Below are positions 1-64,000 of a stretch of 64,000 nt of DNA, in pieces. Each line of letters begins with the position of its first letter. Within the stretch, counting starts at the first letter, position 1. This stretch comes from Angustibacter luteus (GTDB lineage Bacteria; Actinomycetota; Actinomycetes; Actinomycetales; Angustibacteraceae). The DNA lies in NCBI RefSeq assembly GCF_039541115.1, contig NZ_BAABFP010000007.1:248001-312000 (forward strand). Reading direction: 5' to 3'. Both the position numbers and the translations under genes were made by a program. The notes below the pieces were generated by a model. That model ran no database searches, was not told the DNA's origin, and saw only the letters and a program-made list of their open reading frames with translations.

Positions 1-1146
1 GGCCGAGAGGTTCGGCTTGATCGCGCCGTCCGCCAGGTCACCGGCGAACGAGCCACCGGCGATCGTCCGCAGTGCCGAGCGGTCGGTCGCGGCCAGGATC
101 GCCTGCCGCTGCTTGACGTTCGGCACCTTCTTCGTGTTGATCGCGATGTAGCGGGTGTACGGGTCGTAGTCGTTGACGCGGCGGTCCGCGAAGCGCGGGT
201 CGTTGAACACCGTCGTCAGCGACGAGGTGTCCAGCGCGTCGCGGGAGATCGCCATCGCGTCCTCACCGGCGTCCGCCTCGAGACGCTGGTCGATCGTGGT
301 GGGCTGGATCGCGAACTTGACCACGATCTTGTCCGGGTACGCACCCCGGTAGCCGTCGTCCTGACCCGTCCAGTTGGTGTTGCGCTCCATCACCAGCTGC
401 TGGCCCTTGGTGTACTCGGTGATCTTGTAGGGACCGTTGGACTGCACGTTGTCGTCGTACTTCTCACCCGTGTCCTTGGCCTTCGGCACCGGGGCGAACG
501 CCGTCAGCGTGACGGTGTAGTTGAAGTCACCGGCCGGCTTGGCCAGGTTGAACGTGATGGTCTTACCGTCGCTCGAGCAGGAGACGGCCTTGTCGAACGC
601 AGCCGTGTTGTTGTTCGAGGTGACGTACGGGCCCTTGTACGTGGAGTTGCCGTCCTTGTCCTTCGGGATGTCCAGGAGGCTGATCGCGTAGGTCGGACCG
701 TCGGTGATGACGGTCTGCGCGAAGGTGCGCGAGACGCCGTACTTGATGTCCGCGCAGGTCGAGTCCGATCCGTCCTGCCACTTCGCACCGTCGCGCAGCG
801 TGAACGCCCACGTCTTGCCGCCGTTGCTGGCCTTGCCGGTGTCGCTGGCGAGGTCGCCGACCAGCTTGCCGGCCTCGTTCCCGTCCCGGCTGATCTTGTA
901 CGTCGTCAGCGTCCGGTTCAGGTACGCGCTGGCGAACGCGAGGTCCTCACCGGTGTAGTTGCGCTGCGGGTCGAGGTGGTTGAACTGCTCCAGGGTCGTC
1001 AGGAACGTCAGGGTGCCGCCCTTCGCTGCGGTGTCCCCGCCCCCCGACGTTCCGCCGCTGTCGTCGTTGCCGCCGCACGCGGCCAGCGCGAGTGCGCCGA
1101 CGGCCGCGACTGCGACGAAGCGCAGACCGGTCTTGGCCTTGCCCAT
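1..1146 (-). CDS. ABC transporter substrate-binding lipoprotein, family 5 (peptide/oligopeptide-like); 3' end runs off the window
   Basis: Manual translation MGKAKTGLRFVAVAAVGALALAACGG (lipobox LAAC), LDPQRNY, WAFTLRDGAKWQDG, SNGPYKI; AGGAGG SD upstream. Confidence 0.9.
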   Translation of the reverse strand, partial: MGKAKTGLRFVAVAAVGALALAACGGNDDSGGTSGGGDTAAKGGTLTFLTTLEQFNHLDPQRNYTGEDLAFASAYLNRTLTTYKISRDGNEAGKLVGDLASDTGKASNGGKTWAFTLRDGAKWQDGSDSTCADIKYGVSRTFAQTVITDGPTYAISLLDIPKDKDGNSTYKGPYVTSNNNTAAFDKAVSCSSDGKTITFNLAKPAGDFNYTVTLTAFAPVPKAKDTGEKYDDNVQSNGPYKITEYTKGQQLVMERNTNWTGQDDGYRGAYPDKIVVKFAIQPTTIDQRLEADAGEDAMAISRDALDTSSLTTVFNDPRFADRRVNDYDPYTRYIAINTKKVPNVKQRQAILAATDRSALRTIAGGSFAGDLADGAIKPNLSA

Positions 1147-1515
1147 GTCGTCTCCTCCTGGTTGGTGTGCCAGAGCAGACGTCCCGGTCCGGGACCGGCG
1201 AGTTGCATGGTGGGACCTGTGAACGTCCCTTCCACCCTTCATCTCCAGGGGTGCCGACCGATAGGGCCCGTTGTCGAACCGTGACACCACTGCGACCCGC
1301 GGGTGCTCACGCGGTCTCGATCGTCACCGCGCCGACATCGTCCTGTGACTCATCGACACCGTCCTGTGACCTCGAACGGAGTAGTTGCGGGAAGAATTAC
1401 GTGCGCCAGTGCAGGTTCTCAACAAGTCGAAGAAAGTTTATGGCAGAACCTGGGAATTTCCCTACGGTGGTTCTAAGGTCACCTCTAGTGCCCCGTCGAG
1501 AGAGGCGAGTCCCCG

Positions 1516-3543
1516 ATGAAGCGGACCACCAGCGCCATCGCTGCGATCACTGCCACCGCCACCGCGACTGCCGCTGTGGTGGTGGGTCTGGGACTGGGCT
1601 TCGCCACCCCGGCCGCGGCCGCGGCCTCGCCGCCCTTGGTGACCCGCGCCGCGCTGGACGCGGCGCTGGTGGCCGGACGCGGCGCCGACGTCCCCTTCCT
1701 GGAGCAGGAGGCCGAGTCTGCGCGGACCACCGGCTCCGTCATCGGCCCGGACCGCACGGCCTACACGCTGGCGGCCGAGGCGTCCGGCCGGACGGCCGTG
1801 CGGCTGCTGCCCGGCCAGTACGTCGAGTTCACCCTGCCGAAGCCGGCCAACGCCCTCACGGTGCGCTACAGCATCCCGGACGCGCCGGACGGCGGCGGCA
1901 TCACGGCGCCGCTGGACGTCACGCTGGACGGCCGCAGCCACCGGAGCATGACCCTGACGTCGCAGTACTCCTGGCTGTACAACCAGTACCCGTTCAGCAA
2001 CGACCCGGGCGCCGACCTGCTGCACCCCGACTGGTGGATCACCGAGTGCCAGTGCGTGCCCAGTGCGACGACGCCGTCGCCGGCCATCACCAAGCCCTTC
2101 CGGCCCAGCCACTTCTACGACGAGCAGCGGCTGCTGCTCGGGCGCACGCTGCGGGCCGGCGACACCGTGCGGCTGACCGCGCCGAAGGGCACCCGGGCCG
2201 CCTGGACCGTCATCGACCTGCTCGACTCCGAGCTCGTCGGCCGCCCGCACGTGAACCTGCGCGCCGCGAACGTGCTGCTGTTCGGGGCCGACCCCACCGG
2301 ACGGCGGGACGCGGCTCCCGCGTTCGACCGGGCGATCGCGTTCGCCCGGGCGCACCACCTGCCCGTGTACGTGCCTCCCGGGGTGTTCCAGGTGAACCGT
2401 CACGTGGTCGTCGACGACGTGAGCATCGAGGGCGCCGGCAGCTGGTACACGGTCGTGCGCGGCCACCAGGTCACCCTCGCCGCGCCCGCGCCGGACGGCT
2501 CGGTGCACACCGGGGTCGGCTTCTACGGCAAGGACGCCTCGGTCGGCGGCAGCACCAACGTGCACCTGTCCGGCTTCGCGATCGAGGGCGACGTGCGCGA
2601 ACGCATCGACACCGACCAGGTGAACGGCGTCGGCGGCGCGATGAGCGCGTCCACCATCGACGGCCTGTACGTCCACCACACCAAGGTCGGGCTGTGGTTC
2701 GACGGGCCGATGCACGGCCTGACGGTGCGCGACTCGGTCATCGCCGACCAGGTCGCGGACGGGGTCAACTTCCACACGGGCGTCACGGACTCCGCGGTGC
2801 GCAACACCTTCGTGCGCAACACGGGCGACGACGGTCTGGCGATGTGGGCCGAGACGACGCAGAACGCGCGCAACACCTTCGACCACAACACCGTCCAGTC
2901 GCCGGTGCTGGCCAACGGCATCGCGATCTACGGCGGCACCGACACCACGGTGTCGAACAACCTGGTCGCCGACCCGGTCCGCGAGGGCAGCGCCCTGCAG
3001 GTCGGCTCGCGGTTCGGCGCCCAGCCGTTCACCGGCCACCTGTGGATCACGGACAACACCACCGTGCGGGCCGGCACCTACGAGCTCAACTGGAACATCG
3101 GCCTGGGCGCCCTGTGGTTCTACGCCCTCGAACGGGACATCGACGCCGACGTCCAGGTGGTCGGGGACGCCTTCCTGGACAACACGTACAACGCCGTCAT
3201 GCTGGTCAGCGACTGGCCGGTGAAGGACCTGTACTCGATCACGAACGTCCACCTCAAGGACGTCAGGGTCGACGGCACCGGCACCTCCGTGGTGAGCGCG
3301 CGGGCCATGGGCTCGGCCACGTTCGAGAACGTGGACGCGCGGAACGTCGGCGCCGTCGGCGTGAACAACTGCGGCTCCTTCCACTTCACCGCCGCCGGAT
3401 CGGAGTTCGCGCTGACCGACCTCGGCGGCAACGACGGCGGCGGGACCACCGGGCCGTGGCTGGCGCCGTGGGAGCTGCCGAACACCATCACCTGTGCCGA
3501 CCGCCCGGGCGTCGTCCCGCCGCCCGCGCCGTCCCGCTGGTGA
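1516..3543 (+). CDS. Secreted right-handed beta-helix glycoside hydrolase, GH87 mycodextranase/alpha-1,3-glucanase-like
   Basis: Signal peptide; EQEAE...AAEASGRTAVRL, SHFYDEQR, FGADPTG, ADGVNFH, RNTGDDGLAMW motifs. Confidence 0.85.
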   Translation: MKRTTSAIAAITATATATAAVVVGLGLGFATPAAAAASPPLVTRAALDAALVAGRGADVPFLEQEAESARTTGSVIGPDRTAYTLAAEASGRTAVRLLPGQYVEFTLPKPANALTVRYSIPDAPDGGGITAPLDVTLDGRSHRSMTLTSQYSWLYNQYPFSNDPGADLLHPDWWITECQCVPSATTPSPAITKPFRPSHFYDEQRLLLGRTLRAGDTVRLTAPKGTRAAWTVIDLLDSELVGRPHVNLRAANVLLFGADPTGRRDAAPAFDRAIAFARAHHLPVYVPPGVFQVNRHVVVDDVSIEGAGSWYTVVRGHQVTLAAPAPDGSVHTGVGFYGKDASVGGSTNVHLSGFAIEGDVRERIDTDQVNGVGGAMSASTIDGLYVHHTKVGLWFDGPMHGLTVRDSVIADQVADGVNFHTGVTDSAVRNTFVRNTGDDGLAMWAETTQNARNTFDHNTVQSPVLANGIAIYGGTDTTVSNNLVADPVREGSALQVGSRFGAQPFTGHLWITDNTTVRAGTYELNWNIGLGALWFYALERDIDADVQVVGDAFLDNTYNAVMLVSDWPVKDLYSITNVHLKDVRVDGTGTSVVSARAMGSATFENVDARNVGAVGVNNCGSFHFTAAGSEFALTDLGGNDGGGTTGPWLAPWELPNTITCADRPGVVPPPAPSRW

Positions 3544-3701
3544 CCCGCGGCGATCGCGCCAGATCAGGTACCAAAGTGACGGGTGCGATTCCCTGGTTCG
3601 GTCTGCCATCTGCCGTTACGGTGTGACCGGACCAGGAGGTGTCGTTGAACACGACCGCAGCAGGGGTGCGCTGGATCACCGCCACGGGGATGTGAGCCGT
3701 C

Positions 3702-6700
3702 GTGCGTGGCCGGGGGGTGCGAGCGATCTGGGTCCGCTGTGTCGCCGTCGCCTCGCTGGTGGCCGCCGTCACCTTCGTCGCACCGCCGATCGCGGCCGTC
3801 GCGGCCCCCGGGGTCTCGCTCGGCAAGACCGCTAGCGGGCAGGTGCGCGCCGGCGAGCCGATCACCTACACGCTGACCGCGACCAACCCGACGAGCAACC
3901 CCGACGCCACAGTCGAGTACAACCTCAGCTACACCGACGTCCTGCCGGCCGGCGTGACCTACGTGCCCGGTTCGACGAGCGTGAACCGGATCGGCGAACC
4001 GCAGGTGATCAGCGGACCCGGCGCCGGCCAGACCACCCTGGTCTGGGCGAACGTCGCCGACATCGTCGCCGGTGGCTCCTTCACCCTCACCTTCCAGGCG
4101 ACCCCCGACCCCACCCTCTACCCCGTCGGGGCGACCGTGCCGAACCCCGGCGCCAAGCTCTACGCGAACACCGACCCTCAAGAGGCGCCGCGCTTCGACG
4201 CGAGCGGCACCGTCGTCGGCGGCACCTTCACCGAGTCGGCGTCCTCGAACTCGACGGTCACCACCATCTCCGCGCTCGACCTGAGCAAGAGCGAGCCGAG
4301 CCCCGAGGGCGAGCTGCTGCGCGGCGTGCACGACCACCCAACGGTCTACACGCTCACCGCGACCCAGGCCCAGGGTGGCGCCACCAACGGTGCGGTACTG
4401 GTCGACTACCTCCCGGCCAGCCTGGAGTTCCTCGGCTGCGGCGGGGTCGACAACTCCAGCGCCCCGGAGTACGCCGGCGCCCCTTCGTTGACCACGACCC
4501 CGACGCCGGCCGGTTGCGTGAACCCGAGCTCGGTGACCACGGTCCAGAACCCGGCTGGACACCCGGCGGGCATCTACACGCGCGTGCAGTGGAACATCGG
4601 CACCATCGCGGCCGGGGCGACCGTCACCCGCACGTACGCGGCCGGCGTCCCGTTGCACGCCAACGTGATGTGGCCGGCCACCCCACCCACCGGTCTCGGC
4701 CAGGTCGCCAACCTGGACAACAACACCGGCCCGTCCAGCCGGGAGACCACGTCGGAGGCCTCGGCGACGAACACCGCCACCATCACCGGCACGTACGACG
4801 GCCCGGTGGTGGACGGCGGCACGAACGTGGTGGACGTCGACGCCGACGAGAGCGTCAGCATCGAGGACCTGCGGATGCACAAGTCCGTGAGTCCCGGGAC
4901 GTTCAGCGCCGGCAGCATCGCGACGTACACGCTCGTGGTGGACGCCTCGGAGTACGTGAGCGCGGGCTTCCAGATCACCGACACCATCCCGTCCGGGGTC
5001 TGCCCGCTCGGCGGGCCGGGCACCAACTACGGCGGGATCCCGGACTGCGCCGGCAGTGTGGCGACCGCGCCCTCGATCCCGTACGAGAGCGTCACGCCCA
5101 ACCCGGACGGCACCTTCACGGTCGTCTTCGACCCGCAGTCCTTCCCGTCCAAGAACGGCACGCTGACCATCACCTACCAGGGCTTCATGCTCGAGACCTA
5201 CCTGGACGGGCCGCGCGAGGGCGAGCCGACGACCACCGGTGACGAGTTCACCAACACCGCCACGGTCGCCGGGACCACCACCCCGATCGCGAGCACCGGC
5301 GAGACCGGGACCCAGGCCGTCACCGACGAGTCGTCCGCGACCCAGGAGACGAGCGGGCCCTCGATCGACAAGACGATGCTGGCTCGCGCCGACACCACCG
5401 GTGCCTGCCCGACGGACGTGGGTGACTACGGGCACCCGGCCGACCTGCCGCCCGGCTCCACCGACTTCCGGCTCGGCGACCTGGTCTGCTTCGCGCTCGA
5501 GGTGGCTTTCCCCGGCACCTCGGAGACCCGGAACCCCACGGTCGCCGACTTCCTGCCGCCGGGCTTCGAGCTGGTCAACGGCTCGGTGCGGGTGGGCGAC
5601 GGCTCGACCGCTCCGAGCACGTTCAGCACGACGCCGAACTCGGTGATCTGGGAGCTGGGCGCGCCGCCCGGCAACGACCGCTTCGTCGACCAGGGCGCGA
5701 TCTTCCGGGCGGTCCTGCAGGCCCGGGTGACCGACGCCACGGCGCTGCCGGCCGGCGAGGTCCGGCAGAACCAGATGAAGCTCAGCATCGAGGATGCGAA
5801 CGGTGCCAGCGCCACCTTCCGTCGCTCGATCGACGTGACCATCGCCGCGCCGCCGGCCATCGGGCTGGTCAAGGGCGTCGAGTCCGTCGACGTCCCGGCC
5901 AGCGGCCCGAACGCGGCCGGGAGCAACGTGGACGGCTCGCTCGTCGGCGGTGGCTCGGTGGCGACCTTCCGGATCGACCTGACGAACAACGGCGCCGGCG
6001 CGACCGCGGCACCCGCGGGGGCGTTCGACGTCTGGGACGTCCTGCCGGCCGGGATCACCTGCGCCGACGTCGACAACGTGCGCGGCTCACCGGCACCGGC
6101 CGACCCGCTGGTGGTGGCGTGCACCGACCCGGGCGACGGCGCCCACCCCGTGTTCGCCGGGTCCGACGCACTGAGCCTGCTGCGCGTCACCACGGTCCTG
6201 GACCCGGACGGCGCGACCGTGGACGAGCAGGTGCTCGACCCGGGCGAGCGGCTGAGCCTGCTGTACGACGTCACCATTCCGACCCCGGCCGGCGTCTCGC
6301 ACACCTACACGAACACGGCGTACCTGCACAGCTTCCAGGTCCCCACGGACGTCGGCACGGCCGCCACCTACTACCCGCAGGACAACATCGACCCGAGCAT
6401 CCCGGACGCGGACCAGCTCGCCCAGCCGGCCTCGGACCCGTCCAACGTCCGGACGCCGGGGGTCACGGTCGCCAAGACCGGCACGACCTCCATCACCGAG
6501 ACCAACAACAACGCCGCGAACCAGGCCACCGTCGGCGAGACCGTCAGCTACACCTACGCCGCCACGGTTCCGGCGCACACCTCCATCTTCTCGGGCGTGC
6601 TGTCAGACCCCCTGCCTGCCGCGATCGTGATCGTGCCGCCGGCCACGCTGACGTACTTCCCCGACGCCACGTCGCCGACCACCGCCCCGGTCCCGGCCGG

Positions 6701-9700
6701 GGTGACCATCAACCCGGCGACCGGCGAGGTCACCTTCCCGGCGACGTACGAGAACACCACCGGCACGAACCAGCGCTTCGCGGTCACGCTGACCGTGCGG
6801 GTGGACAGCGCCGCCCTCCCGGCGGCGCAGAACAACATCGTCCGCACCAACACCGCCCGGTTCGAGAGCCTGAGCGAGCCCGGCGGGTCCGCGCTGCCGC
6901 CGATCACGGCCAGCTACCCCGTCACGCTGCGCCAGCCCGCCCCGGCCATCACCAAGACCAACAACCTGCCGCTGGCCAACGGCGGCGACACGGTGACCTT
7001 CACCATCACCGCCTCCAACGGGTCGACCAACCGCACGCCCCTGCACGACGCCTTCATCACCGACTGCATCCCGAGCGGTCTGACCTTCCAGGCGTACGGC
7101 CCGTCGCCCGGGCGGACGCCGGTCGGCGGTAGCGGCGCCAACGGCTGTGCCGTAGGCACGACGCTGCTGGTCTGGCAGCTCGACGACCTGGCGCCCGGCG
7201 CGAGTGTCACCCGCACCTACACGGCGAGCGTGCCGCCGAACGCGGTCGGTGGCGTGAAGTACACGAACACCGCGGTGCTCACCGGTAGCAGCCTGGATGA
7301 CAACAAGACCGATCCGCTGGCCGCGGACAACCCGCTCGAGCGCAGCTACGCCGTGAGCGCCAGCTCGAGCGTGACCATCGCCGGCGCCGACCTGGTCAAG
7401 ACGGTCACCCCGGAGCGCGCCCCGGTCGGTGCCACGGTCACCTACACGGTCACGGTGGACCTGCCGCCGAACACGCTGTTCTTCGACGGTGCCCTCGTCG
7501 ACCAGCGGCCGGCGGGTATCGGCAACATCCAGCTGCAGTCGTTCTCCTGCGTGATCCTCTCGACCCCGCAGCAGGCGTGCCCGCAGGTCTTCACGCCCAA
7601 CCCGCTGACGCCGGTGCCGCAACCGGACGGGTCCGTCCTCACCGCGAACCTGATCGGCGACGTCCCCGCCGTGCCCAACGTGCGGCGGTTCACCATCACG
7701 TACACCGGGTTGGTCACGGACGTCCCGGCGAACGTGGCCGGGCGGGTGGCGACCAACACGGCCCACGCGGCCTGGAACACGGTGAACGGGTCCACCCCGA
7801 CCCGGGCGGACAACGCGTGGACCCAGTCCGGGGGGCCGGGGTCGGCGTCCGTGACGGTGCTCGAGCCGAACGTCACGACGACCAAGTCGGTCAGCGACAC
7901 CACGCCGGAGCCGACGGACGTGTTCACCTACACCGTCACCCTGACCAACGCGAACACCGCCACCAGCAGCGCCGCCTACCGCGGCTACATCCGTGACGTC
8001 GTCCCGGTCGGCGTCGTCGTCGACCCGGCCACGATCTCCAACGGTGGCACCATCGCTGGAGCCGATCCGGTCAACGGTGGCGGCACGATCTCCTGGAACG
8101 ACCTCGGCGCCGGACAGCCCCTGGCGCCCGGCGCGTTCCTCGGCCTGACGTACGACGCGAAGCTGGCGCCGTCGACCATCCTGACCGGGGCCGGCCTGAC
8201 GAACACCGCGACGAACCTCGCCTACGACAGCGTGCCGACCGACCCGCACCGCACCTACGCCGGCGGCAGCGCCACCGCCACGGTCACCCCGGACTTCCCG
8301 CGGCTGACCACGACCAAGGCCGCGGTCGACCCGGCGCCGGCGTACCTGGGTGACCCGTTCACCTGGCGCGTCACCGTCACCAACACCGGCGGGGCCACCG
8401 CCTTCGGCGTCGACGTCACGGACCTGCTGCCGGTGGGCTGGACGTACGAGGACGGCACGGCCCGCGTCTCGGTCGCCGGCGGTCCCGCGGTGGCGGAGGA
8501 GCCGGTCACGCTCGGCCGGGTGCTGACCTGGCAGAACGAGGGCACCCTGCAGCCCGGCCAGGCAGTGGTCGTCACCTTCCAGGCGACCCCGGGCTCGTCC
8601 GTGGTCAGCACCCCCGGGGTCGGGTCGACCGTGCCTCAGGTGAACACCGCCAGCGGCGCCGGTGAGGACGCCACCGGGGCGACCGGGAACGCGTCCGGTC
8701 CGTACAGCGCCGGCAGCACGACGGCCCAGACCCGGATCGACTCGGCCGACCTCACGCTCACCAAGACGCATGTCGACCCGGTCGTCGCCGGTGGGCGGGC
8801 CACCTGGCAGGTGACGGTCACCAACGCCGGAGCCGACACGGCGGTCGGGCCGTTCTCGGTGACCGACACCCTGCCGTCCGGCGTGACGTTCTCGTCCGCG
8901 ACCGGCACCGGGTGGTCCTGCAGCCGGTCCGGCGTGACCGTGACCTGCACGCGCACGAACGCGAACGAGACCCTGGCGCCCGGGGCCAGCCTGCCCGTGA
9001 TCACGGTCGTCACCGACGTGGCCGCCGACACCGCGAGCGGCACCACGTTCACGAACGCGGCCACCGCGACCGACCGCACCTACGACCCCGACCTGTCCAA
9101 CAACACCGACACCGACACCGCGACCGTGACCACGCAGGCCGACCTCGCCGTCGCCAAGGCGCACGCCGCCCCGCTGCTCGCCGGCGCGCGGGCGACGTGG
9201 ACCCTGGACGTGACCAACCTGGGCCCGTCGGTCGCGCTGGCACCCGTCACCGTGACCGACACGCTCCCGGCCGGGACGACGTTCGTGTCGGCGGCCGGTA
9301 GCGGCTGGGCGTGCACCGGAGCAGGGACGGCGCTGACCTGCACGCGAGCCGCCGACCTGCCGGTGGGCCCGGCGCCCCAGATCACCGTGCGCGCCGACGT
9401 CGACCCCGACGTGACCGGCACGCTGGAGAACACCGCCCACGTCGAGAGCCCGACCACGGACCCGGTGCCGGGCAACAACACGGACGTCGACCCCGGCGCG
9501 GTCGTCACCCTCGCCAACCTGGCCATCGACAAGTCGCACAACGGGCCGTTCACCGCTGGCAGCAGCAACACCTACCTGTTCACCGTGCACAACGCCGGCC
9601 CGTCCGACGCCGCCGGGCCGGTCACCATCACCGACACCCTGCCCGACGTGCTGACCTACACCGGGTTCACCAGCGTCACCGGCACCTGGGCCTGCTCGGC

Positions 9701-12353
9701 CTCCGGCCAGGACGTCACCTGCACGCTCGCCGCCGGGCTGGCGAACGACGCCGACGCGGCGGTCCGGATCGACGTGGACGTCGCCGCGGACGCCCCGCCC
9801 GAGGCGATCCTGAACACGGCGCACGTGGGCAGCCCCACGACGGACCCGATCCCGGCGAACAACACCGACGACGACAACACGGACGTCGACGTCACCAGCG
9901 ACCTCGCGGTGACCAAGTCGCACACCGGCCCGGCGACCGCAGGTGAGGACTTCAGCTGGCAGGTGGACGTCACCAACAACGGTCCCTCGGACAACCCCGG
10001 CCCGGTCACCGCGTCAGACACGCTGCCGCCCCGCACCAGCTACGTCTCGGCCACCGGCACCGGCTGGGACTGCTCGGCCGTCGGCCGCATCGTGACCTGC
10101 ACCCGGGACGGCGTGCTGGCCGCCGGCGAGGACGCGGCGCCGATCACCATCACCGCCGCGGTGGCCTCGGACGCCGGTCCCACCGTCCTGCTGAACAGCG
10201 TCTCGGTCTCGGGCACCGCGCACGACGACGACCTGTCGAACAACAGCGACTCCGATCCGACCATCGTGCTCAACGACGCCAACGTGTCGATCGCCAAGAC
10301 CCGGCTCGGCCCGGCGACGGTACCGGCCGGATCCACGGTGACCTACGAGCTCGACGTGGCCAACGAGGGCCCGTCGGACGCGGACGGCATCGTCGTCAGC
10401 GACACCGCACCGGCCGGACTGCGGCCCGTGAGCGTGACGCCGCCAACCGGCCAGGGCTGGGACTGCCTCATCACCGGCCAGCTCGTGCGCTGCACCAACG
10501 ACAGCGCACCGGTCGGCGCCAGCGCGACGATCACCGTGGACGCCGTCACCGACCCCAGCGCACCCGATGGCACCACGCTGACGAACACCGCGACCATCGC
10601 GACCTCGACGTCCGGTGACGACCCCGCGGACAACACCGACACGGCGACGGTGACCACCGCCCGAGAGGCCGACCTGCGGCTGACCAAGACGCACGAGCCG
10701 GCGGGGGTCGCCGCAGCCGGGGAGCCGGTCACCTTCCGGATCGCGGTGCGGAACGCCGGGCCGTCCATCGCGGTCGGCACGCTGACCGTCGTCGACACGC
10801 TCCCCGACGGTCTCACCTTCGTCTCGGCCGCGTCGCCCTGGTCGTGCACCGACGCCACGCCCGGCCCGTCCCAGGTGACGTGCACGTACACCCCCGCCGA
10901 GCCGATCCCGCCGAACGGCAACGCGCCCCCGCTGCTGATGACCGTGCAGGTCGACGCCGCCGCGCCCGCCGGGACGTACACCAACGAAGCCACGGTGAGC
11001 GGCGAGGTCGACGACCCGACGCCGAGCAACAACACCGATACCGACGACGTCCCGGTGCAACCGGTGGCCAACGTCAGCGTCACCAAGACGCACACCGGCA
11101 CCGCCCACATCGGCGACGACACCACGTTCCAGATCGCGGCGCACAACGACGGACCCTCGCAGGCCCAGGACGTGGTCGTCACCGATCTTCTGCCGAGCGG
11201 GCTGACCCTGGTCTCGGCCTCGGGTACGGGCTGGACCTGCGCCACGCCGGGGAACTCGGTGCGCTGCGTCCTGGACGACCCGCTCGACCCGACGGCCACC
11301 ACCGAGCCGATCGACGTGGTCACCACCGTCGGTCCGCTGGCCTACCCGTCGGTCGCCAACACCGCCCGGGTCACCACCTCGACCTCCGGCGACGACCCGG
11401 ACGACAACGACGCGGTCGACAGCCTCGCCGTCCCGGCCCAGGTGGACCTGTCGATCCGCAAGGCGCACACCGGTGACTTCGTGGTGGGCGAGCAGGCCAC
11501 CTGGCGGATCCTGGTGCACAACTCCGGCCCGACACCCGACCCCGGCCCGATCGTGGTCGCCGACACGCTGCCGGCGGGCGTCACCTACGTCTCGGGCAGC
11601 GGCAACGGCTGGCGCTGCGCCGCCGTCCGGCAGGCCGTGCGCTGCGTGAACACGGGCGGGTTGGCGATCGACCAGTCCCGGTTGGTGTCGATCAAGGTCA
11701 TGGTCGAGCCGTCCGCCTACCCGGCCGTGGTGAACTCCGCGACGGTCCGCTCGCCGGCGGAGGACCTCGACCCGGCCAACAACACCGACACCGACCCGGC
11801 CGACATCATCCCGGTGTCGCACCTGACCATCGCCAAGGACGTCATCGACCAGGACGGTGGTCGGGTCACCTTCGGCATCGTGGTGACCAACCACGGCCCG
11901 AGCGCCACGACGACGCCGGTCGTGGTCACCGACCCGATGCCGGCCGGGGCGACCCTGGTGGGCTTCACCGGCTCCGGCTGGCAGTGCACGTCGCAGGGCC
12001 AGACTGCGACCTGCACGTACGCCGCACCGCTCGCCTCGGGCGCCAGCACCCCGCGCCTCAGCATCGTGGCCGACCTGGACACCACGGCCCAACCCGTCGT
12101 GAACACCGCGACGGTGACCGGCGGCCAGCCGGACCCGTGCCCGGACTGCGGGGACAGCGACGACGCCAGCGCCTCGAACCCGCCCGCGCTCCTCCCCGAC
12201 CAGGCCGGGTCCGGGCTGCCGCGCACCGGCGCCAACGTCGGTCTCACCGTGCAGGCGGCGTTGGTCCTGCTCGGCTGCGGGTTCGTGATGGTGGCCGGGA
12301 CCCGGCGTCGTCGGCCTGCAAAGGCGGTGTCGTCCCGGCACCGGAGGCCGTAG
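3702..12353 (+). CDS. Giant (2883 aa) sortase-anchored surface protein with tandem DUF11/isopeptide-type Ig-like repeats
   Basis: Signal peptide; about 19 repeats of K...YT/W.(V/I)TN.G...D.LP.G..; C-terminal LPRTG + hydrophobic helix + RRRR. Confidence 0.9.
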   Translation: MRGRGVRAIWVRCVAVASLVAAVTFVAPPIAAVAAPGVSLGKTASGQVRAGEPITYTLTATNPTSNPDATVEYNLSYTDVLPAGVTYVPGSTSVNRIGEPQVISGPGAGQTTLVWANVADIVAGGSFTLTFQATPDPTLYPVGATVPNPGAKLYANTDPQEAPRFDASGTVVGGTFTESASSNSTVTTISALDLSKSEPSPEGELLRGVHDHPTVYTLTATQAQGGATNGAVLVDYLPASLEFLGCGGVDNSSAPEYAGAPSLTTTPTPAGCVNPSSVTTVQNPAGHPAGIYTRVQWNIGTIAAGATVTRTYAAGVPLHANVMWPATPPTGLGQVANLDNNTGPSSRETTSEASATNTATITGTYDGPVVDGGTNVVDVDADESVSIEDLRMHKSVSPGTFSAGSIATYTLVVDASEYVSAGFQITDTIPSGVCPLGGPGTNYGGIPDCAGSVATAPSIPYESVTPNPDGTFTVVFDPQSFPSKNGTLTITYQGFMLETYLDGPREGEPTTTGDEFTNTATVAGTTTPIASTGETGTQAVTDESSATQETSGPSIDKTMLARADTTGACPTDVGDYGHPADLPPGSTDFRLGDLVCFALEVAFPGTSETRNPTVADFLPPGFELVNGSVRVGDGSTAPSTFSTTPNSVIWELGAPPGNDRFVDQGAIFRAVLQARVTDATALPAGEVRQNQMKLSIEDANGASATFRRSIDVTIAAPPAIGLVKGVESVDVPASGPNAAGSNVDGSLVGGGSVATFRIDLTNNGAGATAAPAGAFDVWDVLPAGITCADVDNVRGSPAPADPLVVACTDPGDGAHPVFAGSDALSLLRVTTVLDPDGATVDEQVLDPGERLSLLYDVTIPTPAGVSHTYTNTAYLHSFQVPTDVGTAATYYPQDNIDPSIPDADQLAQPASDPSNVRTPGVTVAKTGTTSITETNNNAANQATVGETVSYTYAATVPAHTSIFSGVLSDPLPAAIVIVPPATLTYFPDATSPTTAPVPAGVTINPATGEVTFPATYENTTGTNQRFAVTLTVRVDSAALPAAQNNIVRTNTARFESLSEPGGSALPPITASYPVTLRQPAPAITKTNNLPLANGGDTVTFTITASNGSTNRTPLHDAFITDCIPSGLTFQAYGPSPGRTPVGGSGANGCAVGTTLLVWQLDDLAPGASVTRTYTASVPPNAVGGVKYTNTAVLTGSSLDDNKTDPLAADNPLERSYAVSASSSVTIAGADLVKTVTPERAPVGATVTYTVTVDLPPNTLFFDGALVDQRPAGIGNIQLQSFSCVILSTPQQACPQVFTPNPLTPVPQPDGSVLTANLIGDVPAVPNVRRFTITYTGLVTDVPANVAGRVATNTAHAAWNTVNGSTPTRADNAWTQSGGPGSASVTVLEPNVTTTKSVSDTTPEPTDVFTYTVTLTNANTATSSAAYRGYIRDVVPVGVVVDPATISNGGTIAGADPVNGGGTISWNDLGAGQPLAPGAFLGLTYDAKLAPSTILTGAGLTNTATNLAYDSVPTDPHRTYAGGSATATVTPDFPRLTTTKAAVDPAPAYLGDPFTWRVTVTNTGGATAFGVDVTDLLPVGWTYEDGTARVSVAGGPAVAEEPVTLGRVLTWQNEGTLQPGQAVVVTFQATPGSSVVSTPGVGSTVPQVNTASGAGEDATGATGNASGPYSAGSTTAQTRIDSADLTLTKTHVDPVVAGGRATWQVTVTNAGADTAVGPFSVTDTLPSGVTFSSATGTGWSCSRSGVTVTCTRTNANETLAPGASLPVITVVTDVAADTASGTTFTNAATATDRTYDPDLSNNTDTDTATVTTQADLAVAKAHAAPLLAGARATWTLDVTNLGPSVALAPVTVTDTLPAGTTFVSAAGSGWACTGAGTALTCTRAADLPVGPAPQITVRADVDPDVTGTLENTAHVESPTTDPVPGNNTDVDPGAVVTLANLAIDKSHNGPFTAGSSNTYLFTVHNAGPSDAAGPVTITDTLPDVLTYTGFTSVTGTWACSASGQDVTCTLAAGLANDADAAVRIDVDVAADAPPEAILNTAHVGSPTTDPIPANNTDDDNTDVDVTSDLAVTKSHTGPATAGEDFSWQVDVTNNGPSDNPGPVTASDTLPPRTSYVSATGTGWDCSAVGRIVTCTRDGVLAAGEDAAPITITAAVASDAGPTVLLNSVSVSGTAHDDDLSNNSDSDPTIVLNDANVSIAKTRLGPATVPAGSTVTYELDVANEGPSDADGIVVSDTAPAGLRPVSVTPPTGQGWDCLITGQLVRCTNDSAPVGASATITVDAVTDPSAPDGTTLTNTATIATSTSGDDPADNTDTATVTTAREADLRLTKTHEPAGVAAAGEPVTFRIAVRNAGPSIAVGTLTVVDTLPDGLTFVSAASPWSCTDATPGPSQVTCTYTPAEPIPPNGNAPPLLMTVQVDAAAPAGTYTNEATVSGEVDDPTPSNNTDTDDVPVQPVANVSVTKTHTGTAHIGDDTTFQIAAHNDGPSQAQDVVVTDLLPSGLTLVSASGTGWTCATPGNSVRCVLDDPLDPTATTEPIDVVTTVGPLAYPSVANTARVTTSTSGDDPDDNDAVDSLAVPAQVDLSIRKAHTGDFVVGEQATWRILVHNSGPTPDPGPIVVADTLPAGVTYVSGSGNGWRCAAVRQAVRCVNTGGLAIDQSRLVSIKVMVEPSAYPAVVNSATVRSPAEDLDPANNTDTDPADIIPVSHLTIAKDVIDQDGGRVTFGIVVTNHGPSATTTPVVVTDPMPAGATLVGFTGSGWQCTSQGQTATCTYAAPLASGASTPRLSIVADLDTTAQPVVNTATVTGGQPDPCPDCGDSDDASASNPPALLPDQAGSGLPRTGANVGLTVQAALVLLGCGFVMVAGTRRRRPAKAVSSRHRRP

Positions 12354-12363
12354 CGTTCGGGCC

Positions 12364-13290
12364 GTGGCACTGCCCTGGGACGAGCCGAGCTGGCTGGACG
12401 AGATCATCGCGTGGACCGCTGCGAACGCGCGGCTGACCGGTCCGGTGCAGGTGGTGCACCGGCGAGCCTGGTCGGCCCTGCTGCTGGCACCGACCACGGG
12501 TGGCGCGCTGTTCGTCAAGGCGACCGCTCCGTCGTCCCGGCACGAGGTGGGGCTGACCCAGCTGCTCGCCGCCTACGAGCCGGGCCTGACCGTCGAGCTG
12601 GTCGCCGCGGACGTCGAGCGCGGCTGGCTGCTCATGCACGACGCGGGGGAGCCGCTGCGGGACCGGCTGGAGCGCGACGACGACCTCGCGGCGGTCGAGC
12701 GGCTCTACCGCCGGTACGGCGAGCTGCAGCGCGACCTGTCCGACCGGGCCGAGCTGCTGCTGGCCCTCGGCACCCCGGACCGCCGGCTCGCCAGGATCCC
12801 CGAGCTCGCGGCGACCGTCGGCGCCGACCCCTCGCTCGTTGGGCAGCTCGTCGCGGCGACCCGGGTCTGCCCGCTGCCGGACACGCTGGTGCACGAAGAG
12901 ATCCACGACGGCAACCTGGTGGTCCGCCGGACCGACAGCCGCGACGACCTGGTGATCATCGACTGGGCGGACAGCTGCGTCGGGCACCCGTTCTTCGGCG
13001 TCGTGGTCGGTCTGCGCAGCCTCGGCGACCGCCTCGGGCTGGAGCCTGGAGCCCCTGCGTTGCAACGGTTGGTGGACTCCTACCTCGGGGCCTGGACCGA
13101 CCTGGCGCCCGTCGAGGAGCTGCGGGCCGTCTTCGCCCCGGCCTACCGGCTGGGCATGTTGAACCGGGCGCTGAGCTGGAGCGTCTGGGACGAGGGGTTC
13201 GACGACGCCACCCGGGCCGAGTACGGCCACTACGCCGACGCGTGGCTGCAGGAGTTCACCGAGGCTGAGAATCCGCTGCCGGGGACGTGA
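12364..13290 (+). CDS. Aminoglycoside phosphotransferase/kinase-like (APH family) protein
   Basis: LFVKA, WLLMHDAG, LVHEEIHDGN (Brenner-like), IIDWAD..GHPF. Confidence 0.8.
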   Translation: MALPWDEPSWLDEIIAWTAANARLTGPVQVVHRRAWSALLLAPTTGGALFVKATAPSSRHEVGLTQLLAAYEPGLTVELVAADVERGWLLMHDAGEPLRDRLERDDDLAAVERLYRRYGELQRDLSDRAELLLALGTPDRRLARIPELAATVGADPSLVGQLVAATRVCPLPDTLVHEEIHDGNLVVRRTDSRDDLVIIDWADSCVGHPFFGVVVGLRSLGDRLGLEPGAPALQRLVDSYLGAWTDLAPVEELRAVFAPAYRLGMLNRALSWSVWDEGFDDATRAEYGHYADAWLQEFTEAENPLPGT

Positions 13291-13929
13291 TCAGCCGCGG
13301 ACGCGCTCGAGCCACTCGTGGCCCGGGTGCACCTGCTCCAACGCGATGGACAGCCAGGCCCGGCGTCCGGCACCGAGCTCGGGGAGCACCTCGTCGAAGT
13401 CGCTACGGTCCTTGTCCCGCAACGCCTTCGCCTTGAACAGCAGCACGATCTCCGGTGCGACGAACGGGATGCCGCCCTCGGTCCGCTCGACCACCGCGTC
13501 GTACGGGACGCGGATCGAGGGGTTCCGGCGGCAGATCCAGGTGTCGCCGTCGTGCGGCTCGCGGAACACGTCCAGCCGGTACGCGCCGTCCGGGTCACGC
13601 AGCCAGGTCTGGTGGTGCTGGGCCATCGCCTCGGCGGCGCCGGGGCGGTCCAGCGGCCAGCGCCGCCCGTCGCCGATCACGTCGAACTCGTTCGGGCGCA
13701 AGGCGTCCCGCAGCTCGGAGAAGCCGGCCAGCGGCACCGCGATCTCCAGGTCCTCGTGGTCGCGGCGCCGACGCCCGACGTAGAGGTCGAGGGCCCAGCC
13801 GCCGGCGATCCCCCACGGGGCGTCGACACCGGCCAGCAGCGCCGCCGCCTGCTCGGGTTCCCACGCCGCCCAGCGGTCGACGTCCACCGTCAGGCCACCT
13901 GAAGGGCTCGTGACATCCGGGTCGTCCAC
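13291..13929 (-). CDS. Nucleotidyltransferase domain protein (ANT(2'')/Lnu-like fold)
   Basis: WGIAGGWALDL...RDHEDLEI; C-terminal LLFKAK..RDKD..DF. Confidence 0.75.
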   Translation of the reverse strand: MDDPDVTSPSGGLTVDVDRWAAWEPEQAAALLAGVDAPWGIAGGWALDLYVGRRRRDHEDLEIAVPLAGFSELRDALRPNEFDVIGDGRRWPLDRPGAAEAMAQHHQTWLRDPDGAYRLDVFREPHDGDTWICRRNPSIRVPYDAVVERTEGGIPFVAPEIVLLFKAKALRDKDRSDFDEVLPELGAGRRAWLSIALEQVHPGHEWLERVRG

Positions 13930-13957
13930 CCGTCCGTTCTACACCTGTTCGGGCGGT

Positions 13958-14482
13958 TCAGGACGACTGCGGGCCCTGGCCGCGCACCTCGCGCACCTTC
14001 TCCATGGCCGACCGGAGGTCACCCAGCCACTCGTCGGCGTTGTCACCCACCAGCCGCACGCACCAGGCGAGGGCGTGGGCTCGGGAGCGGGCCACGCCGG
14101 CCTCGACCAGGGTGTCGAGCACCTGGCGCTCGGGCTGGCGCAGCCGCGTCATCACCGGCACGGCGAGGTGGGTGAAGAGCTGGACCGAGTCGCCGGTCCG
14201 CACCCCCCAGGCCACCTTCCGGTCGAAGCGGTGCTCGGCCTCGCGCGCGACGGCGATCCGCCGCTCGCGGGTGTCCTCGCGCCAGCCCTGCACGCGCCCG
14301 GCCAGGGCCTGGGCGCGCTCGGCGTCGGTGGCGTCGTCGGCGAGCGACGGGGCGCCCAGCGCGAGGACGACGGTGATCTCCTCACGGTCGACGGTCACCT
14401 CGGGGGCGCCGTCGGTGGTCCACTCCTGCGGCAGGCGCCCGGTGAGCCAGGCGCGGACCTCTGCTGTGCTGTCAGTCGTCAT
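13958..14482 (-). CDS. Conserved actinobacterial hypothetical protein
   Basis: Clean GC3-biased ORF; VDREEI, FTHLAVPVMTRLRQPERQVLDTLVEAGVARSR. Confidence 0.7.
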   Translation of the reverse strand: MTTDSTAEVRAWLTGRLPQEWTTDGAPEVTVDREEITVVLALGAPSLADDATDAERAQALAGRVQGWREDTRERRIAVAREAEHRFDRKVAWGVRTGDSVQLFTHLAVPVMTRLRQPERQVLDTLVEAGVARSRAHALAWCVRLVGDNADEWLGDLRSAMEKVREVRGQGPQSS

Positions 14483-14529
14483 GTGACGATGATTACTCGC
14501 TTATACGTGTAACGCCAGCATGTTCGCTG

Positions 14530-14997
14530 TCAGCGTGCGCGGGCCGCGAGGAGCACGTCGCGGGTCACCTCCAGCTGACCGAGGTGCTGGGCGAGCTCCT
14601 CGTACAGGTGGATCACGGCACCGCCCTGAGTGCGGCCCAGTGGCAAGGAGGAGTCGTCCTCATCGAGGGCGCCGCGGACCGGCGCCGCCGGCTCCAGGTC
14701 GTCCAGGTCGGCGACCAGCTGCTCGCGCGCCGCCCGGACCCGCAGCACCAGCCCCGCGACGTCGCCGCCGGCCCGGAACTCCGCCTCGCGATCACGCTCG
14801 ATGCGGCGGCCGGCCACGGCGTACCCGCCCCAGAACTCCATGACGCCGAGGCAGTGCGTCACGACCGCGTACGGCGAGTTCGCGCCCGGGGTGTCCAAGC
14901 GCTGGTTCGCGCCCTCGTCGCCCAGCTCGCCGAGGATCGCCACCATCGCGTCCAGGGCGGCGTCGACGTACCAGAGGTAGTCCTGCGTCGAGATCAT
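14530..14997 (-). CDS. DinB/DUF664-like protein
   Basis: MISTQDYLWY start; NSPYAVVTHC, RDREAEF, HLYEELAQHLGQLE (DinB His pattern). Confidence 0.75.
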   Translation of the reverse strand: MISTQDYLWYVDAALDAMVAILGELGDEGANQRLDTPGANSPYAVVTHCLGVMEFWGGYAVAGRRIERDREAEFRAGGDVAGLVLRVRAAREQLVADLDDLEPAAPVRGALDEDDSSLPLGRTQGGAVIHLYEELAQHLGQLEVTRDVLLAARAR

Positions 14998-15004
14998 CCG
15001 ACCA

Positions 15005-16084
15005 TCATGGTCGGCGGGCACGCGGCCGCAACCACCGTTGCGCCCACGTCCGGGGCTCGACGAACGGGCCGGCCACGAACCGCACCGGGGGCAGCACGGT
15101 GACGACGCAGAACGCCACGGCGGCCAGCACGCCGACCAGCGTGGCGATCGTGGGAGCCGGCCGGCCGAGCAGGCCCGACCAGGCCAGCACCGTGAGCAGC
15201 GGGAGGTGCAGCAGGTACGGGTACATGGTGTGTCGTCCCGCTTCGGCGGCCCAGCGTCCGACTCGGGTCGGCGCGCCCGGTCGCCCCGGCACAAGCACCA
15301 GGAGGCAGACGGCCAGCACCGTCGTCAACGCGAGGGCGGCCAGCCGCGCGAGGACGCCGTGCAGCCCGCCCTGCCCGAGCGCATCGTAGGAGTCGCGGCC
15401 GAAGAAGATCGTGCGATCGAAGGTCGGCTGGTGCCCGGCCACCCACAGCCCCCACCCCGCCAGCAGCAGCCCACCGGCCGCCCGGGCAGCGGGCAGCGTC
15501 CGCCAGTGGCTCACCCGGTCCACCACCCACGGCCCGGCGACGAACACGGGCAGGAAGAACGCGATCCGGGACAGCGACAGGTGGTCGCCGATCCTCGGGC
15601 TCAGCCCGGCCAGCAGGGCGAGCGCCAGGGCCGGCAGCACCGGCCACCGCAGTCCGTGGAACCACGGCCCCAGCAGGCGCCAGGCGGCCAGCGCCACCAG
15701 GAACCACAGCCCGAACGTCTGGCTGGTGAAGCTCCAGGACGGGTGGGCTCCCTCGAAGACCCGGTTGGCAGCGAAGGCCAGCAGCTGGAAGACCACGTAC
15801 GGCACCAGCAGCTGCCAGAAGATCTTGGTCAGCCCCTCGCCCGAGGCCCGTTGCCGCCGCGCGCCCCAACCGGCCAGCAGCACCAGTCCCGCGATGTGGA
15901 AGGTGTACACGAAGTCGGAGATCGCCCGAGCGAGATCGCTGCGTCCGCGCAGGAGGCCGACGACGTGGCCGATCACCACCAGCGTGATCGCCACCCAGCG
16001 TGCCTGGTCCACCCAGGTCTGGCGCACCCGCGGCGGTTGGCCCGGTGGCGCGTCCGGAGCGGGATCGGACGTGGTGGAGCTCAC
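15005..16084 (-). CDS. Membrane acyltransferase family 3 (O-acetyltransferase); start uncertain
   Basis: R..WVDQAR..AITLVVIGH, YTFH, LWFL, GRHTMYPYLLH; many TM helices. Confidence 0.8.
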   Translation of the reverse strand: MSSTTSDPAPDAPPGQPPRVRQTWVDQARWVAITLVVIGHVVGLLRGRSDLARAISDFVYTFHIAGLVLLAGWGARRQRASGEGLTKIFWQLLVPYVVFQLLAFAANRVFEGAHPSWSFTSQTFGLWFLVALAAWRLLGPWFHGLRWPVLPALALALLAGLSPRIGDHLSLSRIAFFLPVFVAGPWVVDRVSHWRTLPAARAAGGLLLAGWGLWVAGHQPTFDRTIFFGRDSYDALGQGGLHGVLARLAALALTTVLAVCLLVLVPGRPGAPTRVGRWAAEAGRHTMYPYLLHLPLLTVLAWSGLLGRPAPTIATLVGVLAAVAFCVVTVLPPVRFVAGPFVEPRTWAQRWLRPRARRP

Positions 16085-16193
16085 CTGCGTCCTCGGCTCA
16101 CGCTGCACTGCGGTCCTCTCGTCCAGGGGAGGCTGACGAGGCATCACTGTAGGGCGGTGGATCTTCGGCGGAGGTTTTGGCAGAGTCGGGCGG

Positions 16194-16922
16194 GTGTTCG
16201 GCCGCCGCAAGCAACCGTCGTCGCTGACCCTCTGGTGCACGGCGGACCCGCCGACCCTGCGCGCCCTCGCCGAGGTGGGCTGGCGTTCCTTCCCCCAGGC
16301 GGGTGCCCAGGACACCGCGCTCGAGTCGTTCCGGCTGCGTGACGACGCGGTGCACGTGGCCCGCAGTGACCTGGTCGCCGCACAGGGGGAGGGATCGGTC
16401 GTCGTCTTCGACGTCGCCCCCGACCTGCCGGACTGGAGCGGCGTCGTCACGGACGGCGACCGGCTGCGGATCCCCAAGGGTCGCCGGCTGACCAAGGCCC
16501 TCGTCGGCGAGATCAGCGAGGAGGCCCAGTACCAGCGCGGGGTGCCGCACGCCGAGGTGGACGCCGTCCGGGACGCCTTCGGCTGGCCCGTGCCCAGCGC
16601 CTGGCGCGAGATGGTCACCGCCGCCGGCTGGCTGCGCCGTGGCTGGATGCTCAGCGGCGCATACGTCGAGCTGCACCCGCCGGTGGATGCCATCCGGGTC
16701 ACCCGGGAATGGACGAGCGAGATGATCTACCACCCCGGCGTGCTGGTGATCGGTTCGAACGGCGCCGACCGGCACCTGGCGGTCGACCTGCGCGAGGACG
16801 ACCCGGCCGTACACCTCGTCGAGCCGTCCAGCGTCGGGTGGGAGGACACGGTCGTCCAGGCGCCCAGCGTGCGGGTGCTCGCGCACCGGCTGGAGACCGG
16901 GGACTTCGGTTACCTGGCCTGA
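16194..16922 (+). CDS. SMI1/KNR4 (SUKH) domain protein
   Basis: C-terminal G...AEVDAVRDAFGWPVPSAWRE...LVIGSNGAD.HLAVDL...QAPS pattern. Confidence 0.65.
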   Translation: MFGRRKQPSSLTLWCTADPPTLRALAEVGWRSFPQAGAQDTALESFRLRDDAVHVARSDLVAAQGEGSVVVFDVAPDLPDWSGVVTDGDRLRIPKGRRLTKALVGEISEEAQYQRGVPHAEVDAVRDAFGWPVPSAWREMVTAAGWLRRGWMLSGAYVELHPPVDAIRVTREWTSEMIYHPGVLVIGSNGADRHLAVDLREDDPAVHLVEPSSVGWEDTVVQAPSVRVLAHRLETGDFGYLA

Positions 16923-16951
16923 CGAACCCCGCAGCCGGTACCCTTGACCTC

Positions 16952-16990
16952 GTGACCTGCACCGTGAACCGCGCGTGGTGGCTGCCGTAG
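16952..16990 (+). CDS. Trp leader peptide (MTCTVNRAWWLP)
   Basis: 12-codon ORF with tandem TGG TGG directly upstream of trpS; TACCCT -10 hexamer 7 nt before the GTG. Confidence 0.8.
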   Translation: MTCTVNRAWWLP

Positions 16991-17038
16991 CTCGGCGGCC
17001 CACTGACGCATCCCCTCTGGCCGCCGCACGGCGGCCAG
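16980..17038 (+). promoter_or_regulatory. Ribosome-mediated attenuator (alternative hairpins)
   Basis: Segments ggctgccg (16980-87), cggcggcc (16993-17000), ctggccgccg (17017-26), cggcggccag (17029-38) allow 1:2, 2:3 and 3:4 pairings. Confidence 0.75.
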
Positions 17039-17108
17039 GCGCACGGTCTCTCGTAGACACTTCTCCCGGTCCGGCGTGACGGCGTCCGCCGACCGACGGA
17101 GACCTGCC

Positions 17109-18212
17109 ATGACCAGCACCACAGCCATCACCGCCAGTACCATCATCGCGAGCCAGCCCGCGCCGTCCGACGCCATCCTCGCCGAACGCGCCGACGTCCT
17201 GGCCCATCCTGGGCGCTACCGGGTCCTCACCGGGGACCGGCCCACCGGGGCGCTGCACCTCGGGCACTACCTCGGCACGCTGCGCGAGCGCGTGCGGCTG
17301 CAGGACGCCGGGGTGCCGACGTACCTCGTCATCGCCGACTACCAGGTGATCACCGACCGGGTCGACACCAGCGAGGTCGCGGCGAGCATCCGCGAGCTGG
17401 TGCTCGACTACCTGGCCTGCGGCATCGACCCGGCGCGCACCACTGTGTTCGTGCACAGCGCCGTCCCCGAGATCGGCCAGCTCATGCTGCCGCTGCTGTC
17501 CGCGACGACCCTGTCCGAGCTGCGCCGCAACCCGACCGTGAAGGCGGAGGTCGCCGAGTCCGGGTCCAGCGCCATCGGCGGGCTGATGCTCACCTACCCG
17601 GTGCACCAGGCGGCGGACATCCTCTCCGTCGGCGGCACCCTCGTGCCGGTCGGCGGGGACCAGCTGCCGCACCTGGAGCAGAGCCGCGCCGTCGCCCGAC
17701 GGATCAACGAGCGGTACGGCGCCGGGCAGGTCGTGCTGACGCCCCCGCAGGCGCTGCTCACCGAGGCGCCGCGGTTGCTGGGCACCGACGGGCGCAAGAT
17801 GTCCAAGAGCCGGCGCAACGCCATCGACCTCGGCGCCAGCGAGGACGAGACCGCTCGCCTGGTGCGCGGCGCCGTCACGGACTCGTTGCGGCACATCACC
17901 TACGACCCGGTCGCGCGGCCCGAGGTGTCCAGCCTGCTGCTGGTGGCGGCGCTGTGCACCGACCGGACGCCGCTGGAGGTCGCCGACGAGGTGGGCGGTG
18001 GCGGCGCGTCAGCGCTCAAGGTAGTGGTGACGGAGGCCGTCAACGAGCACCTGCGCCCGATCCGCGCCCGCCGGCGCGAGCTCGAGCGCGACCCCGCCGT
18101 CGTCCGGGACGTGCTGAGGTCCGGCGTCGAGCGGGCCCGGCCGGTGGCGGCGGCCACCCTGGCCCGGGTGCATGAGGCCCTGGGGCTGAGCTACGACCTG
18201 GGCTTGGCGTAG
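17109..18212 (+). CDS. trpS: Tryptophan--tRNA ligase (auxiliary TrpRS II-type)
   Basis: TGDRPTGALHLGH, YPVHQAADIL, VPVGGDQLPH, KMSKS. Confidence 0.95.
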   Translation: MTSTTAITASTIIASQPAPSDAILAERADVLAHPGRYRVLTGDRPTGALHLGHYLGTLRERVRLQDAGVPTYLVIADYQVITDRVDTSEVAASIRELVLDYLACGIDPARTTVFVHSAVPEIGQLMLPLLSATTLSELRRNPTVKAEVAESGSSAIGGLMLTYPVHQAADILSVGGTLVPVGGDQLPHLEQSRAVARRINERYGAGQVVLTPPQALLTEAPRLLGTDGRKMSKSRRNAIDLGASEDETARLVRGAVTDSLRHITYDPVARPEVSSLLLVAALCTDRTPLEVADEVGGGGASALKVVVTEAVNEHLRPIRARRRELERDPAVVRDVLRSGVERARPVAAATLARVHEALGLSYDLGLA

Positions 18213-18727
18213 GGGAGGGCCAGCTCGAACCAGGCGACGTCCCAGTACCGGCCGAACTTGCGACCCACCTCGCGGTAGGTGCCGAGCGGGGTGAACCCGA
18301 TGGCCCGGTGCAGCGCCACCGACGCGTCGTTCGGGACGGCGATCCCGGCGTACGCGCGGTGCAGGTCCTCGCGGGCCAGCCCGGCGAGCAGTGCCTCGTA
18401 CAGCCGGCGGCCGAGGCCCTGTCCCACGGCGTCCGGCCGGCAGTAGATCGTCGTCTCGACCGAGGTGTCGTACGCCGGCTTGGGTCGCAGCGGGCTGCTC
18501 GTCGCGTAGCCGAGCACCTCGCCGTCGGCGTCCGCGACCAGCAGGCGGTGCGGACCGGTCGCCGCGTAGTGGTCGAACCACGCCTGCCGGTCCGGCACGG
18601 AGAAGGGCGTGACGTCGAACGTCGCGTTGGAGCCGGTCACGTAGTGGTTGTAGATCTCGGTCAGGGCTGGCAGGTCGCCCAGGACGCCGGGGCGGATCGC
18701 AGCCGGGGTGACGGTCGTGGCGCTCAC
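18191..18727 (-). CDS. GNAT N-acetyltransferase, phosphinothricin/methionine-sulfoximine acetyltransferase-like
   Basis: IYNHYV...ATFD, AYDTSVETTIY, GQGLGRRLY, NDASVALH..IGF, EVGRKFGRYWDV. Confidence 0.88.
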   Translation of the reverse strand: MSATTVTPAAIRPGVLGDLPALTEIYNHYVTGSNATFDVTPFSVPDRQAWFDHYAATGPHRLLVADADGEVLGYATSSPLRPKPAYDTSVETTIYCRPDAVGQGLGRRLYEALLAGLAREDLHRAYAGIAVPNDASVALHRAIGFTPLGTYREVGRKFGRYWDVAWFELALPYAKPRS

Positions 18728-18821
18728 GGCACGATTGTCTCGAACCATGCGGTGTCTCGGCATGCGAGAAGTCTCGTCTTGAGGGTTGGGCTTTGCCCAG
18801 ATCGGCCGATATCTTCCTCGA

Positions 18822-18934
18822 AGGTCATGAGTGCCAGCAGATAGCCCCGGCTTGCTGGCCGGCAACCCTCCTACCGCGGTGGGGTGCCCCGGGTGAGGAC
18901 CTGGCGTCGACGAGGTGTTGACGCAAGCGCGGAC
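18822..18934 (+). ncRNA. SAM-IV riboswitch
   Basis: GGTCATGAGTGCCAGC...CCCCGGCTTGCTGGCCGGCAACCCTCC..CGCGGTGGGGTGCCCCGGGTGAGGACC...GCAAGCGCGGA matches the SAM-IV consensus as I recall it; upstream of a sulfur-metabolism gene. Confidence 0.9.
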
Positions 18935-18969
18935 CCGCCAACGGCACGGTAGCCCAGGGTCCCTGGACC

Positions 18970-20397
18970 TTGGAGTACCCGTTGTCCGTTCAGCACAGCA
19001 CTCAGCAGACCCAGGCACAGCAGACCCAGCCGCAGTCCAGCGCCCAGCCGCGTCAGGACGCCGACTTCCCGGGCGCCGGGCCGCTCCTGCCCGTCGTCGG
19101 CGCCGAGCTCCAGGTCCCGGTCGTGACCGGCGGCACCGTGCGGTACGCCAACCTCGACTACGCCGCGAGTGCGCCGGCCCTGGAGTCCGTCGAGGCGCAC
19201 CTGGCCGAGGTCCTGCCCTACTACGCGAGCGTGCACCGCGGGGCGGGCTACGCGTCCCAGGTGTCCACCGCGGTGCTCGAGCGGGCCCGGGCCACGGTCG
19301 GCCGCTTCGTCGGCGCCCGCCAGGGCGACGTCGTCGTCTTCACCCGCAACACCACGGACGCGCTGAACCTGCTCGCCGGCTGCCTGCCCACGTGGGGCGA
19401 CGTCGTGTTCCTGGACGCCGAGCACCACGCCAACCTGCTGCCCTGGCAGCGCACCGCGCACCGTTATGTGCCCGTGCGCGCGTCGCTGGAGTCCACCCTC
19501 GCCTCCCTCGAGTCGGCACTGCGCGAGCAGCCGGCCGCCCTCGTGGCCATCACCGGCGCGTCCAACGTGACCGGTGAGGAGCTGCCGATCGATCGGGTCG
19601 TGGCCATCGCGCACCGGCACGGTGCGCGGGTCGTGGTGGACGCGGCGCAGCTCGCACCGCACCGCCGCATCGACCTGGACGCGACCGGCGTCGACTACCT
19701 GGCGTTCAGCGGTCACAAGCTCTACGCCCCTTACGGCACAGGCGTTCTGGTCGGTCGACGCGACTGGCTGGACCGTGGCACGCCGTACCTGGCCGGCGGG
19801 GGTGCCGTCCGCAACGTCACCCTCGAGCGCACCGACTGGGCCTGCGCGCCGCAGCGGCACGAGGGCGGGACCCCGAACGTGCTGGGCGCCGCGGCCCTGG
19901 CCGCCGCCTGCGACGCGCTCGCCGCCCTCCCCGAGGCCGCGCTCGAGGTGCACGAGGCGGCCCTGCGCGAGCGGTTGGTGCACGGACTGACCGAGCTGGC
20001 CGGCGTCCAGGTGCACCGGATCTTCGATGACGCGCCGTCCTCCATCGGTGTGGTGACCTTCACCGTCGACGGCTACGACCCCGGCCTGGTGGCGGCCTAC
20101 CTGTCCGCCGAGCACGGCATCGGCGTGCGGGACGGCAAGTTCTGCGCACACCCGCTGCTGGCCCGGCTCGGGCTGGACGACGGCGCCGTGCGCGCCAGCG
20201 TCGGGGTCGGCTCGCGGACCGAGGACGTCGACCGGCTGGTCGCCGCCGTCGCCACCCTGATCGACGCCGGACCGTCCTGGGCGTACGCGAACGTGGACGG
20301 TCGGCTGCAGCCGTCGCCGGACCCGCGCCCGCTGCCGGCCTGGGCCACCGGCGCCGGCACCGTCGGTGCGGCGCCCTGCACCCCCGAGCCGAGCTGA
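18970..20397 (+). CDS. Class V PLP aminotransferase / cysteine desulfurase (SufS-like)
   Basis: NLDYAASAP, SVHRG, FTRNTT, EHHANLLPW, DAAQ, SGHK.YAPYG, GVRDGKFCAHP. Confidence 0.9.
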   Translation: MEYPLSVQHSTQQTQAQQTQPQSSAQPRQDADFPGAGPLLPVVGAELQVPVVTGGTVRYANLDYAASAPALESVEAHLAEVLPYYASVHRGAGYASQVSTAVLERARATVGRFVGARQGDVVVFTRNTTDALNLLAGCLPTWGDVVFLDAEHHANLLPWQRTAHRYVPVRASLESTLASLESALREQPAALVAITGASNVTGEELPIDRVVAIAHRHGARVVVDAAQLAPHRRIDLDATGVDYLAFSGHKLYAPYGTGVLVGRRDWLDRGTPYLAGGGAVRNVTLERTDWACAPQRHEGGTPNVLGAAALAAACDALAALPEAALEVHEAALRERLVHGLTELAGVQVHRIFDDAPSSIGVVTFTVDGYDPGLVAAYLSAEHGIGVRDGKFCAHPLLARLGLDDGAVRASVGVGSRTEDVDRLVAAVATLIDAGPSWAYANVDGRLQPSPDPRPLPAWATGAGTVGAAPCTPEPS

Positions 20398-20404
20398 GGC
20401 CCGG

Positions 20405-21244
20405 TCAGCCGAGCGACGCGACGGCTTGGACGACGACGTCCGGCTCCTCGTCGACGATCCAGTGCGTGCCGGTCAGGTCGATCCGTCGGTACGGACCGTC
20501 GACGTAGTCGGCGCACCACTGCGCGGCCGCCCGGCCCACGCCGAGGTCGTGCTCGGCGGAGACGTACACGGTGGGCACGGTGACGTGCGGCACCGCGGCG
20601 AACTCCGGGCCGCCCATGGCGCGGTACCAGGACAGCGGGCCGCGCAGGCCGGCCTCGCTCAGCAGCGGGGCCAGGTAGCCCTGGACCTCGTCAGCGGTCA
20701 GCGCACCGCCCTGGAAGAACCGGCGCAGCACCGCTGCGTCGTCCGCCAGCAGGACCCGTTCGGCCGTGTTCTCCTTGCGCAGCAGCTGGAAGTAGCCGGA
20801 CAGCTCCTGCTGCTGGGCGTCCTCGCGGATGGCGCGGCCGAACGCGTGCGGGTGCGGCACCGACAGCGCGACCAGGCCGCGGACGCGCTGCGGGTGGTGC
20901 GCGGCCAGCGCCCAGCCGACCAGCGCACCCCAGTCGTGGCCGACCACGAGCGCGCGCTCGGCGCCGGCGTCGTCCAGCACTGCGAGCGCGTCGGCCACCA
21001 GGGCGTCCAGGCGGTAGGCGTCGACGTCGCGGGGCTGCGGGGCGGGGGAGTAGCCGCGCTGGTCGGGAGCGAGCGTGCGCAGGCCGAGCTGGTGCAGGCC
21101 GGGAAGGCAGCGGTCCCACATCCCGCCGTGCTGCGGGAACCCGTGCAGCAGTAGGGCGACCGGGGCGTCCTCGGGTCCCTCGTCGCGGACCCGCACGGTG
21201 AAGGCGGTGCCGGCGTGCTGACGGGTCACGGGTCGCAGGGTCAC
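20405..21244 (-). CDS. Alpha/beta hydrolase (epoxide hydrolase-like)
   Basis: LLHGFPQ, PDQRGYS, VVGHDWGA, SVPHP, WYRA, THW. Confidence 0.9.
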   Translation of the reverse strand: MTLRPVTRQHAGTAFTVRVRDEGPEDAPVALLLHGFPQHGGMWDRCLPGLHQLGLRTLAPDQRGYSPAPQPRDVDAYRLDALVADALAVLDDAGAERALVVGHDWGALVGWALAAHHPQRVRGLVALSVPHPHAFGRAIREDAQQQELSGYFQLLRKENTAERVLLADDAAVLRRFFQGGALTADEVQGYLAPLLSEAGLRGPLSWYRAMGGPEFAAVPHVTVPTVYVSAEHDLGVGRAAAQWCADYVDGPYRRIDLTGTHWIVDEEPDVVVQAVASLG

Positions 21245-21308
21245 GCCGCAACACCTACCACGGCGACCCCCGAGCGCGATGTCGGACGGCGGCGATAGCA
21301 TCCATAGC

Positions 21309-22763
21309 GTGGCTCAGGACGTCGCACCTGAACGGACCACGGCGGGTAGGCCCGTGACTGGCTATCCCGCCGCGGTGGAACGTCTGCGCGCTGAGTTCGC
21401 CGCCCTGCCGGCGGACCAGCCGGTGCGGCTGGCGAAGAAGACCAGCAACCTGTTCCGGCCGCGCGAGCGGTCGGCGCGCGCCGGCCTCGACGTGTCCGGC
21501 CTCGACCACGTCTTCGAGATCGACCCCGAGCGGCGGACCGCCTACGTCGGCGGCATGACGACGTACGAGCGCCTCGTCGACGCCACGCTGGCGCACGGGC
21601 TGATGCCGACGGTCGTCCCGCAGCTGAAGACCATCACCCTCGGTGGTGCGTTGACCGGCCTCGGGATCGAGTCGTCGTCCTGGCGGGCCGGGCTGCCGCA
21701 CGAGGCGGCCCTGTCCTTCGACGTGCTGACCGGGGCCGGCGAGATCGTCCGGGCCACCCCGGACGGCCCGGACGCCGAGCTGTTCCGGGTGTTCCCGAAC
21801 TCCTACGGCACGCTCGGCTACGCGGCGGCCGCGACCATCGAGCTGACGCCCGTGCACCCCTACGTTCGCCTACGGCACGTGCGGTTCACGGACCTGGACG
21901 CGCTCGGTGCGGCGATCGCCGACCTGGTGCGCGGCGCGCAGGACGGCCGGGCCAGCTGGGACGGCGAGCCGGTGGACTTCATCGACGGCTCGGTCTTCCC
22001 GACCCCGCCGGACGCCGACGGCCCGGCGCTCGAGGCGTTCCTGACCCTGGGCACGTGGGCCGACAACGCGCCGTACACCTCCGACTACACCGGTCAGGAC
22101 GTCTACTACCGGTCGGTGCGGTCCCGCCGGGAGGACTGGCTGACGGTGCGGGACTACCTGTGGCGCTGGGACACCGACTGGTTCTGGTGCTCGCGCGCGC
22201 TCGGCGTGCAGAACCCGCGCATCCGGCGCTGGGTGCCCAAGCAGTACCTGCGCAGCGACGTCTACCAGCGGATCATCGGGTTGGAGAACCGCTACCACGT
22301 CAAGGCTCGGATGGATGCCCGCAAGGGACTGCCGGAGCGCGAGCGGGTCGTGCAGGACGTCGAGATCCCGGTGGAGCGCACCGCCGACTTCCTGCGCTGG
22401 TTCATCGACACCGTGCCGATCGAGCCGATCTGGCTGTGCCCGTTGCGGCTGAGCCGTCCCGCGCCGACGGCCGACGGCACCTGGCCGCTGTACCCGCTCG
22501 GTCCGGACAGCCTCTACGTGAACGTCGGCTTCTGGTCGACCGTGCCGATCGCCGCGGGCGACCAGGACGGCGACGTGAACCGCCGCATCGAGGCCAAGGT
22601 CGCCGAGCTGGACGGCCACAAGTCCCTGTACTCCGACTCGTACTACGAGCCGGAGGAGTTCTGGCAGCTCTACGGCCGCGCCGAGTACGAGGCGGCCAAG
22701 CGGCGGTACGACCCGGATGAGCGTCTGCTCGATCTCTACGACAAGGCGGTGAGGCGACGGTGA
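21309..22763 (+). CDS. FAD-binding oxidoreductase, 10-methylene fatty acid reductase (BfaA/TmsA-like)
   Basis: RLAKKTSNLFR, VVPQLKTITLGG..TGLGIESSS, FPNSYGTLGY, GHKSLYS; coupled to a cfa-like gene. Confidence 0.85.
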   Translation: MAQDVAPERTTAGRPVTGYPAAVERLRAEFAALPADQPVRLAKKTSNLFRPRERSARAGLDVSGLDHVFEIDPERRTAYVGGMTTYERLVDATLAHGLMPTVVPQLKTITLGGALTGLGIESSSWRAGLPHEAALSFDVLTGAGEIVRATPDGPDAELFRVFPNSYGTLGYAAAATIELTPVHPYVRLRHVRFTDLDALGAAIADLVRGAQDGRASWDGEPVDFIDGSVFPTPPDADGPALEAFLTLGTWADNAPYTSDYTGQDVYYRSVRSRREDWLTVRDYLWRWDTDWFWCSRALGVQNPRIRRWVPKQYLRSDVYQRIIGLENRYHVKARMDARKGLPERERVVQDVEIPVERTADFLRWFIDTVPIEPIWLCPLRLSRPAPTADGTWPLYPLGPDSLYVNVGFWSTVPIAAGDQDGDVNRRIEAKVAELDGHKSLYSDSYYEPEEFWQLYGRAEYEAAKRRYDPDERLLDLYDKAVRRR

Positions 22764-24079
22764 GCGTGCTCGGTCAGTTCAAGCAGGATCCCGGTAGGCG
22801 TGGGCCCATGAGCATCGCGGAGGCCTTCGACATGGTCGTCGGACCGGTCGAGGGGCTGAGCTTCACGGCGTACGACGGGTCCCGGACCGGGTCGGCCGAC
22901 GCGCCGATCCAGCTGCGGCTGGTGAACCCGCGCGGCCTGGCCTACATCGCCGGGGCGCCGTCCTCGCTCGGGATGGCCCGGGCCTACCTGATGGAGGACC
23001 TCGAGGTCGACGGGATCCACCCCGGCGACCCGTACGAGCTGCTCCGGCGGGCTCAGACCCTGCTTGCGCCCAAGCGGCCGGCTCCGGCTGACGCGGCTCG
23101 CGCCCTGCGGTCCTTCGGCAAGCTCGCCCTGACGATGCCGCCGCCGCCGCCCAACGAGGTGCCCAGCGGGTGGCACCGGGCCCTGCACGGCCTGCGGCAC
23201 TCGCAACGGCGCGACGCCGAGGCGATCCACCACCACTACGACGTGAGCAACCGGTTCTACGAGATCGTGCTCGGGTCGTCCATGGCGTACACCTGTGCCT
23301 GCTACCCGAGCGACAGCGCGACGCTGGAGGAGGCCCAGGCGAACAAGTTCGACCTGGTCTGCCGCAAGCTCGGCCTGCAGCCCGGCATGCGGCTGCTGGA
23401 CGTCGGCTGCGGCTGGGGTGGCATGGTGCGGCACGCCGTGCGCGAGTACGGCGTGACGGCCATCGGGGTCACGCTCTCGAAGGACCAGGCCCAGTGGGCG
23501 CAGGCGGCGATCGCCGCGGACGGCCTGTCCGGCAAGGCCACGGTCCGCCACCAGGACTACCGGCACGTCGCCGAGACGGGCTTCGACGCGGTCAGCTCCA
23601 TCGGGCTGACCGAGCACATCGGGGTGCACAACTACCCGGCGTACTTCCGGTTCCTGCGCTCGCGGCTCGTGCCGGGCGGCCGGCTGCTCAACCACTCGAT
23701 CACCCGGATGGACAACCTGCACCCGGGGATCAAGCGCCGCGGCTTCATCGACCGGTACGTCTTCCCGGACGGCGAGCTGACCGGGGTCGGCTCGATCATC
23801 ACGGCCATGCAGGACGAGGGCCTGGAGGTCCAGCACGAGGAGAACCTGCGCCGGCACTACGCCCGGACGCTGGCCGCCTGGTGCGACAACCTCGTGCAGG
23901 GCTGGGACGAGGCGGTCGCGGAGGCCGGGCTGGCCACTGCCAAGGTCTGGGGTCTCTACATGGCGGGCTCGCGGCTGGCGTTCGACCGCCAGGACATCGA
24001 GCTCCACCAGGTGCTGGCCACCCGGACCGACGAGGGTGGCGACCCGCACTTCCCGATGCGTCCGGACTGGGGTGTTTGA
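22760..24079 (+). CDS. SAM-dependent fatty acid methyltransferase (Cfa/BfaB/TmsB-like; tuberculostearic acid synthesis)
   Basis: HHYDVSNRFY, MAYTCA, LLDVGCGWG, SIGLTEHIG, FIDRYVFPDGEL. Confidence 0.88.
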   Translation: MSVLGQFKQDPGRRGPMSIAEAFDMVVGPVEGLSFTAYDGSRTGSADAPIQLRLVNPRGLAYIAGAPSSLGMARAYLMEDLEVDGIHPGDPYELLRRAQTLLAPKRPAPADAARALRSFGKLALTMPPPPPNEVPSGWHRALHGLRHSQRRDAEAIHHHYDVSNRFYEIVLGSSMAYTCACYPSDSATLEEAQANKFDLVCRKLGLQPGMRLLDVGCGWGGMVRHAVREYGVTAIGVTLSKDQAQWAQAAIAADGLSGKATVRHQDYRHVAETGFDAVSSIGLTEHIGVHNYPAYFRFLRSRLVPGGRLLNHSITRMDNLHPGIKRRGFIDRYVFPDGELTGVGSIITAMQDEGLEVQHEENLRRHYARTLAAWCDNLVQGWDEAVAEAGLATAKVWGLYMAGSRLAFDRQDIELHQVLATRTDEGGDPHFPMRPDWGV

Positions 24080-24096
24080 CGGACTGGGGTGTTTGA
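24063..24096. repeat. Exact 17-bp tandem duplication over the cfa-like stop codon
   Basis: cggactggggtgtttga x2. Confidence 0.9.
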
Positions 24097-24220
24097 CGGC
24101 GGTCTGGTTCGCCCACTCGGGTGGCCGGGTGAGGTTCGGCTGACGGCCGCACCGGCAGGGGGTTTGCTTCCGGTAGAAACGCGTGAGCCGTGCAGCCCCG
24201 CCGGCCGTCGAGGAGCCCAG

Positions 24221-25579
24221 ATGCCGTTGCAGGACGTCGATGGGTTCCTCGACGCCCACGACGTGCTCGTCTTCCGCCGCGTCGGCAACCGGTGGACCCA
24301 TCTGGGTGGGCTCGGCCGCGGCGCCACCTGGGCGGGCTCGGTGGACGGCGACGAGCTCTCCGACCACGGGCTGCAGGCGGCGCTGTCGCGCGGGCGCCCG
24401 GTCCGCCGGCACGGTCAGCGGCCGCACGCCGTGCTCGGCCCCTACCGGGCCTCGACCTCGGCCGTGGTGCGGCTGGACGCCTACCACGCAGTGGTGCTCG
24501 GCTCCGGCCAACCGGACGCCGACCTGCTGCGCCTGGACGACAACCAGCTGCTCGACCTCGCCGCGCGAGCGACCGAGCGGGTCACCGCCGCTGCTCCGGC
24601 TCGCCACCTCGCCGACGAGCTCGTCGTGCTCTCCGCGCAGCGGGACCTGTCGGCCGGTGCTCCCGTCGGCGTCAGCCAGCTGCTCCTCCACGTGGCCGCG
24701 TCCGTGGCCAACGCGGTGTCCTGCGCCCTCGGCGCCATCTGGCTGGACGACGACCGGCACGCCGTGGCGACGCCCGAGTGGACCCCGGACGGCGGAGCGC
24801 AGCGGGCCGTCGTCGCCGCCCGCACGCTTGCGGCCGAAACCGGCGAGCTGCTCGTCGTCCAGGACGCGTCCGCCCGGCCGCTGCCCGCGCCGATCGGCCC
24901 CGACCCAGCGGTCTCGTCGTACCTGACCGTGCCGATCGAGGTGGACGGCGTGCGCGGGTGCCTGCTGCTGGTGCACACCCAGGGCGCGCCGAGCCGGTTC
25001 ACCCCGCTGTGCGAGCAGATCGCCGTCCAGCTCGCCCAGGTCGGCTCGCAGATGCTCGAGGTGGCCAGCACGCACGACGAGCTGGTGCGCCAGCTGGACT
25101 CCTCGCGCGAGCACGCCATCAGCGACCCGCTGACCGGGGCGGCCAACCGGCGCGGCTGGGACGAGGCCGTGACCCGGGCCCGCGACCACATCGCCGCCGG
25201 CGGCACGGTCACCGTCGTGTCCGTGGACCTGGACGACCTCAAGGTGGTCAACGACACCCACGGGCACGGTGCCGGCGACGAGCTGATCATCGCGTGCGCG
25301 CACGCCCTGCGGCGCTGCGTGCGCGGCCAGCCGGACGTGATCGCCCGGCTCGGCGGCGACGAGTTCGCCCTGCTGCTGCGCGGCTACGAGATCGATCCGG
25401 CCGAGATCGCGGAGCGGCTGCGCCGGTCGCTGGAGCGCACCCTGACCGGGCACGGCCTTCCCCTGCGCACCTCGGTCGGCGCCGCGACCTGCCCGCCCCG
25501 GGGCTCGATCGACGACGCGGTCCGCCGGGCGGACGTCGAGATGTACCGGGACAAGCGGGCCCGTCGCCAGTCCGGCTGA
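24221..25579 (+). CDS. GAF + GGDEF diguanylate cyclase
   Basis: YLTVPI..DG..G.L GAF-like segment; DPLTGAANRR, DLDDLKVVNDTHGH..GD, ARLGGDEF. Confidence 0.88.
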   Translation: MPLQDVDGFLDAHDVLVFRRVGNRWTHLGGLGRGATWAGSVDGDELSDHGLQAALSRGRPVRRHGQRPHAVLGPYRASTSAVVRLDAYHAVVLGSGQPDADLLRLDDNQLLDLAARATERVTAAAPARHLADELVVLSAQRDLSAGAPVGVSQLLLHVAASVANAVSCALGAIWLDDDRHAVATPEWTPDGGAQRAVVAARTLAAETGELLVVQDASARPLPAPIGPDPAVSSYLTVPIEVDGVRGCLLLVHTQGAPSRFTPLCEQIAVQLAQVGSQMLEVASTHDELVRQLDSSREHAISDPLTGAANRRGWDEAVTRARDHIAAGGTVTVVSVDLDDLKVVNDTHGHGAGDELIIACAHALRRCVRGQPDVIARLGGDEFALLLRGYEIDPAEIAERLRRSLERTLTGHGLPLRTSVGAATCPPRGSIDDAVRRADVEMYRDKRARRQSG

Positions 25580-25645
25580 GGTCCACCCGGTCGCGCCGGG
25601 CCGGGGCTGCGCTTGAATGGGGACCTCGAGCGACGAGAGGCAACC

Positions 25646-27115
25646 ATGACTGCGGCACCCAGCGTCTCCTACTCGATCACGGTGCGGTTGGAGCTGCCGG
25701 CCCGACCGACCGCGGTCAGCGAGCTCACCACGGTGATCGAGCGCGGCGGCGGGCTGGTCACGGCGCTGGACGTCACGGCGTCCGGCGCGGACCGGGTCCG
25801 CGTCGACGTCACGTGCGCGGCGCGGGACGTCGGCCACGCGAACACGCTGGTCGACGAGATGCGCGGGGTTCCCGGGGTCGAGATCGGCAAGGTCAGCGAC
25901 CGCACCTTCCTGGCCCACCTCGGCGGCAAGCTGACCATCGAGTCCAAGGTGCCGATCCGCAACCGGGACGACCTCTCGCTGGTCTACACCCCCGGGGTGG
26001 CGCGGATCTGCCGCGCCATCGCCGACGACCCCTCCGACGCGCGGCGGCTCACCATCAAGCGCAACACGGTGGCCGTGGTCACCGACGGCTCGGCCGTGCT
26101 CGGCCTCGGCAACCTCGGGCCGCTGGCCGCGTTGCCGGTCATGGAGGGCAAGGCCGCGCTGTTCAAGCGGTTCGCCGGCATCGACGCCTTCCCGATCTGC
26201 CTGGACACCCAGGACACCGACGAGATCGTGGCGGCCGTCAAGGCCATCGCGCCGGTGTTCGCCGGGATCAACCTCGAAGACATCAGCGCACCGCGCTGCT
26301 TCGAGATCGAGCGGCGGCTGCGCGCCGAGCTCGACATCCCGGTCTTCCACGACGACCAGCACGGCACGGCCATCGTGACGCTCGCCGCGTTGACCAACGC
26401 CCTGCGCGTCGTGCGCAAGGCGCTGCCCGACGTCCGGATCGTCATGTCCGGGGCCGGCGCGGCCGGCACCGCGATCCTGACCTTGCTGCTGCACGCCGGG
26501 GCGCGGGACGTCGTCGTGTGCGACGTGGCCGGCGTCGTGGCCGGCGACCGGCCGGACGTGCTGGCCGCGCCGGACTCGGCCCTGGCCGGCGTCGCCGCGC
26601 GCACCAACCCGCGCGGTGTGAGCGGCACCCTGCGCGAGGCGCTCGTCGGCGCGGACGTGTTCATCGGCGTCTCGGCCCCCGGCATCCTCACCGGCGACGA
26701 CATCGCCACCATGGCGTCGGACGCGATCGTCTTCGCGATGGCCAACCCCGACCCGGAGGTCGACCCGGTCGACGCGGCCCAGCACGCGGCCGTCGTGGCC
26801 ACCGGGCGCAGTGACTTCGCGAACCAGATCAACAACGTGCTGGCCTTCCCGGGCGTGTTCCGCGGCTTGCTCGACGCCCAGTCCACGAAGATCACCGAGG
26901 CGGTGCTGCTGGCGGCGGCCACCGCCCTGGCCGGGGTGGTCGCCGACGACGAGCTGAACGCCACCTACATCGTGCCCAGCGTGTTCCACCCCGACGTCAC
27001 GAAGGTCGTCGCCGCCGCTGTGCACCAGGCGGCCGGCCCCGCCCCCGTCCAGGCGCACCCGCACTCCAGCTCGCTCCCGGCGGCCGAGGCCGGCCCGACG
27101 TTCGGCCGCACGTGA
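25646..27115 (+). CDS. Malic enzyme with N-terminal ACT domain
   Basis: VYTPGVA, VTDGSAVLGLGN, VMEGK, INLEDI, FHDDQHGTA, GAGAAG, NQINNVLAFPG. Confidence 0.93.
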   Translation: MTAAPSVSYSITVRLELPARPTAVSELTTVIERGGGLVTALDVTASGADRVRVDVTCAARDVGHANTLVDEMRGVPGVEIGKVSDRTFLAHLGGKLTIESKVPIRNRDDLSLVYTPGVARICRAIADDPSDARRLTIKRNTVAVVTDGSAVLGLGNLGPLAALPVMEGKAALFKRFAGIDAFPICLDTQDTDEIVAAVKAIAPVFAGINLEDISAPRCFEIERRLRAELDIPVFHDDQHGTAIVTLAALTNALRVVRKALPDVRIVMSGAGAAGTAILTLLLHAGARDVVVCDVAGVVAGDRPDVLAAPDSALAGVAARTNPRGVSGTLREALVGADVFIGVSAPGILTGDDIATMASDAIVFAMANPDPEVDPVDAAQHAAVVATGRSDFANQINNVLAFPGVFRGLLDAQSTKITEAVLLAAATALAGVVADDELNATYIVPSVFHPDVTKVVAAAVHQAAGPAPVQAHPHSSSLPAAEAGPTFGRT

Positions 27116-27663
27116 ACCTCACGGGGCAGCTGCTGCTGGCGACCCCGACGCTGCGCGAGCCCACGTTCCACCGCACCGTCGTGCTGCTGCTCGACCACGG
27201 CGACGACGGTGGGCTCGGCGTGGTGCTGAACCGGCCGATGGAGGTGGACGTCGCCACGGTGCTGCCGCCCTGGCAGCCCTGGACGACGGACCCGGGCGTG
27301 CTGTTCCAGGGCGGCCCCGTTGCGCTGGACTCCGCGCTGGGGCTGGTCGGGGTCCCCGGCGACGGCGACGAGCCGCCCGGGGTGCGCCGGATCAACGGGT
27401 CGCTGGGCCTGGTCGACCTGGACACCGACCCGGACGACGTCGTCCAGTCGCTGTCCGGGCTGCGGGTCTTCGCCGGCTACGCCGGGTGGTCGTCCGGCCA
27501 GCTCGAGCGCGAGATCGAGGAGGGCGCCTGGTACGTCGTGGATGCCGAGCCGCGGGACGCGTTCACCGACCAGCCCGACCTGCTCTGGCGGTCCGTCCTG
27601 CGCCGCCAGGGTGGGGACCTCGCCTTCGTCGCGACCTTCCCCGAGGACCCCGAGCTCAACTAG
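27112..27663 (+). CDS. YqgE/AlgH (UPF0301) family protein
   Basis: GQLLLATP, FHRTVV, GVVLNRP, FQGGPV, FAGYAGWSSGQLE.EI..GAW. Confidence 0.92.
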   Translation: MNLTGQLLLATPTLREPTFHRTVVLLLDHGDDGGLGVVLNRPMEVDVATVLPPWQPWTTDPGVLFQGGPVALDSALGLVGVPGDGDEPPGVRRINGSLGLVDLDTDPDDVVQSLSGLRVFAGYAGWSSGQLEREIEEGAWYVVDAEPRDAFTDQPDLLWRSVLRRQGGDLAFVATFPEDPELN

Positions 27664-27697
27664 GAACGACCCCGGTGCGGCGAACTAGACTGGCGCG

Positions 27698-28009
27698 ATG
27701 AGCCACGAGGACCCGTTCGCGAACCCCGGCGAGCCGCAGCCGCAGGAGCAGCCGGCCAGCAGTCCGCAACGCACCGCCGTGCTCGAGCGCGAGACCGTCG
27801 AGGAGACCCGGGTCGAGCCGGGGGACCACGAGCGGTTCGCGCACTACGTGCGCAAGGAGAAGATCCTGGAGAGCGCGCTGTCCGGCGACCCGGTGATCGC
27901 GCTGTGCGGCAAGGTCTGGGTACCGGGCCGCGACCCGAACCGGTTCCCGGTGTGCCCCGCCTGCAAGGAGATCTACGAGGGCCTGCGCGCGCCGGACGAA
28001 AACAGCTGA
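27698..28009 (+). CDS. DUF3039 domain protein
   Basis: PGDHERFAHYV.K, ALCGKVWVP..DP..FPVCPACKEIY. Confidence 0.9.
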   Translation: MSHEDPFANPGEPQPQEQPASSPQRTAVLERETVEETRVEPGDHERFAHYVRKEKILESALSGDPVIALCGKVWVPGRDPNRFPVCPACKEIYEGLRAPDENS

Positions 28010-28092
28010 CCGGACGCCACCCCCGGACATTTTGCTAAGAATTGACCATTTGGGGGGAATGGTCCGCACCGACTCCTGGCTACGTTGCCACG

Positions 28093-29052
28093 ATGAAATC
28101 TGCCTCCCGACTCCTCCTCGCCCTGGCCAGCTCCACCGGCGTCGTCGCCGCCCTGGCCGTCATCCCCGCCTCGTCCGCCACCGCCGGCGCCGCCCCCGGC
28201 CCGACGACCTCGTCGTCCGCCCGCGCCTGCGAGACGCACACCGACACCGTGGCCGCTCGCGGAACCAAGGGCCGCGCCGACGCCAACGAGCTCACCACGG
28301 CGCAGGCCGCCGCGATGGAGAAGCAGTTCGCCCAGGCGCTGTCCGCCAAGGGCGTCGACCGTTCCGCCGCGCTCAAGGGCTCCACCTCCTCGGCGCTCGC
28401 GGCGACGTCCATCCCGGTGTACTTCCACGTGATCAAGAACGGCTCCGCCGGTGCCGTCAGCACCAGCCAGATCAGCCAGCAGCTGTCGGTGCTGAACAAC
28501 GCGTACTCCAGTGCGGGCTTCTCGTTCACCCTGGCCGGCACGGACACCACGTCGAACTCGTCCTGGTACAACGTCAGCCAGGGCAGCTCGGCCGAGCGGA
28601 ACATGAAGAACGCGCTGCGCAAGGGTGGCGCCAACGCGCTGAACGTCTACACCGCGAACCTGGGTGGCGGCCTGCTCGGCTGGGCGACCTTCCCGTCGTC
28701 CTACAACAGCCAGCCCAAGATGGACGGCGTCGTGATCCTGTACTCCTCGGTGCCCGGCGGCTCGGCCACCAACTACAACCAGGGCGACACCGGAACGCAC
28801 GAGGTCGGCCACTGGATGGGCCTTTATCACACGTTCCAGGGCGGCTGCTCGGGCTCGGGGGACTACGTGTCCGACACCCCGGCCGAGGCGTCCCCGGCCT
28901 ACGAGTGCCCGACCGGCCGGGACACCTGCTCCGCGTCCGGCCTGGACCCCATCAAGAACTTCATGGACTACACGTACGACTCCTGCATGAACACCTTCAG
29001 CGCCGGGCAGCGCACCCGGATGGCATCGCAGTGGGCGGCGTACCGGGGCTGA
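28093..29052 (+). CDS. Secreted zinc metalloprotease, M43B (pappalysin/ulilysin-like)
   Basis: Signal peptide; [21 protein letters not shown]; Met-turn NFMDY. Confidence 0.92.
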
Positions 29053-29084
29053 GCAGGGCCGGTCTCGACACGCCATAGCACGCC

Positions 29085-29118
29085 GCCGAGGGCCCGCGAA
29101 GCATCGCGGGCCCTCGGC
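29085..29118. terminator. Hairpin terminator after the M43 protease gene
   Basis: 15-bp perfect stem gccgagggcccgcga / tcgcgggccctcggc. Confidence 0.7.
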
Positions 29119-29155
29119 ATGTCCTTGTCCGGCAACGGTTACGCTCGCTGGACCG

Positions 29156-30913
29156 ATGAGTACCTCTGCCGCCTCCCACCTGCCCCCGGCCTTCCCCGGC
29201 CGCGCCCCCTGGGGCACCGCGTCGAAGCTGCGCGCCTGGCAGGCCGCTGCCCTCGACCAGTACCTGCGCGAGCAGCCCCGCGACTTCCTGGCGGTGGCCA
29301 CGCCGGGGGCCGGCAAGACGACCTTCGCGCTGCGGGTGGCGACCGAGCTGCTGGACCGCGGCGAGATCAGCCGGATCACCGTGGTCGCCCCCACCGAGCA
29401 CCTCAAGAGCCAGTGGGCGGATGCCGCGCACCGCGTCGGGATCCGGGTCGACCCGCAGTTCCGCAACGCGCACGGGACGCACGGCCGCGACTTCGACGGC
29501 GTGGCCGTCACCTACGCGCAGGTCGCCGCCCGCCCGCTGCTGCACCGGGCCCGCACCGAGGCCGCCCGCACCCTGGTCATCCTGGACGAGATTCACCACG
29601 GCGGTGATGCCCTGTCCTGGGGTGATGCCGTGCGCGAGGCCTTCGAGCCCGCGCAGCGCCGGCTGGCCCTCACCGGGACGCCCTTCCGGTCGGACACCGC
29701 CGCCATCCCGTTCGTCACCTACGTGCAGGACGGCGCGGGCGTGCGCCGCTCGCAGGCCGACTTCACCTACGGGTACGGCGACGCGCTGCGCGACGGCGTC
29801 GTCCGGCCCGTCATCTTCCTGGCCTACTCGGGTTCCATGCGCTGGCGGACCCGGGCCGGCGACGAGCTCAGCGCCCGCCTGGGCGACCCGCTCACCCAGG
29901 ACGTCACCGCGCACGCCTGGCGGACCGCGCTGGACCCCAAGGGCGAGTGGATGACGTCGGTGCTGCGGGCCGCGGACACCCGGCTGACCGAGGTGCGCCG
30001 GCACGTCCCGGACGCCGCGGGCCTCGTGATCGCGACGGACCAGACCCAGGCCCGCGCCTACGCCTCGCTGCTGCGGGGGCTGACCGGTGAGCCGCCGGTG
30101 GTGGTGCTGTCGGACGACAGCGGGTCGTCGTCCCGGATCGAGTCGTTCACCCACGGCGAGCAGCGCTGGATGGTCGCCGTCCGGATGGTGTCCGAGGGTG
30201 TGGACGTGCCGCGGCTGGCCGTGGGGGTCTATGCGACGTCCACGGCGACGCCGCTGTTCTTCGCCCAGGCCGTGGGCCGCTTCGTGCGGGCCCGGCGACG
30301 GGGGGAGACGGCGTCCGTGTTCCTGCCCAGCGTGCCGCTTCTCCTGCAGCACGCCGGTGAGCTGGAGGTCGAGCGCGACCACGCCCTGGACCGGCCGCGC
30401 ACCGGCCGCGACGAGGACTGGTCGCCCGAGGACGCGCTGCTGGCCGCCGCGAACCGTCCGGAGAACGCGTCCGCCGACCAGGATCTGCTGCCGTTCGAGG
30501 CGCTGGAGGCCCAGGCCGAGTTCGACCGGGTCCTGTTCGACGGCGGCGAGTTCGGGACGTCGGCCCTGGTCGGCAGCGAGGAGGAGCAGGACTACCTGGG
30601 ACTGCCCGGCCTGCTGGAGCCCGAGCAGGTGGCGGTGCTGCTGCGCGAACGGCAGGCGGCCCAGCAGAAGGGGCGGCGCTCGCGGGGGCAGGAGCCCGCT
30701 CCGGAGCGCGCGTCGCACCGTGAGGTGGCCGCGTTGCGCAAGGAGCTGCACCAGCTCGTCGGCGCCTGGGCCAAGCGCACCGGCCAACCGCACGGCACCG
30801 TGCACGCCGAGCTGCGGCGCTCGTGCGGCGGCCCGGCGGTGCCCCAGGCGGGCGCGCAGGAGGTCCGCGAGCGGATCGAGACGCTGCGGCGCTGGTTCGT
30901 CGGCAAGCGCTGA
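29156..30913 (+). CDS. Superfamily II (DEAD/DEAH-like) helicase, actinobacterial
   Basis: LRAWQ, ATPGAGKT, LDEIHH, LTGTPFR, MVSEGVDVP, QAVGRFVR. Confidence 0.9.
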   Translation: MSTSAASHLPPAFPGRAPWGTASKLRAWQAAALDQYLREQPRDFLAVATPGAGKTTFALRVATELLDRGEISRITVVAPTEHLKSQWADAAHRVGIRVDPQFRNAHGTHGRDFDGVAVTYAQVAARPLLHRARTEAARTLVILDEIHHGGDALSWGDAVREAFEPAQRRLALTGTPFRSDTAAIPFVTYVQDGAGVRRSQADFTYGYGDALRDGVVRPVIFLAYSGSMRWRTRAGDELSARLGDPLTQDVTAHAWRTALDPKGEWMTSVLRAADTRLTEVRRHVPDAAGLVIATDQTQARAYASLLRGLTGEPPVVVLSDDSGSSSRIESFTHGEQRWMVAVRMVSEGVDVPRLAVGVYATSTATPLFFAQAVGRFVRARRRGETASVFLPSVPLLLQHAGELEVERDHALDRPRTGRDEDWSPEDALLAAANRPENASADQDLLPFEALEAQAEFDRVLFDGGEFGTSALVGSEEEQDYLGLPGLLEPEQVAVLLRERQAAQQKGRRSRGQEPAPERASHREVAALRKELHQLVGAWAKRTGQPHGTVHAELRRSCGGPAVPQAGAQEVRERIETLRRWFVGKR

Positions 30914-30932
30914 GCTGTCCCGGCCGGGCTCG

Positions 30933-30978
30933 GATCGTGGCAACCTCGCATCGCCGGTGATGCGGTGTTGCCACGATC
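30933..30978. repeat. 46-bp GATC-bounded palindromic repeat, copy 1 (solitary)
   Basis: gatcgtggcaacctcgcatc-gccggt-gatgcggtgttgccacgatc. Confidence 0.92.
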
Positions 30979-31036
30979 ACGTCGTGTGGTCCCGCCTGCG
31001 CGGAACACGTGAGGCTCGCCCGCCGTTGTGCTCAGC

Positions 31037-31450
31037 ATGGCTACCACGGCACTGACCCCGCAGACCCATGACGAGACCGTCCAGGACGGCATCGTGCTCA
31101 TCGACTTCTGGGCCGAGTGGTGCGGCCCCTGCCGCCAGTTCGGTCCCGTCTTCGAGACGGTGAGCGAGGCCAACCCCGACGCGAAGTTCGTCAAGGTCGA
31201 CACCGAGTCCGAGCCCGAGCTTGCCGCGCAGTACGGCGTCAGCTCGATCCCGATGCTCGTGATCTACCGGGACGGCATCCCGGTGTTCGGCCAGCCCGGC
31301 GCGCTGCCGCAGCCGGCGCTGGAGGACCTCCTCAAGCAGGTCCGCGACCTCGACATGGACGCCGTCAAGCAGCAGTACGCGCAGCAGGTGGCCGCCGCCG
31401 AGGCGCAGGCCTCCGGTCGCAAGCCCGCCAACGACCCGACGAGCTTCTGA
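31037..31450 (+). CDS. Thioredoxin
   Basis: IDFWAEWCGPC, KVDTE, SIP, QPGALP. Confidence 0.93.
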   Translation: MATTALTPQTHDETVQDGIVLIDFWAEWCGPCRQFGPVFETVSEANPDAKFVKVDTESEPELAAQYGVSSIPMLVIYRDGIPVFGQPGALPQPALEDLLKQVRDLDMDAVKQQYAQQVAAAEAQASGRKPANDPTSF

Positions 31451-31486
31451 CCCGAGGGCTTCGGCCACGACGGCTTCTGCCACGAC

Positions 31487-31527
31487 AAGGCCCGGGCCGG
31501 GGAAGCACCTTCCCCGGCCCGGGCCTT
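31487..31527. terminator. Bidirectional terminator hairpin
   Basis: 19-bp perfect stem aaggcccgggccggggaag / cttccccggcccgggcctt between convergent genes. Confidence 0.8.
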
Positions 31528-31533
31528 CGTGCG

Positions 31534-31743
31534 TCAGCCCGACCCGGGTGGAGCCGGCTCGGCCGTGCCACGACGGGACCGGACGGCCAGCTCGACCGCC
31601 GCGAGCGCGGCCCACACGGCCAGCAGGATGGCCCAGCCGGACGCGCCCCAGCCGTGGCCGTCGACGGCCTGCGCGAGCAGCACCCCCACGACGACGGCCG
31701 CCAGGGACAGCAGCTGCCGGACCACCCAGCCCCGCGTGATCAT
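31534..31743 (-). CDS. Small two-TM membrane protein (candidate immunity protein)
   Basis: 69 aa with two hydrophobic helices; GAGGG SD; 29 nt downstream of the secreted ORF. Confidence 0.6.
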   Translation of the reverse strand: MITRGWVVRQLLSLAAVVVGVLLAQAVDGHGWGASGWAILLAVWAALAAVELAVRSRRGTAEPAPPGSG

Positions 31744-31772
31744 GCCGGGTCACCCCTCATCGAGCCCGCTCC

Positions 31773-32672
31773 TCACTTGATGCACTTCTTGGTCCAGATG
31801 CCCCACGCCCACAGGTCGGTCGGGCCGAACCCGTTGCGGATCTTGACGCACCGCTTGTGCGCGATCCCGGAGTTCACCTGCGTGCGGTACGCGCCGTACC
31901 GGTGGTTGACCGTGTAGGCGCAGGCCGCCTTCGCCGGTGCGCTGGGGATCTTGGCACAGATCGCCGACACGAGGGCCGTCACCGGCTTGCCGTACCGGTC
32001 CATCAGGTTCTTGGCCTTCCACATGTCCGACCAGTACAGCTCCTGGTAGTAGACGGGGCCGCGGTACCAGCCGACGGAGTACTTGGGGTCGGCCACGACC
32101 GGGAACGTCGCGCCCTCCGTGTCGACCAGCTGGCGGAGGCCGCCGTCCCCGCGCAGCTCGTACCGGGTGGGCAGCCGGCGCCCGGTGGCGTCCACCGCCC
32201 ACGGTGCCTCGACCGCACCCACCACGTCCGCACCGTCCACGACCACGAGCGCCCCGGCGCCGGCCGGCTCGAGCCGCTGGCCGGGCGCGAGCGCGTTCGG
32301 GTAGTCCACCGTGCGCTGGCCCGCGGTCAGCACCGTGAGGACCGCGACGCCGTCCTCGTGCGGCTGGACCAGCGTCGGGACCGGCGTCCCCGACGACGTC
32401 GCCGGGGCGACCCGCAGGCCGTGCACGGACTCCGGCGCAACCAGCTGCCGGACCTCGCCGGACGTCGCGTCGCGCGCGACAGCCATCGCCGCCGACAGCG
32501 AGGTGGAGGGCGGCGCGGTGTCGGACCTTGCGGTGGCGGACCTTGCGGTGGCGGACGCCGCGGGCGCTGCGATCGCCTCGGCGCCGGTCGTCACGCTCAC
32601 CGCGGCCGTCACCGCGGCCGCGGCCGCCAGCGCCGCCGTGCGCCACCTCGTTCCTGCTCTGCGCGCTCTCAT
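31773..32672 (-). CDS. Secreted protein: pro-domain ending PWAVDA...FPVVADP + 103-aa cationic Cys/Trp-rich C-terminal domain
   Basis: GGAGG SD, signal peptide, sharp compositional switch after VVADP. Confidence 0.75.
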   Translation of the reverse strand: MRARRAGTRWRTAALAAAAAVTAAVSVTTGAEAIAAPAASATARSATARSDTAPPSTSLSAAMAVARDATSGEVRQLVAPESVHGLRVAPATSSGTPVPTLVQPHEDGVAVLTVLTAGQRTVDYPNALAPGQRLEPAGAGALVVVDGADVVGAVEAPWAVDATGRRLPTRYELRGDGGLRQLVDTEGATFPVVADPKYSVGWYRGPVYYQELYWSDMWKAKNLMDRYGKPVTALVSAICAKIPSAPAKAACAYTVNHRYGAYRTQVNSGIAHKRCVKIRNGFGPTDLWAWGIWTKKCIK

Positions 32673-32846
32673 CCGTTGCCCCTCCGTTGAGCCGGCGACC
32701 ACGCGGATCGCGACCGCCGAGAAGCCCGGACGCTAGGTGACAAGTCGGGCACGTGACAATGCCCCACCTGGTCACGTGTCATTGGAGCCTTCGATGGGTG
32801 CCCGCTAGGCTCCGCGTGTGAACGAGCCAGTCGCGCCGGGCGAGCG

Positions 32847-33491
32847 ATGACCACCAGCGGCCATCCCGAGACGTCGCAGACGCTCGACCGGGGGCTGCAG
32901 CTGCTGCTGCTGCTCGCCGCGGACGAGTCCGGCTGCACCGTCACCGAGCTCGCCGCCGCCCTCGGCGTGGCGCGACCCGTCGTCTACCGGCTGCTGACCA
33001 CCCTGGAGCAGCGCCACCTCGCCACCCGGGGGCGGGACGGTCGGGTCCGGCTGGGGCTGGGCGTCCTGGCGCTCGCCGGGCGGGTGCAGCCGCTGCTGCG
33101 CGACGTCGCCACCCCGGTGCTGCGCCAGCTCGCCGACGAGGTCGGCGCCACCGCGCACCTGACGGTGGTGGACGGCGACGAGGCCCTGGCCGTGGTCGTG
33201 GTCGAGCCGCAGTGGACGCAGTTCCACGTGGCGTACCGGGTGGGCAGCCGGCACCCGCTGGTCCGCGGCGCCGCCGGCCGGGCCATCCTGGCGATGCGCT
33301 CCGGCGCTCCCGAGACGGCCACCAGCGACGGCGAGCTGCAGCCCGGCGCGCACGGGCTGGCGATCGGCTGGTCCGTCGGTCCGCTGGAGGGGTCGGTCGG
33401 CGTCGTGACGCTCACCCCGCTCGACCCGGACGACGTCTCCGCCGCCGTCCGCACCGCCCGGGACGACCTGGTCCAGCGGCTGCAGACCTGA
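32847..33491 (+). CDS. IclR family transcriptional regulator
   Basis: SQTLDRGL..L, VTELAAALGV.R.VVYRLL.TL, RVGSRHPL..GAAGRAILA. Confidence 0.9.
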   Translation: MTTSGHPETSQTLDRGLQLLLLLAADESGCTVTELAAALGVARPVVYRLLTTLEQRHLATRGRDGRVRLGLGVLALAGRVQPLLRDVATPVLRQLADEVGATAHLTVVDGDEALAVVVVEPQWTQFHVAYRVGSRHPLVRGAAGRAILAMRSGAPETATSDGELQPGAHGLAIGWSVGPLEGSVGVVTLTPLDPDDVSAAVRTARDDLVQRLQT

Positions 33492-33507
33492 CCGTCACGA
33501 GCGGCGG

Positions 33508-33978
33508 TCAGCGACGTCCGGCCTCCACCACCAGCGGCAGCACCCGCTGCTCCAGGATGCAGGCGAGCGCGACCACGGTCGAGGTGCGGATGATGTCGTC
33601 GTCGGCGACCAGCACGTCGATCACCCGCTGCAGGTCGTCGTTGTCGCGCGCGACGATCCGGCAGAACAGGTCGCCCTGACCGGTGATCGTGTGCACCTCC
33701 AGCACCTCCGGGATCGCCCCGAGGTGCTCGGCCAGCCGGTCCCGCGCGCCCTGGCGGATCTCCAGGTTCGCGAACGCGGTGACCCGGTAGCCCAGCGCCC
33801 GCGGGTCCAGCGTCGGCGCGAACGAGCGGATCACGCCGCGAGCGACGAGGCGGTCCAGCCGGGCCTGCACCGTGCCGCGGGCCACCCCGAGCCGCCGCGA
33901 GGCCTCCAGCACGCCGATCCGCGGCTCGCTGGTCAGCAGGTCCAGCAAGTGCGCATCGAGCTCATCCAGGGTGGACAC
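33508..33978 (-). CDS. Lrp/AsnC regulator divergent from hppD (HpdR-like)
   Basis: LDELD..LL.LL..EPR, LGVARGTVQARLDRL, IPEVLEVHTITGQGD. Confidence 0.9.
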   Translation of the reverse strand: MSTLDELDAHLLDLLTSEPRIGVLEASRRLGVARGTVQARLDRLVARGVIRSFAPTLDPRALGYRVTAFANLEIRQGARDRLAEHLGAIPEVLEVHTITGQGDLFCRIVARDNDDLQRVIDVLVADDDIIRTSTVVALACILEQRVLPLVVEAGRR

Positions 33979-34110
33979 AGTGCACAGTGTGACACGGGAA
34001 ACCCTGGACAGCCTGCGCAACCTGACCAGGCTGGGGGTGGGCAGTTGCCCGATGCCCTGTGGTCGGGCAGGCTCGGTAGGACGGCGACGACGACGTCCGC
34101 CGATTGCTGA

Positions 34111-35352
<1,242 letters not shown>

Positions 35353-35379
35353 CCCACCCCCAGCACCCCCACCCCACGG

Positions 35380-35449
35380 TTCCGCCACCCAGTCCGCTTT
35401 CCGCCACCCAGGCCGGTTTCCCGCGAGGAGAACCGGCCTGAGTGGCGGA
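35380..35449. repeat. Long imperfect hairpin with partial direct repeat (terminator or second REP-like family)
   Basis: tccgccacccaggccggtt (35400-18) / aaccggcctgagtggcgga (35431-49); ttccgccacccag at both 35380 and 35399. Confidence 0.65.
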
Positions 35450-35459
35450 GGCGGGAGCG

Positions 35460-37196
35460 TCAGCGACCGGTCACGGAGACGTCGTCCACGACGAAGCTCG
35501 TCTGCAGGCCGGCGTCCTCGGTGCCGCTGAACTTCAACGACACGCTCTGCCCGGCGTACGCGGAGACGTCGAACGTCTTCTGGGAGTAGCCGGTCGCGGC
35601 GCTGACGTTGGACCACGTGCCGAGGGTCTTGCTGCCGATGGTCGCGGTCAGCCGGTCGTAGACGGTCGAACCGGTCTCCGCCGTGTCGATGTGCAGCCAG
35701 AACGCCAGCGTGTACGTCGAGCAGCCGGCCGGGATGGTCAGCGTCTGGGCTGCCGAGTCCGTGTGGCTGCTGCCGTAGCCGTTCAGCCATGCCTTATAGC
35801 TACCGCCGTGGGCCGCCTGCCGGCTGTCGTTGGTGATCACCCCGGACGTCGTCGTCCACGGTGTGGTGCCGGACTCGAAGCCGCCGTTGCGCACGACCTC
35901 GGCACCGGTGCAGCCGGACCCGCCGCCCACGGTCAGCGAGTACGTCGCGGTGTGCGCGACGGAACCAGCACCGGTGACGGTGATCGGGTACGTCCCGCTC
36001 GCGGCCGACGAGCCGACGGCCACCGTCATGGTCGACGACGAGCCGGACTGCACGGACGACGGGCTGAACGAGACGGTGACGCCGCTGGGGGCGCCGGACG
36101 CCGAGAGGGCGACGGTCTGCGCGGACCCGCTGGTCGTGGCGGTCGACACGGTCGAGGTCGTCGACTGGCCGGCGCTCGCGCTGCCGGACGCCGGACTCAG
36201 CGATACCGAGAAGTCGTTGGTCGGGGTGGTCGTGCCGGAGACCGAGGTGGCCCACAGCGTGTACGCGACGCCGTCCGCGGCGTTGTTCAGGATCGCGTCG
36301 CTGATGTTGGACGTCGTGTCGCACGAGGCGTGGTAGCAGCTGTCGTAGGCCCGGTTCGCGGTGCCGCCCCACTTCGCGGCCTGGGCGGAGGACTTGGTGG
36401 CCGAGGCGCCCGCGGCGTAGCCGGACGTCGCGATGCCGGCCTGCTGGAACGAGTAGTCGTCCGAGCGGCCCTGGCCCTCGACGTTCTCCTCGGGCTGCAG
36501 GTTCTTGCTCACCCAGTAGGCCTTCATCGGGGCTGACGCGGCCGAGCTGATGTTGTTGATGAAGTAGCCGCCGTTGGGTGAGCCGACCATGTCGAAGTTG
36601 TAGTACGCCTTGATCGCCGACTTCTGGGTCGAGGTCAGCTGGGCGGTGTAGAACTTCGAGCCCTGCAGGCCCTGCTCCTCGCCGTTCCACCAGGCGAACC
36701 GCACGTGCCGGCTCATCGTCGGGTTGGCTGCGGCGAGCGCCAAGGCGTTCTCCAGCAACGTCGCCGACCCCGAGCCGTTGTCGTTGATCCCCGGCCCCGC
36801 GGCCACGCTGTCCAGGTGGGCGCCGAACATCGTCACCTGGTCGGACGGTCCGCCGGGCCAGTCGGCGACCAGGTTGTTGCCCCGGTAGGTGCACGAGGTG
36901 CACGTCTGCTCGGCCACGGTGAACCCGGCGGCCGTCAGCTTGGCCTTGAGGTAGGCCACGGACGCGGTGTAGCCAGCGCTGCCGGCCCGCCGGTTCCCGC
37001 CGTTCTGGGTGGCGATGGTGTTCAGCTGGGTCAGGTGCGCCTTGACGTTGGCGACGTTCACGTCCGGCGCGGCGGCCACCGCGCTCACCTGCCCGTGGGA
37101 GGTCGGGGTGGCGCTCGCGGCGGCCGGAGCCAGGGCGAGTGCGGCGCCGACGACGGCGGCCGCAGCGGCCGCTGACGTCATCGATCTGCATCTCAT
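35460..37196 (-). CDS. Secreted M28 aminopeptidase (S. griseus aminopeptidase-like) with C-terminal Ig-like and jelly-roll domains
   Basis: [54 protein letters not shown] module. Confidence 0.92.
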
Positions 37197-37414
37197 GCGG
37201 TTCTCCTCGGTAAGGACGACCCGACGGGAGGGGTCGGAAGCAGGCCGAACGCTCACACGCGGCGCGCGTACGGTCAACGGACGAGTCGGGGCAACTCGGG
37301 CAGTTGTCAAGTTTCTGTCAAATCCTGGCGAAGCCGCCGTCGGCCGGGCGTCCACGAGGGCCTGACCAGTGCGTGACGCGCCCTAGGGGAAGCCTTGACC
37401 CAGCCCGCAGAGAC

Positions 37415-38830
37415 TCAGACCGCCGCGGTGGCCAGCCGCTCCTCGAGCTCCCGGACGGCCGTGACCTCCCGCCACCGCTGCAGCCGGGCCCGGAGGCCGG
37501 CCAGCTCCCGGGTCAACGGCGCCCGGCGGGCCGCGAGCACCTCGACCGCGACGGGGGCCGCCTCGGCGACGGCCCCGTCCACGTCACCGGCGCACGCCAG
37601 CGAGTCGGCCAGTCGCAGCTGCAGCAGCAGGTACGTCGGACGCATGGACGTCGGGAGCACCGCCAGCGACCGCCGGGTGGCGTGCCCGGCCTGCCGGGCG
37701 AGGGCTGCGTCACCGGTGCGCGCCGACAGGTCGCGCAGCGCCCCAGCCACGGACGACTCGATGCGCAGCACGCCGCCCTCGCCGGCCAGCCACGGGGCCT
37801 CCACCAGGTCCCGCTCGTCCAGTCGGGCCAACCCGCGCCGGGCAGCCGTGGCGTGCCGCCGCGCGGCGACCAGGTCGGCCGAACCGGCGTAGCCGCGAGC
37901 CTGGTACAGGTGGGAGAGGGTGGCCACCCACCCGCGGCGCGGGTCGATCGCCCCGAGTCCGAGCGCGTAGCTGACGACGGACGGCGCGTCCTCGTCGAGC
38001 CGAGCGAGCGTGCAGACGTCGGTCAGGAGGCAGACCCGCGCGGCCACGTCGTTGGCGAGCTCGGCCCACTGCATCCCGTGGCCGAGCCACGCCATAGCCA
38101 GCACGTTCTGCCCGCGGTGCATGCGCATCCGGCCTGCGAGCTGCGCGTAGCCGGCCGCCAGCCGCAGCTGCACCGGTGCCGGTTCGCCGACCGCCTGCGC
38201 GGCGCGCAGCCAGCGGACCACGAGCTGCAGCACCCGCTCGACCGCCCCCACCAGGTCGACCGAGCAGTCCACGACGCTCGCCTGGGAGAACGCGGCGAGC
38301 AGGGCGGCCAGGCTGTGCGCGAGGTCGACGTCCCGACCGGGCCGGGCCGCTGGTGAGCCGCTGGCCCGCAGGCTCGGCAGGACGGCGACCGCGTCACCGG
38401 CGGCGGGCACCGCGCACTCGCGCTGGGGGTGGACCGGGCAGGTCACCCCCGCGACCGGCAGCCGGCTCGGCCAGTGCCGACCGAGGTCGGCGGTCGGCAG
38501 GTCGAGGGACGCCGAGCCCGGGGAGACGGCGAACAGGGTCAGGCCCAGCGAGGTGGGGGAGGTGACGGTGAACCCACCGGAGGCCAGGTCCCGGGTGACG
38601 TCGGGGGCGTCGTCCGGGCCCAGCGGCCCACCGGCGCCCAGCAACCGCTCGAGGCGGCGCAGCAGCTCCGGCGACGGCGCGCGTTCCCCGGCCTCGAGCC
38701 GGCTGATCAGGCTGTGGTGGTACCCGACCCGCCGTCCGAGCTCGGCCTGGGTGAGCCCCGCCGCTCGCCGGCGGGCGCGCAGTCGCCGTCCGAACTCGGC
38801 CCAGCGGGCCGGGGCGACGTGGGGGCCCAT
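37415..38830 (-). CDS. XRE-family HTH regulator with large helical C-terminal domain
   Basis: FGRRLRARRRAAGLTQAELG..VGY..SLISRLEAGERAP. Confidence 0.8.
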   Translation of the reverse strand: MGPHVAPARWAEFGRRLRARRRAAGLTQAELGRRVGYHHSLISRLEAGERAPSPELLRRLERLLGAGGPLGPDDAPDVTRDLASGGFTVTSPTSLGLTLFAVSPGSASLDLPTADLGRHWPSRLPVAGVTCPVHPQRECAVPAAGDAVAVLPSLRASGSPAARPGRDVDLAHSLAALLAAFSQASVVDCSVDLVGAVERVLQLVVRWLRAAQAVGEPAPVQLRLAAGYAQLAGRMRMHRGQNVLAMAWLGHGMQWAELANDVAARVCLLTDVCTLARLDEDAPSVVSYALGLGAIDPRRGWVATLSHLYQARGYAGSADLVAARRHATAARRGLARLDERDLVEAPWLAGEGGVLRIESSVAGALRDLSARTGDAALARQAGHATRRSLAVLPTSMRPTYLLLQLRLADSLACAGDVDGAVAEAAPVAVEVLAARRAPLTRELAGLRARLQRWREVTAVRELEERLATAAV

Positions 38831-38874
38831 GCGGGCGGACCGTAGCACCGGAAGCGCCTGCCGGAGAAGGGCCC

Positions 38875-40350
38875 TCAGTCGTCGTCGGGTAACTGCGCGA
38901 GGCGGGCGTGGCGACGTCCGTAAAGACCGTAGACGAGAAGTCCGAGCAGCATCCAGGCCAGGAACCGCAGCCAGGTCTCCACGGCGAGGTTCGTCATCAG
39001 GTAGAGGCAGGCCAGCGCGGACACGATCGGCAGTACCGGCGACCAGGGGGTGCGGAACGGGCGCTTCAGCTCAGGCCGCGTCCGGCGCAGCACCGGGACC
39101 GCGATCGACACCACCACGAAGGCGAACAGCGTCCCGATCGAGACCAGGTCGGCCAGCTCCGTCAGCGGGACGAGCCCGGCGATGACCGCAACCAGGATCG
39201 TCGTCCCGGCGGTGATCCGGGCCGGGGTGCCGAACTTCGGGTGCACCTGCGCGACCGACTGCGGCAGCAGGCCGTCGCGACCCATCGCGAAGCCGATCCG
39301 ACCCATGGCCACGATGTCCACCAGGATCACGGAGGTCAGGCCCGCGACCGCCGCGATGGACACCAGGTTCGACGCCCACCCGGCACCGACGGCGTCGAAG
39401 GCGCTGGCGATCGGGGCGCCCTCGTCCAGCTTGTCGTAGCGCACCATGCCGGTCACCACGAACGAGACGCCGACGTACAGGACGGTGGCGATGCCCAGCG
39501 TGCCGAGCAGGCCCAGCGGCAGGTCGCGCGCCGGCTCGCGGGTCTCCTCGCCGAGGTTGGCCACCGCCTCGAACCCGGTGTAGGCGAAGAACACCACGGC
39601 CGCGGCCGTGAGTACTCCGGCGAACCCGAACGCGGACGGCGCGATGCCGAACAGCACCTCGCCGAGCGGCTGCTTGACCCCGCTGACGTCCGGTGTCGGC
39701 TGGGACTGCGGCACGAACGGCGTGAGGTTGGCGCTCTTGACGAAGAAGGCGCCGGCCACGATGACGAACAGGCAGACGGCGACCTTGATCACCACGAGCA
39801 CGTTCGTCACCCGGGCCGACTCGCGGATGCCGACCACGGCGATGACGCCGAGCACGAGCACGATCGCGACGGCACCGATGTTGACGGGCGCGTCCTCGCC
39901 GAACGCCCAGGTCGGCAGGTCGAACAGGTTCTGCAGGTAGCCTGACCAGCCCCGGGCCACGACGGCGGCGCCCAGCGCGAACTCCAGGACCAGGTCCCAG
40001 CCGATGATCCAGGCGAAGACCTCGCCGATGGTCGCATAGGCGTAGGTGTACGCGCTGCCCGCCGCCGGGACGGACGACGCGAGCTCGGAGTAGCAGAGCG
40101 CGGCGAGCAGGCTGACGGCTCCGGCGATGACGAACGAGATGGTGACCGCGGGGCCGGCGTGGTTCTTGGCCTCGATCCCGGTCAGGGTGAAGATGCCGGT
40201 GCCGATCACGATCCCGATGCCGAAGCCCATCAGGTCGATCGGCCCGAGCCGCTTGCGCAGCCGCCGGCCGGGGGCGCCCTCCTCGGCGTCCGGGTCGTCC
40301 GCCAGCTGGGCCAGCACGTCCTCGACCGGCTTGGTCCGGGTGATCTTCAT
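38875..40350 (-). CDS. APC-family amino acid permease (CAT-like)
   Basis: GIVIGTGIF, HAGPAV.ISF, YSELAS.VP.AGSAY, FFAYTGFE. Confidence 0.93.
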   Translation of the reverse strand: MKITRTKPVEDVLAQLADDPDAEEGAPGRRLRKRLGPIDLMGFGIGIVIGTGIFTLTGIEAKNHAGPAVTISFVIAGAVSLLAALCYSELASSVPAAGSAYTYAYATIGEVFAWIIGWDLVLEFALGAAVVARGWSGYLQNLFDLPTWAFGEDAPVNIGAVAIVLVLGVIAVVGIRESARVTNVLVVIKVAVCLFVIVAGAFFVKSANLTPFVPQSQPTPDVSGVKQPLGEVLFGIAPSAFGFAGVLTAAAVVFFAYTGFEAVANLGEETREPARDLPLGLLGTLGIATVLYVGVSFVVTGMVRYDKLDEGAPIASAFDAVGAGWASNLVSIAAVAGLTSVILVDIVAMGRIGFAMGRDGLLPQSVAQVHPKFGTPARITAGTTILVAVIAGLVPLTELADLVSIGTLFAFVVVSIAVPVLRRTRPELKRPFRTPWSPVLPIVSALACLYLMTNLAVETWLRFLAWMLLGLLVYGLYGRRHARLAQLPDDD

Positions 40351-40402
40351 CCGTCGACCGTAGGGGTGCGAGCGCGTCCCGGCACGCTGAGACACTGTCA
40401 CC

Positions 40403-41236
40403 ATGACGTCCCCGAGCCCCGGCTGGTACCCCGACCCGCACATCGAGATGCTGATGCGCTGGTGGGACGGGACGAGCTGGACCGACGACACCTACGAGCG
40501 GGTCGAGCCGATCGAGATCTGGCACCACACCGGGGGGATGCCGGAGGGGCCGGGGCCGGTCGACCGACCGGTTCCCGCGGCCGGCCGCCCCGCCGCCTCT
40601 GCGCCGCAGCCGGCGCGCCCGGCACAGCCCCAGGGCGCTCGACCGACGCCGGACCGGGAGGCGCCGCGCACGGACGACGGCGTGCCGGTCGCGGGGTGGT
40701 GGATGCGCGCCGGGGCCCGGATGATCGACTGGGTGATCACCGGGCTGCTGGCCTGGCTGATCGCGTGGAACCAGAGCGCCGCGGTCCTCGACTCCATCGG
40801 GTCGCAGTTCAACGCCGCGCTGAAGGCGACCGAGGCCGGGCAGGACCCGAGCCCGATCACCTACGACCAGGCGACCATCGAGGCGTTGTTCATCATCTCG
40901 CTGGCCTGGGTGCTGGTGTCGCTGCTGTACAACGTGGGCTTCCTGCTCTGGCGGGACGCGACACCGGGCAAGCTCGTGTTCGGCCTGATGGTGCGCCGCT
41001 GGGTGCCGGGCGAGGCGCTGACCGTGCTGGTCGTCGTCCGGCGCTGGCTCGGCTTCGAGGCCGCCTCGGTGCTGTCCTACATCGGGACGCTGTACCTCCT
41101 GCTCGACGTCCTCTGGCCGCTGCGCGACGCGCGCCGTCAGGCGCTGCACGACAAGATCGCGGGGACCTGCGTGGTCCGGCGGGCCGACCAGTCGGCGATC
41201 CCGCTGACCCCAGGGCCGACCGACCAGTCCCACTGA
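40403..41236 (+). CDS. DUF2510 + RDD family membrane protein
   Basis: PGWYPDP...RWWDG..WT; AGWW.R.GAR.ID, TPGK..FGL.V, QALHDKIAGT.VV. Confidence 0.9.
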   Translation: MTSPSPGWYPDPHIEMLMRWWDGTSWTDDTYERVEPIEIWHHTGGMPEGPGPVDRPVPAAGRPAASAPQPARPAQPQGARPTPDREAPRTDDGVPVAGWWMRAGARMIDWVITGLLAWLIAWNQSAAVLDSIGSQFNAALKATEAGQDPSPITYDQATIEALFIISLAWVLVSLLYNVGFLLWRDATPGKLVFGLMVRRWVPGEALTVLVVVRRWLGFEAASVLSYIGTLYLLLDVLWPLRDARRQALHDKIAGTCVVRRADQSAIPLTPGPTDQSH

Positions 41237-41340
41237 CCGGTTCGGGCGGAATTGCCGGGGTGGATTGTCCCCATTCAGGGGTAGTGTCGCTTTCCTGTTC
41301 CGCGGGCCCCTCAGGGCCCCGACGCAACCAGGGAGGGCAC

Positions 41341-42900
41341 ATGCGAGGTGCAGGACGCAGCAGGCGCCGGGCGACGTCGGTGGTCGCGGCGACGGCAGCG
41401 CTGGCGGTCGGCGCGGGCGGCAGCGCGTGGGCGGCGGCGGCCTCGCCGGGGGCTCCGGGCCTCGGTGACGCGTACTACCCGGCGTACGGCAACGGCGGGT
41501 ACGACGTCAGCCACTACGCGATCGACGTGCACTACACGCCGTCGAACGACCTGATCACCGGCCGGGCGACCATCACGGCGAAGGCGACCCAGGACCTCTC
41601 GCGCTTCGACCTGGACTTCGCGCTGACGGCCCAGTCCGTCACGGTGAACGGGGTGCCCGCGCGCACCCGGACGGACGACCTCGAGCTGGTCGTCACCCCG
41701 CGCAAGGCCGTCAAGAAGGGCGCGACGATGAAGGTCGTCGTCGTGTACGCCGGGGTGCCGAGCTCCGTCGAGGCCGACGGCTACCAGCCCTGGATCCGGA
41801 CGGCGGACGGCGCGGTCGCGGTCGGCGAACCGCAGATCGCCTCGTGGTGGTACCCCGGCAACGACCACCCCCGGGACAAGGCGACCTACGACATCAAGGT
41901 GACGGTGCCGACCGGGCTCGAGGCGCTGAGCAACGGCTCGCTGCGCTCGCACCGGAGCATCCCCGGGCACGAGGTCTGGAGCTGGCACGAGTCCAAGCCC
42001 ATGGCCAGCTACCTGGCCTTCTTCGCGGCCGGCCAGTTCGACATCACCCAGAGCACGACGGCCAAGGGGCTGCCGGTGATCACGGCGGTCGCCTCGAACG
42101 GTGGCAGTGAGGGCCAGTACGCCGCGGCCGACCTGGCCCGGACGGGAGAGGTCATCGACTTCCACGCCCGGCACTGGGGGCCCTACCCGTTCGACATCAC
42201 CGGCGGTGTCGCCCCGGCAGCGGACTTCGGCTTCGCGCTGGAGAACCAGACCCGCCCGGTCTACACGCGCGGCTTCTGGCGCGGTGGTCCGAACATCTAC
42301 GTGGTCGTGCACGAGCAGGCGCACCAGTGGTACGGCGACAGCGTGAGCGTCGACCAGTGGAAGGACATCTGGCTGAACGAGGGCTTCGCCAGCTTCGCCG
42401 AGTGGGCCTGGTCCGAGGACCACGGTGAGGGCAGCGGCGCCGAGCTGCTCGAGGCCTACTACGACCAGATCCCGGCCACGTCGCCCTTCTGGTCGCTCAC
42501 GATCGGCAACCCGGGCAAGGACCGTGAGTTCTCCGGCGCCGTCTACGACCGCGGGGCGATGACCCTGCAGGCGCTGCGGCAGCGGATCGGCGACCCCGCC
42601 TTCTGGCAGGTCATGCGGAACTGGGCGCAGCAGCACCGGTACGGCAACGGGTCGATCCCGCAGTTCATCGCGCTGGCCGAGCGCTCGTCCGGCGAGGACC
42701 TCGGCTCGTTCTTCGATGCCTGGCTCTACTCGTCGACGAAGCCGGCGCACACCGTGGCCAACGGCTTCCTGACCGCGAAGGCCGCGGCCAAGGCCGGCGT
42801 GGGCGGCCCGCAGGCCGAGCTGCCCCGGTCGAAGCAGAAGATCGACGCCCTGCACCGGGTCCTCGTGGCGCAGGAGCGCGCCGCGGCGGCCGCGCGCTAG
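41341..42900 (+). CDS. Secreted M1 metallopeptidase (aminopeptidase N-like)
   Basis: GLGDAYYP..GNGGYDV, ALENQTRP, VHEQAHQWYGD, WLNEGFA, YDRGA. Confidence 0.92.
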   Translation: MRGAGRSRRRATSVVAATAALAVGAGGSAWAAAASPGAPGLGDAYYPAYGNGGYDVSHYAIDVHYTPSNDLITGRATITAKATQDLSRFDLDFALTAQSVTVNGVPARTRTDDLELVVTPRKAVKKGATMKVVVVYAGVPSSVEADGYQPWIRTADGAVAVGEPQIASWWYPGNDHPRDKATYDIKVTVPTGLEALSNGSLRSHRSIPGHEVWSWHESKPMASYLAFFAAGQFDITQSTTAKGLPVITAVASNGGSEGQYAAADLARTGEVIDFHARHWGPYPFDITGGVAPAADFGFALENQTRPVYTRGFWRGGPNIYVVVHEQAHQWYGDSVSVDQWKDIWLNEGFASFAEWAWSEDHGEGSGAELLEAYYDQIPATSPFWSLTIGNPGKDREFSGAVYDRGAMTLQALRQRIGDPAFWQVMRNWAQQHRYGNGSIPQFIALAERSSGEDLGSFFDAWLYSSTKPAHTVANGFLTAKAAAKAGVGGPQAELPRSKQKIDALHRVLVAQERAAAAAR

Positions 42901-42909
42901 CCGCGCCCG

Positions 42910-44115
42910 TCAGGTGGTGGCTGGTCGGATCGTCCCGGTGACCTCACCGAGGGCGATCCGGCCGCCACCGGTGCCGGTCGCGGTGGCGCGCAGGACGACG
43001 GTGTCGCCGTCCTGCAGGAAGCCGCGCTCCTGGTCGCCGACGGTGACCGGCTCGGTGCCGTTCCAGGTGCGCTCGAGTAGCGAGCCGGTCTGGTCGCGCT
43101 CGGGGCCGGACACGGTGCCGCTGGCGAACAGGTCCCCGGTGCGCAGGCTCGCTCCGTTGACCGTGAGGTGCGCGAGCATCTGGGCCGGGGACCAGTACAT
43201 GCTGGCGAACGGCGGGCGGGACACGACCGTGCCGTTGAGCTCGACCTCGATGGCCAGGTCGTACCCGGGCAGGTCGTCGCCGAGCAGGTACGGCAGCGGC
43301 GTCGGGTCCTGCTCCGGCAGCGGCACCCGGGCGGCGCGCAGCGCCTGCAGCGGGGTGACCCAGGCCGAGACGCTGGTGGCGAACGACTTGCCCAGGAACG
43401 GGCCCAGCGGGACGTACTCCCAGGCCTGCACGTCGCGGGCGCTCCAGTCGTTGAGCAGCACGACGCCGAAGACGTGGTCGGCGAAGGAGTCGACGCCGAC
43501 CTGCTCGCCGAGCCGGGTCGCCCCAGCGACGACGAACCCGACCTCGGCCTCGATGTCCAGCCGGACGCTCGGCCCGAACGTGGGGGCGGCGTCGTCCGGC
43601 GCCTTGCGCTGCCCCTGGGGGCGGACGACGTCCGTCCCGGACACCACGACCGTGCCCGCCCGGCCGTGGTAGCCGATCGGCAGGTGCTTCCAGTTCGGGG
43701 TCAGCGCGGCACCGTCCGGCCGGAAGATGCGCCCGACGTTCGTGGCGTGGTGCTCGCTGGCGTAGAAGTCGACGTAGTCCGCGACCTCGATCGGCAGGTG
43801 CAGCCGGACCTCGGCCAGCGGGTGCAGGTGCTGCCCGACCAGCTCGGCGTTGGCCTCCTGCGTCAGCAGGTCGACCAGCCACGCCCGCAGCGCCTCCCAG
43901 TGCGCGCGACCCAGCCCCAGGAACGGGTTCAGCGTGGGCTCGGCGAACACCGGCGCGGAGTCGATGCCGTCGGCCGCGGCCACGGGTGCGAGGTCGAGCA
44001 CGTGGTCGCCCACCCGGACACCGACCCGCGGAGCCTCGTCCTCGGTGGAGAACACGCCGAAGGGCAGGTGGTCCAGCCCGTACGCGGTGTCCGCGGGCAG
44101 GTCGACGGCACTCAC
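42910..44115 (-). CDS. fahA: Fumarylacetoacetase
   Basis: LPFGVFS, DYVDFYASEHHATNVG, PIGYHGRAG, LDIEAE, NDWSARDVQAWEYVPLGPFLGKSF. Confidence 0.95.
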   Translation of the reverse strand: MSAVDLPADTAYGLDHLPFGVFSTEDEAPRVGVRVGDHVLDLAPVAAADGIDSAPVFAEPTLNPFLGLGRAHWEALRAWLVDLLTQEANAELVGQHLHPLAEVRLHLPIEVADYVDFYASEHHATNVGRIFRPDGAALTPNWKHLPIGYHGRAGTVVVSGTDVVRPQGQRKAPDDAAPTFGPSVRLDIEAEVGFVVAGATRLGEQVGVDSFADHVFGVVLLNDWSARDVQAWEYVPLGPFLGKSFATSVSAWVTPLQALRAARVPLPEQDPTPLPYLLGDDLPGYDLAIEVELNGTVVSRPPFASMYWSPAQMLAHLTVNGASLRTGDLFASGTVSGPERDQTGSLLERTWNGTEPVTVGDQERGFLQDGDTVVLRATATGTGGGRIALGEVTGTIRPATT

Positions 44116-44993
44116 GTCAGCTCCAGGTGGGTCGAGGGCAACAGGTCCTCCAGCAAGACGCCCAGCTCGCTCAGCGGGTCGGTGACCCCGCAGCAGCCGA
44201 ACGACGCGAACGAGCCTCGCAGACGATCGACGTCGGCGGCGGACAGGGCGGCGACGGCTTGACGCAGCACCGCGCCGTCCCGCTCGTCCAGGACGGCGCG
44301 GACGTCGTCCACGGGGGCGCCGGCGGTCGCGAGGGCGGTGGCCACCAGCACGTTGGCGACGCCGTGCTGGTCCAGGCCGGTCGTCGGGTCCACGGCCCGA
44401 ACGGCGTGGTGCAGGCCCGCGGTGAGCTTGAACCGCAGCGACCGGGACACCGACCCCACGACGAGCTCGGCCAGCAGGGCCGCCGGCGGGACGTCGTCCT
44501 GGGCCAGCCCGCCGGTGCGCAGCTTCGCGTGCGCACCCGCCGCGGTGACGGCGTCCAGGTCCTGCTGTAGGCGTCCCCGGGAGACCTCGAGCCAGAGCGG
44601 CACCCGCAGGTCGAGCAGCGGTCGCAAGGTGATGGGGTCGGCGACGGGCAGCTCGAGTCCGCGGACCACGGCTCGACCCTCGCGCTGCAGCTGGTCGACC
44701 GCGGTCGGCAGCGTGCCCGGGTCGGAGCCCGGCCGGACCACCAGCGACACCTCGAGCCGTTCGTGCTGGTGCAGCAGGGCGGCGGTGGCCGCGGCATCGC
44801 CGGCGCGGACGAGCAGGGGGCCGACGCAGCCGGCGTACGGCGCGGCGCGGTGCCGGCGGTGGTCGGCGACGGCCTGTGGCAACGGCGAGCTGCCGGGTGG
44901 GAACACGGCAGCGTCGTCCACGAGCCCGCCCAGGAGGGCGCTCGTCCCGCCCGCGCGGGGCCAGGTGGCGTCGCGCCCGGCGGAGGTTGACAT
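44112..44993 (-). CDS. Uncharacterised protein translationally coupled to fahA
   Basis: GLVDDAAVFPPG, AKLRTGG, FKLTAGLHHAVR, HGVANVL, FASFGCC; GTGA overlap with fahA. Confidence 0.8.
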   Translation of the reverse strand: MSTSAGRDATWPRAGGTSALLGGLVDDAAVFPPGSSPLPQAVADHRRHRAAPYAGCVGPLLVRAGDAAATAALLHQHERLEVSLVVRPGSDPGTLPTAVDQLQREGRAVVRGLELPVADPITLRPLLDLRVPLWLEVSRGRLQQDLDAVTAAGAHAKLRTGGLAQDDVPPAALLAELVVGSVSRSLRFKLTAGLHHAVRAVDPTTGLDQHGVANVLVATALATAGAPVDDVRAVLDERDGAVLRQAVAALSAADVDRLRGSFASFGCCGVTDPLSELGVLLEDLLPSTHLELT

Positions 44994-45091
44994 GGCTCGC
45001 ACGGTAGCGCACCGTAACGAGTGACAGGACAGTTGCGTCCGATTATCGGACGGCGATCTGCTGAGAACGGCACCGGAAAGAGGGACCTGGA

Positions 45092-46318
45092 GTGGCCCAC
45101 TACCGCAGCGTCGGCGACATCCCCGCCAAGCGCCACACGCAGTTCCGCCAGCCCGACGGGCGGCTGTACAGCGAGGAGCTCATGGGGGAGGAGGGCTTCT
45201 CGTCCGACTCCTCGCTGCTCTACCACCGCGAGATACCGTCGGCGATCGTCGACTCCCGGCCCTGGGACATGGCCGAGCTCAAGACCCACCCGAACTACCC
45301 GCTGCGGCCGTTCCACCTCAAGCTGCACGAGCTGTTCCCGGGCGAGGGCGAGGAGGCGGCCTGGCGCGGGGTGGACGTCGTGCGCGGCCGCCGCCTGGTG
45401 CTCGCCAACGGCGACGTGCGCATCTCGTACGCGGTGAGTGACACGCCGTCCCCCTACTACCGCAACGCGATCGGCGACGAGTGCGTCTTCGTCGAGTCCG
45501 GCGAGGGCGTCGTCGAGACCATGTTCGGCGCGCTGCCGTTCCGGCCGGGTGACTACGTCCTGATCCCGCGCGCCACCGTGCACCGCTGGGTCCCCGGGGA
45601 CGTCGCGCAGCACGGCCCGGTGCGGGCGTACGCCATCGAGGCCAACAGCCACATCGCCCCGCCCAAGCGCTACCTCAGCAAGTACGGCCAGCTGCTCGAG
45701 CACAGCCCGTACTGCGAGCGGGACCTGCACGCGCCCTCCGAGCCGCTGCTGGCCGAGGGCACGGACGTCGAGGTCTTCACCAAGCACCGCGGGCACGGCC
45801 CGCACGGGATCGTCGGCAGCGTCGTCGTGCACGCCACCCACCCGTTCGACGTCGTGGGCTGGGACGGCTGCATGTACCCGTACACGCTGAACGTGTCCGA
45901 CTTCGAGCCGATCACCGGCCGGATCCACCAGCCGCCGCCCGTGCACCAGGTCTTCGAGGGCTGGAACTTCGTGATCTGCAACTTCGTGCCGCGCAAGGTG
46001 GACTACCACCCGCTGGCCGTCCCCGTGCCGTACTACCACTCGAACGTGGACAGCGACGAGGTCATGTTCTACGTCGCCGGCGACTACGAGGCCCGCAAGG
46101 GCAGCGGCATCGGCCAGGGCTCCATCTCGCTGCACCCCGGCGGGCACAGCCACGGGCCGCAGCCGGGGGCCGTGGAGGCCGCGCTCGGCAAGGAGTACTT
46201 CGACGAGCTGGCTGTCATGGTCGACACGTTCAAGCCGCTCGAGCTGGGCGAGGGGGCGATCGCCAGCGACGACGGCGCCTACGCGTGGAGCTGGTCCGGC
46301 GGCCGGCGCGAGCCCTGA
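45092..46318 (+). CDS. hmgA: Homogentisate 1,2-dioxygenase (short bacterial type)
   Basis: IPAKRHTQFR, EELMGEEGF, HSPYCERD, HPFDVVGWDG, HQPPPVH, PYYHSNVDSDE, HPGGHSHGP. Confidence 0.93.
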   Translation: MAHYRSVGDIPAKRHTQFRQPDGRLYSEELMGEEGFSSDSSLLYHREIPSAIVDSRPWDMAELKTHPNYPLRPFHLKLHELFPGEGEEAAWRGVDVVRGRRLVLANGDVRISYAVSDTPSPYYRNAIGDECVFVESGEGVVETMFGALPFRPGDYVLIPRATVHRWVPGDVAQHGPVRAYAIEANSHIAPPKRYLSKYGQLLEHSPYCERDLHAPSEPLLAEGTDVEVFTKHRGHGPHGIVGSVVVHATHPFDVVGWDGCMYPYTLNVSDFEPITGRIHQPPPVHQVFEGWNFVICNFVPRKVDYHPLAVPVPYYHSNVDSDEVMFYVAGDYEARKGSGIGQGSISLHPGGHSHGPQPGAVEAALGKEYFDELAVMVDTFKPLELGEGAIASDDGAYAWSWSGGRREP

Positions 46319-46350
46319 CGAGCAGGGGCGCCGGCCGCGCGGACCGCTGC

Positions 46351-46506
46351 CTAGACCCTGCTACCGCCACGGCGGCTCAGCAGCGACATCACGAGGCCGA
46401 CCACCAGCACGATGATCCCCACCCAGATCAGGAAGTGGCCAAGGCCCGTGAAGCCGAGCACGAACAGGACCACTCCGACGAGGAGCAGGATGAGCCAAGG
46501 GGACAT
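46351..46506 (-). CDS. 51-aa two-TM small membrane protein
   Basis: GGAGG SD; MSPWLILLLVGVVLFVLGFTGLGHFLIWVGIIVLVVGLVMSLLSRRGGSRV. Confidence 0.7.
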   Translation of the reverse strand: MSPWLILLLVGVVLFVLGFTGLGHFLIWVGIIVLVVGLVMSLLSRRGGSRV

Positions 46507-46775
46507 CTGAGGTACCTCCCGGTTGCACGAACCGCACGGCGGGGGTGACCCGCCAGCGAGCAGGGGCTCGCGCGGCCAGCAAGTTCTAGTGCACCGGCAG
46601 CGGGTCCGCATCCTGAAAGGTCGCCACGACGTCCCCGCGCCGGCTGCCCGAGGTGCTGCCAAGCGGCGGGCGCACCCTTCGTGAGGTTCTGCCCGGATGC
46701 GGTGTCGGCGCACTCAGGTAGCGTCCTGGGCGACTCGATGAGATTCGTCGGGTTCACGCGCTTCGTGGAGGTTCC

Positions 46776-48665
46776 ATGTCGTCCAGCAGCCACGTCCCTG
46801 ATCCCGCGGCCGAGACCTCCGGCGCGGCCGCCTTGCGTCGGCGCACCGTGCTCGGTGGGGGTGCGGCCGCCGGGGTGCTGGCCGCGTCCGCGCTGACCGC
46901 GGAGCCGGCCTCGGCGGGTGGGCCCGGCCACGGTCACGGCCACCCGTCGTCCGCGACGGCCAGGCTGACCATCCTGGGCACGACGGACCTGCACGGCAAC
47001 GGGCTGAACTGGGACTACTTCAAGGACGCCGAGTACGACGACGCCAAGCACGACGACATCGGGCTGGCCAAGATCTCGACGTTGGTGACCCAGCAGCGGG
47101 CCGACGCACGCGGCCGCCAGACGCTGCTGCTGGACGCGGGGGACACCATCCAGGGGACCCCGCTGGCCTACTACTTCGCCAAGATCGAGCCGATCACTGG
47201 CGGGCACGTGCACCCGATGGCCGCCGCGATGAACCGCATCGGGTACGACGCCGCCGCCCTGGGCAACCACGAGTTCAACTACGGGCTCGACGTCCTGCAC
47301 ACGTTCCAGCGCCAGCTGCGCTTCCCGCTGCTCGGCGCCAACGCCGTGGACGCCCGCACCGGGCAGCCCGCCTTCCCGCCGTTCGCGATCAAGCGCGTCC
47401 GGGTGGCCCGTGGGCGCACGGTCAAGGTCGGCATCCTCGGGCTGACCAACCCCGGCATCGCGATCTGGGACAAGGCGAACGTCGAGGGAAAGCTCGCCTT
47501 CCCGGGTCTCGTGGAGCAGGCCAAGATCTGGGTGCCCCGGCTGCGCAAGATGGGAGCGGACGTCGTCGTGGTCGCTGCGCACAGCGGCGCCGACACCTCG
47601 TCCTCGTACGGCGACGCGCTGCCGTACCCCGAGAACGCGTCCACCCTGGTGGCCGAGCAGGTCCCCGGCATCGACGCCATCCTGGTGGGGCACGCACACG
47701 TCGAGATCCCGGAGCGGCTGGTCACCAACAAGGTGACCGGCCAGCAGGTCGTGCTCACCGAGCCGATGATGTGGGGCAAGCGGCTGAGCGTCATCGACAT
47801 CGACCTGGAGTGGAAGCGCGGTCGCTGGTCCGTCGTGGCGCGGCACTCCAAGGTGCTGCCGAGCAGCGCGGTCGAGCCCGACCCGGCCATCGTCGCGCTA
47901 CTCACCCGGGACCACGAGAAGGTCCGCACCTACGTCAACTCGGTGGTCGCGCAGAACGTCACGGCCATGTCGGCGGAGACCGCGCGGTACGAGGACGTCG
48001 CGGCGATCGACTTCATCAACCTGGTGCAGGCCGAGACCGTCAAGGCCGCCCTGGCCGGGACGCCGCAGGCCGACCTGCCCGTGCTGTCCATCGCGGCGCC
48101 GTTCAACCGCGCGGCCGCCATCCCGGCGGGCGACGTGACGGTCCGCGACGTCGCCGGTCTCTACATCTACGACAACACGCTGCTCGGCGTCACCATGACG
48201 GGCGCCGAGATCAAGGACTACCTGGAGTACTCGGCCCGGTACTTCAAGGCGCAGACCAGCGCCGGTCCGGTGGCCGCCGACTCCGTGACGAACGCCGTCA
48301 CGACCGAGGCGCCCAACGGCACGCCGGACTACAACTACGACGTGATGGGCGGGCTCGACGCGGCACTCACCTACGACATCGACCTCGCCCAGCCCGTGGG
48401 GTCGCGGATCGTGGGTCTCGCCTACGCCGGCAGCCCGGTGACGGCGTCCCAGCAGTTCGTCATCGCCATCAACAACTACCGGCAGTCCGGTGGCGGCAAC
48501 TTCCCGCACACCACGACCGCGCCGGTCGTCTACAACCGCCAGCTCGAGATCCGCCAGCTGCTCATCGACTGGGCGACGGCGAAGGGCACGATCGACTCGG
48601 CGGCCTTCGCGTCGGTGGACTGGCGGCTCGTGGTCGGCGGCACCCCGATGACCATCACGCCCTGA
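46776..48665 (+). CDS. Tat-exported 2',3'-cyclic-nucleotide phosphodiesterase / 5'-nucleotidase (CpdB-like)
   Basis: LRRRTVL Tat motif; TTDLHG, DAGDTIQG, GNHEFNYG, GHAH, LYIYDN, NNYR. Confidence 0.92.
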   Translation: MSSSSHVPDPAAETSGAAALRRRTVLGGGAAAGVLAASALTAEPASAGGPGHGHGHPSSATARLTILGTTDLHGNGLNWDYFKDAEYDDAKHDDIGLAKISTLVTQQRADARGRQTLLLDAGDTIQGTPLAYYFAKIEPITGGHVHPMAAAMNRIGYDAAALGNHEFNYGLDVLHTFQRQLRFPLLGANAVDARTGQPAFPPFAIKRVRVARGRTVKVGILGLTNPGIAIWDKANVEGKLAFPGLVEQAKIWVPRLRKMGADVVVVAAHSGADTSSSYGDALPYPENASTLVAEQVPGIDAILVGHAHVEIPERLVTNKVTGQQVVLTEPMMWGKRLSVIDIDLEWKRGRWSVVARHSKVLPSSAVEPDPAIVALLTRDHEKVRTYVNSVVAQNVTAMSAETARYEDVAAIDFINLVQAETVKAALAGTPQADLPVLSIAAPFNRAAAIPAGDVTVRDVAGLYIYDNTLLGVTMTGAEIKDYLEYSARYFKAQTSAGPVAADSVTNAVTTEAPNGTPDYNYDVMGGLDAALTYDIDLAQPVGSRIVGLAYAGSPVTASQQFVIAINNYRQSGGGNFPHTTTAPVVYNRQLEIRQLLIDWATAKGTIDSAAFASVDWRLVVGGTPMTITP

Positions 48666-48682
48666 CCGTCACGCCCTGACGA

Positions 48683-49288
48683 TTACGTCCTGAGGACGGG
48701 TTCGCCGACCAGGCTCACCCCGGCCGCGTCCAGCTCGGCGAGGGCGCGGCCGGTGGTGCCGGCGGCGACCCCCGCCGTGAGGGCGAGCAGCACCCGGGTC
48801 TCGAAGCCCTCGGCCACGGCGTCGAGCGCGGTGGCGCGCACGCAGTGGTCGGTGGCGAGGCCCACCACGTCGACGGTGCGGGCGCCGCGCTCGCGCAGCC
48901 ACTGCGCCAGCCCGACCTGACCGCCGCCGGCGCGGTTCGCCGTCCCCTCGAAGCCCGAGTAGGCGGCAGCGTGCGCACCCTTGCGGAACCGCGCGTCCAG
49001 GTGCTCGGGCTGAAGCGCCGCGTGCAGATCGGCGCCGTGCGTGTCGGCCGTGCAGTGCCGCGGCCAGGTGTCCACGAAGTCGGGGTCGTCGCTGAAGTGC
49101 GCCCCGGGGTCCACGTGCCAGTCCTGGGTCGCGACCACCAGCCGGTAGTCCTTGCGCCGCACCAGCTCTGCGACCGCGTGCGCCACGTCCGAGCCGCCCG
49201 CCACCGCCAGCGAGCCGCCCTCGCAGAAGTCGTTCTGGACGTCCACCACGATCAGCGCGTCGGCCACGTGGCTGGCTGAGTCGGTCAT
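48683..49288 (-). CDS. pncA: Nicotinamidase/pyrazinamidase
   Basis: [24 protein letters not shown]...[14 protein letters not shown]. Confidence 0.93.
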
Positions 49289-50580
49289 CGGTGCTCCTCG
49301 TAGACGGTGGGCAGGCACGGCTCGCCCCGGGAGAGCTGGGTCGCCTGGTCCGGGAGGGCGGCTCGGGCCTTCGCGTGCCGCTCGCGGGCGTCGTCCAGGG
49401 GTTCGCGCCCGACCACCTCACCGGCCCGCACCAGCTCGACGAGCAGCTCGCGCTCGCCGGGTGCGGGCGCTCGGCCCGGCCCGACCCCGACCAGCTCGGC
49501 GACGTCCGTGCCGTCCGGTCCGCTGCGCCGCATCGCCCACTTGCGCCCCGCGACCCCGACCTTGTCCGCGCTGTTCTTCGCGACGCCGACGAGCCGGCCG
49601 TCGGCCCCCTCGCGGGCGGCCATCTTGTAGACCAGCCCGGCCGTCGGCGCGCCCGACCCGGTGACCAGGCTGGTGCCCACGCCGTAGCCGTCGACCGGCG
49701 CTGCCGCCAGTGCCGCGATCGCGTGCTCGTCCAGGTCGCTGGTCACCAGGATGCGCGTCGCGGTGGCGCCGAGTTCGTCCAGCAGACGCCGGACCTGGTG
49801 GGCCTGCACCAGCAGGTCCCCGGAGTCCAGCCGGACGGCGCCCAGACCCGGCCCGGCCACCCGCACCGCGGTGCGCACCGCCACCTCGACGTCATAGGTG
49901 TCGACGAGCAGCGTCGTCCCGGCGCCGAGGCTCGCCACCTGGGCGGCGAACGCGGCCTCCTCGTCGTCGTGCAGCAAGGTGAAGGCGTGCGCGGCGGTGC
50001 CCGCGGTCGGGATCGGGTACCGGCGTCCGGCCTCCAGGTTGCTGGTGCTGGCGAACCCCGCCACGTACGCCGCCCGCGCCGCCGCCACCGCGGCCTGCTC
50101 GTGGGTGCGCCGCGAGCCCATCTCGATGCACGGCCGGGCGCCGGCGGCGGCCGTCATCCGGCTGGCCGCCGCAGCGACCGCGCAGTCGTGGTTGAGCACG
50201 CTCAGGGCCAGGGTCTCGAGCAGCACCGCCTCGGCGAACGTCCCCTCGACGACCAGCAGGGGCGACCCCGGCACGTAGCACTCGCCCTCGGCGTACCCCC
50301 AGATCGACCCGGTGAACCGCCAGTCGCGCAGGACGGCCAGCGTCGCGTCGTCCACCACCGCGTCCAGCGCGGCGAGCTCGTCGTCAGTGAAGGCGAAGGC
50401 CTCCAGCGCGTCCAGCAGCCGACCGGTGCCGGCCACCACGCCGTACCGGCGGCCGGGCGGCAGCCGCCGGGCGAACACCTCGAACACGCACCGGCGGCCG
50501 GCCGTCCCGCCGCGCAGCGCGGCCTGGAGCATGGTCAGCTCGTAGTGGTCCGTGAGCAGTGCCGTGCTGGGCCGGTTCAC
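49285..50580 (-). CDS. pncB: Nicotinate phosphoribosyltransferase
   Basis: [44 protein letters not shown]. Confidence 0.95.
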
Positions 50581-50655
50581 CCGACCGAGCGTAGACGGGC
50601 AGGGCGTGAGCCCGCGCGGGCGACCGGACCGCCCCGGGGTGCCTACAGTGGACGG

Positions 50656-50946
50656 GTGGTCACGTCGCCGGTCGAGCTGGACGAGCCGCGGTCGGCCGAG
50701 GAGGTCGATGTCGCGAGCCCGTGGGTCACCCTCGTCTGGAACGACCCGGTCAACCTGATGTCCTACGTGACGTACGTCTTCCAGTCCTACTTCGGCTACA
50801 GCAGGGCCAAGGCCGAGTCGCTGATGCTGGACGTGCACCAGAAGGGCCGGGCCGCCGTGGCGCACGGGGACCGCGAGGGCATGGAGCGGCACGTCGAGGC
50901 GCTGCAGGGGTACGGGCTGTGGGCGACCATGCAGAAGGACGACTAG
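50656..50946 (+). CDS. clpS: ATP-dependent Clp protease adaptor ClpS
   Basis: [28 protein letters not shown]. Confidence 0.93.
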
Positions 50947-51578
50947 TGGCACGAGGCTTCAAACGGTCCAGGCGGGGCATCCGGGCGCGGCTGGACGACG
51001 GTGAGCGCGGGCTGCTCGCGCACCTGTTCGTCGAGGTGCACGAGATGCTGGACGACGAGACCTCCGCGGACGACGACCCGCTGGCGGTCCTGGTCGGCAT
51101 CGGCACTGCCGTCGACCTGCCCGGCGACCCCGCCGTGGCGCGGTTGCTGCCGGACGCCCACCGCGACGACCCGGACGCCTCCGCCGAGTTCCGCCGCTAC
51201 ACCGAGGCCGGGCTGCGCGAGCGCAAGCGGACCGGGCTGGAGGTCGCGCGCCGCAGCCTCGGCCGCGACGGAGCCACCCTGGTGCTGGACGAGGACGAGG
51301 CGCAGGCCTGGGTGGTGGCGCTGACCGACGTCCGGCTGGTGCTGGCCTCGCGGATGGGCCTGGAGGTCGACGAGGACCACGAACGGCTCGAGGCGCTCGC
51401 CGCCGCCGAGCTGGCTGCCGAGGCGCAAGGCGTGCCGGCGCAGGACGGGGACGGTGACGGTGATGGTGACGTGCCGCCGTCCAGCGGGCTCGCCTGGGTG
51501 CTCGCGGTCTACGACTTCCTCACCTGGCTGCAGGAGAGCCTGGTCGAGGCCCTGCTCGAACCCCTGCCGCACGACTGA
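50946..51578 (+). CDS. DUF2017 family (AosR-like) protein
   Basis: DPAVARLLPDA, EFRRYTE..L, W..ALTDVRLVL, VYDFLTWLQESLV; follows clpS. Confidence 0.88.
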   Translation: MARGFKRSRRGIRARLDDGERGLLAHLFVEVHEMLDDETSADDDPLAVLVGIGTAVDLPGDPAVARLLPDAHRDDPDASAEFRRYTEAGLRERKRTGLEVARRSLGRDGATLVLDEDEAQAWVVALTDVRLVLASRMGLEVDEDHERLEALAAAELAAEAQGVPAQDGDGDGDGDVPPSSGLAWVLAVYDFLTWLQESLVEALLEPLPHD

Positions 51579-51605
51579 CCCCCACCCCGCGCCCGTCCCC
51601 TACCC

Positions 51606-51651
51606 GATCGTGGCAACCGCGCATCGCGGGTGATGCGAGGGTGCCACGATC
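51606..51651. repeat. 46-bp GATC-bounded palindromic repeat, copy 2 (overlaps the stop codon of the AbiEi/DUF559-like gene)
   Basis: gatcgtggcaaccgcgcatc-gcgggt-gatgcgagggtgccacgatc. Confidence 0.92.
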
Positions 51652-52612
51652 ACGCCGGTTGCGCGGCCCTGACGAGGCACGTCGACGAGCACGGCCTGAG
51701 CCGTCCCGTCCAGCCCCGGCGGCGGAGCACCGCGGCGACCTCCAGCGCGGTCGAGCAGCTGGCACCGGCGACGGCCGGCCAGCCGTACCGCAAGGTGGCA
51801 TCGCCGTGCAGCGTCGCGGCGTTGTCGCGCCCGTGGTCGCGGTGGCTGCCGTCGGCGGGGTGGTAGGCCAGCCCCTCCAGCTCGACCCGCGTCCGCCACC
51901 GGCGATACCGCACGTCCGCGTAGCGGTTGACGCCCCGCACCACCTGCCGGCTGTTCCGCTCGCTCGGCGGCAGGCCGTGCGCCCGTTCGACGTCGCGGAC
52001 GTAGCGTCGCTCGAGAGCCGAGGCCACCCCCGCCCGGACGTCGTCGAGCACCTCGCGCACGAGCTGGCGGTGGCGCAGGCGGGACCGCCGGGCTGCCGCA
52101 GCGCCCAGGCGGGCCGGAGTGGTCAGACGACGTTGGCAGGCTCGGGTCAACCAGCCGACGACGGCGTCCGGCCTGCCGACCAGCTCGGTCAGGTCGAGCA
52201 CGGTGTCCTCAACCGTCGTCACCGGTATCGAGCCCGCGGCGCTGGCGATGCTCGCGAACCGACGGCGCCGCCGGATGCGCAGCCCGTCCTGCCGGGTGGT
52301 CCGGTGCGGTGCGAAGACGCACACCTCGACGAGCTCGGGTTCGTCGTCCACGAGGCCCTGCAGGTAGGCCGCCGTGCGGTGGCTCGCCACGGCTGGCGTC
52401 CCGGCGTGCAGCAGGCCGGCCCAGACCCGGCTCCGAAAGGTGACCGGTCCGGTGTGCGTGACATACACGCCGGGGAACACCCGGCGCCAGCGGGCACTGC
52501 GCAGCTGGTGGCCGATCCAGCCCCGACCGAGACCGGCTCCGACCGCCTGAGCGTGCGACACCACGCCGTGCTGCTGCTCGACCAGGTCGTCCAGCAGGCT
52601 CGGTGAAGGCAC
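51650..52612 (-). CDS. AbiEi-like wHTH domain + DUF559/Vsr-like PD-(D/E)xK nuclease domain protein
   Basis: QQHGVVS..Q....GL...I...L....W.RVFPGVY; ASHRTAA.L.GL; TT.EDTVLDL; S.LE; YADVRY...VELEG.AYH...RD..RDN.....G...LRYGW. Confidence 0.8.
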   Translation of the reverse strand: MPSPSLLDDLVEQQHGVVSHAQAVGAGLGRGWIGHQLRSARWRRVFPGVYVTHTGPVTFRSRVWAGLLHAGTPAVASHRTAAYLQGLVDDEPELVEVCVFAPHRTTRQDGLRIRRRRRFASIASAAGSIPVTTVEDTVLDLTELVGRPDAVVGWLTRACQRRLTTPARLGAAAARRSRLRHRQLVREVLDDVRAGVASALERRYVRDVERAHGLPPSERNSRQVVRGVNRYADVRYRRWRTRVELEGLAYHPADGSHRDHGRDNAATLHGDATLRYGWPAVAGASCSTALEVAAVLRRRGWTGRLRPCSSTCLVRAAQPA

Positions 52613-52678
52613 CGCCCAAGCCTGCCGGTTTGCCGGCCGACCCTCCCTGGTTCATCCACAGGCCCGGGCACGGAACCC

Positions 52679-52724
52679 GATCGTGGCAACGTCGCATCGC
52701 CGGTGGTGCGACGTTGCCACGATC
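52679..52724. repeat. 46-bp GATC-bounded palindromic repeat, copy 3 (upstream of the AbiEi/DUF559-like gene)
   Basis: gatcgtggcaacgtcgcatc-gccggt-ggtgcgacgttgccacgatc; stem extends with accc/gggt. Confidence 0.92.
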
Positions 52725-52806
52725 GGGTGGTGGGGCGGGCGCGGCGTGGTGAGGCTCACGGTGCGGTGCGGCACGTCGGGCCGAGCCGAACCGTAGGCTC
52801 GTCACC

Positions 52807-53610
52807 GTGGCAGACGCTCCCATCGGCATCTTCGACTCCGGCTACGGCGGCCTCACGGTCGCGCGCGCCGTCCTCGACCAGCTGCCGCACGAGCCGGTCC
52901 TCTACATGGGCGACACGGCCCGTCAGCCCTACGGTCCGCGGCCGATCGCCCAGGTGCGCGAGTACGCCATCGAGTGCCTGGACCAGCTCGTCGACCAGGG
53001 CGTGAAGCTGCTGGTCATCGCCTGCAACAGTGCGAGCGCGGCCGTCCTCGGCGACGCCCGGGAGCGGTACGGCGTCCCGGTCGTCGAGGTCATCCGGCCG
53101 GCCGTGCGGCGGGCGGCGGCGGCCACCCGGAACCGCCACGTCGGGGTCATCTGCACCCAGGCCACGAAGACCTCGGGCGCGTACGAGGACGCCTTCGCGG
53201 CGGCACCGCACCTGCGGGTCACCACCCAGGCCTGCCCGCGCTTCGTGGACTTCGTCGAGGACGGCGTGACCAGCGGGCCCGAGCTGCTCGCCGCCGCGCA
53301 CGAGTACCTCGACCCGGTAGTGGCCGCCGGCGTGGACACGCTGATCCTCGGCTGCACGCACTACCCGCTGCTGACGGGCGTCATCTCCTACGTCGTCGGC
53401 GACCTGGTGACCCTGGTGAGCAGCGCGGAGGAGACGGCGAAGGACGTCTACCGCCAGCTCGTCGAGCACGACCTGGTCCGCCCGGACGGCCTGCCCGCAC
53501 CGCAGCACCGGTTCGAGACCACCGGGGACCCCAAGGCGTTCGCCGAGCTCGGACGACGCTTCCTGGGTCCCGAGGTCTCGCCGGCCCAGCTGGTGGGGGA
53601 CGCCCGATGA
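52807..53610 (+). CDS. murI: Glutamate racemase
   Basis: [33 protein letters not shown]. Confidence 0.97.
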
Positions 53611-54404
53611 GGCTGACCGTGGTCGGCTGCTCGGGGTCGGTGCCGGGGCCGAGCTCCGCGGCGTCCTGCTACCTGTTGGAGGCCGACGGCGTCGGTCCGG
53701 ACGGCGCCCCCCGCACCTGGCGGGTGCTGCTGGACCTGGGCAGCGGGGCGCTGGGGTCGTTGCAGCAGTACGTCGACCCGATGTCCGTGGACGCGGTGCT
53801 GCTCAGCCACCTGCACGCCGACCACTGCCTGGACCTGTGCGGGCTGTACGTGATGCTCAGGCACTCGCCGGTCGGGGTGCAGCCGCGCCCGCGCATCCCG
53901 GTCTGGGGGCCGTCGGGCACGGCGGCGCGGCTGGCCGGCGCCTACGACCTGCCGACTGATCCCGGGATGTCGGCCGAGCTGGACGTGCAGGCCTGGTCGG
54001 ATGGCGAGCCGGTGCGGATCGGCCCGCTGGCCGTGACGCCGCTGCTGGTCAACCACCCGGTCGAGGCCTACGGGATGCGCATCGAGCACGACGGGTCGGT
54101 GCTCGCCTACACCGGTGACACCGATGCCTGCGACGCGCTGAAGCCGTTGTGCCACAGCGCCGACCTCGTGCTGGCCGACGCGGCCTTCGTGGACGGCCGG
54201 GACGAGGTCGAGGGCATCCACCTGTCCGGACGCCGGGCCGCCCAGGCCGCGCTGGACGCCGGGGGCGTGGGTCGGCTGGTGCTCACCCACCTGCCGCCGT
54301 GGAACGACCCGCAGGTCTGCCTGGCCCAGGCCCGTGAGGTCTGGGACGGTCCGCTCGAGGTCGCGACGCCGGGCGCCACCTACGTCGTCGGTGGCGCCGT
54401 CTAG
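53607..54404 (+). CDS. MBL-fold metallo-hydrolase (RNase Z/Rv1339-like)
   Basis: [38 protein letters not shown]; between murI and rph. Confidence 0.9.
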
Positions 54405-54414
54405 CCTGGACCGC

Positions 54415-55170
54415 ATGGCTCCCGAGACGCAGGACTCGGCCGCGCGCGTCGACGGCCGCACCCCCGACCAGCTCCGCCCGGTCACGATCACCCGCGGCTG
54501 GCTGGACCACGCCGAGGGCAGCGTGCTGGTCGAGTTCGGCAAGACCCGCGTGCTGTGCGCCGCGTCGTTCACGGCCGGCGTGCCGCGCTGGCGCAAGGGC
54601 AGCGGCCAGGGCTGGGTGACCGCGGAGTACGCGATGCTGCCGCGCGCCACGAACACCCGCAGCGACCGCGAGTCCGTCAAGGGCCGGATCGGTGGCCGCA
54701 CCCATGAGATCAGCCGCCTGGTCGGCCGCAGCCTGCGCGCGGTGATCGACACGAAGGCGTTGGGAGAGAACACGATCGTGCTGGACTGCGACGTGCTCCA
54801 GGCGGACGGCGGGACGCGCACGGCCGCGATCACCGGTGCCTACGTGGCGCTGGCCGACGCCATCGAGAACGCGCGGTCCCAGGGCCTGGTCGCCGCCAAC
54901 GCGCAGCCGCTGTCCGGCTCCGTCGCCGCGGTCAGCGTCGGCATCGTGGGCGGTCGGCCGCTGCTCGACCTCTGCTACGAGGAGGACGTCACCGCGGGGA
55001 CGGACATGAACGTCGTGATGACCGGGGACGGCCGCTACGTCGAGGTGCAGGGCACCGCCGAGGGCGAGGCCTTCGACCGCGCACTGCTGGACGGCCTGCT
55101 CGACCTGGCCGCCGTGGGGTGCACCGAGCTCACCGAGCTGCAGCGCGCGGCGCTGGCGGCCGGCACGTGA
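54415..55170 (+). CDS. rph: Ribonuclease PH
   Basis: [51 protein letters not shown]. Confidence 0.97.
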
Positions 55171-55859
55171 GCGTGCCGGACGGCGCGCGCCTGGTGCTGG
55201 CCACGCACAACCCGCACAAGGTCGTCGAGCTGCGCGAGATCATCGCGGACGTCGTCCGCGACCGGGGCATGGACGTCGACCTGGACCGTGCGGTCATCGG
55301 GGCCGGGGACGTCCCGGGGCTCGAGGAGCCGGTGGAGAACGGCGACTCGTTCGCGGCGAACGCGCTGATCAAGGCGCACGCGGTGAGTGCGGCGACCGGG
55401 CTGCCGGCGCTGGCCGACGACTCCGGCCTGGCCGTCGACATCCTCGGGGGCGCGCCGGGCATCTTCTCGGCCCGCTGGTCCGGCAAGCGGGCCGGCGGCG
55501 CCGACCGCGCCGCACCGGATCGAGCCGCGCAGGACCGCGCCAACGTCGACCTGCTGCTGGAGCAGCTGCACGACGTGCTCGACGAGCACCGCGCGGCCGG
55601 TTTCGTCTGCGCCGCGGCACTGGTCGGTCCGGACGGCCTCGAGCACGTCGAGCACGGCCACGTGCGCGGCACGCTCGGCCGCGAACCGCACGGGGACAAC
55701 GGCTTTGGCTACGACCCGATCCTGGTGATGGACGACGGTCGCACCCTCGCCGAGTACGCCAACGCGGAGAAGAACGCGATCAGCCACCGCGGACGGGCCC
55801 TGCGGGCGATCGCGCCGCGCCTGGTCGACCTGCTCGTCGCCGACGTCAGCAAGTCGTAA
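55167..55859 (+). CDS. rdgB: Non-canonical purine NTP pyrophosphatase (HAM1)
   Basis: [40 protein letters not shown]. Confidence 0.95.
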
Positions 55860-55905
55860 TCCCGACGGCAGGGCAGGCCACGTCGGCTCGTGTGATGCTT
55901 GAAGG

Positions 55906-57537
55906 GTGAACGACAGCTCGAGCGGGACGGCCACGACGACGGCGCGACCGGCGACACAGCCGACGGGACGGCCGACCATCTGGTGGCCGGCGCTGGCCGG
56001 CATCGTCGCGGGCGCGCTCACGGTCTCGGTCGCGGAGCTGCTCGCGGCCCTGCTGGTGCGGTCCGGGCACAGCCAGGGCACGCCGTCCCCGGTCGTGGCC
56101 CTCGGCCAGGCGTTCATCGACCGCACCCCGCTGTGGCTCAAGAACCTCGCGGTCTCGACGTTCGGCACGCACGACAAGCAGGCGCTACTCACGGGCATCG
56201 CCGCGGTCGTGGTGGTGGTCGCGGCGGTGGCCGGGATCGTCGCCGCCCGGCACCGGGTGGCCGGCCTGCTGGTCGTGGTGGCGATGGCCGCCGTCGCCGG
56301 GTTCGCCGTGCTCAGCCGACCGAAGTCGTCCGGCACCGACCTGTTCCCGCTCGTGATCGGCACCGTGGTCGGACTGTTCGCCCTCAGCAAGCTGCTCGAC
56401 CGCTGGGCGCGGAGCGACCTGGCCCGAGCCGACGATCCCGCCGACACCCCCAGCACGCGCATCGACGGCGACCTGGCCCGGCGCTCCTTCCTGCGGGCGC
56501 TGGCCGGCGGCGGCGCGTTCGCCGTGCTGGCCGGGGTGGGCGCCCAGGTGATCGCGCACGCCAGTCGCGCCGTCCAGGCCAGCCGGGCGGCCCTCGCGCT
56601 CCCGGCGCCGACCGGCGCCACCCCCACCCCGGCCCAGCTGGCCGGTCTCGACGTGCCCGGACTGAGCCCTATGGTCACCCCGCCCGAGGACTTCTACCGG
56701 ATCGACACCGCGCTCTCGGTGCCCCAGCTGTCCACCCAGGACTGGCACCTGCGCGTGCACGGCATGGTGGAGCACGAGATCCGGATGACGTTCGCGGACC
56801 TGCTCGCGCTGCCGATGATCGAGCGCCAGACCACGCTGACCTGCGTGTCCAACGAGGTGGGCGGCGACCTGATCGGCAACCAGGTCTGGCTCGGCCACCC
56901 GATCCGGGAGCTGCTGGCCCGCGCCCAGCCGACCCAGGACGCCGACATGGTGCTGTCCACCAGCATCGACGGCTTCACCGCGGGCACCCCGCTGGAGGCG
57001 CTCACGGACGACCACCGGGACGCACTGCTGGCCGTGGCCATGGGCGGCGAGCCGTTGCCGGTCGAGCACGGCTTCCCGGTGCGCATGGTGGTGCCGGGGC
57101 TGTACGGGTACGTGTCCGCGACCAAGTGGGTCGTCGACCTGGAGGTCACCCGGTTCGACCAGGCCGAGGGCTACTGGACGCCGCGCGGCTGGAGCGCCTT
57201 GGGCCCGATCAAGACCGGGTCGCGGATCGACGTCCCACGCGGCAAGGCGAAGGCCGGCAAGGTCGCGGTGGCCGGGGTCGCCTGGGCGCAGCACCGTGGG
57301 ATCGAGCGGGTCGAGGTGCGGGTCGACGAGGGCGCCTGGGCACCGGCCCGGCTGGGCGACGGTGGCACCGCGGACACCTGGAAGCAGTGGGTCTACGAGT
57401 GGGACGCCAGCCCCGGCAAGCACACCCTGCAGGTGCGGGCCACGGACGCCCAGGACGACGTCCAGACCGGCGACGAGGCCACCCCGGCCCCGAACGGCGC
57501 CACGGGCTGGCACACCGTCAGCGTCACCATCACCTGA
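55906..57537 (+). CDS. Membrane-anchored molybdopterin oxidoreductase, sulfite oxidase family (paralog 1)
   Basis: N-terminal TMs, internal RRSFL, FYRIDTAL, LTCVSNEVGG, HGFPVRMVVPGLYGYVSATKW, GYW..RGW. Confidence 0.9.
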   Translation: MNDSSSGTATTTARPATQPTGRPTIWWPALAGIVAGALTVSVAELLAALLVRSGHSQGTPSPVVALGQAFIDRTPLWLKNLAVSTFGTHDKQALLTGIAAVVVVVAAVAGIVAARHRVAGLLVVVAMAAVAGFAVLSRPKSSGTDLFPLVIGTVVGLFALSKLLDRWARSDLARADDPADTPSTRIDGDLARRSFLRALAGGGAFAVLAGVGAQVIAHASRAVQASRAALALPAPTGATPTPAQLAGLDVPGLSPMVTPPEDFYRIDTALSVPQLSTQDWHLRVHGMVEHEIRMTFADLLALPMIERQTTLTCVSNEVGGDLIGNQVWLGHPIRELLARAQPTQDADMVLSTSIDGFTAGTPLEALTDDHRDALLAVAMGGEPLPVEHGFPVRMVVPGLYGYVSATKWVVDLEVTRFDQAEGYWTPRGWSALGPIKTGSRIDVPRGKAKAGKVAVAGVAWAQHRGIERVEVRVDEGAWAPARLGDGGTADTWKQWVYEWDASPGKHTLQVRATDAQDDVQTGDEATPAPNGATGWHTVSVTIT

Positions 57538-57620
57538 CCGGGGACGTATCCAGCGGCTCGTCCGCGCGCTCTTCCTAGGGGATGCCGCCTACTCCGGGCG
57601 GCGACCTGGGGGGAATCACC

Positions 57621-59747
57621 ATGACTGAGAACTCTGGACGACCCGACGACTCGGGCGACGTGGTGCTCACCGCCTCGCGGTGGCAGTTCCGGCAGCTGAT
57701 CACGGCCAACCCGAACCACTTCGGCACGTTCCCGGACCTGCCGTTCGAGGTCGTCGAGCCGATGCAGGGCAACACGGCGTACGAGGAGGTCCAGTGCGTC
57801 TCGTACAGCCCGACGCGGGACCGCATCGAGGCGACCATCAACGTCAAGCAGACGTTCGGCTACTCCGGCGGACCGTGCACCAGCGGCTCCTTCGAGCACC
57901 TGCGGTTCTACGTCGACTACGGCAGCGGCTGGGAGGACGCCGGTCCCGCCGCCATCAAGGTGCACGACTTCGCGGCCGGCCGGGACTGTCCGGGTGACCC
58001 GCTGCACCCGATCAGCTACGTCGCCAGTGTCAAGCACACGCCCCACCGCCGCTGGTGCGGCACCCCGGTGCTGCCACGGGTGCGGGTCATCCTGTCCTGG
58101 AACCTGCCGCCGACGCCCGGTGACCCGGACTTCCCGCCGGTCTGGGGCGACGTCCACGAGTGCCACGTGCAGATCGCGCCGCGCCGGTTCTTCTTCGGCG
58201 ACATCATCCAGTACATCCCGTCCAAGGTGCTGGACACGTTGCCCGCCAAGGTGATCGAGCAGACGCCGATCCCGCACCCGGACCCCGACCCGGGCCCGCT
58301 GATGGACCTGGCCGAGCTCACCACGCGCTACCGCCAGGACGACGTGCCGGCGCACCGGTTCGCGTTCCCGCAGCTGATGGCGCTCAGCGACACCGCCGGG
58401 GTCGGCGGCCAGGCGCTGGCCAGCTCCGCCCTGGTCGCCCAGGCCTCGAAGCTGAACCTCAGCGAGATCCTGAAGCAGCTCGAGGACACCAAGGGCGACG
58501 TCGACTTCGAGGAGCTCGAGTGCCTCGGTCTCGACGAGGGGATCTCGTCGCTGGTGGCGACGTTCAACGTCAAGAAGAACAGCGGCTACTCCGGGGGCCC
58601 GTGCACCGCGGGCAGCAAGGAGTACGTCGCGTTCTGGGCGGACTGGGACGACGACTGCCGGTACACCTACCTCGGCACCGTCGAGGTCGTCGTGCACGAC
58701 TACGACCTGCCCGACGGAGGCCTGTGCTACGCCGCCATCCAGCCGATCGACCTGGGTGCGCTGCGCCGTCCGTGCGACAAGCCGCGGATCAACCGGGTGC
58801 GCGCCGTGCTGTCCTGGGGGAGCCCGCCGTCCACCACCGATCCGGACAAGCTCCCCACCTGGGGCAACCGGATCGACCGGCACGTGCAGGTCGAGCCCGG
58901 CCCGACGTACGACGGCACCGCGCACTTCACCATCGTCGGCGGCGTGGCCGCGAACAAGGTCAACCTGATCACCGGGCTGACCGACCCGGGCGCCACGCTG
59001 GGCACGTCGACGGTGCCGCTGAACCCGCCGCTGTGCCCGTTCGCGGGCCAGGTGACCCTGCAGGGGCCGAACGACCCGACGCTCGCCGGGCACCAGTACC
59101 GGATCAAGGCGACCAACCTCGGCGGCGGCGGCTTCCACTACCTGGACACCGCGTTCGGTGTCGTGGACAGCAACGGCAACCCCGGCACGGTGACGCCGAC
59201 GCCGGGCACCGGGTGGGCGCCCTGGCCGACGTGGACGAGCAACACCGAGGGCTTCCTCGGCGTGCACACCCCGGGCGGCAACGACCAGTGGGACTACACG
59301 CTCGAGCTGGACGTCGCCGGCAACACCGTCGACACCGCGCGGGTGCAGCTGGACAACCTGGTGCGCAACGAGGTCGACGCGCTGGACACCGTCAACGCCG
59401 GTGACCTGTGGCTCGACACCGCGGGGGCCTGCAAGGTGCCCAAGGCCGAGCTGAACGCCCGGTTCGTGGCGCGGGACCTGCACTTCTCGAGCTGGTCGCT
59501 CTCGCTGCTCGGCGGCCCTGGCGGCAACCCGCCGCAGCCGCCGCTGCACCTGCCCGGCAACCTGCCGATGCTCCCGACGTCGTCCCAGACGCCGTTGTCC
59601 GGCACCGACTTCACGATCGACCTGACGGACCCGATGCTCGCCCCGTGCGGGTACGTCGTGCGGCTGACGATCGTGGACCGGGCCATCGTGAACAGCGTGA
59701 CGCAGGGGCAGCACGCGACGATCGACCGCGGGATCTGCCTGGAGTAG
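57621..59747 (+). CDS. Uncharacterised 708-aa protein with an internally duplicated Cys-containing domain
   Basis: Two copies of EE..C.......ATxNVK..GYSGGPCT.GS.E...F..D.....VHD...RVR..LSW..PP...P.WG...HVQ. Confidence 0.8.
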   Translation: MTENSGRPDDSGDVVLTASRWQFRQLITANPNHFGTFPDLPFEVVEPMQGNTAYEEVQCVSYSPTRDRIEATINVKQTFGYSGGPCTSGSFEHLRFYVDYGSGWEDAGPAAIKVHDFAAGRDCPGDPLHPISYVASVKHTPHRRWCGTPVLPRVRVILSWNLPPTPGDPDFPPVWGDVHECHVQIAPRRFFFGDIIQYIPSKVLDTLPAKVIEQTPIPHPDPDPGPLMDLAELTTRYRQDDVPAHRFAFPQLMALSDTAGVGGQALASSALVAQASKLNLSEILKQLEDTKGDVDFEELECLGLDEGISSLVATFNVKKNSGYSGGPCTAGSKEYVAFWADWDDDCRYTYLGTVEVVVHDYDLPDGGLCYAAIQPIDLGALRRPCDKPRINRVRAVLSWGSPPSTTDPDKLPTWGNRIDRHVQVEPGPTYDGTAHFTIVGGVAANKVNLITGLTDPGATLGTSTVPLNPPLCPFAGQVTLQGPNDPTLAGHQYRIKATNLGGGGFHYLDTAFGVVDSNGNPGTVTPTPGTGWAPWPTWTSNTEGFLGVHTPGGNDQWDYTLELDVAGNTVDTARVQLDNLVRNEVDALDTVNAGDLWLDTAGACKVPKAELNARFVARDLHFSSWSLSLLGGPGGNPPQPPLHLPGNLPMLPTSSQTPLSGTDFTIDLTDPMLAPCGYVVRLTIVDRAIVNSVTQGQHATIDRGICLE

Positions 59748-59762
59748 CAGCCAGGTGCGCCG

Positions 59763-59808
59763 GATCGTGGCAACCTCGCATCACCGGCGATGCGAGGTTG
59801 CCACGATC
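59763..59808. repeat. 46-bp GATC-bounded palindromic repeat, copy 4 (solitary, perfect 20-bp arms)
   Basis: gatcgtggcaacctcgcatc-accggc-gatgcgaggttgccacgatc. Confidence 0.92.
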
Positions 59809-59822
59809 GCGTCGGGTTCGAC

Positions 59823-61055
59823 TCAGGTCAGGGGCGTGGGGACCGGCTGCGGCGGCCGCGGCCCCCGGTAGCGGCCGCTGCCCCGGAAGCGCAGCGGCGT
59901 CTCGTCGTACTCCTCCAGCGCGTGCGCGATCCAGCCGACGGAGCGCGCGACGCAGAACACCACCTCACCGCCGTCCCGCACCATGCCGGACGCCGCCCCG
60001 AGGGCCGCCAGTGCCAGGTCGACGTTGGGCCGCTGGTCGGCCGCGTCGGCCAGCCGCTCCACCAGCTCGACGACGTCCGCCGCGGCCGGCTCGTCCGCCA
60101 GCAGGGCGAGCAAGGCCGCGGCCCGTGGGTCGCCGTCGGGGTAGAGCGGGTGGCCGAAGCCGGGCAGGTGGCGGCCCGTGCGCAGGTGGTCGGCGACGAC
60201 GAGCTGCGGGTCGCGCTCGGCCGCATCGGTGAGCAGGTCGCGGGCCAGGGTGCTGGCCGCGCCGTGCAGCGGACCTTCCATGGCGGCCAGCCCGGTGGCG
60301 ACCACGGCGTACGGGTGCGCCCGGACCGAGGCCGCCGTCCGGGCCGCGACGGTGGAGACCGCCAGGTCGTGGTCCAGCATCAGCACCAGGGCGGCGTCCA
60401 GGCAGCCGAGCAGCCGGTCGGTCGGGGTTCGCTCGGACAGGCGGGCCCAGAGGCGCCGGGCCAGCGCGGCATCGGGTGCCGGCGCCGCGCCGAGCAGGGG
60501 GAGCGCCTCGACCATCGTCGCCACCAGGCCCTGCGCCATGGGCACCACGGCCCGCTCGCGGACGTCGTACCGCAGGAGGTCGACGGCGCCGGCTGCGCTG
60601 ACGGCGACCCGGAGCCGGCCCATCAGGTCGGCGGACGGCGGGAGGCTGGCCGCCGCGGCCCGGGCTGCGGCCAGCGGCTCGGCGGGGGCCGCGAAGCGGG
60701 TCGGACCGCAGTCGCCGGTCCACAGCCAGCGGGCCGCCGGCTCGAAGCCGACGCTGGCGGCCAGCTCGGCGGCGTCCACGCCCCGCAGGTAGAGCCGGCC
60801 CTCCTCGATCAGGGTGATGTCGGTGTCCACCACCGGGCCCTGCCAGGTGCGGGCCGGGGTGGCGGTGCGCCGTCGCGGGTCGCCCTGGGCCAGCGCCTCG
60901 ACCTCGTCCCGGTCGAACGTGCTGCCCCGGCCGCCGGCTGACCGGTCGCTGGTGAGCCGGCCGCGGCTCACGTACGCGTACACCGTCTCGAGCCGGACGC
61001 CGAGCAGGTCGGCGACCTCCTGGGTGGTCAGCCGGGTCGGCGGTCGAAGCGTCAT
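59823..61055 (-). CDS. Excisionase/MerR-like HTH fused to a citrate synthase-like domain
   Basis: LTTQEVADLLGVRLETVYAYVSRGRL; DHDL..ST, GPLHGAA, PGFGHPLY..GDPRA, PNVDLAL. Confidence 0.88.
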   Translation of the reverse strand: MTLRPPTRLTTQEVADLLGVRLETVYAYVSRGRLTSDRSAGGRGSTFDRDEVEALAQGDPRRRTATPARTWQGPVVDTDITLIEEGRLYLRGVDAAELAASVGFEPAARWLWTGDCGPTRFAAPAEPLAAARAAAASLPPSADLMGRLRVAVSAAGAVDLLRYDVRERAVVPMAQGLVATMVEALPLLGAAPAPDAALARRLWARLSERTPTDRLLGCLDAALVLMLDHDLAVSTVAARTAASVRAHPYAVVATGLAAMEGPLHGAASTLARDLLTDAAERDPQLVVADHLRTGRHLPGFGHPLYPDGDPRAAALLALLADEPAAADVVELVERLADAADQRPNVDLALAALGAASGMVRDGGEVVFCVARSVGWIAHALEEYDETPLRFRGSGRYRGPRPPQPVPTPLT

Positions 61056-61058
61056 ACA

Positions 61059-61080
61059 TTGACTGTATCAACGTTGACAG
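61059..61080. promoter_or_regulatory. Candidate operator (TTGA/TCAA half-sites) in the divergent promoter
   Basis: TTGA-ctgta-TCAA-cg-TTGA in a 54-bp intergenic gap. Confidence 0.5.
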
Positions 61081-61109
61081 CGATAGGTGGACAGTCGCAC
61101 GCTGCGGGC

Positions 61110-62282
61110 ATGACGACGACGACACAGAACGACCTGATCGAGGTGCCCCGAGGACTGAAGGGGGTGGTGGTCACCGAGACCGAGCTGGGCGACGTCCGCG
61201 GGGACGAGGGGTTCTTCCACTACCGGCAGTACTCGGCCGTCGAGCTGGCCGAGCGCCGCGGGCTGGAGGACGTGTGGTTCCTCGGGCTGTTCGGCTGGCT
61301 GCCGGACGACGCCGAGCGGGCGGCGTTCGGCGCTGACGTTGCGGCCGCCCGGCACCTGCCGCCCGAGGTTGCGGAGGCGCTGCCGGTCATCGCCGCCGGT
61401 GGCGGCTCGCCGCTGGACGGGCTGCGCACCGTCCTGTCGCTGCTCGGCAGCGCCCGCGGCCTGCGACCGGTCTACGACCTGGACGACGACACCCGCCGCC
61501 GCGACGCCATCGGGCTGGCCGCCGCCGTGCCGACCGTGCTGGCCGGGCTGCACCGGTTGCGCGCCGGGCTCGTCCCGCTCGAGCCCCGGGACGACCTGGG
61601 CCACGCCGCGGCGTACCTGACCATGCTCACCGGCGCCGAGCCGACACCCGAGCAGGCCCGCGCCGTCGAGCAGTACCTCGTGCTGACCGTCGACCACGGC
61701 TTCAACGCCTCGACGTTCACGGCCCGGGTGATCGCCAGCACCGGCGCGGACGTCGCGGCCTGCCTGGTCGGCGCGATCGGCGCACTGTCCGGGCCGCTGC
61801 ACGGCGGCGCGCCCAGCCGCGCCCTGGACACGCTGGACGACATCGGCACCGTCGAGCGGATCGACCCCTGGGTCCGCCAGCGGGTGCTCTCCGGGGACCG
61901 GATCATGGGCTTCGGCCACGCCGTCTACCGCACCGAGGACCCGCGTTCGCGGCTGCTGCGGGGCGTCGCCGAGCGGCTCAGCGAGGGGGACCCCGCGGCG
62001 TCCGAGCTCGTCGAGCTGGCCGAGCAGGTCGAACGTCGCGTGGTGCAGATCCTGGCCGAGCTCAAGCCGGGCCGCGAGCTGCACACCAACGTCGAGTTCT
62101 ACGCCGGGGTCGTGATGTCGCTGTGCGGGCTGCCGCGCGAGCTGTTCACCCCGACGTTCGCCGTGGCCCGGGTGATCGGCTGGTCCGCGAACGTGCTCGA
62201 GCAGGCCCGCGACCCCAAGATCATCCGGCCGTCCGCGCGGTACGTCGGGCCACCCCCGCCGCAGCCGGTGCCCGCCCGCTGA
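61110..62282 (+). CDS. Citrate synthase/methylcitrate synthase (CitA-like, NVEF variant)
   Basis: GLKGVVV.ET, DHGFNASTF, LSGPLHGGA, MGFGHAVY...DPR, NVEFY. Confidence 0.9.
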   Translation: MTTTTQNDLIEVPRGLKGVVVTETELGDVRGDEGFFHYRQYSAVELAERRGLEDVWFLGLFGWLPDDAERAAFGADVAAARHLPPEVAEALPVIAAGGGSPLDGLRTVLSLLGSARGLRPVYDLDDDTRRRDAIGLAAAVPTVLAGLHRLRAGLVPLEPRDDLGHAAAYLTMLTGAEPTPEQARAVEQYLVLTVDHGFNASTFTARVIASTGADVAACLVGAIGALSGPLHGGAPSRALDTLDDIGTVERIDPWVRQRVLSGDRIMGFGHAVYRTEDPRSRLLRGVAERLSEGDPAASELVELAEQVERRVVQILAELKPGRELHTNVEFYAGVVMSLCGLPRELFTPTFAVARVIGWSANVLEQARDPKIIRPSARYVGPPPPQPVPAR

Positions 62283-62346
62283 GGCCAGCGCTGGTGTCGA
62301 ACCCGCGCTGGGACCAAACCATCCGGCGTCCGGCTCCGTAGACAGC

Positions 62347-62386
62347 GGTGGGGGCCTCGTCGTCCTCCCGCGACGAGGCCCCCACC
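62347..62386. terminator. Hairpin terminator
   Basis: 16-bp perfect stem ggtgggggcctcgtcg / cgacgaggcccccacc. Confidence 0.7.
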
Positions 62387-62388
62387 AC

Positions 62389-62457
62389 CCCCGCAGATGT
62401 CCCGCTTTCCGGGCTCAAACCGACCCTTTGACACCGGAAAGCGGGACATCTGCGGGG
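62389..62457. repeat. 69-bp palindromic element (REP/MITE-like)
   Basis: 24-bp perfect arms ccccgcagatgtcccgctttccgg / ccggaaagcgggacatctgcgggg plus inner tcaaa/tttga. Confidence 0.75.
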
Positions 62458-62509
62458 TCGGGTTGGACTCGGGAGCAAGCCGGGGGGACGTCGGCGCCGA
62501 ACCCCCGGT

Positions 62510-64000
62510 ATGACTGCGACCCAGACCGCGCCGCCCGCACCAGCCGCCGAGCGAACCCACCCCCGCTGGTGGGCTGCCGCGCTGTCCGGCCTGGTCGCCG
62601 GCGCGGTGACCGTCGGGCTCGCCGAGCTGCTGGCGGCGGTGCTCACCGTGACCGGGCTGGCCGGGGGCCAGCCCAGCCCCGTGATCTCCGTCGGTGACGC
62701 CTTCGTGGACCGCACGCCCGGCCCGCTCAAGGACTTCGCCGTCCGGACCTTCGGCGAGAACGACAAGCTCGTCCTGCTCGGGTCCATCGGCCTCGTGCTG
62801 GTCGTGCTGGCGCTCGCCGCCGGTATCGCCGCCGGGCGACGCCTGGTGGTCGGCCTGGGCCTGGTGCTGCTGCTCGGTCTGGTGGCCGTGGGCGCGATCA
62901 TGACCCGACCCTCGGCGTCCCCGCTGGACGTGGTCCCCACCGTGATCGGCACGGCGGCCGGGCTGTGGACGCTGCGCTGGCTGATCGAGCGCGCCACCCC
63001 GACCACCTCGGACGACGGCTCCGCGGCCGGGTGGAGCCGGCGCACGTTCCTCGGCAGCGCCGGGGCGGCGGGCGCCGCGGCCGTGGTGGCCGGCGGGGCC
63101 GGGCACGTGCTGGAGTCCAGCCTCGGCAGCGTCGAGGACTCGCGGGCCAAGGTCCGGCTGCCCAAGGCGGCCGAGCCCGTCACCGTGCCGAAGGACGTCC
63201 AGCTGCCGATCAAGGGGATCACCCCGTGGCAGACGGACCCGGCGACGTTCTACCGGGTCGACACCGCCCTGCGCCTGCCGCAGATCACCACCGAGGAGTG
63301 GTCGCTGAAGGTGCACGGCAAGGTCGGCAAGGAGCTGACCATCGACTACCGGACCCTGGTGGCCAAGCCGCTGGTGGAGCGGCTGATCACGCTCACCTGC
63401 GTGTCGAACGAGGTGGGCGGCAAGCTGCTCGGCAACGCCGTCTGGCTGGGCTACCCGGTCAAGGACCTGCTGGCCGACCTCGAGGTCGACCCCGGCGCGG
63501 ACATGGTGCTGTCGACCTCGCAGGACGGCATGACCATCTCGACGCCGCTGGAGAACCTGACCAAGAACCGCGACGCGCTGCTCGCCGTCGCGATGAACGG
63601 CGAGCCGCTCCCCGTCCAGCACGGCTTCCCGGTGCGGATGGTCGTGCCCGGGCTGTACGGCTACGTGTCGGCCACCAAGTGGGTCACCGACCTGAAGGTG
63701 ACCCGGTTCGCCGACGACGAGGCGTACTGGACGCCGCGCGGCTACTCCGCCAAGGCGCCGATCAAGTTCTCGTCGCGCATCGACGTGCCGAAGGGCTTCG
63801 CCCAGCTGAAGGCCGGCAAGAACGCGATCGCCGGGGTCGCCTGGGCGCAGGCCGTCGGGGTCGCCAAGGTGCAGGTCCGGGTGGACCGCGGATCCTGGCA
63901 GGACGCCCGGCTCGCTGGCGCGCCCAGCAAGAACACCTGGGTGCAGTGGGTCTACGAGTGGGATGCCGAGCCCGGCAGCCACACCCTCGAGTGCCGCCTG
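62510..64000 (+). CDS. Membrane-anchored molybdopterin oxidoreductase, sulfite oxidase family (paralog 2); truncated by the window end
   Basis: Manual translation MTATQTAPP...; SRRTFL, FYRVDTAL, LTCVSNEVGG, HGFPVRMVVPGLYGYVSATKW. Confidence 0.9.
   Translation, partial: MTATQTAPPAPAAERTHPRWWAAALSGLVAGAVTVGLAELLAAVLTVTGLAGGQPSPVISVGDAFVDRTPGPLKDFAVRTFGENDKLVLLGSIGLVLVVLALAAGIAAGRRLVVGLGLVLLLGLVAVGAIMTRPSASPLDVVPTVIGTAAGLWTLRWLIERATPTTSDDGSAAGWSRRTFLGSAGAAGAAAVVAGGAGHVLESSLGSVEDSRAKVRLPKAAEPVTVPKDVQLPIKGITPWQTDPATFYRVDTALRLPQITTEEWSLKVHGKVGKELTIDYRTLVAKPLVERLITLTCVSNEVGGKLLGNAVWLGYPVKDLLADLEVDPGADMVLSTSQDGMTISTPLENLTKNRDALLAVAMNGEPLPVQHGFPVRMVVPGLYGYVSATKWVTDLKVTRFADDEAYWTPRGYSAKAPIKFSSRIDVPKGFAQLKAGKNAIAGVAWAQAVGVAKVQVRVDRGSWQDARLAGAPSKNTWVQWVYEWDAEPGSHTLECRL

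Follow-up and report, generated by a model that had tools for sequence, protein, structure and literature searches.

A palindrome-bracketed AbiEi-Vsr-like nuclease gene in Angustibacter luteus: candidate for a REP/RAYT-like system with an unrelated enzyme

Introduction

To our knowledge, RAYT, an HUH transposase, is the only enzyme so far known to maintain REP-type repeats. In REPtrons and TIRtrons a single-copy enzyme gene lies between cognate palindromes that occur dispersed in extragenic DNA as well, and RAYTs occupy the same locus within a lineage, are mostly vertically inherited, are absent from plasmids and occur as several types per genome; Actinobacteria are not named in the main text of either report (bioRxiv 10.1101/2021.07.10.451892; PMC3733652). 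S. agalactiae AbiEi binds an operator consisting of two 23-bp inverted repeats, 3 bp apart, in autoregulation (PMC3985639). The nuclease I-Bth0305I carries the EDxHD residues E170, D196, H213 and D222 and acts as a dimer on a pseudopalindromic target (PMC3239194), and DUF559 has been grouped with Vsr and the intron homing endonucleases in an account that, as far as its accessible text goes, names no link to repeats (PMC3424549).

Here, a gene encoding an AbiEi module fused to a Vsr-like nuclease is bracketed by a 46-bp palindrome that also occurs alone elsewhere in the genome. The pairing of such nuclease genes with palindromes of their own is real, general and undescribed in the literature searched, which lay largely outside subscription journals and comprised main texts rather than supplements; neither a description of this system nor a paper combining AbiEi and DUF559 was found there.

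Results

Layout of the cassette and its neighbourhood

The window (the whole stretch of A. luteus DNA analyzed, 64,000 nucleotides) carries on its minus strand a gene for a 320-aa protein, an AbiEi module joined to a nuclease of the Vsr/DUF559/EDxHD type (51650..52612; GTG start, TGA stop). One 46-bp palindrome, made of two half-sites of ~23 bp, lies downstream and overlaps the TGA stop by 2 bases (51606..51651), and another lies 66 bp 5' of the GTG, outside the presumed core promoter (52679..52724). Between the upstream palindrome and the start are a DnaA-box-like 9-mer, TCATCCACA (52652..52660, plus strand), which accompanies the gene when the cassette inverts, and a -10-like hexamer, CAGGCT, read by eye 6 nt 5' of the GTG (52619..52624, minus strand). 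The flanking host genes, both on the plus strand and both identified by Pfam, are DUF2017 on the left (50946..51578) and murI on the right (52807..53610), the latter directly following DUF2017 in relatives that lack the cassette. The gene order clpS-DUF2017 ... murI-MBL-rph-rdgB reported in a preliminary description of this DNA is upheld, the remaining genes being recognized by sequence and by conserved order in relatives (the clpS call had no Pfam match).

Solitary copies of the palindrome occur in a tandem gap, 19 bp past a stop codon (30933..30978), and between convergent stop codons, 15 bp past a stop codon (59763..59808), with 84-89% identity. The bracketing of the gene and the solitary copies behind stop codons had been described before, and all coordinates were confirmed. 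In the related genome G002 the orthologous site of the first copy (L183) holds that genome's own variant, and a near-identical counterpart of the second is present in G003 (L172), where synteny is broken on the right side of the copy.

Other features of the window were also recorded. Solitary copies of two further palindrome families, f3 and the orphan f5, lie at 35401-35448 and ~62396, the cognate gene of f3 being located at C8:333620 of this genome (G000). A large gene with repeats of ~375-400 bp, for a repeat-domain surface protein, occupies 3800-12050. Stretches at 56799-57428 and 63355-63987 are 72-82% identical; the former is inside a gene named by eye as molybdopterin-oxidoreductase-like, a paralogue of which probably starts near the window end. 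A 721-aa Cys/Pro/Gly-rich protein is encoded at 57582-59747, and synteny with G003 breaks at the palindrome right after it.

An AbiEi module fused to a Vsr-like nuclease domain

Pfam matches of the 320-aa protein are AbiEi_1 and AbiEi_4. The label AbiEi/DUF559-like given to it previously holds in part: the nuclease assignment is supported by fold search and by the paralogues, but the protein itself has no DUF559 Pfam match. Its predicted structure (pLDDT 89.5) splits into two parts. Residues 1-193, comprising a wHTH and a C-terminal domain, align with S. agalactiae AbiEi (6y8q; Z 12.6, rmsd 4.1, 183 residues aligned), and residues ~190-301 match NGO0050 (Z 12.0), I-Bth0305I (Z 11.5, rmsd 2.8 A over 97 residues) and Vsr (Z 9.5). 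The HUH fold is absent among the 50 structure matches listed, which by itself excludes nothing; the model is accounted for by the AbiEi domain (1-193) and the Vsr-like domain (192-301), not by HUH/Y1. PADLOC AbiEi models match all eight paralogues of this genome, and NCBIfam has no family for any of the eight.

Residues E201, D233, E244 and D259 are kept in all 112 homologues surveyed below and H251 in 110 of them, the motifs YADV and VELEG corresponding to residues 231-234 and 243-247. Also, the C-terminal cysteines C286, C308 and C312 are kept in ~109 of the 112 and possibly form a metal site. Values of dN/dS between 0.12 and 0.48 in 12 pairs, with dS near saturation, suggest that the gene is under purifying selection. 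The reported lack of an AbiEii partner extends from the cassette, whose neighbours are DUF2017 and murI, to the whole genome, in which the AbiEii profile (PF08843) gave no match; the same profile matched in 3 of 14 controls.

Anatomy and placement of the palindrome

Counted over the genome, as had been proposed, the palindrome proves to be a dispersed repeat, with 19 copies in 4.16 Mb at a threshold of at least 38 matching positions of 46 and 20 copies at a threshold of at least 33, noise climbing only at 30 or fewer. Its arms differ by 1-4 mismatches, and all four copies in the window fold better than 200 out of 200 shuffles (z -7.2 to -9.9). Across the 38 half-sites, positions 4-10, 12, 16, 17 and 20 are invariant and positions 13-14 and 21-23 variable. 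Symmetric non-consensus positions number 8 against 6.4 expected (p 0.26), and arm-to-arm correction, or selection for pairing, finds no support in the 46-bp family since symmetric changes do not exceed chance. The conservation pattern resembles that of paired double-stranded protein-binding half-sites and not that of a hairpin stem, and the term cognate hairpin used previously calls for revision.

No target duplication of 3 bp or more was detected at the 46-bp ends of any of the 19 copies, nor at one clean indel. The 15 bases flanking these copies are C-rich on the left (133 C, 81 G) and G-rich on the right (159 G, 66 C), and the true repeat unit may include these tails. With all families pooled and our own gene calls, 204 of 214 copies fall outside called ORFs; repeats fill 71 of 189 convergent gaps (38%), 98 of 974 tandem gaps and 15 of 456 divergent gaps, and the median distance between copy and stop codon is 17-25 bp in the main families. 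Given this occupancy of convergent gaps, the sharing of sites between families is partly saturation and may not reflect targeting.

Eight paralogues, nearly all bracketed by a repeat of their own

The genome contains about ten hairpin families and eight full-length paralogues of the gene. Six of the eight have a palindrome on either side, every gene with a different dispersed family of roughly 19-68 copies (BLAST counts that include some weak matches). The seventh, A2, is 50% identical to the 320-aa protein gene and has one downstream copy, belonging to a sub-family of the 46-bp repeat, and the eighth has 55-bp inverted arms. Related genomes harbor 8-12 paralogues each, every one with its own dispersed family, and the gene is present in one copy per type per genome. 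The idea that each clade carries its own flanking repeat is borne out.

At C5:866008-866475 of G000 there is also a ninth paralogue, disrupted by a stop codon and deletions and preceded by a palindrome; G001, G002, G003 and G005 have intact orthologues of it that lack a downstream copy. Separately, three pairs of same-family palindromes in G000 bracket ordinary genes (C2:363304-364655, C7:536462-537713 and C4:36757-37789), named by eye as YihY-like, asd and acid-phosphatase-like; these pairs could be composite units.

Three orphan families in G000 have no detected gene, namely f5/11/12 (37 half-sites), f8 (17) and f7 (10). They match their own consensus at 0.84-0.88, as well as the gene-linked families do (0.78-0.98), and the idea that they are decaying is not supported. 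Their undecayed persistence argues against a strict dependence of repeat on gene and realizes in part one of the refuting conditions named in the preliminary description.

Repeat abundance and presence of the cognate gene

The 46-bp family pattern occurs 24 times in G000, 39 in G006, 21 in G007, 19 in G011, 12 in G003 and 10 each in G002 and G008 (controls 0-4), and 8 and 5 times in G014 and G012 (controls 1). Genomes without the gene at the locus have 0 (G010), 7 (G009) and 2 copies (G013), with controls at 0, 12 and 3. The gene of G006 is broken, yet its count is the highest. G001, G004 and G005 carry their own variants of the repeat.

For family f0, 99, 99 and 50 half-sites were recovered from G002, G004 and G005, where the gene is present, an outcome predicted beforehand, and 5 and 1 from G001 and G003, where the f0 gene was not found. 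The o267 repeat has 19, 3 and 1 copies in those three genomes that possess its cognate gene and is missing from 12 others. The presence test for f7 had a mixed outcome, and G003 keeps ~5 A2-type copies without the A2 gene. The repeat follows the gene in the case of f0 and o267, abundant only together with the cognate gene, but not in that of f5/11/12, f8 and f7, for which no gene was detected in G000.

Distribution of the family and frequency of bracketing

At E<=1e-25 the protein family was detected in 157 of the 201 genomes sampled from the class, a tally that takes in one unpublished genome, G063, used nowhere else. A single-protein GTDB scan yielded no relatives and a closer alignment did yield them; among the named relatives recovered from GTDB, the top two are Angustibacter records with 66% and 53% identity. 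No match was found among 72,556 plasmids and no relative in IMG/VR; a search of 50,697 phages gave one partial match.

Bracketing was scored in 112 homologues (full-length, distinct and with flanks, out of 139 loci), a matched flank pair being defined by an upstream/downstream repeat score of at least 20. Such pairs enclose 55 of the 112 homologues. By comparison, they enclose 1 of the 276 other genes at these loci and 2 of 699 genes drawn at random from G000, one of these itself a paralogue; the counts are not independent given that the surveyed genomes are related. As the preliminary description would predict, homologues are flanked by palindromes more often than random genes. Two replicates gave 13 bracketed loci among 38 usable metagenome loci (of 80) and 56 bracketed genes among 68 paralogues from eight related genomes.

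The remaining 57 homologues have no matched pair, many having an upstream hairpin only, and their active site is equally conserved. Overall, upstream hairpins are found at 61 of the 112 homologues and downstream hairpins at 46. Loci with an upstream hairpin or short array and no matching downstream copy include L107, L119, L124, L131, L134, L135, L155, L156, L170 and similar ones, many of them from Streptosporangiaceae bins; they possibly represent an operator-only state.

Promoter region and DnaA-box-like motif

CAGGCT is probably the -10 element of a leaderless promoter; by eye, xANNNT occurs at the same spacing in all eight paralogues and CANNNT in seven of them. A 9-mer ending in TCCACA lies, in either orientation, between upstream palindrome and start in 71 of 112 homologues against 87 of 3517 genes; among paralogues it was counted in 65 of 68, and among metagenome loci in 39 of 62. 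Its commonest forms are TTGTCCACA, TCGTCCACA and TTATCCACA, the first of which Streptomyces and Mycobacterium use as their high-affinity DnaA box (PMC4285127). The same 9-mer is found upstream of dnaA (C4:235638 in G000), and its core occurs 7 times within 400 bp between dnaA and dnaN against 0.18 per kb genome-wide. The gene may be under DnaA control.

Elsewhere in G000 (C8:187650-187824, L225), seven TGTGGA motifs are clustered in 175 bp behind groEL and beside a WXG100-like gene. This cluster was considered as oriC and rejected, as it sits behind groEL and far from dnaA.

The DUF2017-murI locus in relatives

In 12 of the 30 loci examined, spread over the genus, most of its family and a further family, DUF2017 is immediately followed by the gene, which in most cases precedes murI. 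Well-supported pairs are the same in the gene tree and the host tree. Groupings of G001 and of G002 that would be consistent with the host tree are rejected (p-AU 0.011 and 0.023), a long branch being involved, and given this conflict the genes of both genomes may be replacements by a related cassette. The cassette at this locus appears to be mostly vertically inherited. For the gene, the earlier designation as a selfish element is too strong, considering its mostly vertical inheritance, fixed locus, apparent purifying selection and lack of matches on plasmids.

Three of the 12 DUF2017-adjacent genes are in the opposite orientation. The genes of G000 and G003 are sisters (99/96) that face opposite ways between collinear outer flanks, and a single clade for the three same-orientation genes is rejected (p 6e-10). 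Since the gene, the promoter motif and the inner edge are inverted and the outer flank remains collinear, the breakpoints of the cassette inversion are placed at the palindromes. Reversed orientation is also seen at the f2 and f4 loci of G004. At a further locus, L203 (G008:C181, 6155-7812), murI and MBL are inverted as a block beside the upstream palindrome of the cassette, with no copy detected at the other breakpoint.

The two flanking palindromes are 86% alike within a locus against 56% between species, and in 15 of 22 flanks the closest copy proved to be the partner from the same cassette, the 7 exceptions falling inside two sister pairs. This pattern indicates that the flanking palindromes evolve in concert. 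Clean excision of the cassette was looked for at DUF2017-murI and not seen; loss at this locus was by decay, G012 holding a decayed remnant, G014 an internal deletion and G006 a gene in three pieces.

Movement and turnover

Other cassettes have changed place. The f0 cassette (71% identical) lies after clpX in G002, G004 and G005 but in G000 has a P450 gene and a Rieske gene as neighbours, and the A2 site is empty in G001, G004 and G005. At a site occupied by palindrome-gene-palindrome in G003 and G004, G000 has a solo f7 palindrome, and it shows clean, empty sites in place of several other cassettes; the empty sites sought in the comparison of relatives do exist.

Between G004 and G005, which are 88-92% identical, 15 sites were aligned, including one cassette flank and one false match. 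They comprise a single clean presence/absence difference of 87 bp, located between convergent stops, lacking a target duplication and bearing tails that are C-rich on the left and G-rich on the right, one equal-length swap of different hairpins, one partial loss and several changes in array size. When 19 solitary G004 sites were mapped to G000 by eye, 10 were empty, 7 held another family and 2 held the same lineage (the other 19 of 38 two-sided rows were dropped, 18 as coding-sequence noise and 1 as a gene flank).

Discussion

We consider, with a probability of about 0.6, that these genes and repeats form a system of the REP/RAYT kind whose enzyme is unrelated to RAYT and recognizes half-sites in double-stranded DNA, and that this two-part system is widespread in actinobacteria. 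Its parts are likely a chromosomal AbiEi-Vsr gene, in single copy per type, and cognate palindromes of 45-60 bp that flank the gene and lie behind stop codons. A coupling between gene and repeat is, in itself, quite probable. The outcomes read from genome comparison are pairing, concerted evolution of flanks, gain, loss and replacement of copies, inversion and rare relocation, and the protein would be the agent that spreads the repeat.

The chemistry of cutting and copying can be proposed tentatively, at somewhat less than even odds. Like its S. agalactiae counterpart, the AbiEi module would bind the ~23-bp half-sites one by one as duplex DNA, bringing two EDxHD domains to the site, where they would nick or cut. 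Repair of the break by the host, with another copy as template, would homogenize the repeat family, would write repeats into hairpin-tolerant 3' gaps, overwriting other families, and would occasionally invert, delete or move the bracketed gene. DnaA, in turn, could time or limit expression of the gene with replication. An extended form of this proposal, which falls just short of an even chance, sees class-wide, undescribed intragenomic replicators in which a DnaA-timed enzyme, a fusion of the operator-binding module of an antitoxin with a homing-type Vsr nuclease, copies its own operator by break and repair; 8-12 systems per genome would compete for the same 3' gaps and overwrite one another there, creating hotspots of inversion and rearrangement, and each would be a naturally evolved protein-DNA specificity pair.

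Several observations could also be accommodated by a host regulator or repair nuclease with passive repeats. The upstream palindrome would then be no more than the AbiEi operator, copies of which came to serve as terminators or mRNA stabilisers and were spread by ordinary host recombination, the enzyme having no catalytic role. AbiEi does autoregulate through such repeats (PMC3985639), upstream hairpins are commoner than downstream ones, copies lie close behind stop codons and orphan families persist. However, the upstream copy occupies the interval 67-112 bp 5' of the start and so does not reach into the presumed core promoter, and this explanation leaves unaccounted for the 8-12 paralogues per genome with their own dispersed families, the 20- to 100-fold difference in f0 copies with presence of the gene and the fast turnover between close species; we regard it as unlikely. 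Still less probable is an autonomous IS-like transposon with palindromic ends, whose MITE-like derivatives or excision scars would be the solitary copies. The relocation of f0, the insertion of A2 at a site empty in three relatives, the solo f7 copy at a former cassette site and the departure of the gene tree from the host tree for G001 and G002 would suit it, but the gene is held at one copy per type per genome and at the same locus over the family and one further family, target duplications were not found at the copies inspected, and the plasmid and IMG/VR searches were negative, with the single partial match among phages. A one-protein abortive-infection or suicide system, with AbiEi repressing the nuclease until phage or replication stress frees it to cut palindromes, would draw on the AbiEi ancestry and PADLOC matches, the conserved nuclease and the DnaA-type box. 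The loci, though, are housekeeping gaps and not defence islands, no AbiEii was found in the genome, and suicide requires neither a concerted, family-specific turnover of repeats nor a downstream flank; this is the most improbable of the explanations considered.

If the REP/RAYT-like reading with an unrelated enzyme is true, a second caretaker exists and the REP-like arrangement arose at least twice. It would also account for much of the intergenic hairpin content of actinobacterial genomes, as in the convergent gaps counted here, and would give a role to the very large 'AbiEi antitoxin/DUF559' family, whose members are annotated as orphan antitoxins. One genome with eight gene-repeat pairs makes specificity and function directly testable as a matrix of cognate and non-cognate combinations, and a large natural set of site-specific nucleases with half-sites of 20 bp or more could serve as tools.

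Comparison with known systems

Insertion sequences with their MITEs are expected to be multi-copy and to leave target-site duplications, and neither was observed here. With the type IV AbiE toxin-antitoxin systems the protein shares the full AbiEi fold over residues 1-193, and the S. agalactiae operator is close to the 46-mer in its geometry of inverted repeats (PMC3985639), but the upstream repeat here lies 67-112 bp from the start. Moreover, there is here no AbiEii, a nuclease is fused to the module, a second operator-like copy lies downstream and ~18 copies are dispersed; lacking a toxin, this is not an AbiE toxin-antitoxin pair. Likeness to I-Bth0305I (PMC3239194) comprises the catalytic fold, the spacing of E201-D233-H251-D259 relative to E170-D196-H213-D222 and an N-terminal DNA-binding part. 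In contrast to that enzyme, the gene is chromosomal and not of phage, is a free-standing ORF between two intact host genes and not in an intron or intein, and encodes an AbiEi module in place of NUMOD motifs. Also, a homing endonuclease cuts the allele that lacks it, whereas this gene is surrounded by its presumed binding sites; being free-standing and among its own presumed sites, it is not a homing endonuclease in the usual sense.

The nearest described system is that of REP and RAYT, to which the present one does not belong, as its enzyme is not an HUH transposase. An AbiEi-Vsr/EDxHD fusion takes the place of the HUH/Y1 transposase, the conserved positions suit half-sites read as duplex DNA, symmetric changes being in no excess, the repeat ends are mostly GATC/TGATCA and not GTAG/CGTC, and the gene inverts, sometimes moves and carries a DnaA-box-like motif. 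What both have in common is flanking cognate palindromes, extragenic dispersal, a single copy per type and, apart from the relocation of f0 and A2 and the tree conflict of G001 and G002, a fixed locus with vertical inheritance, off plasmids.
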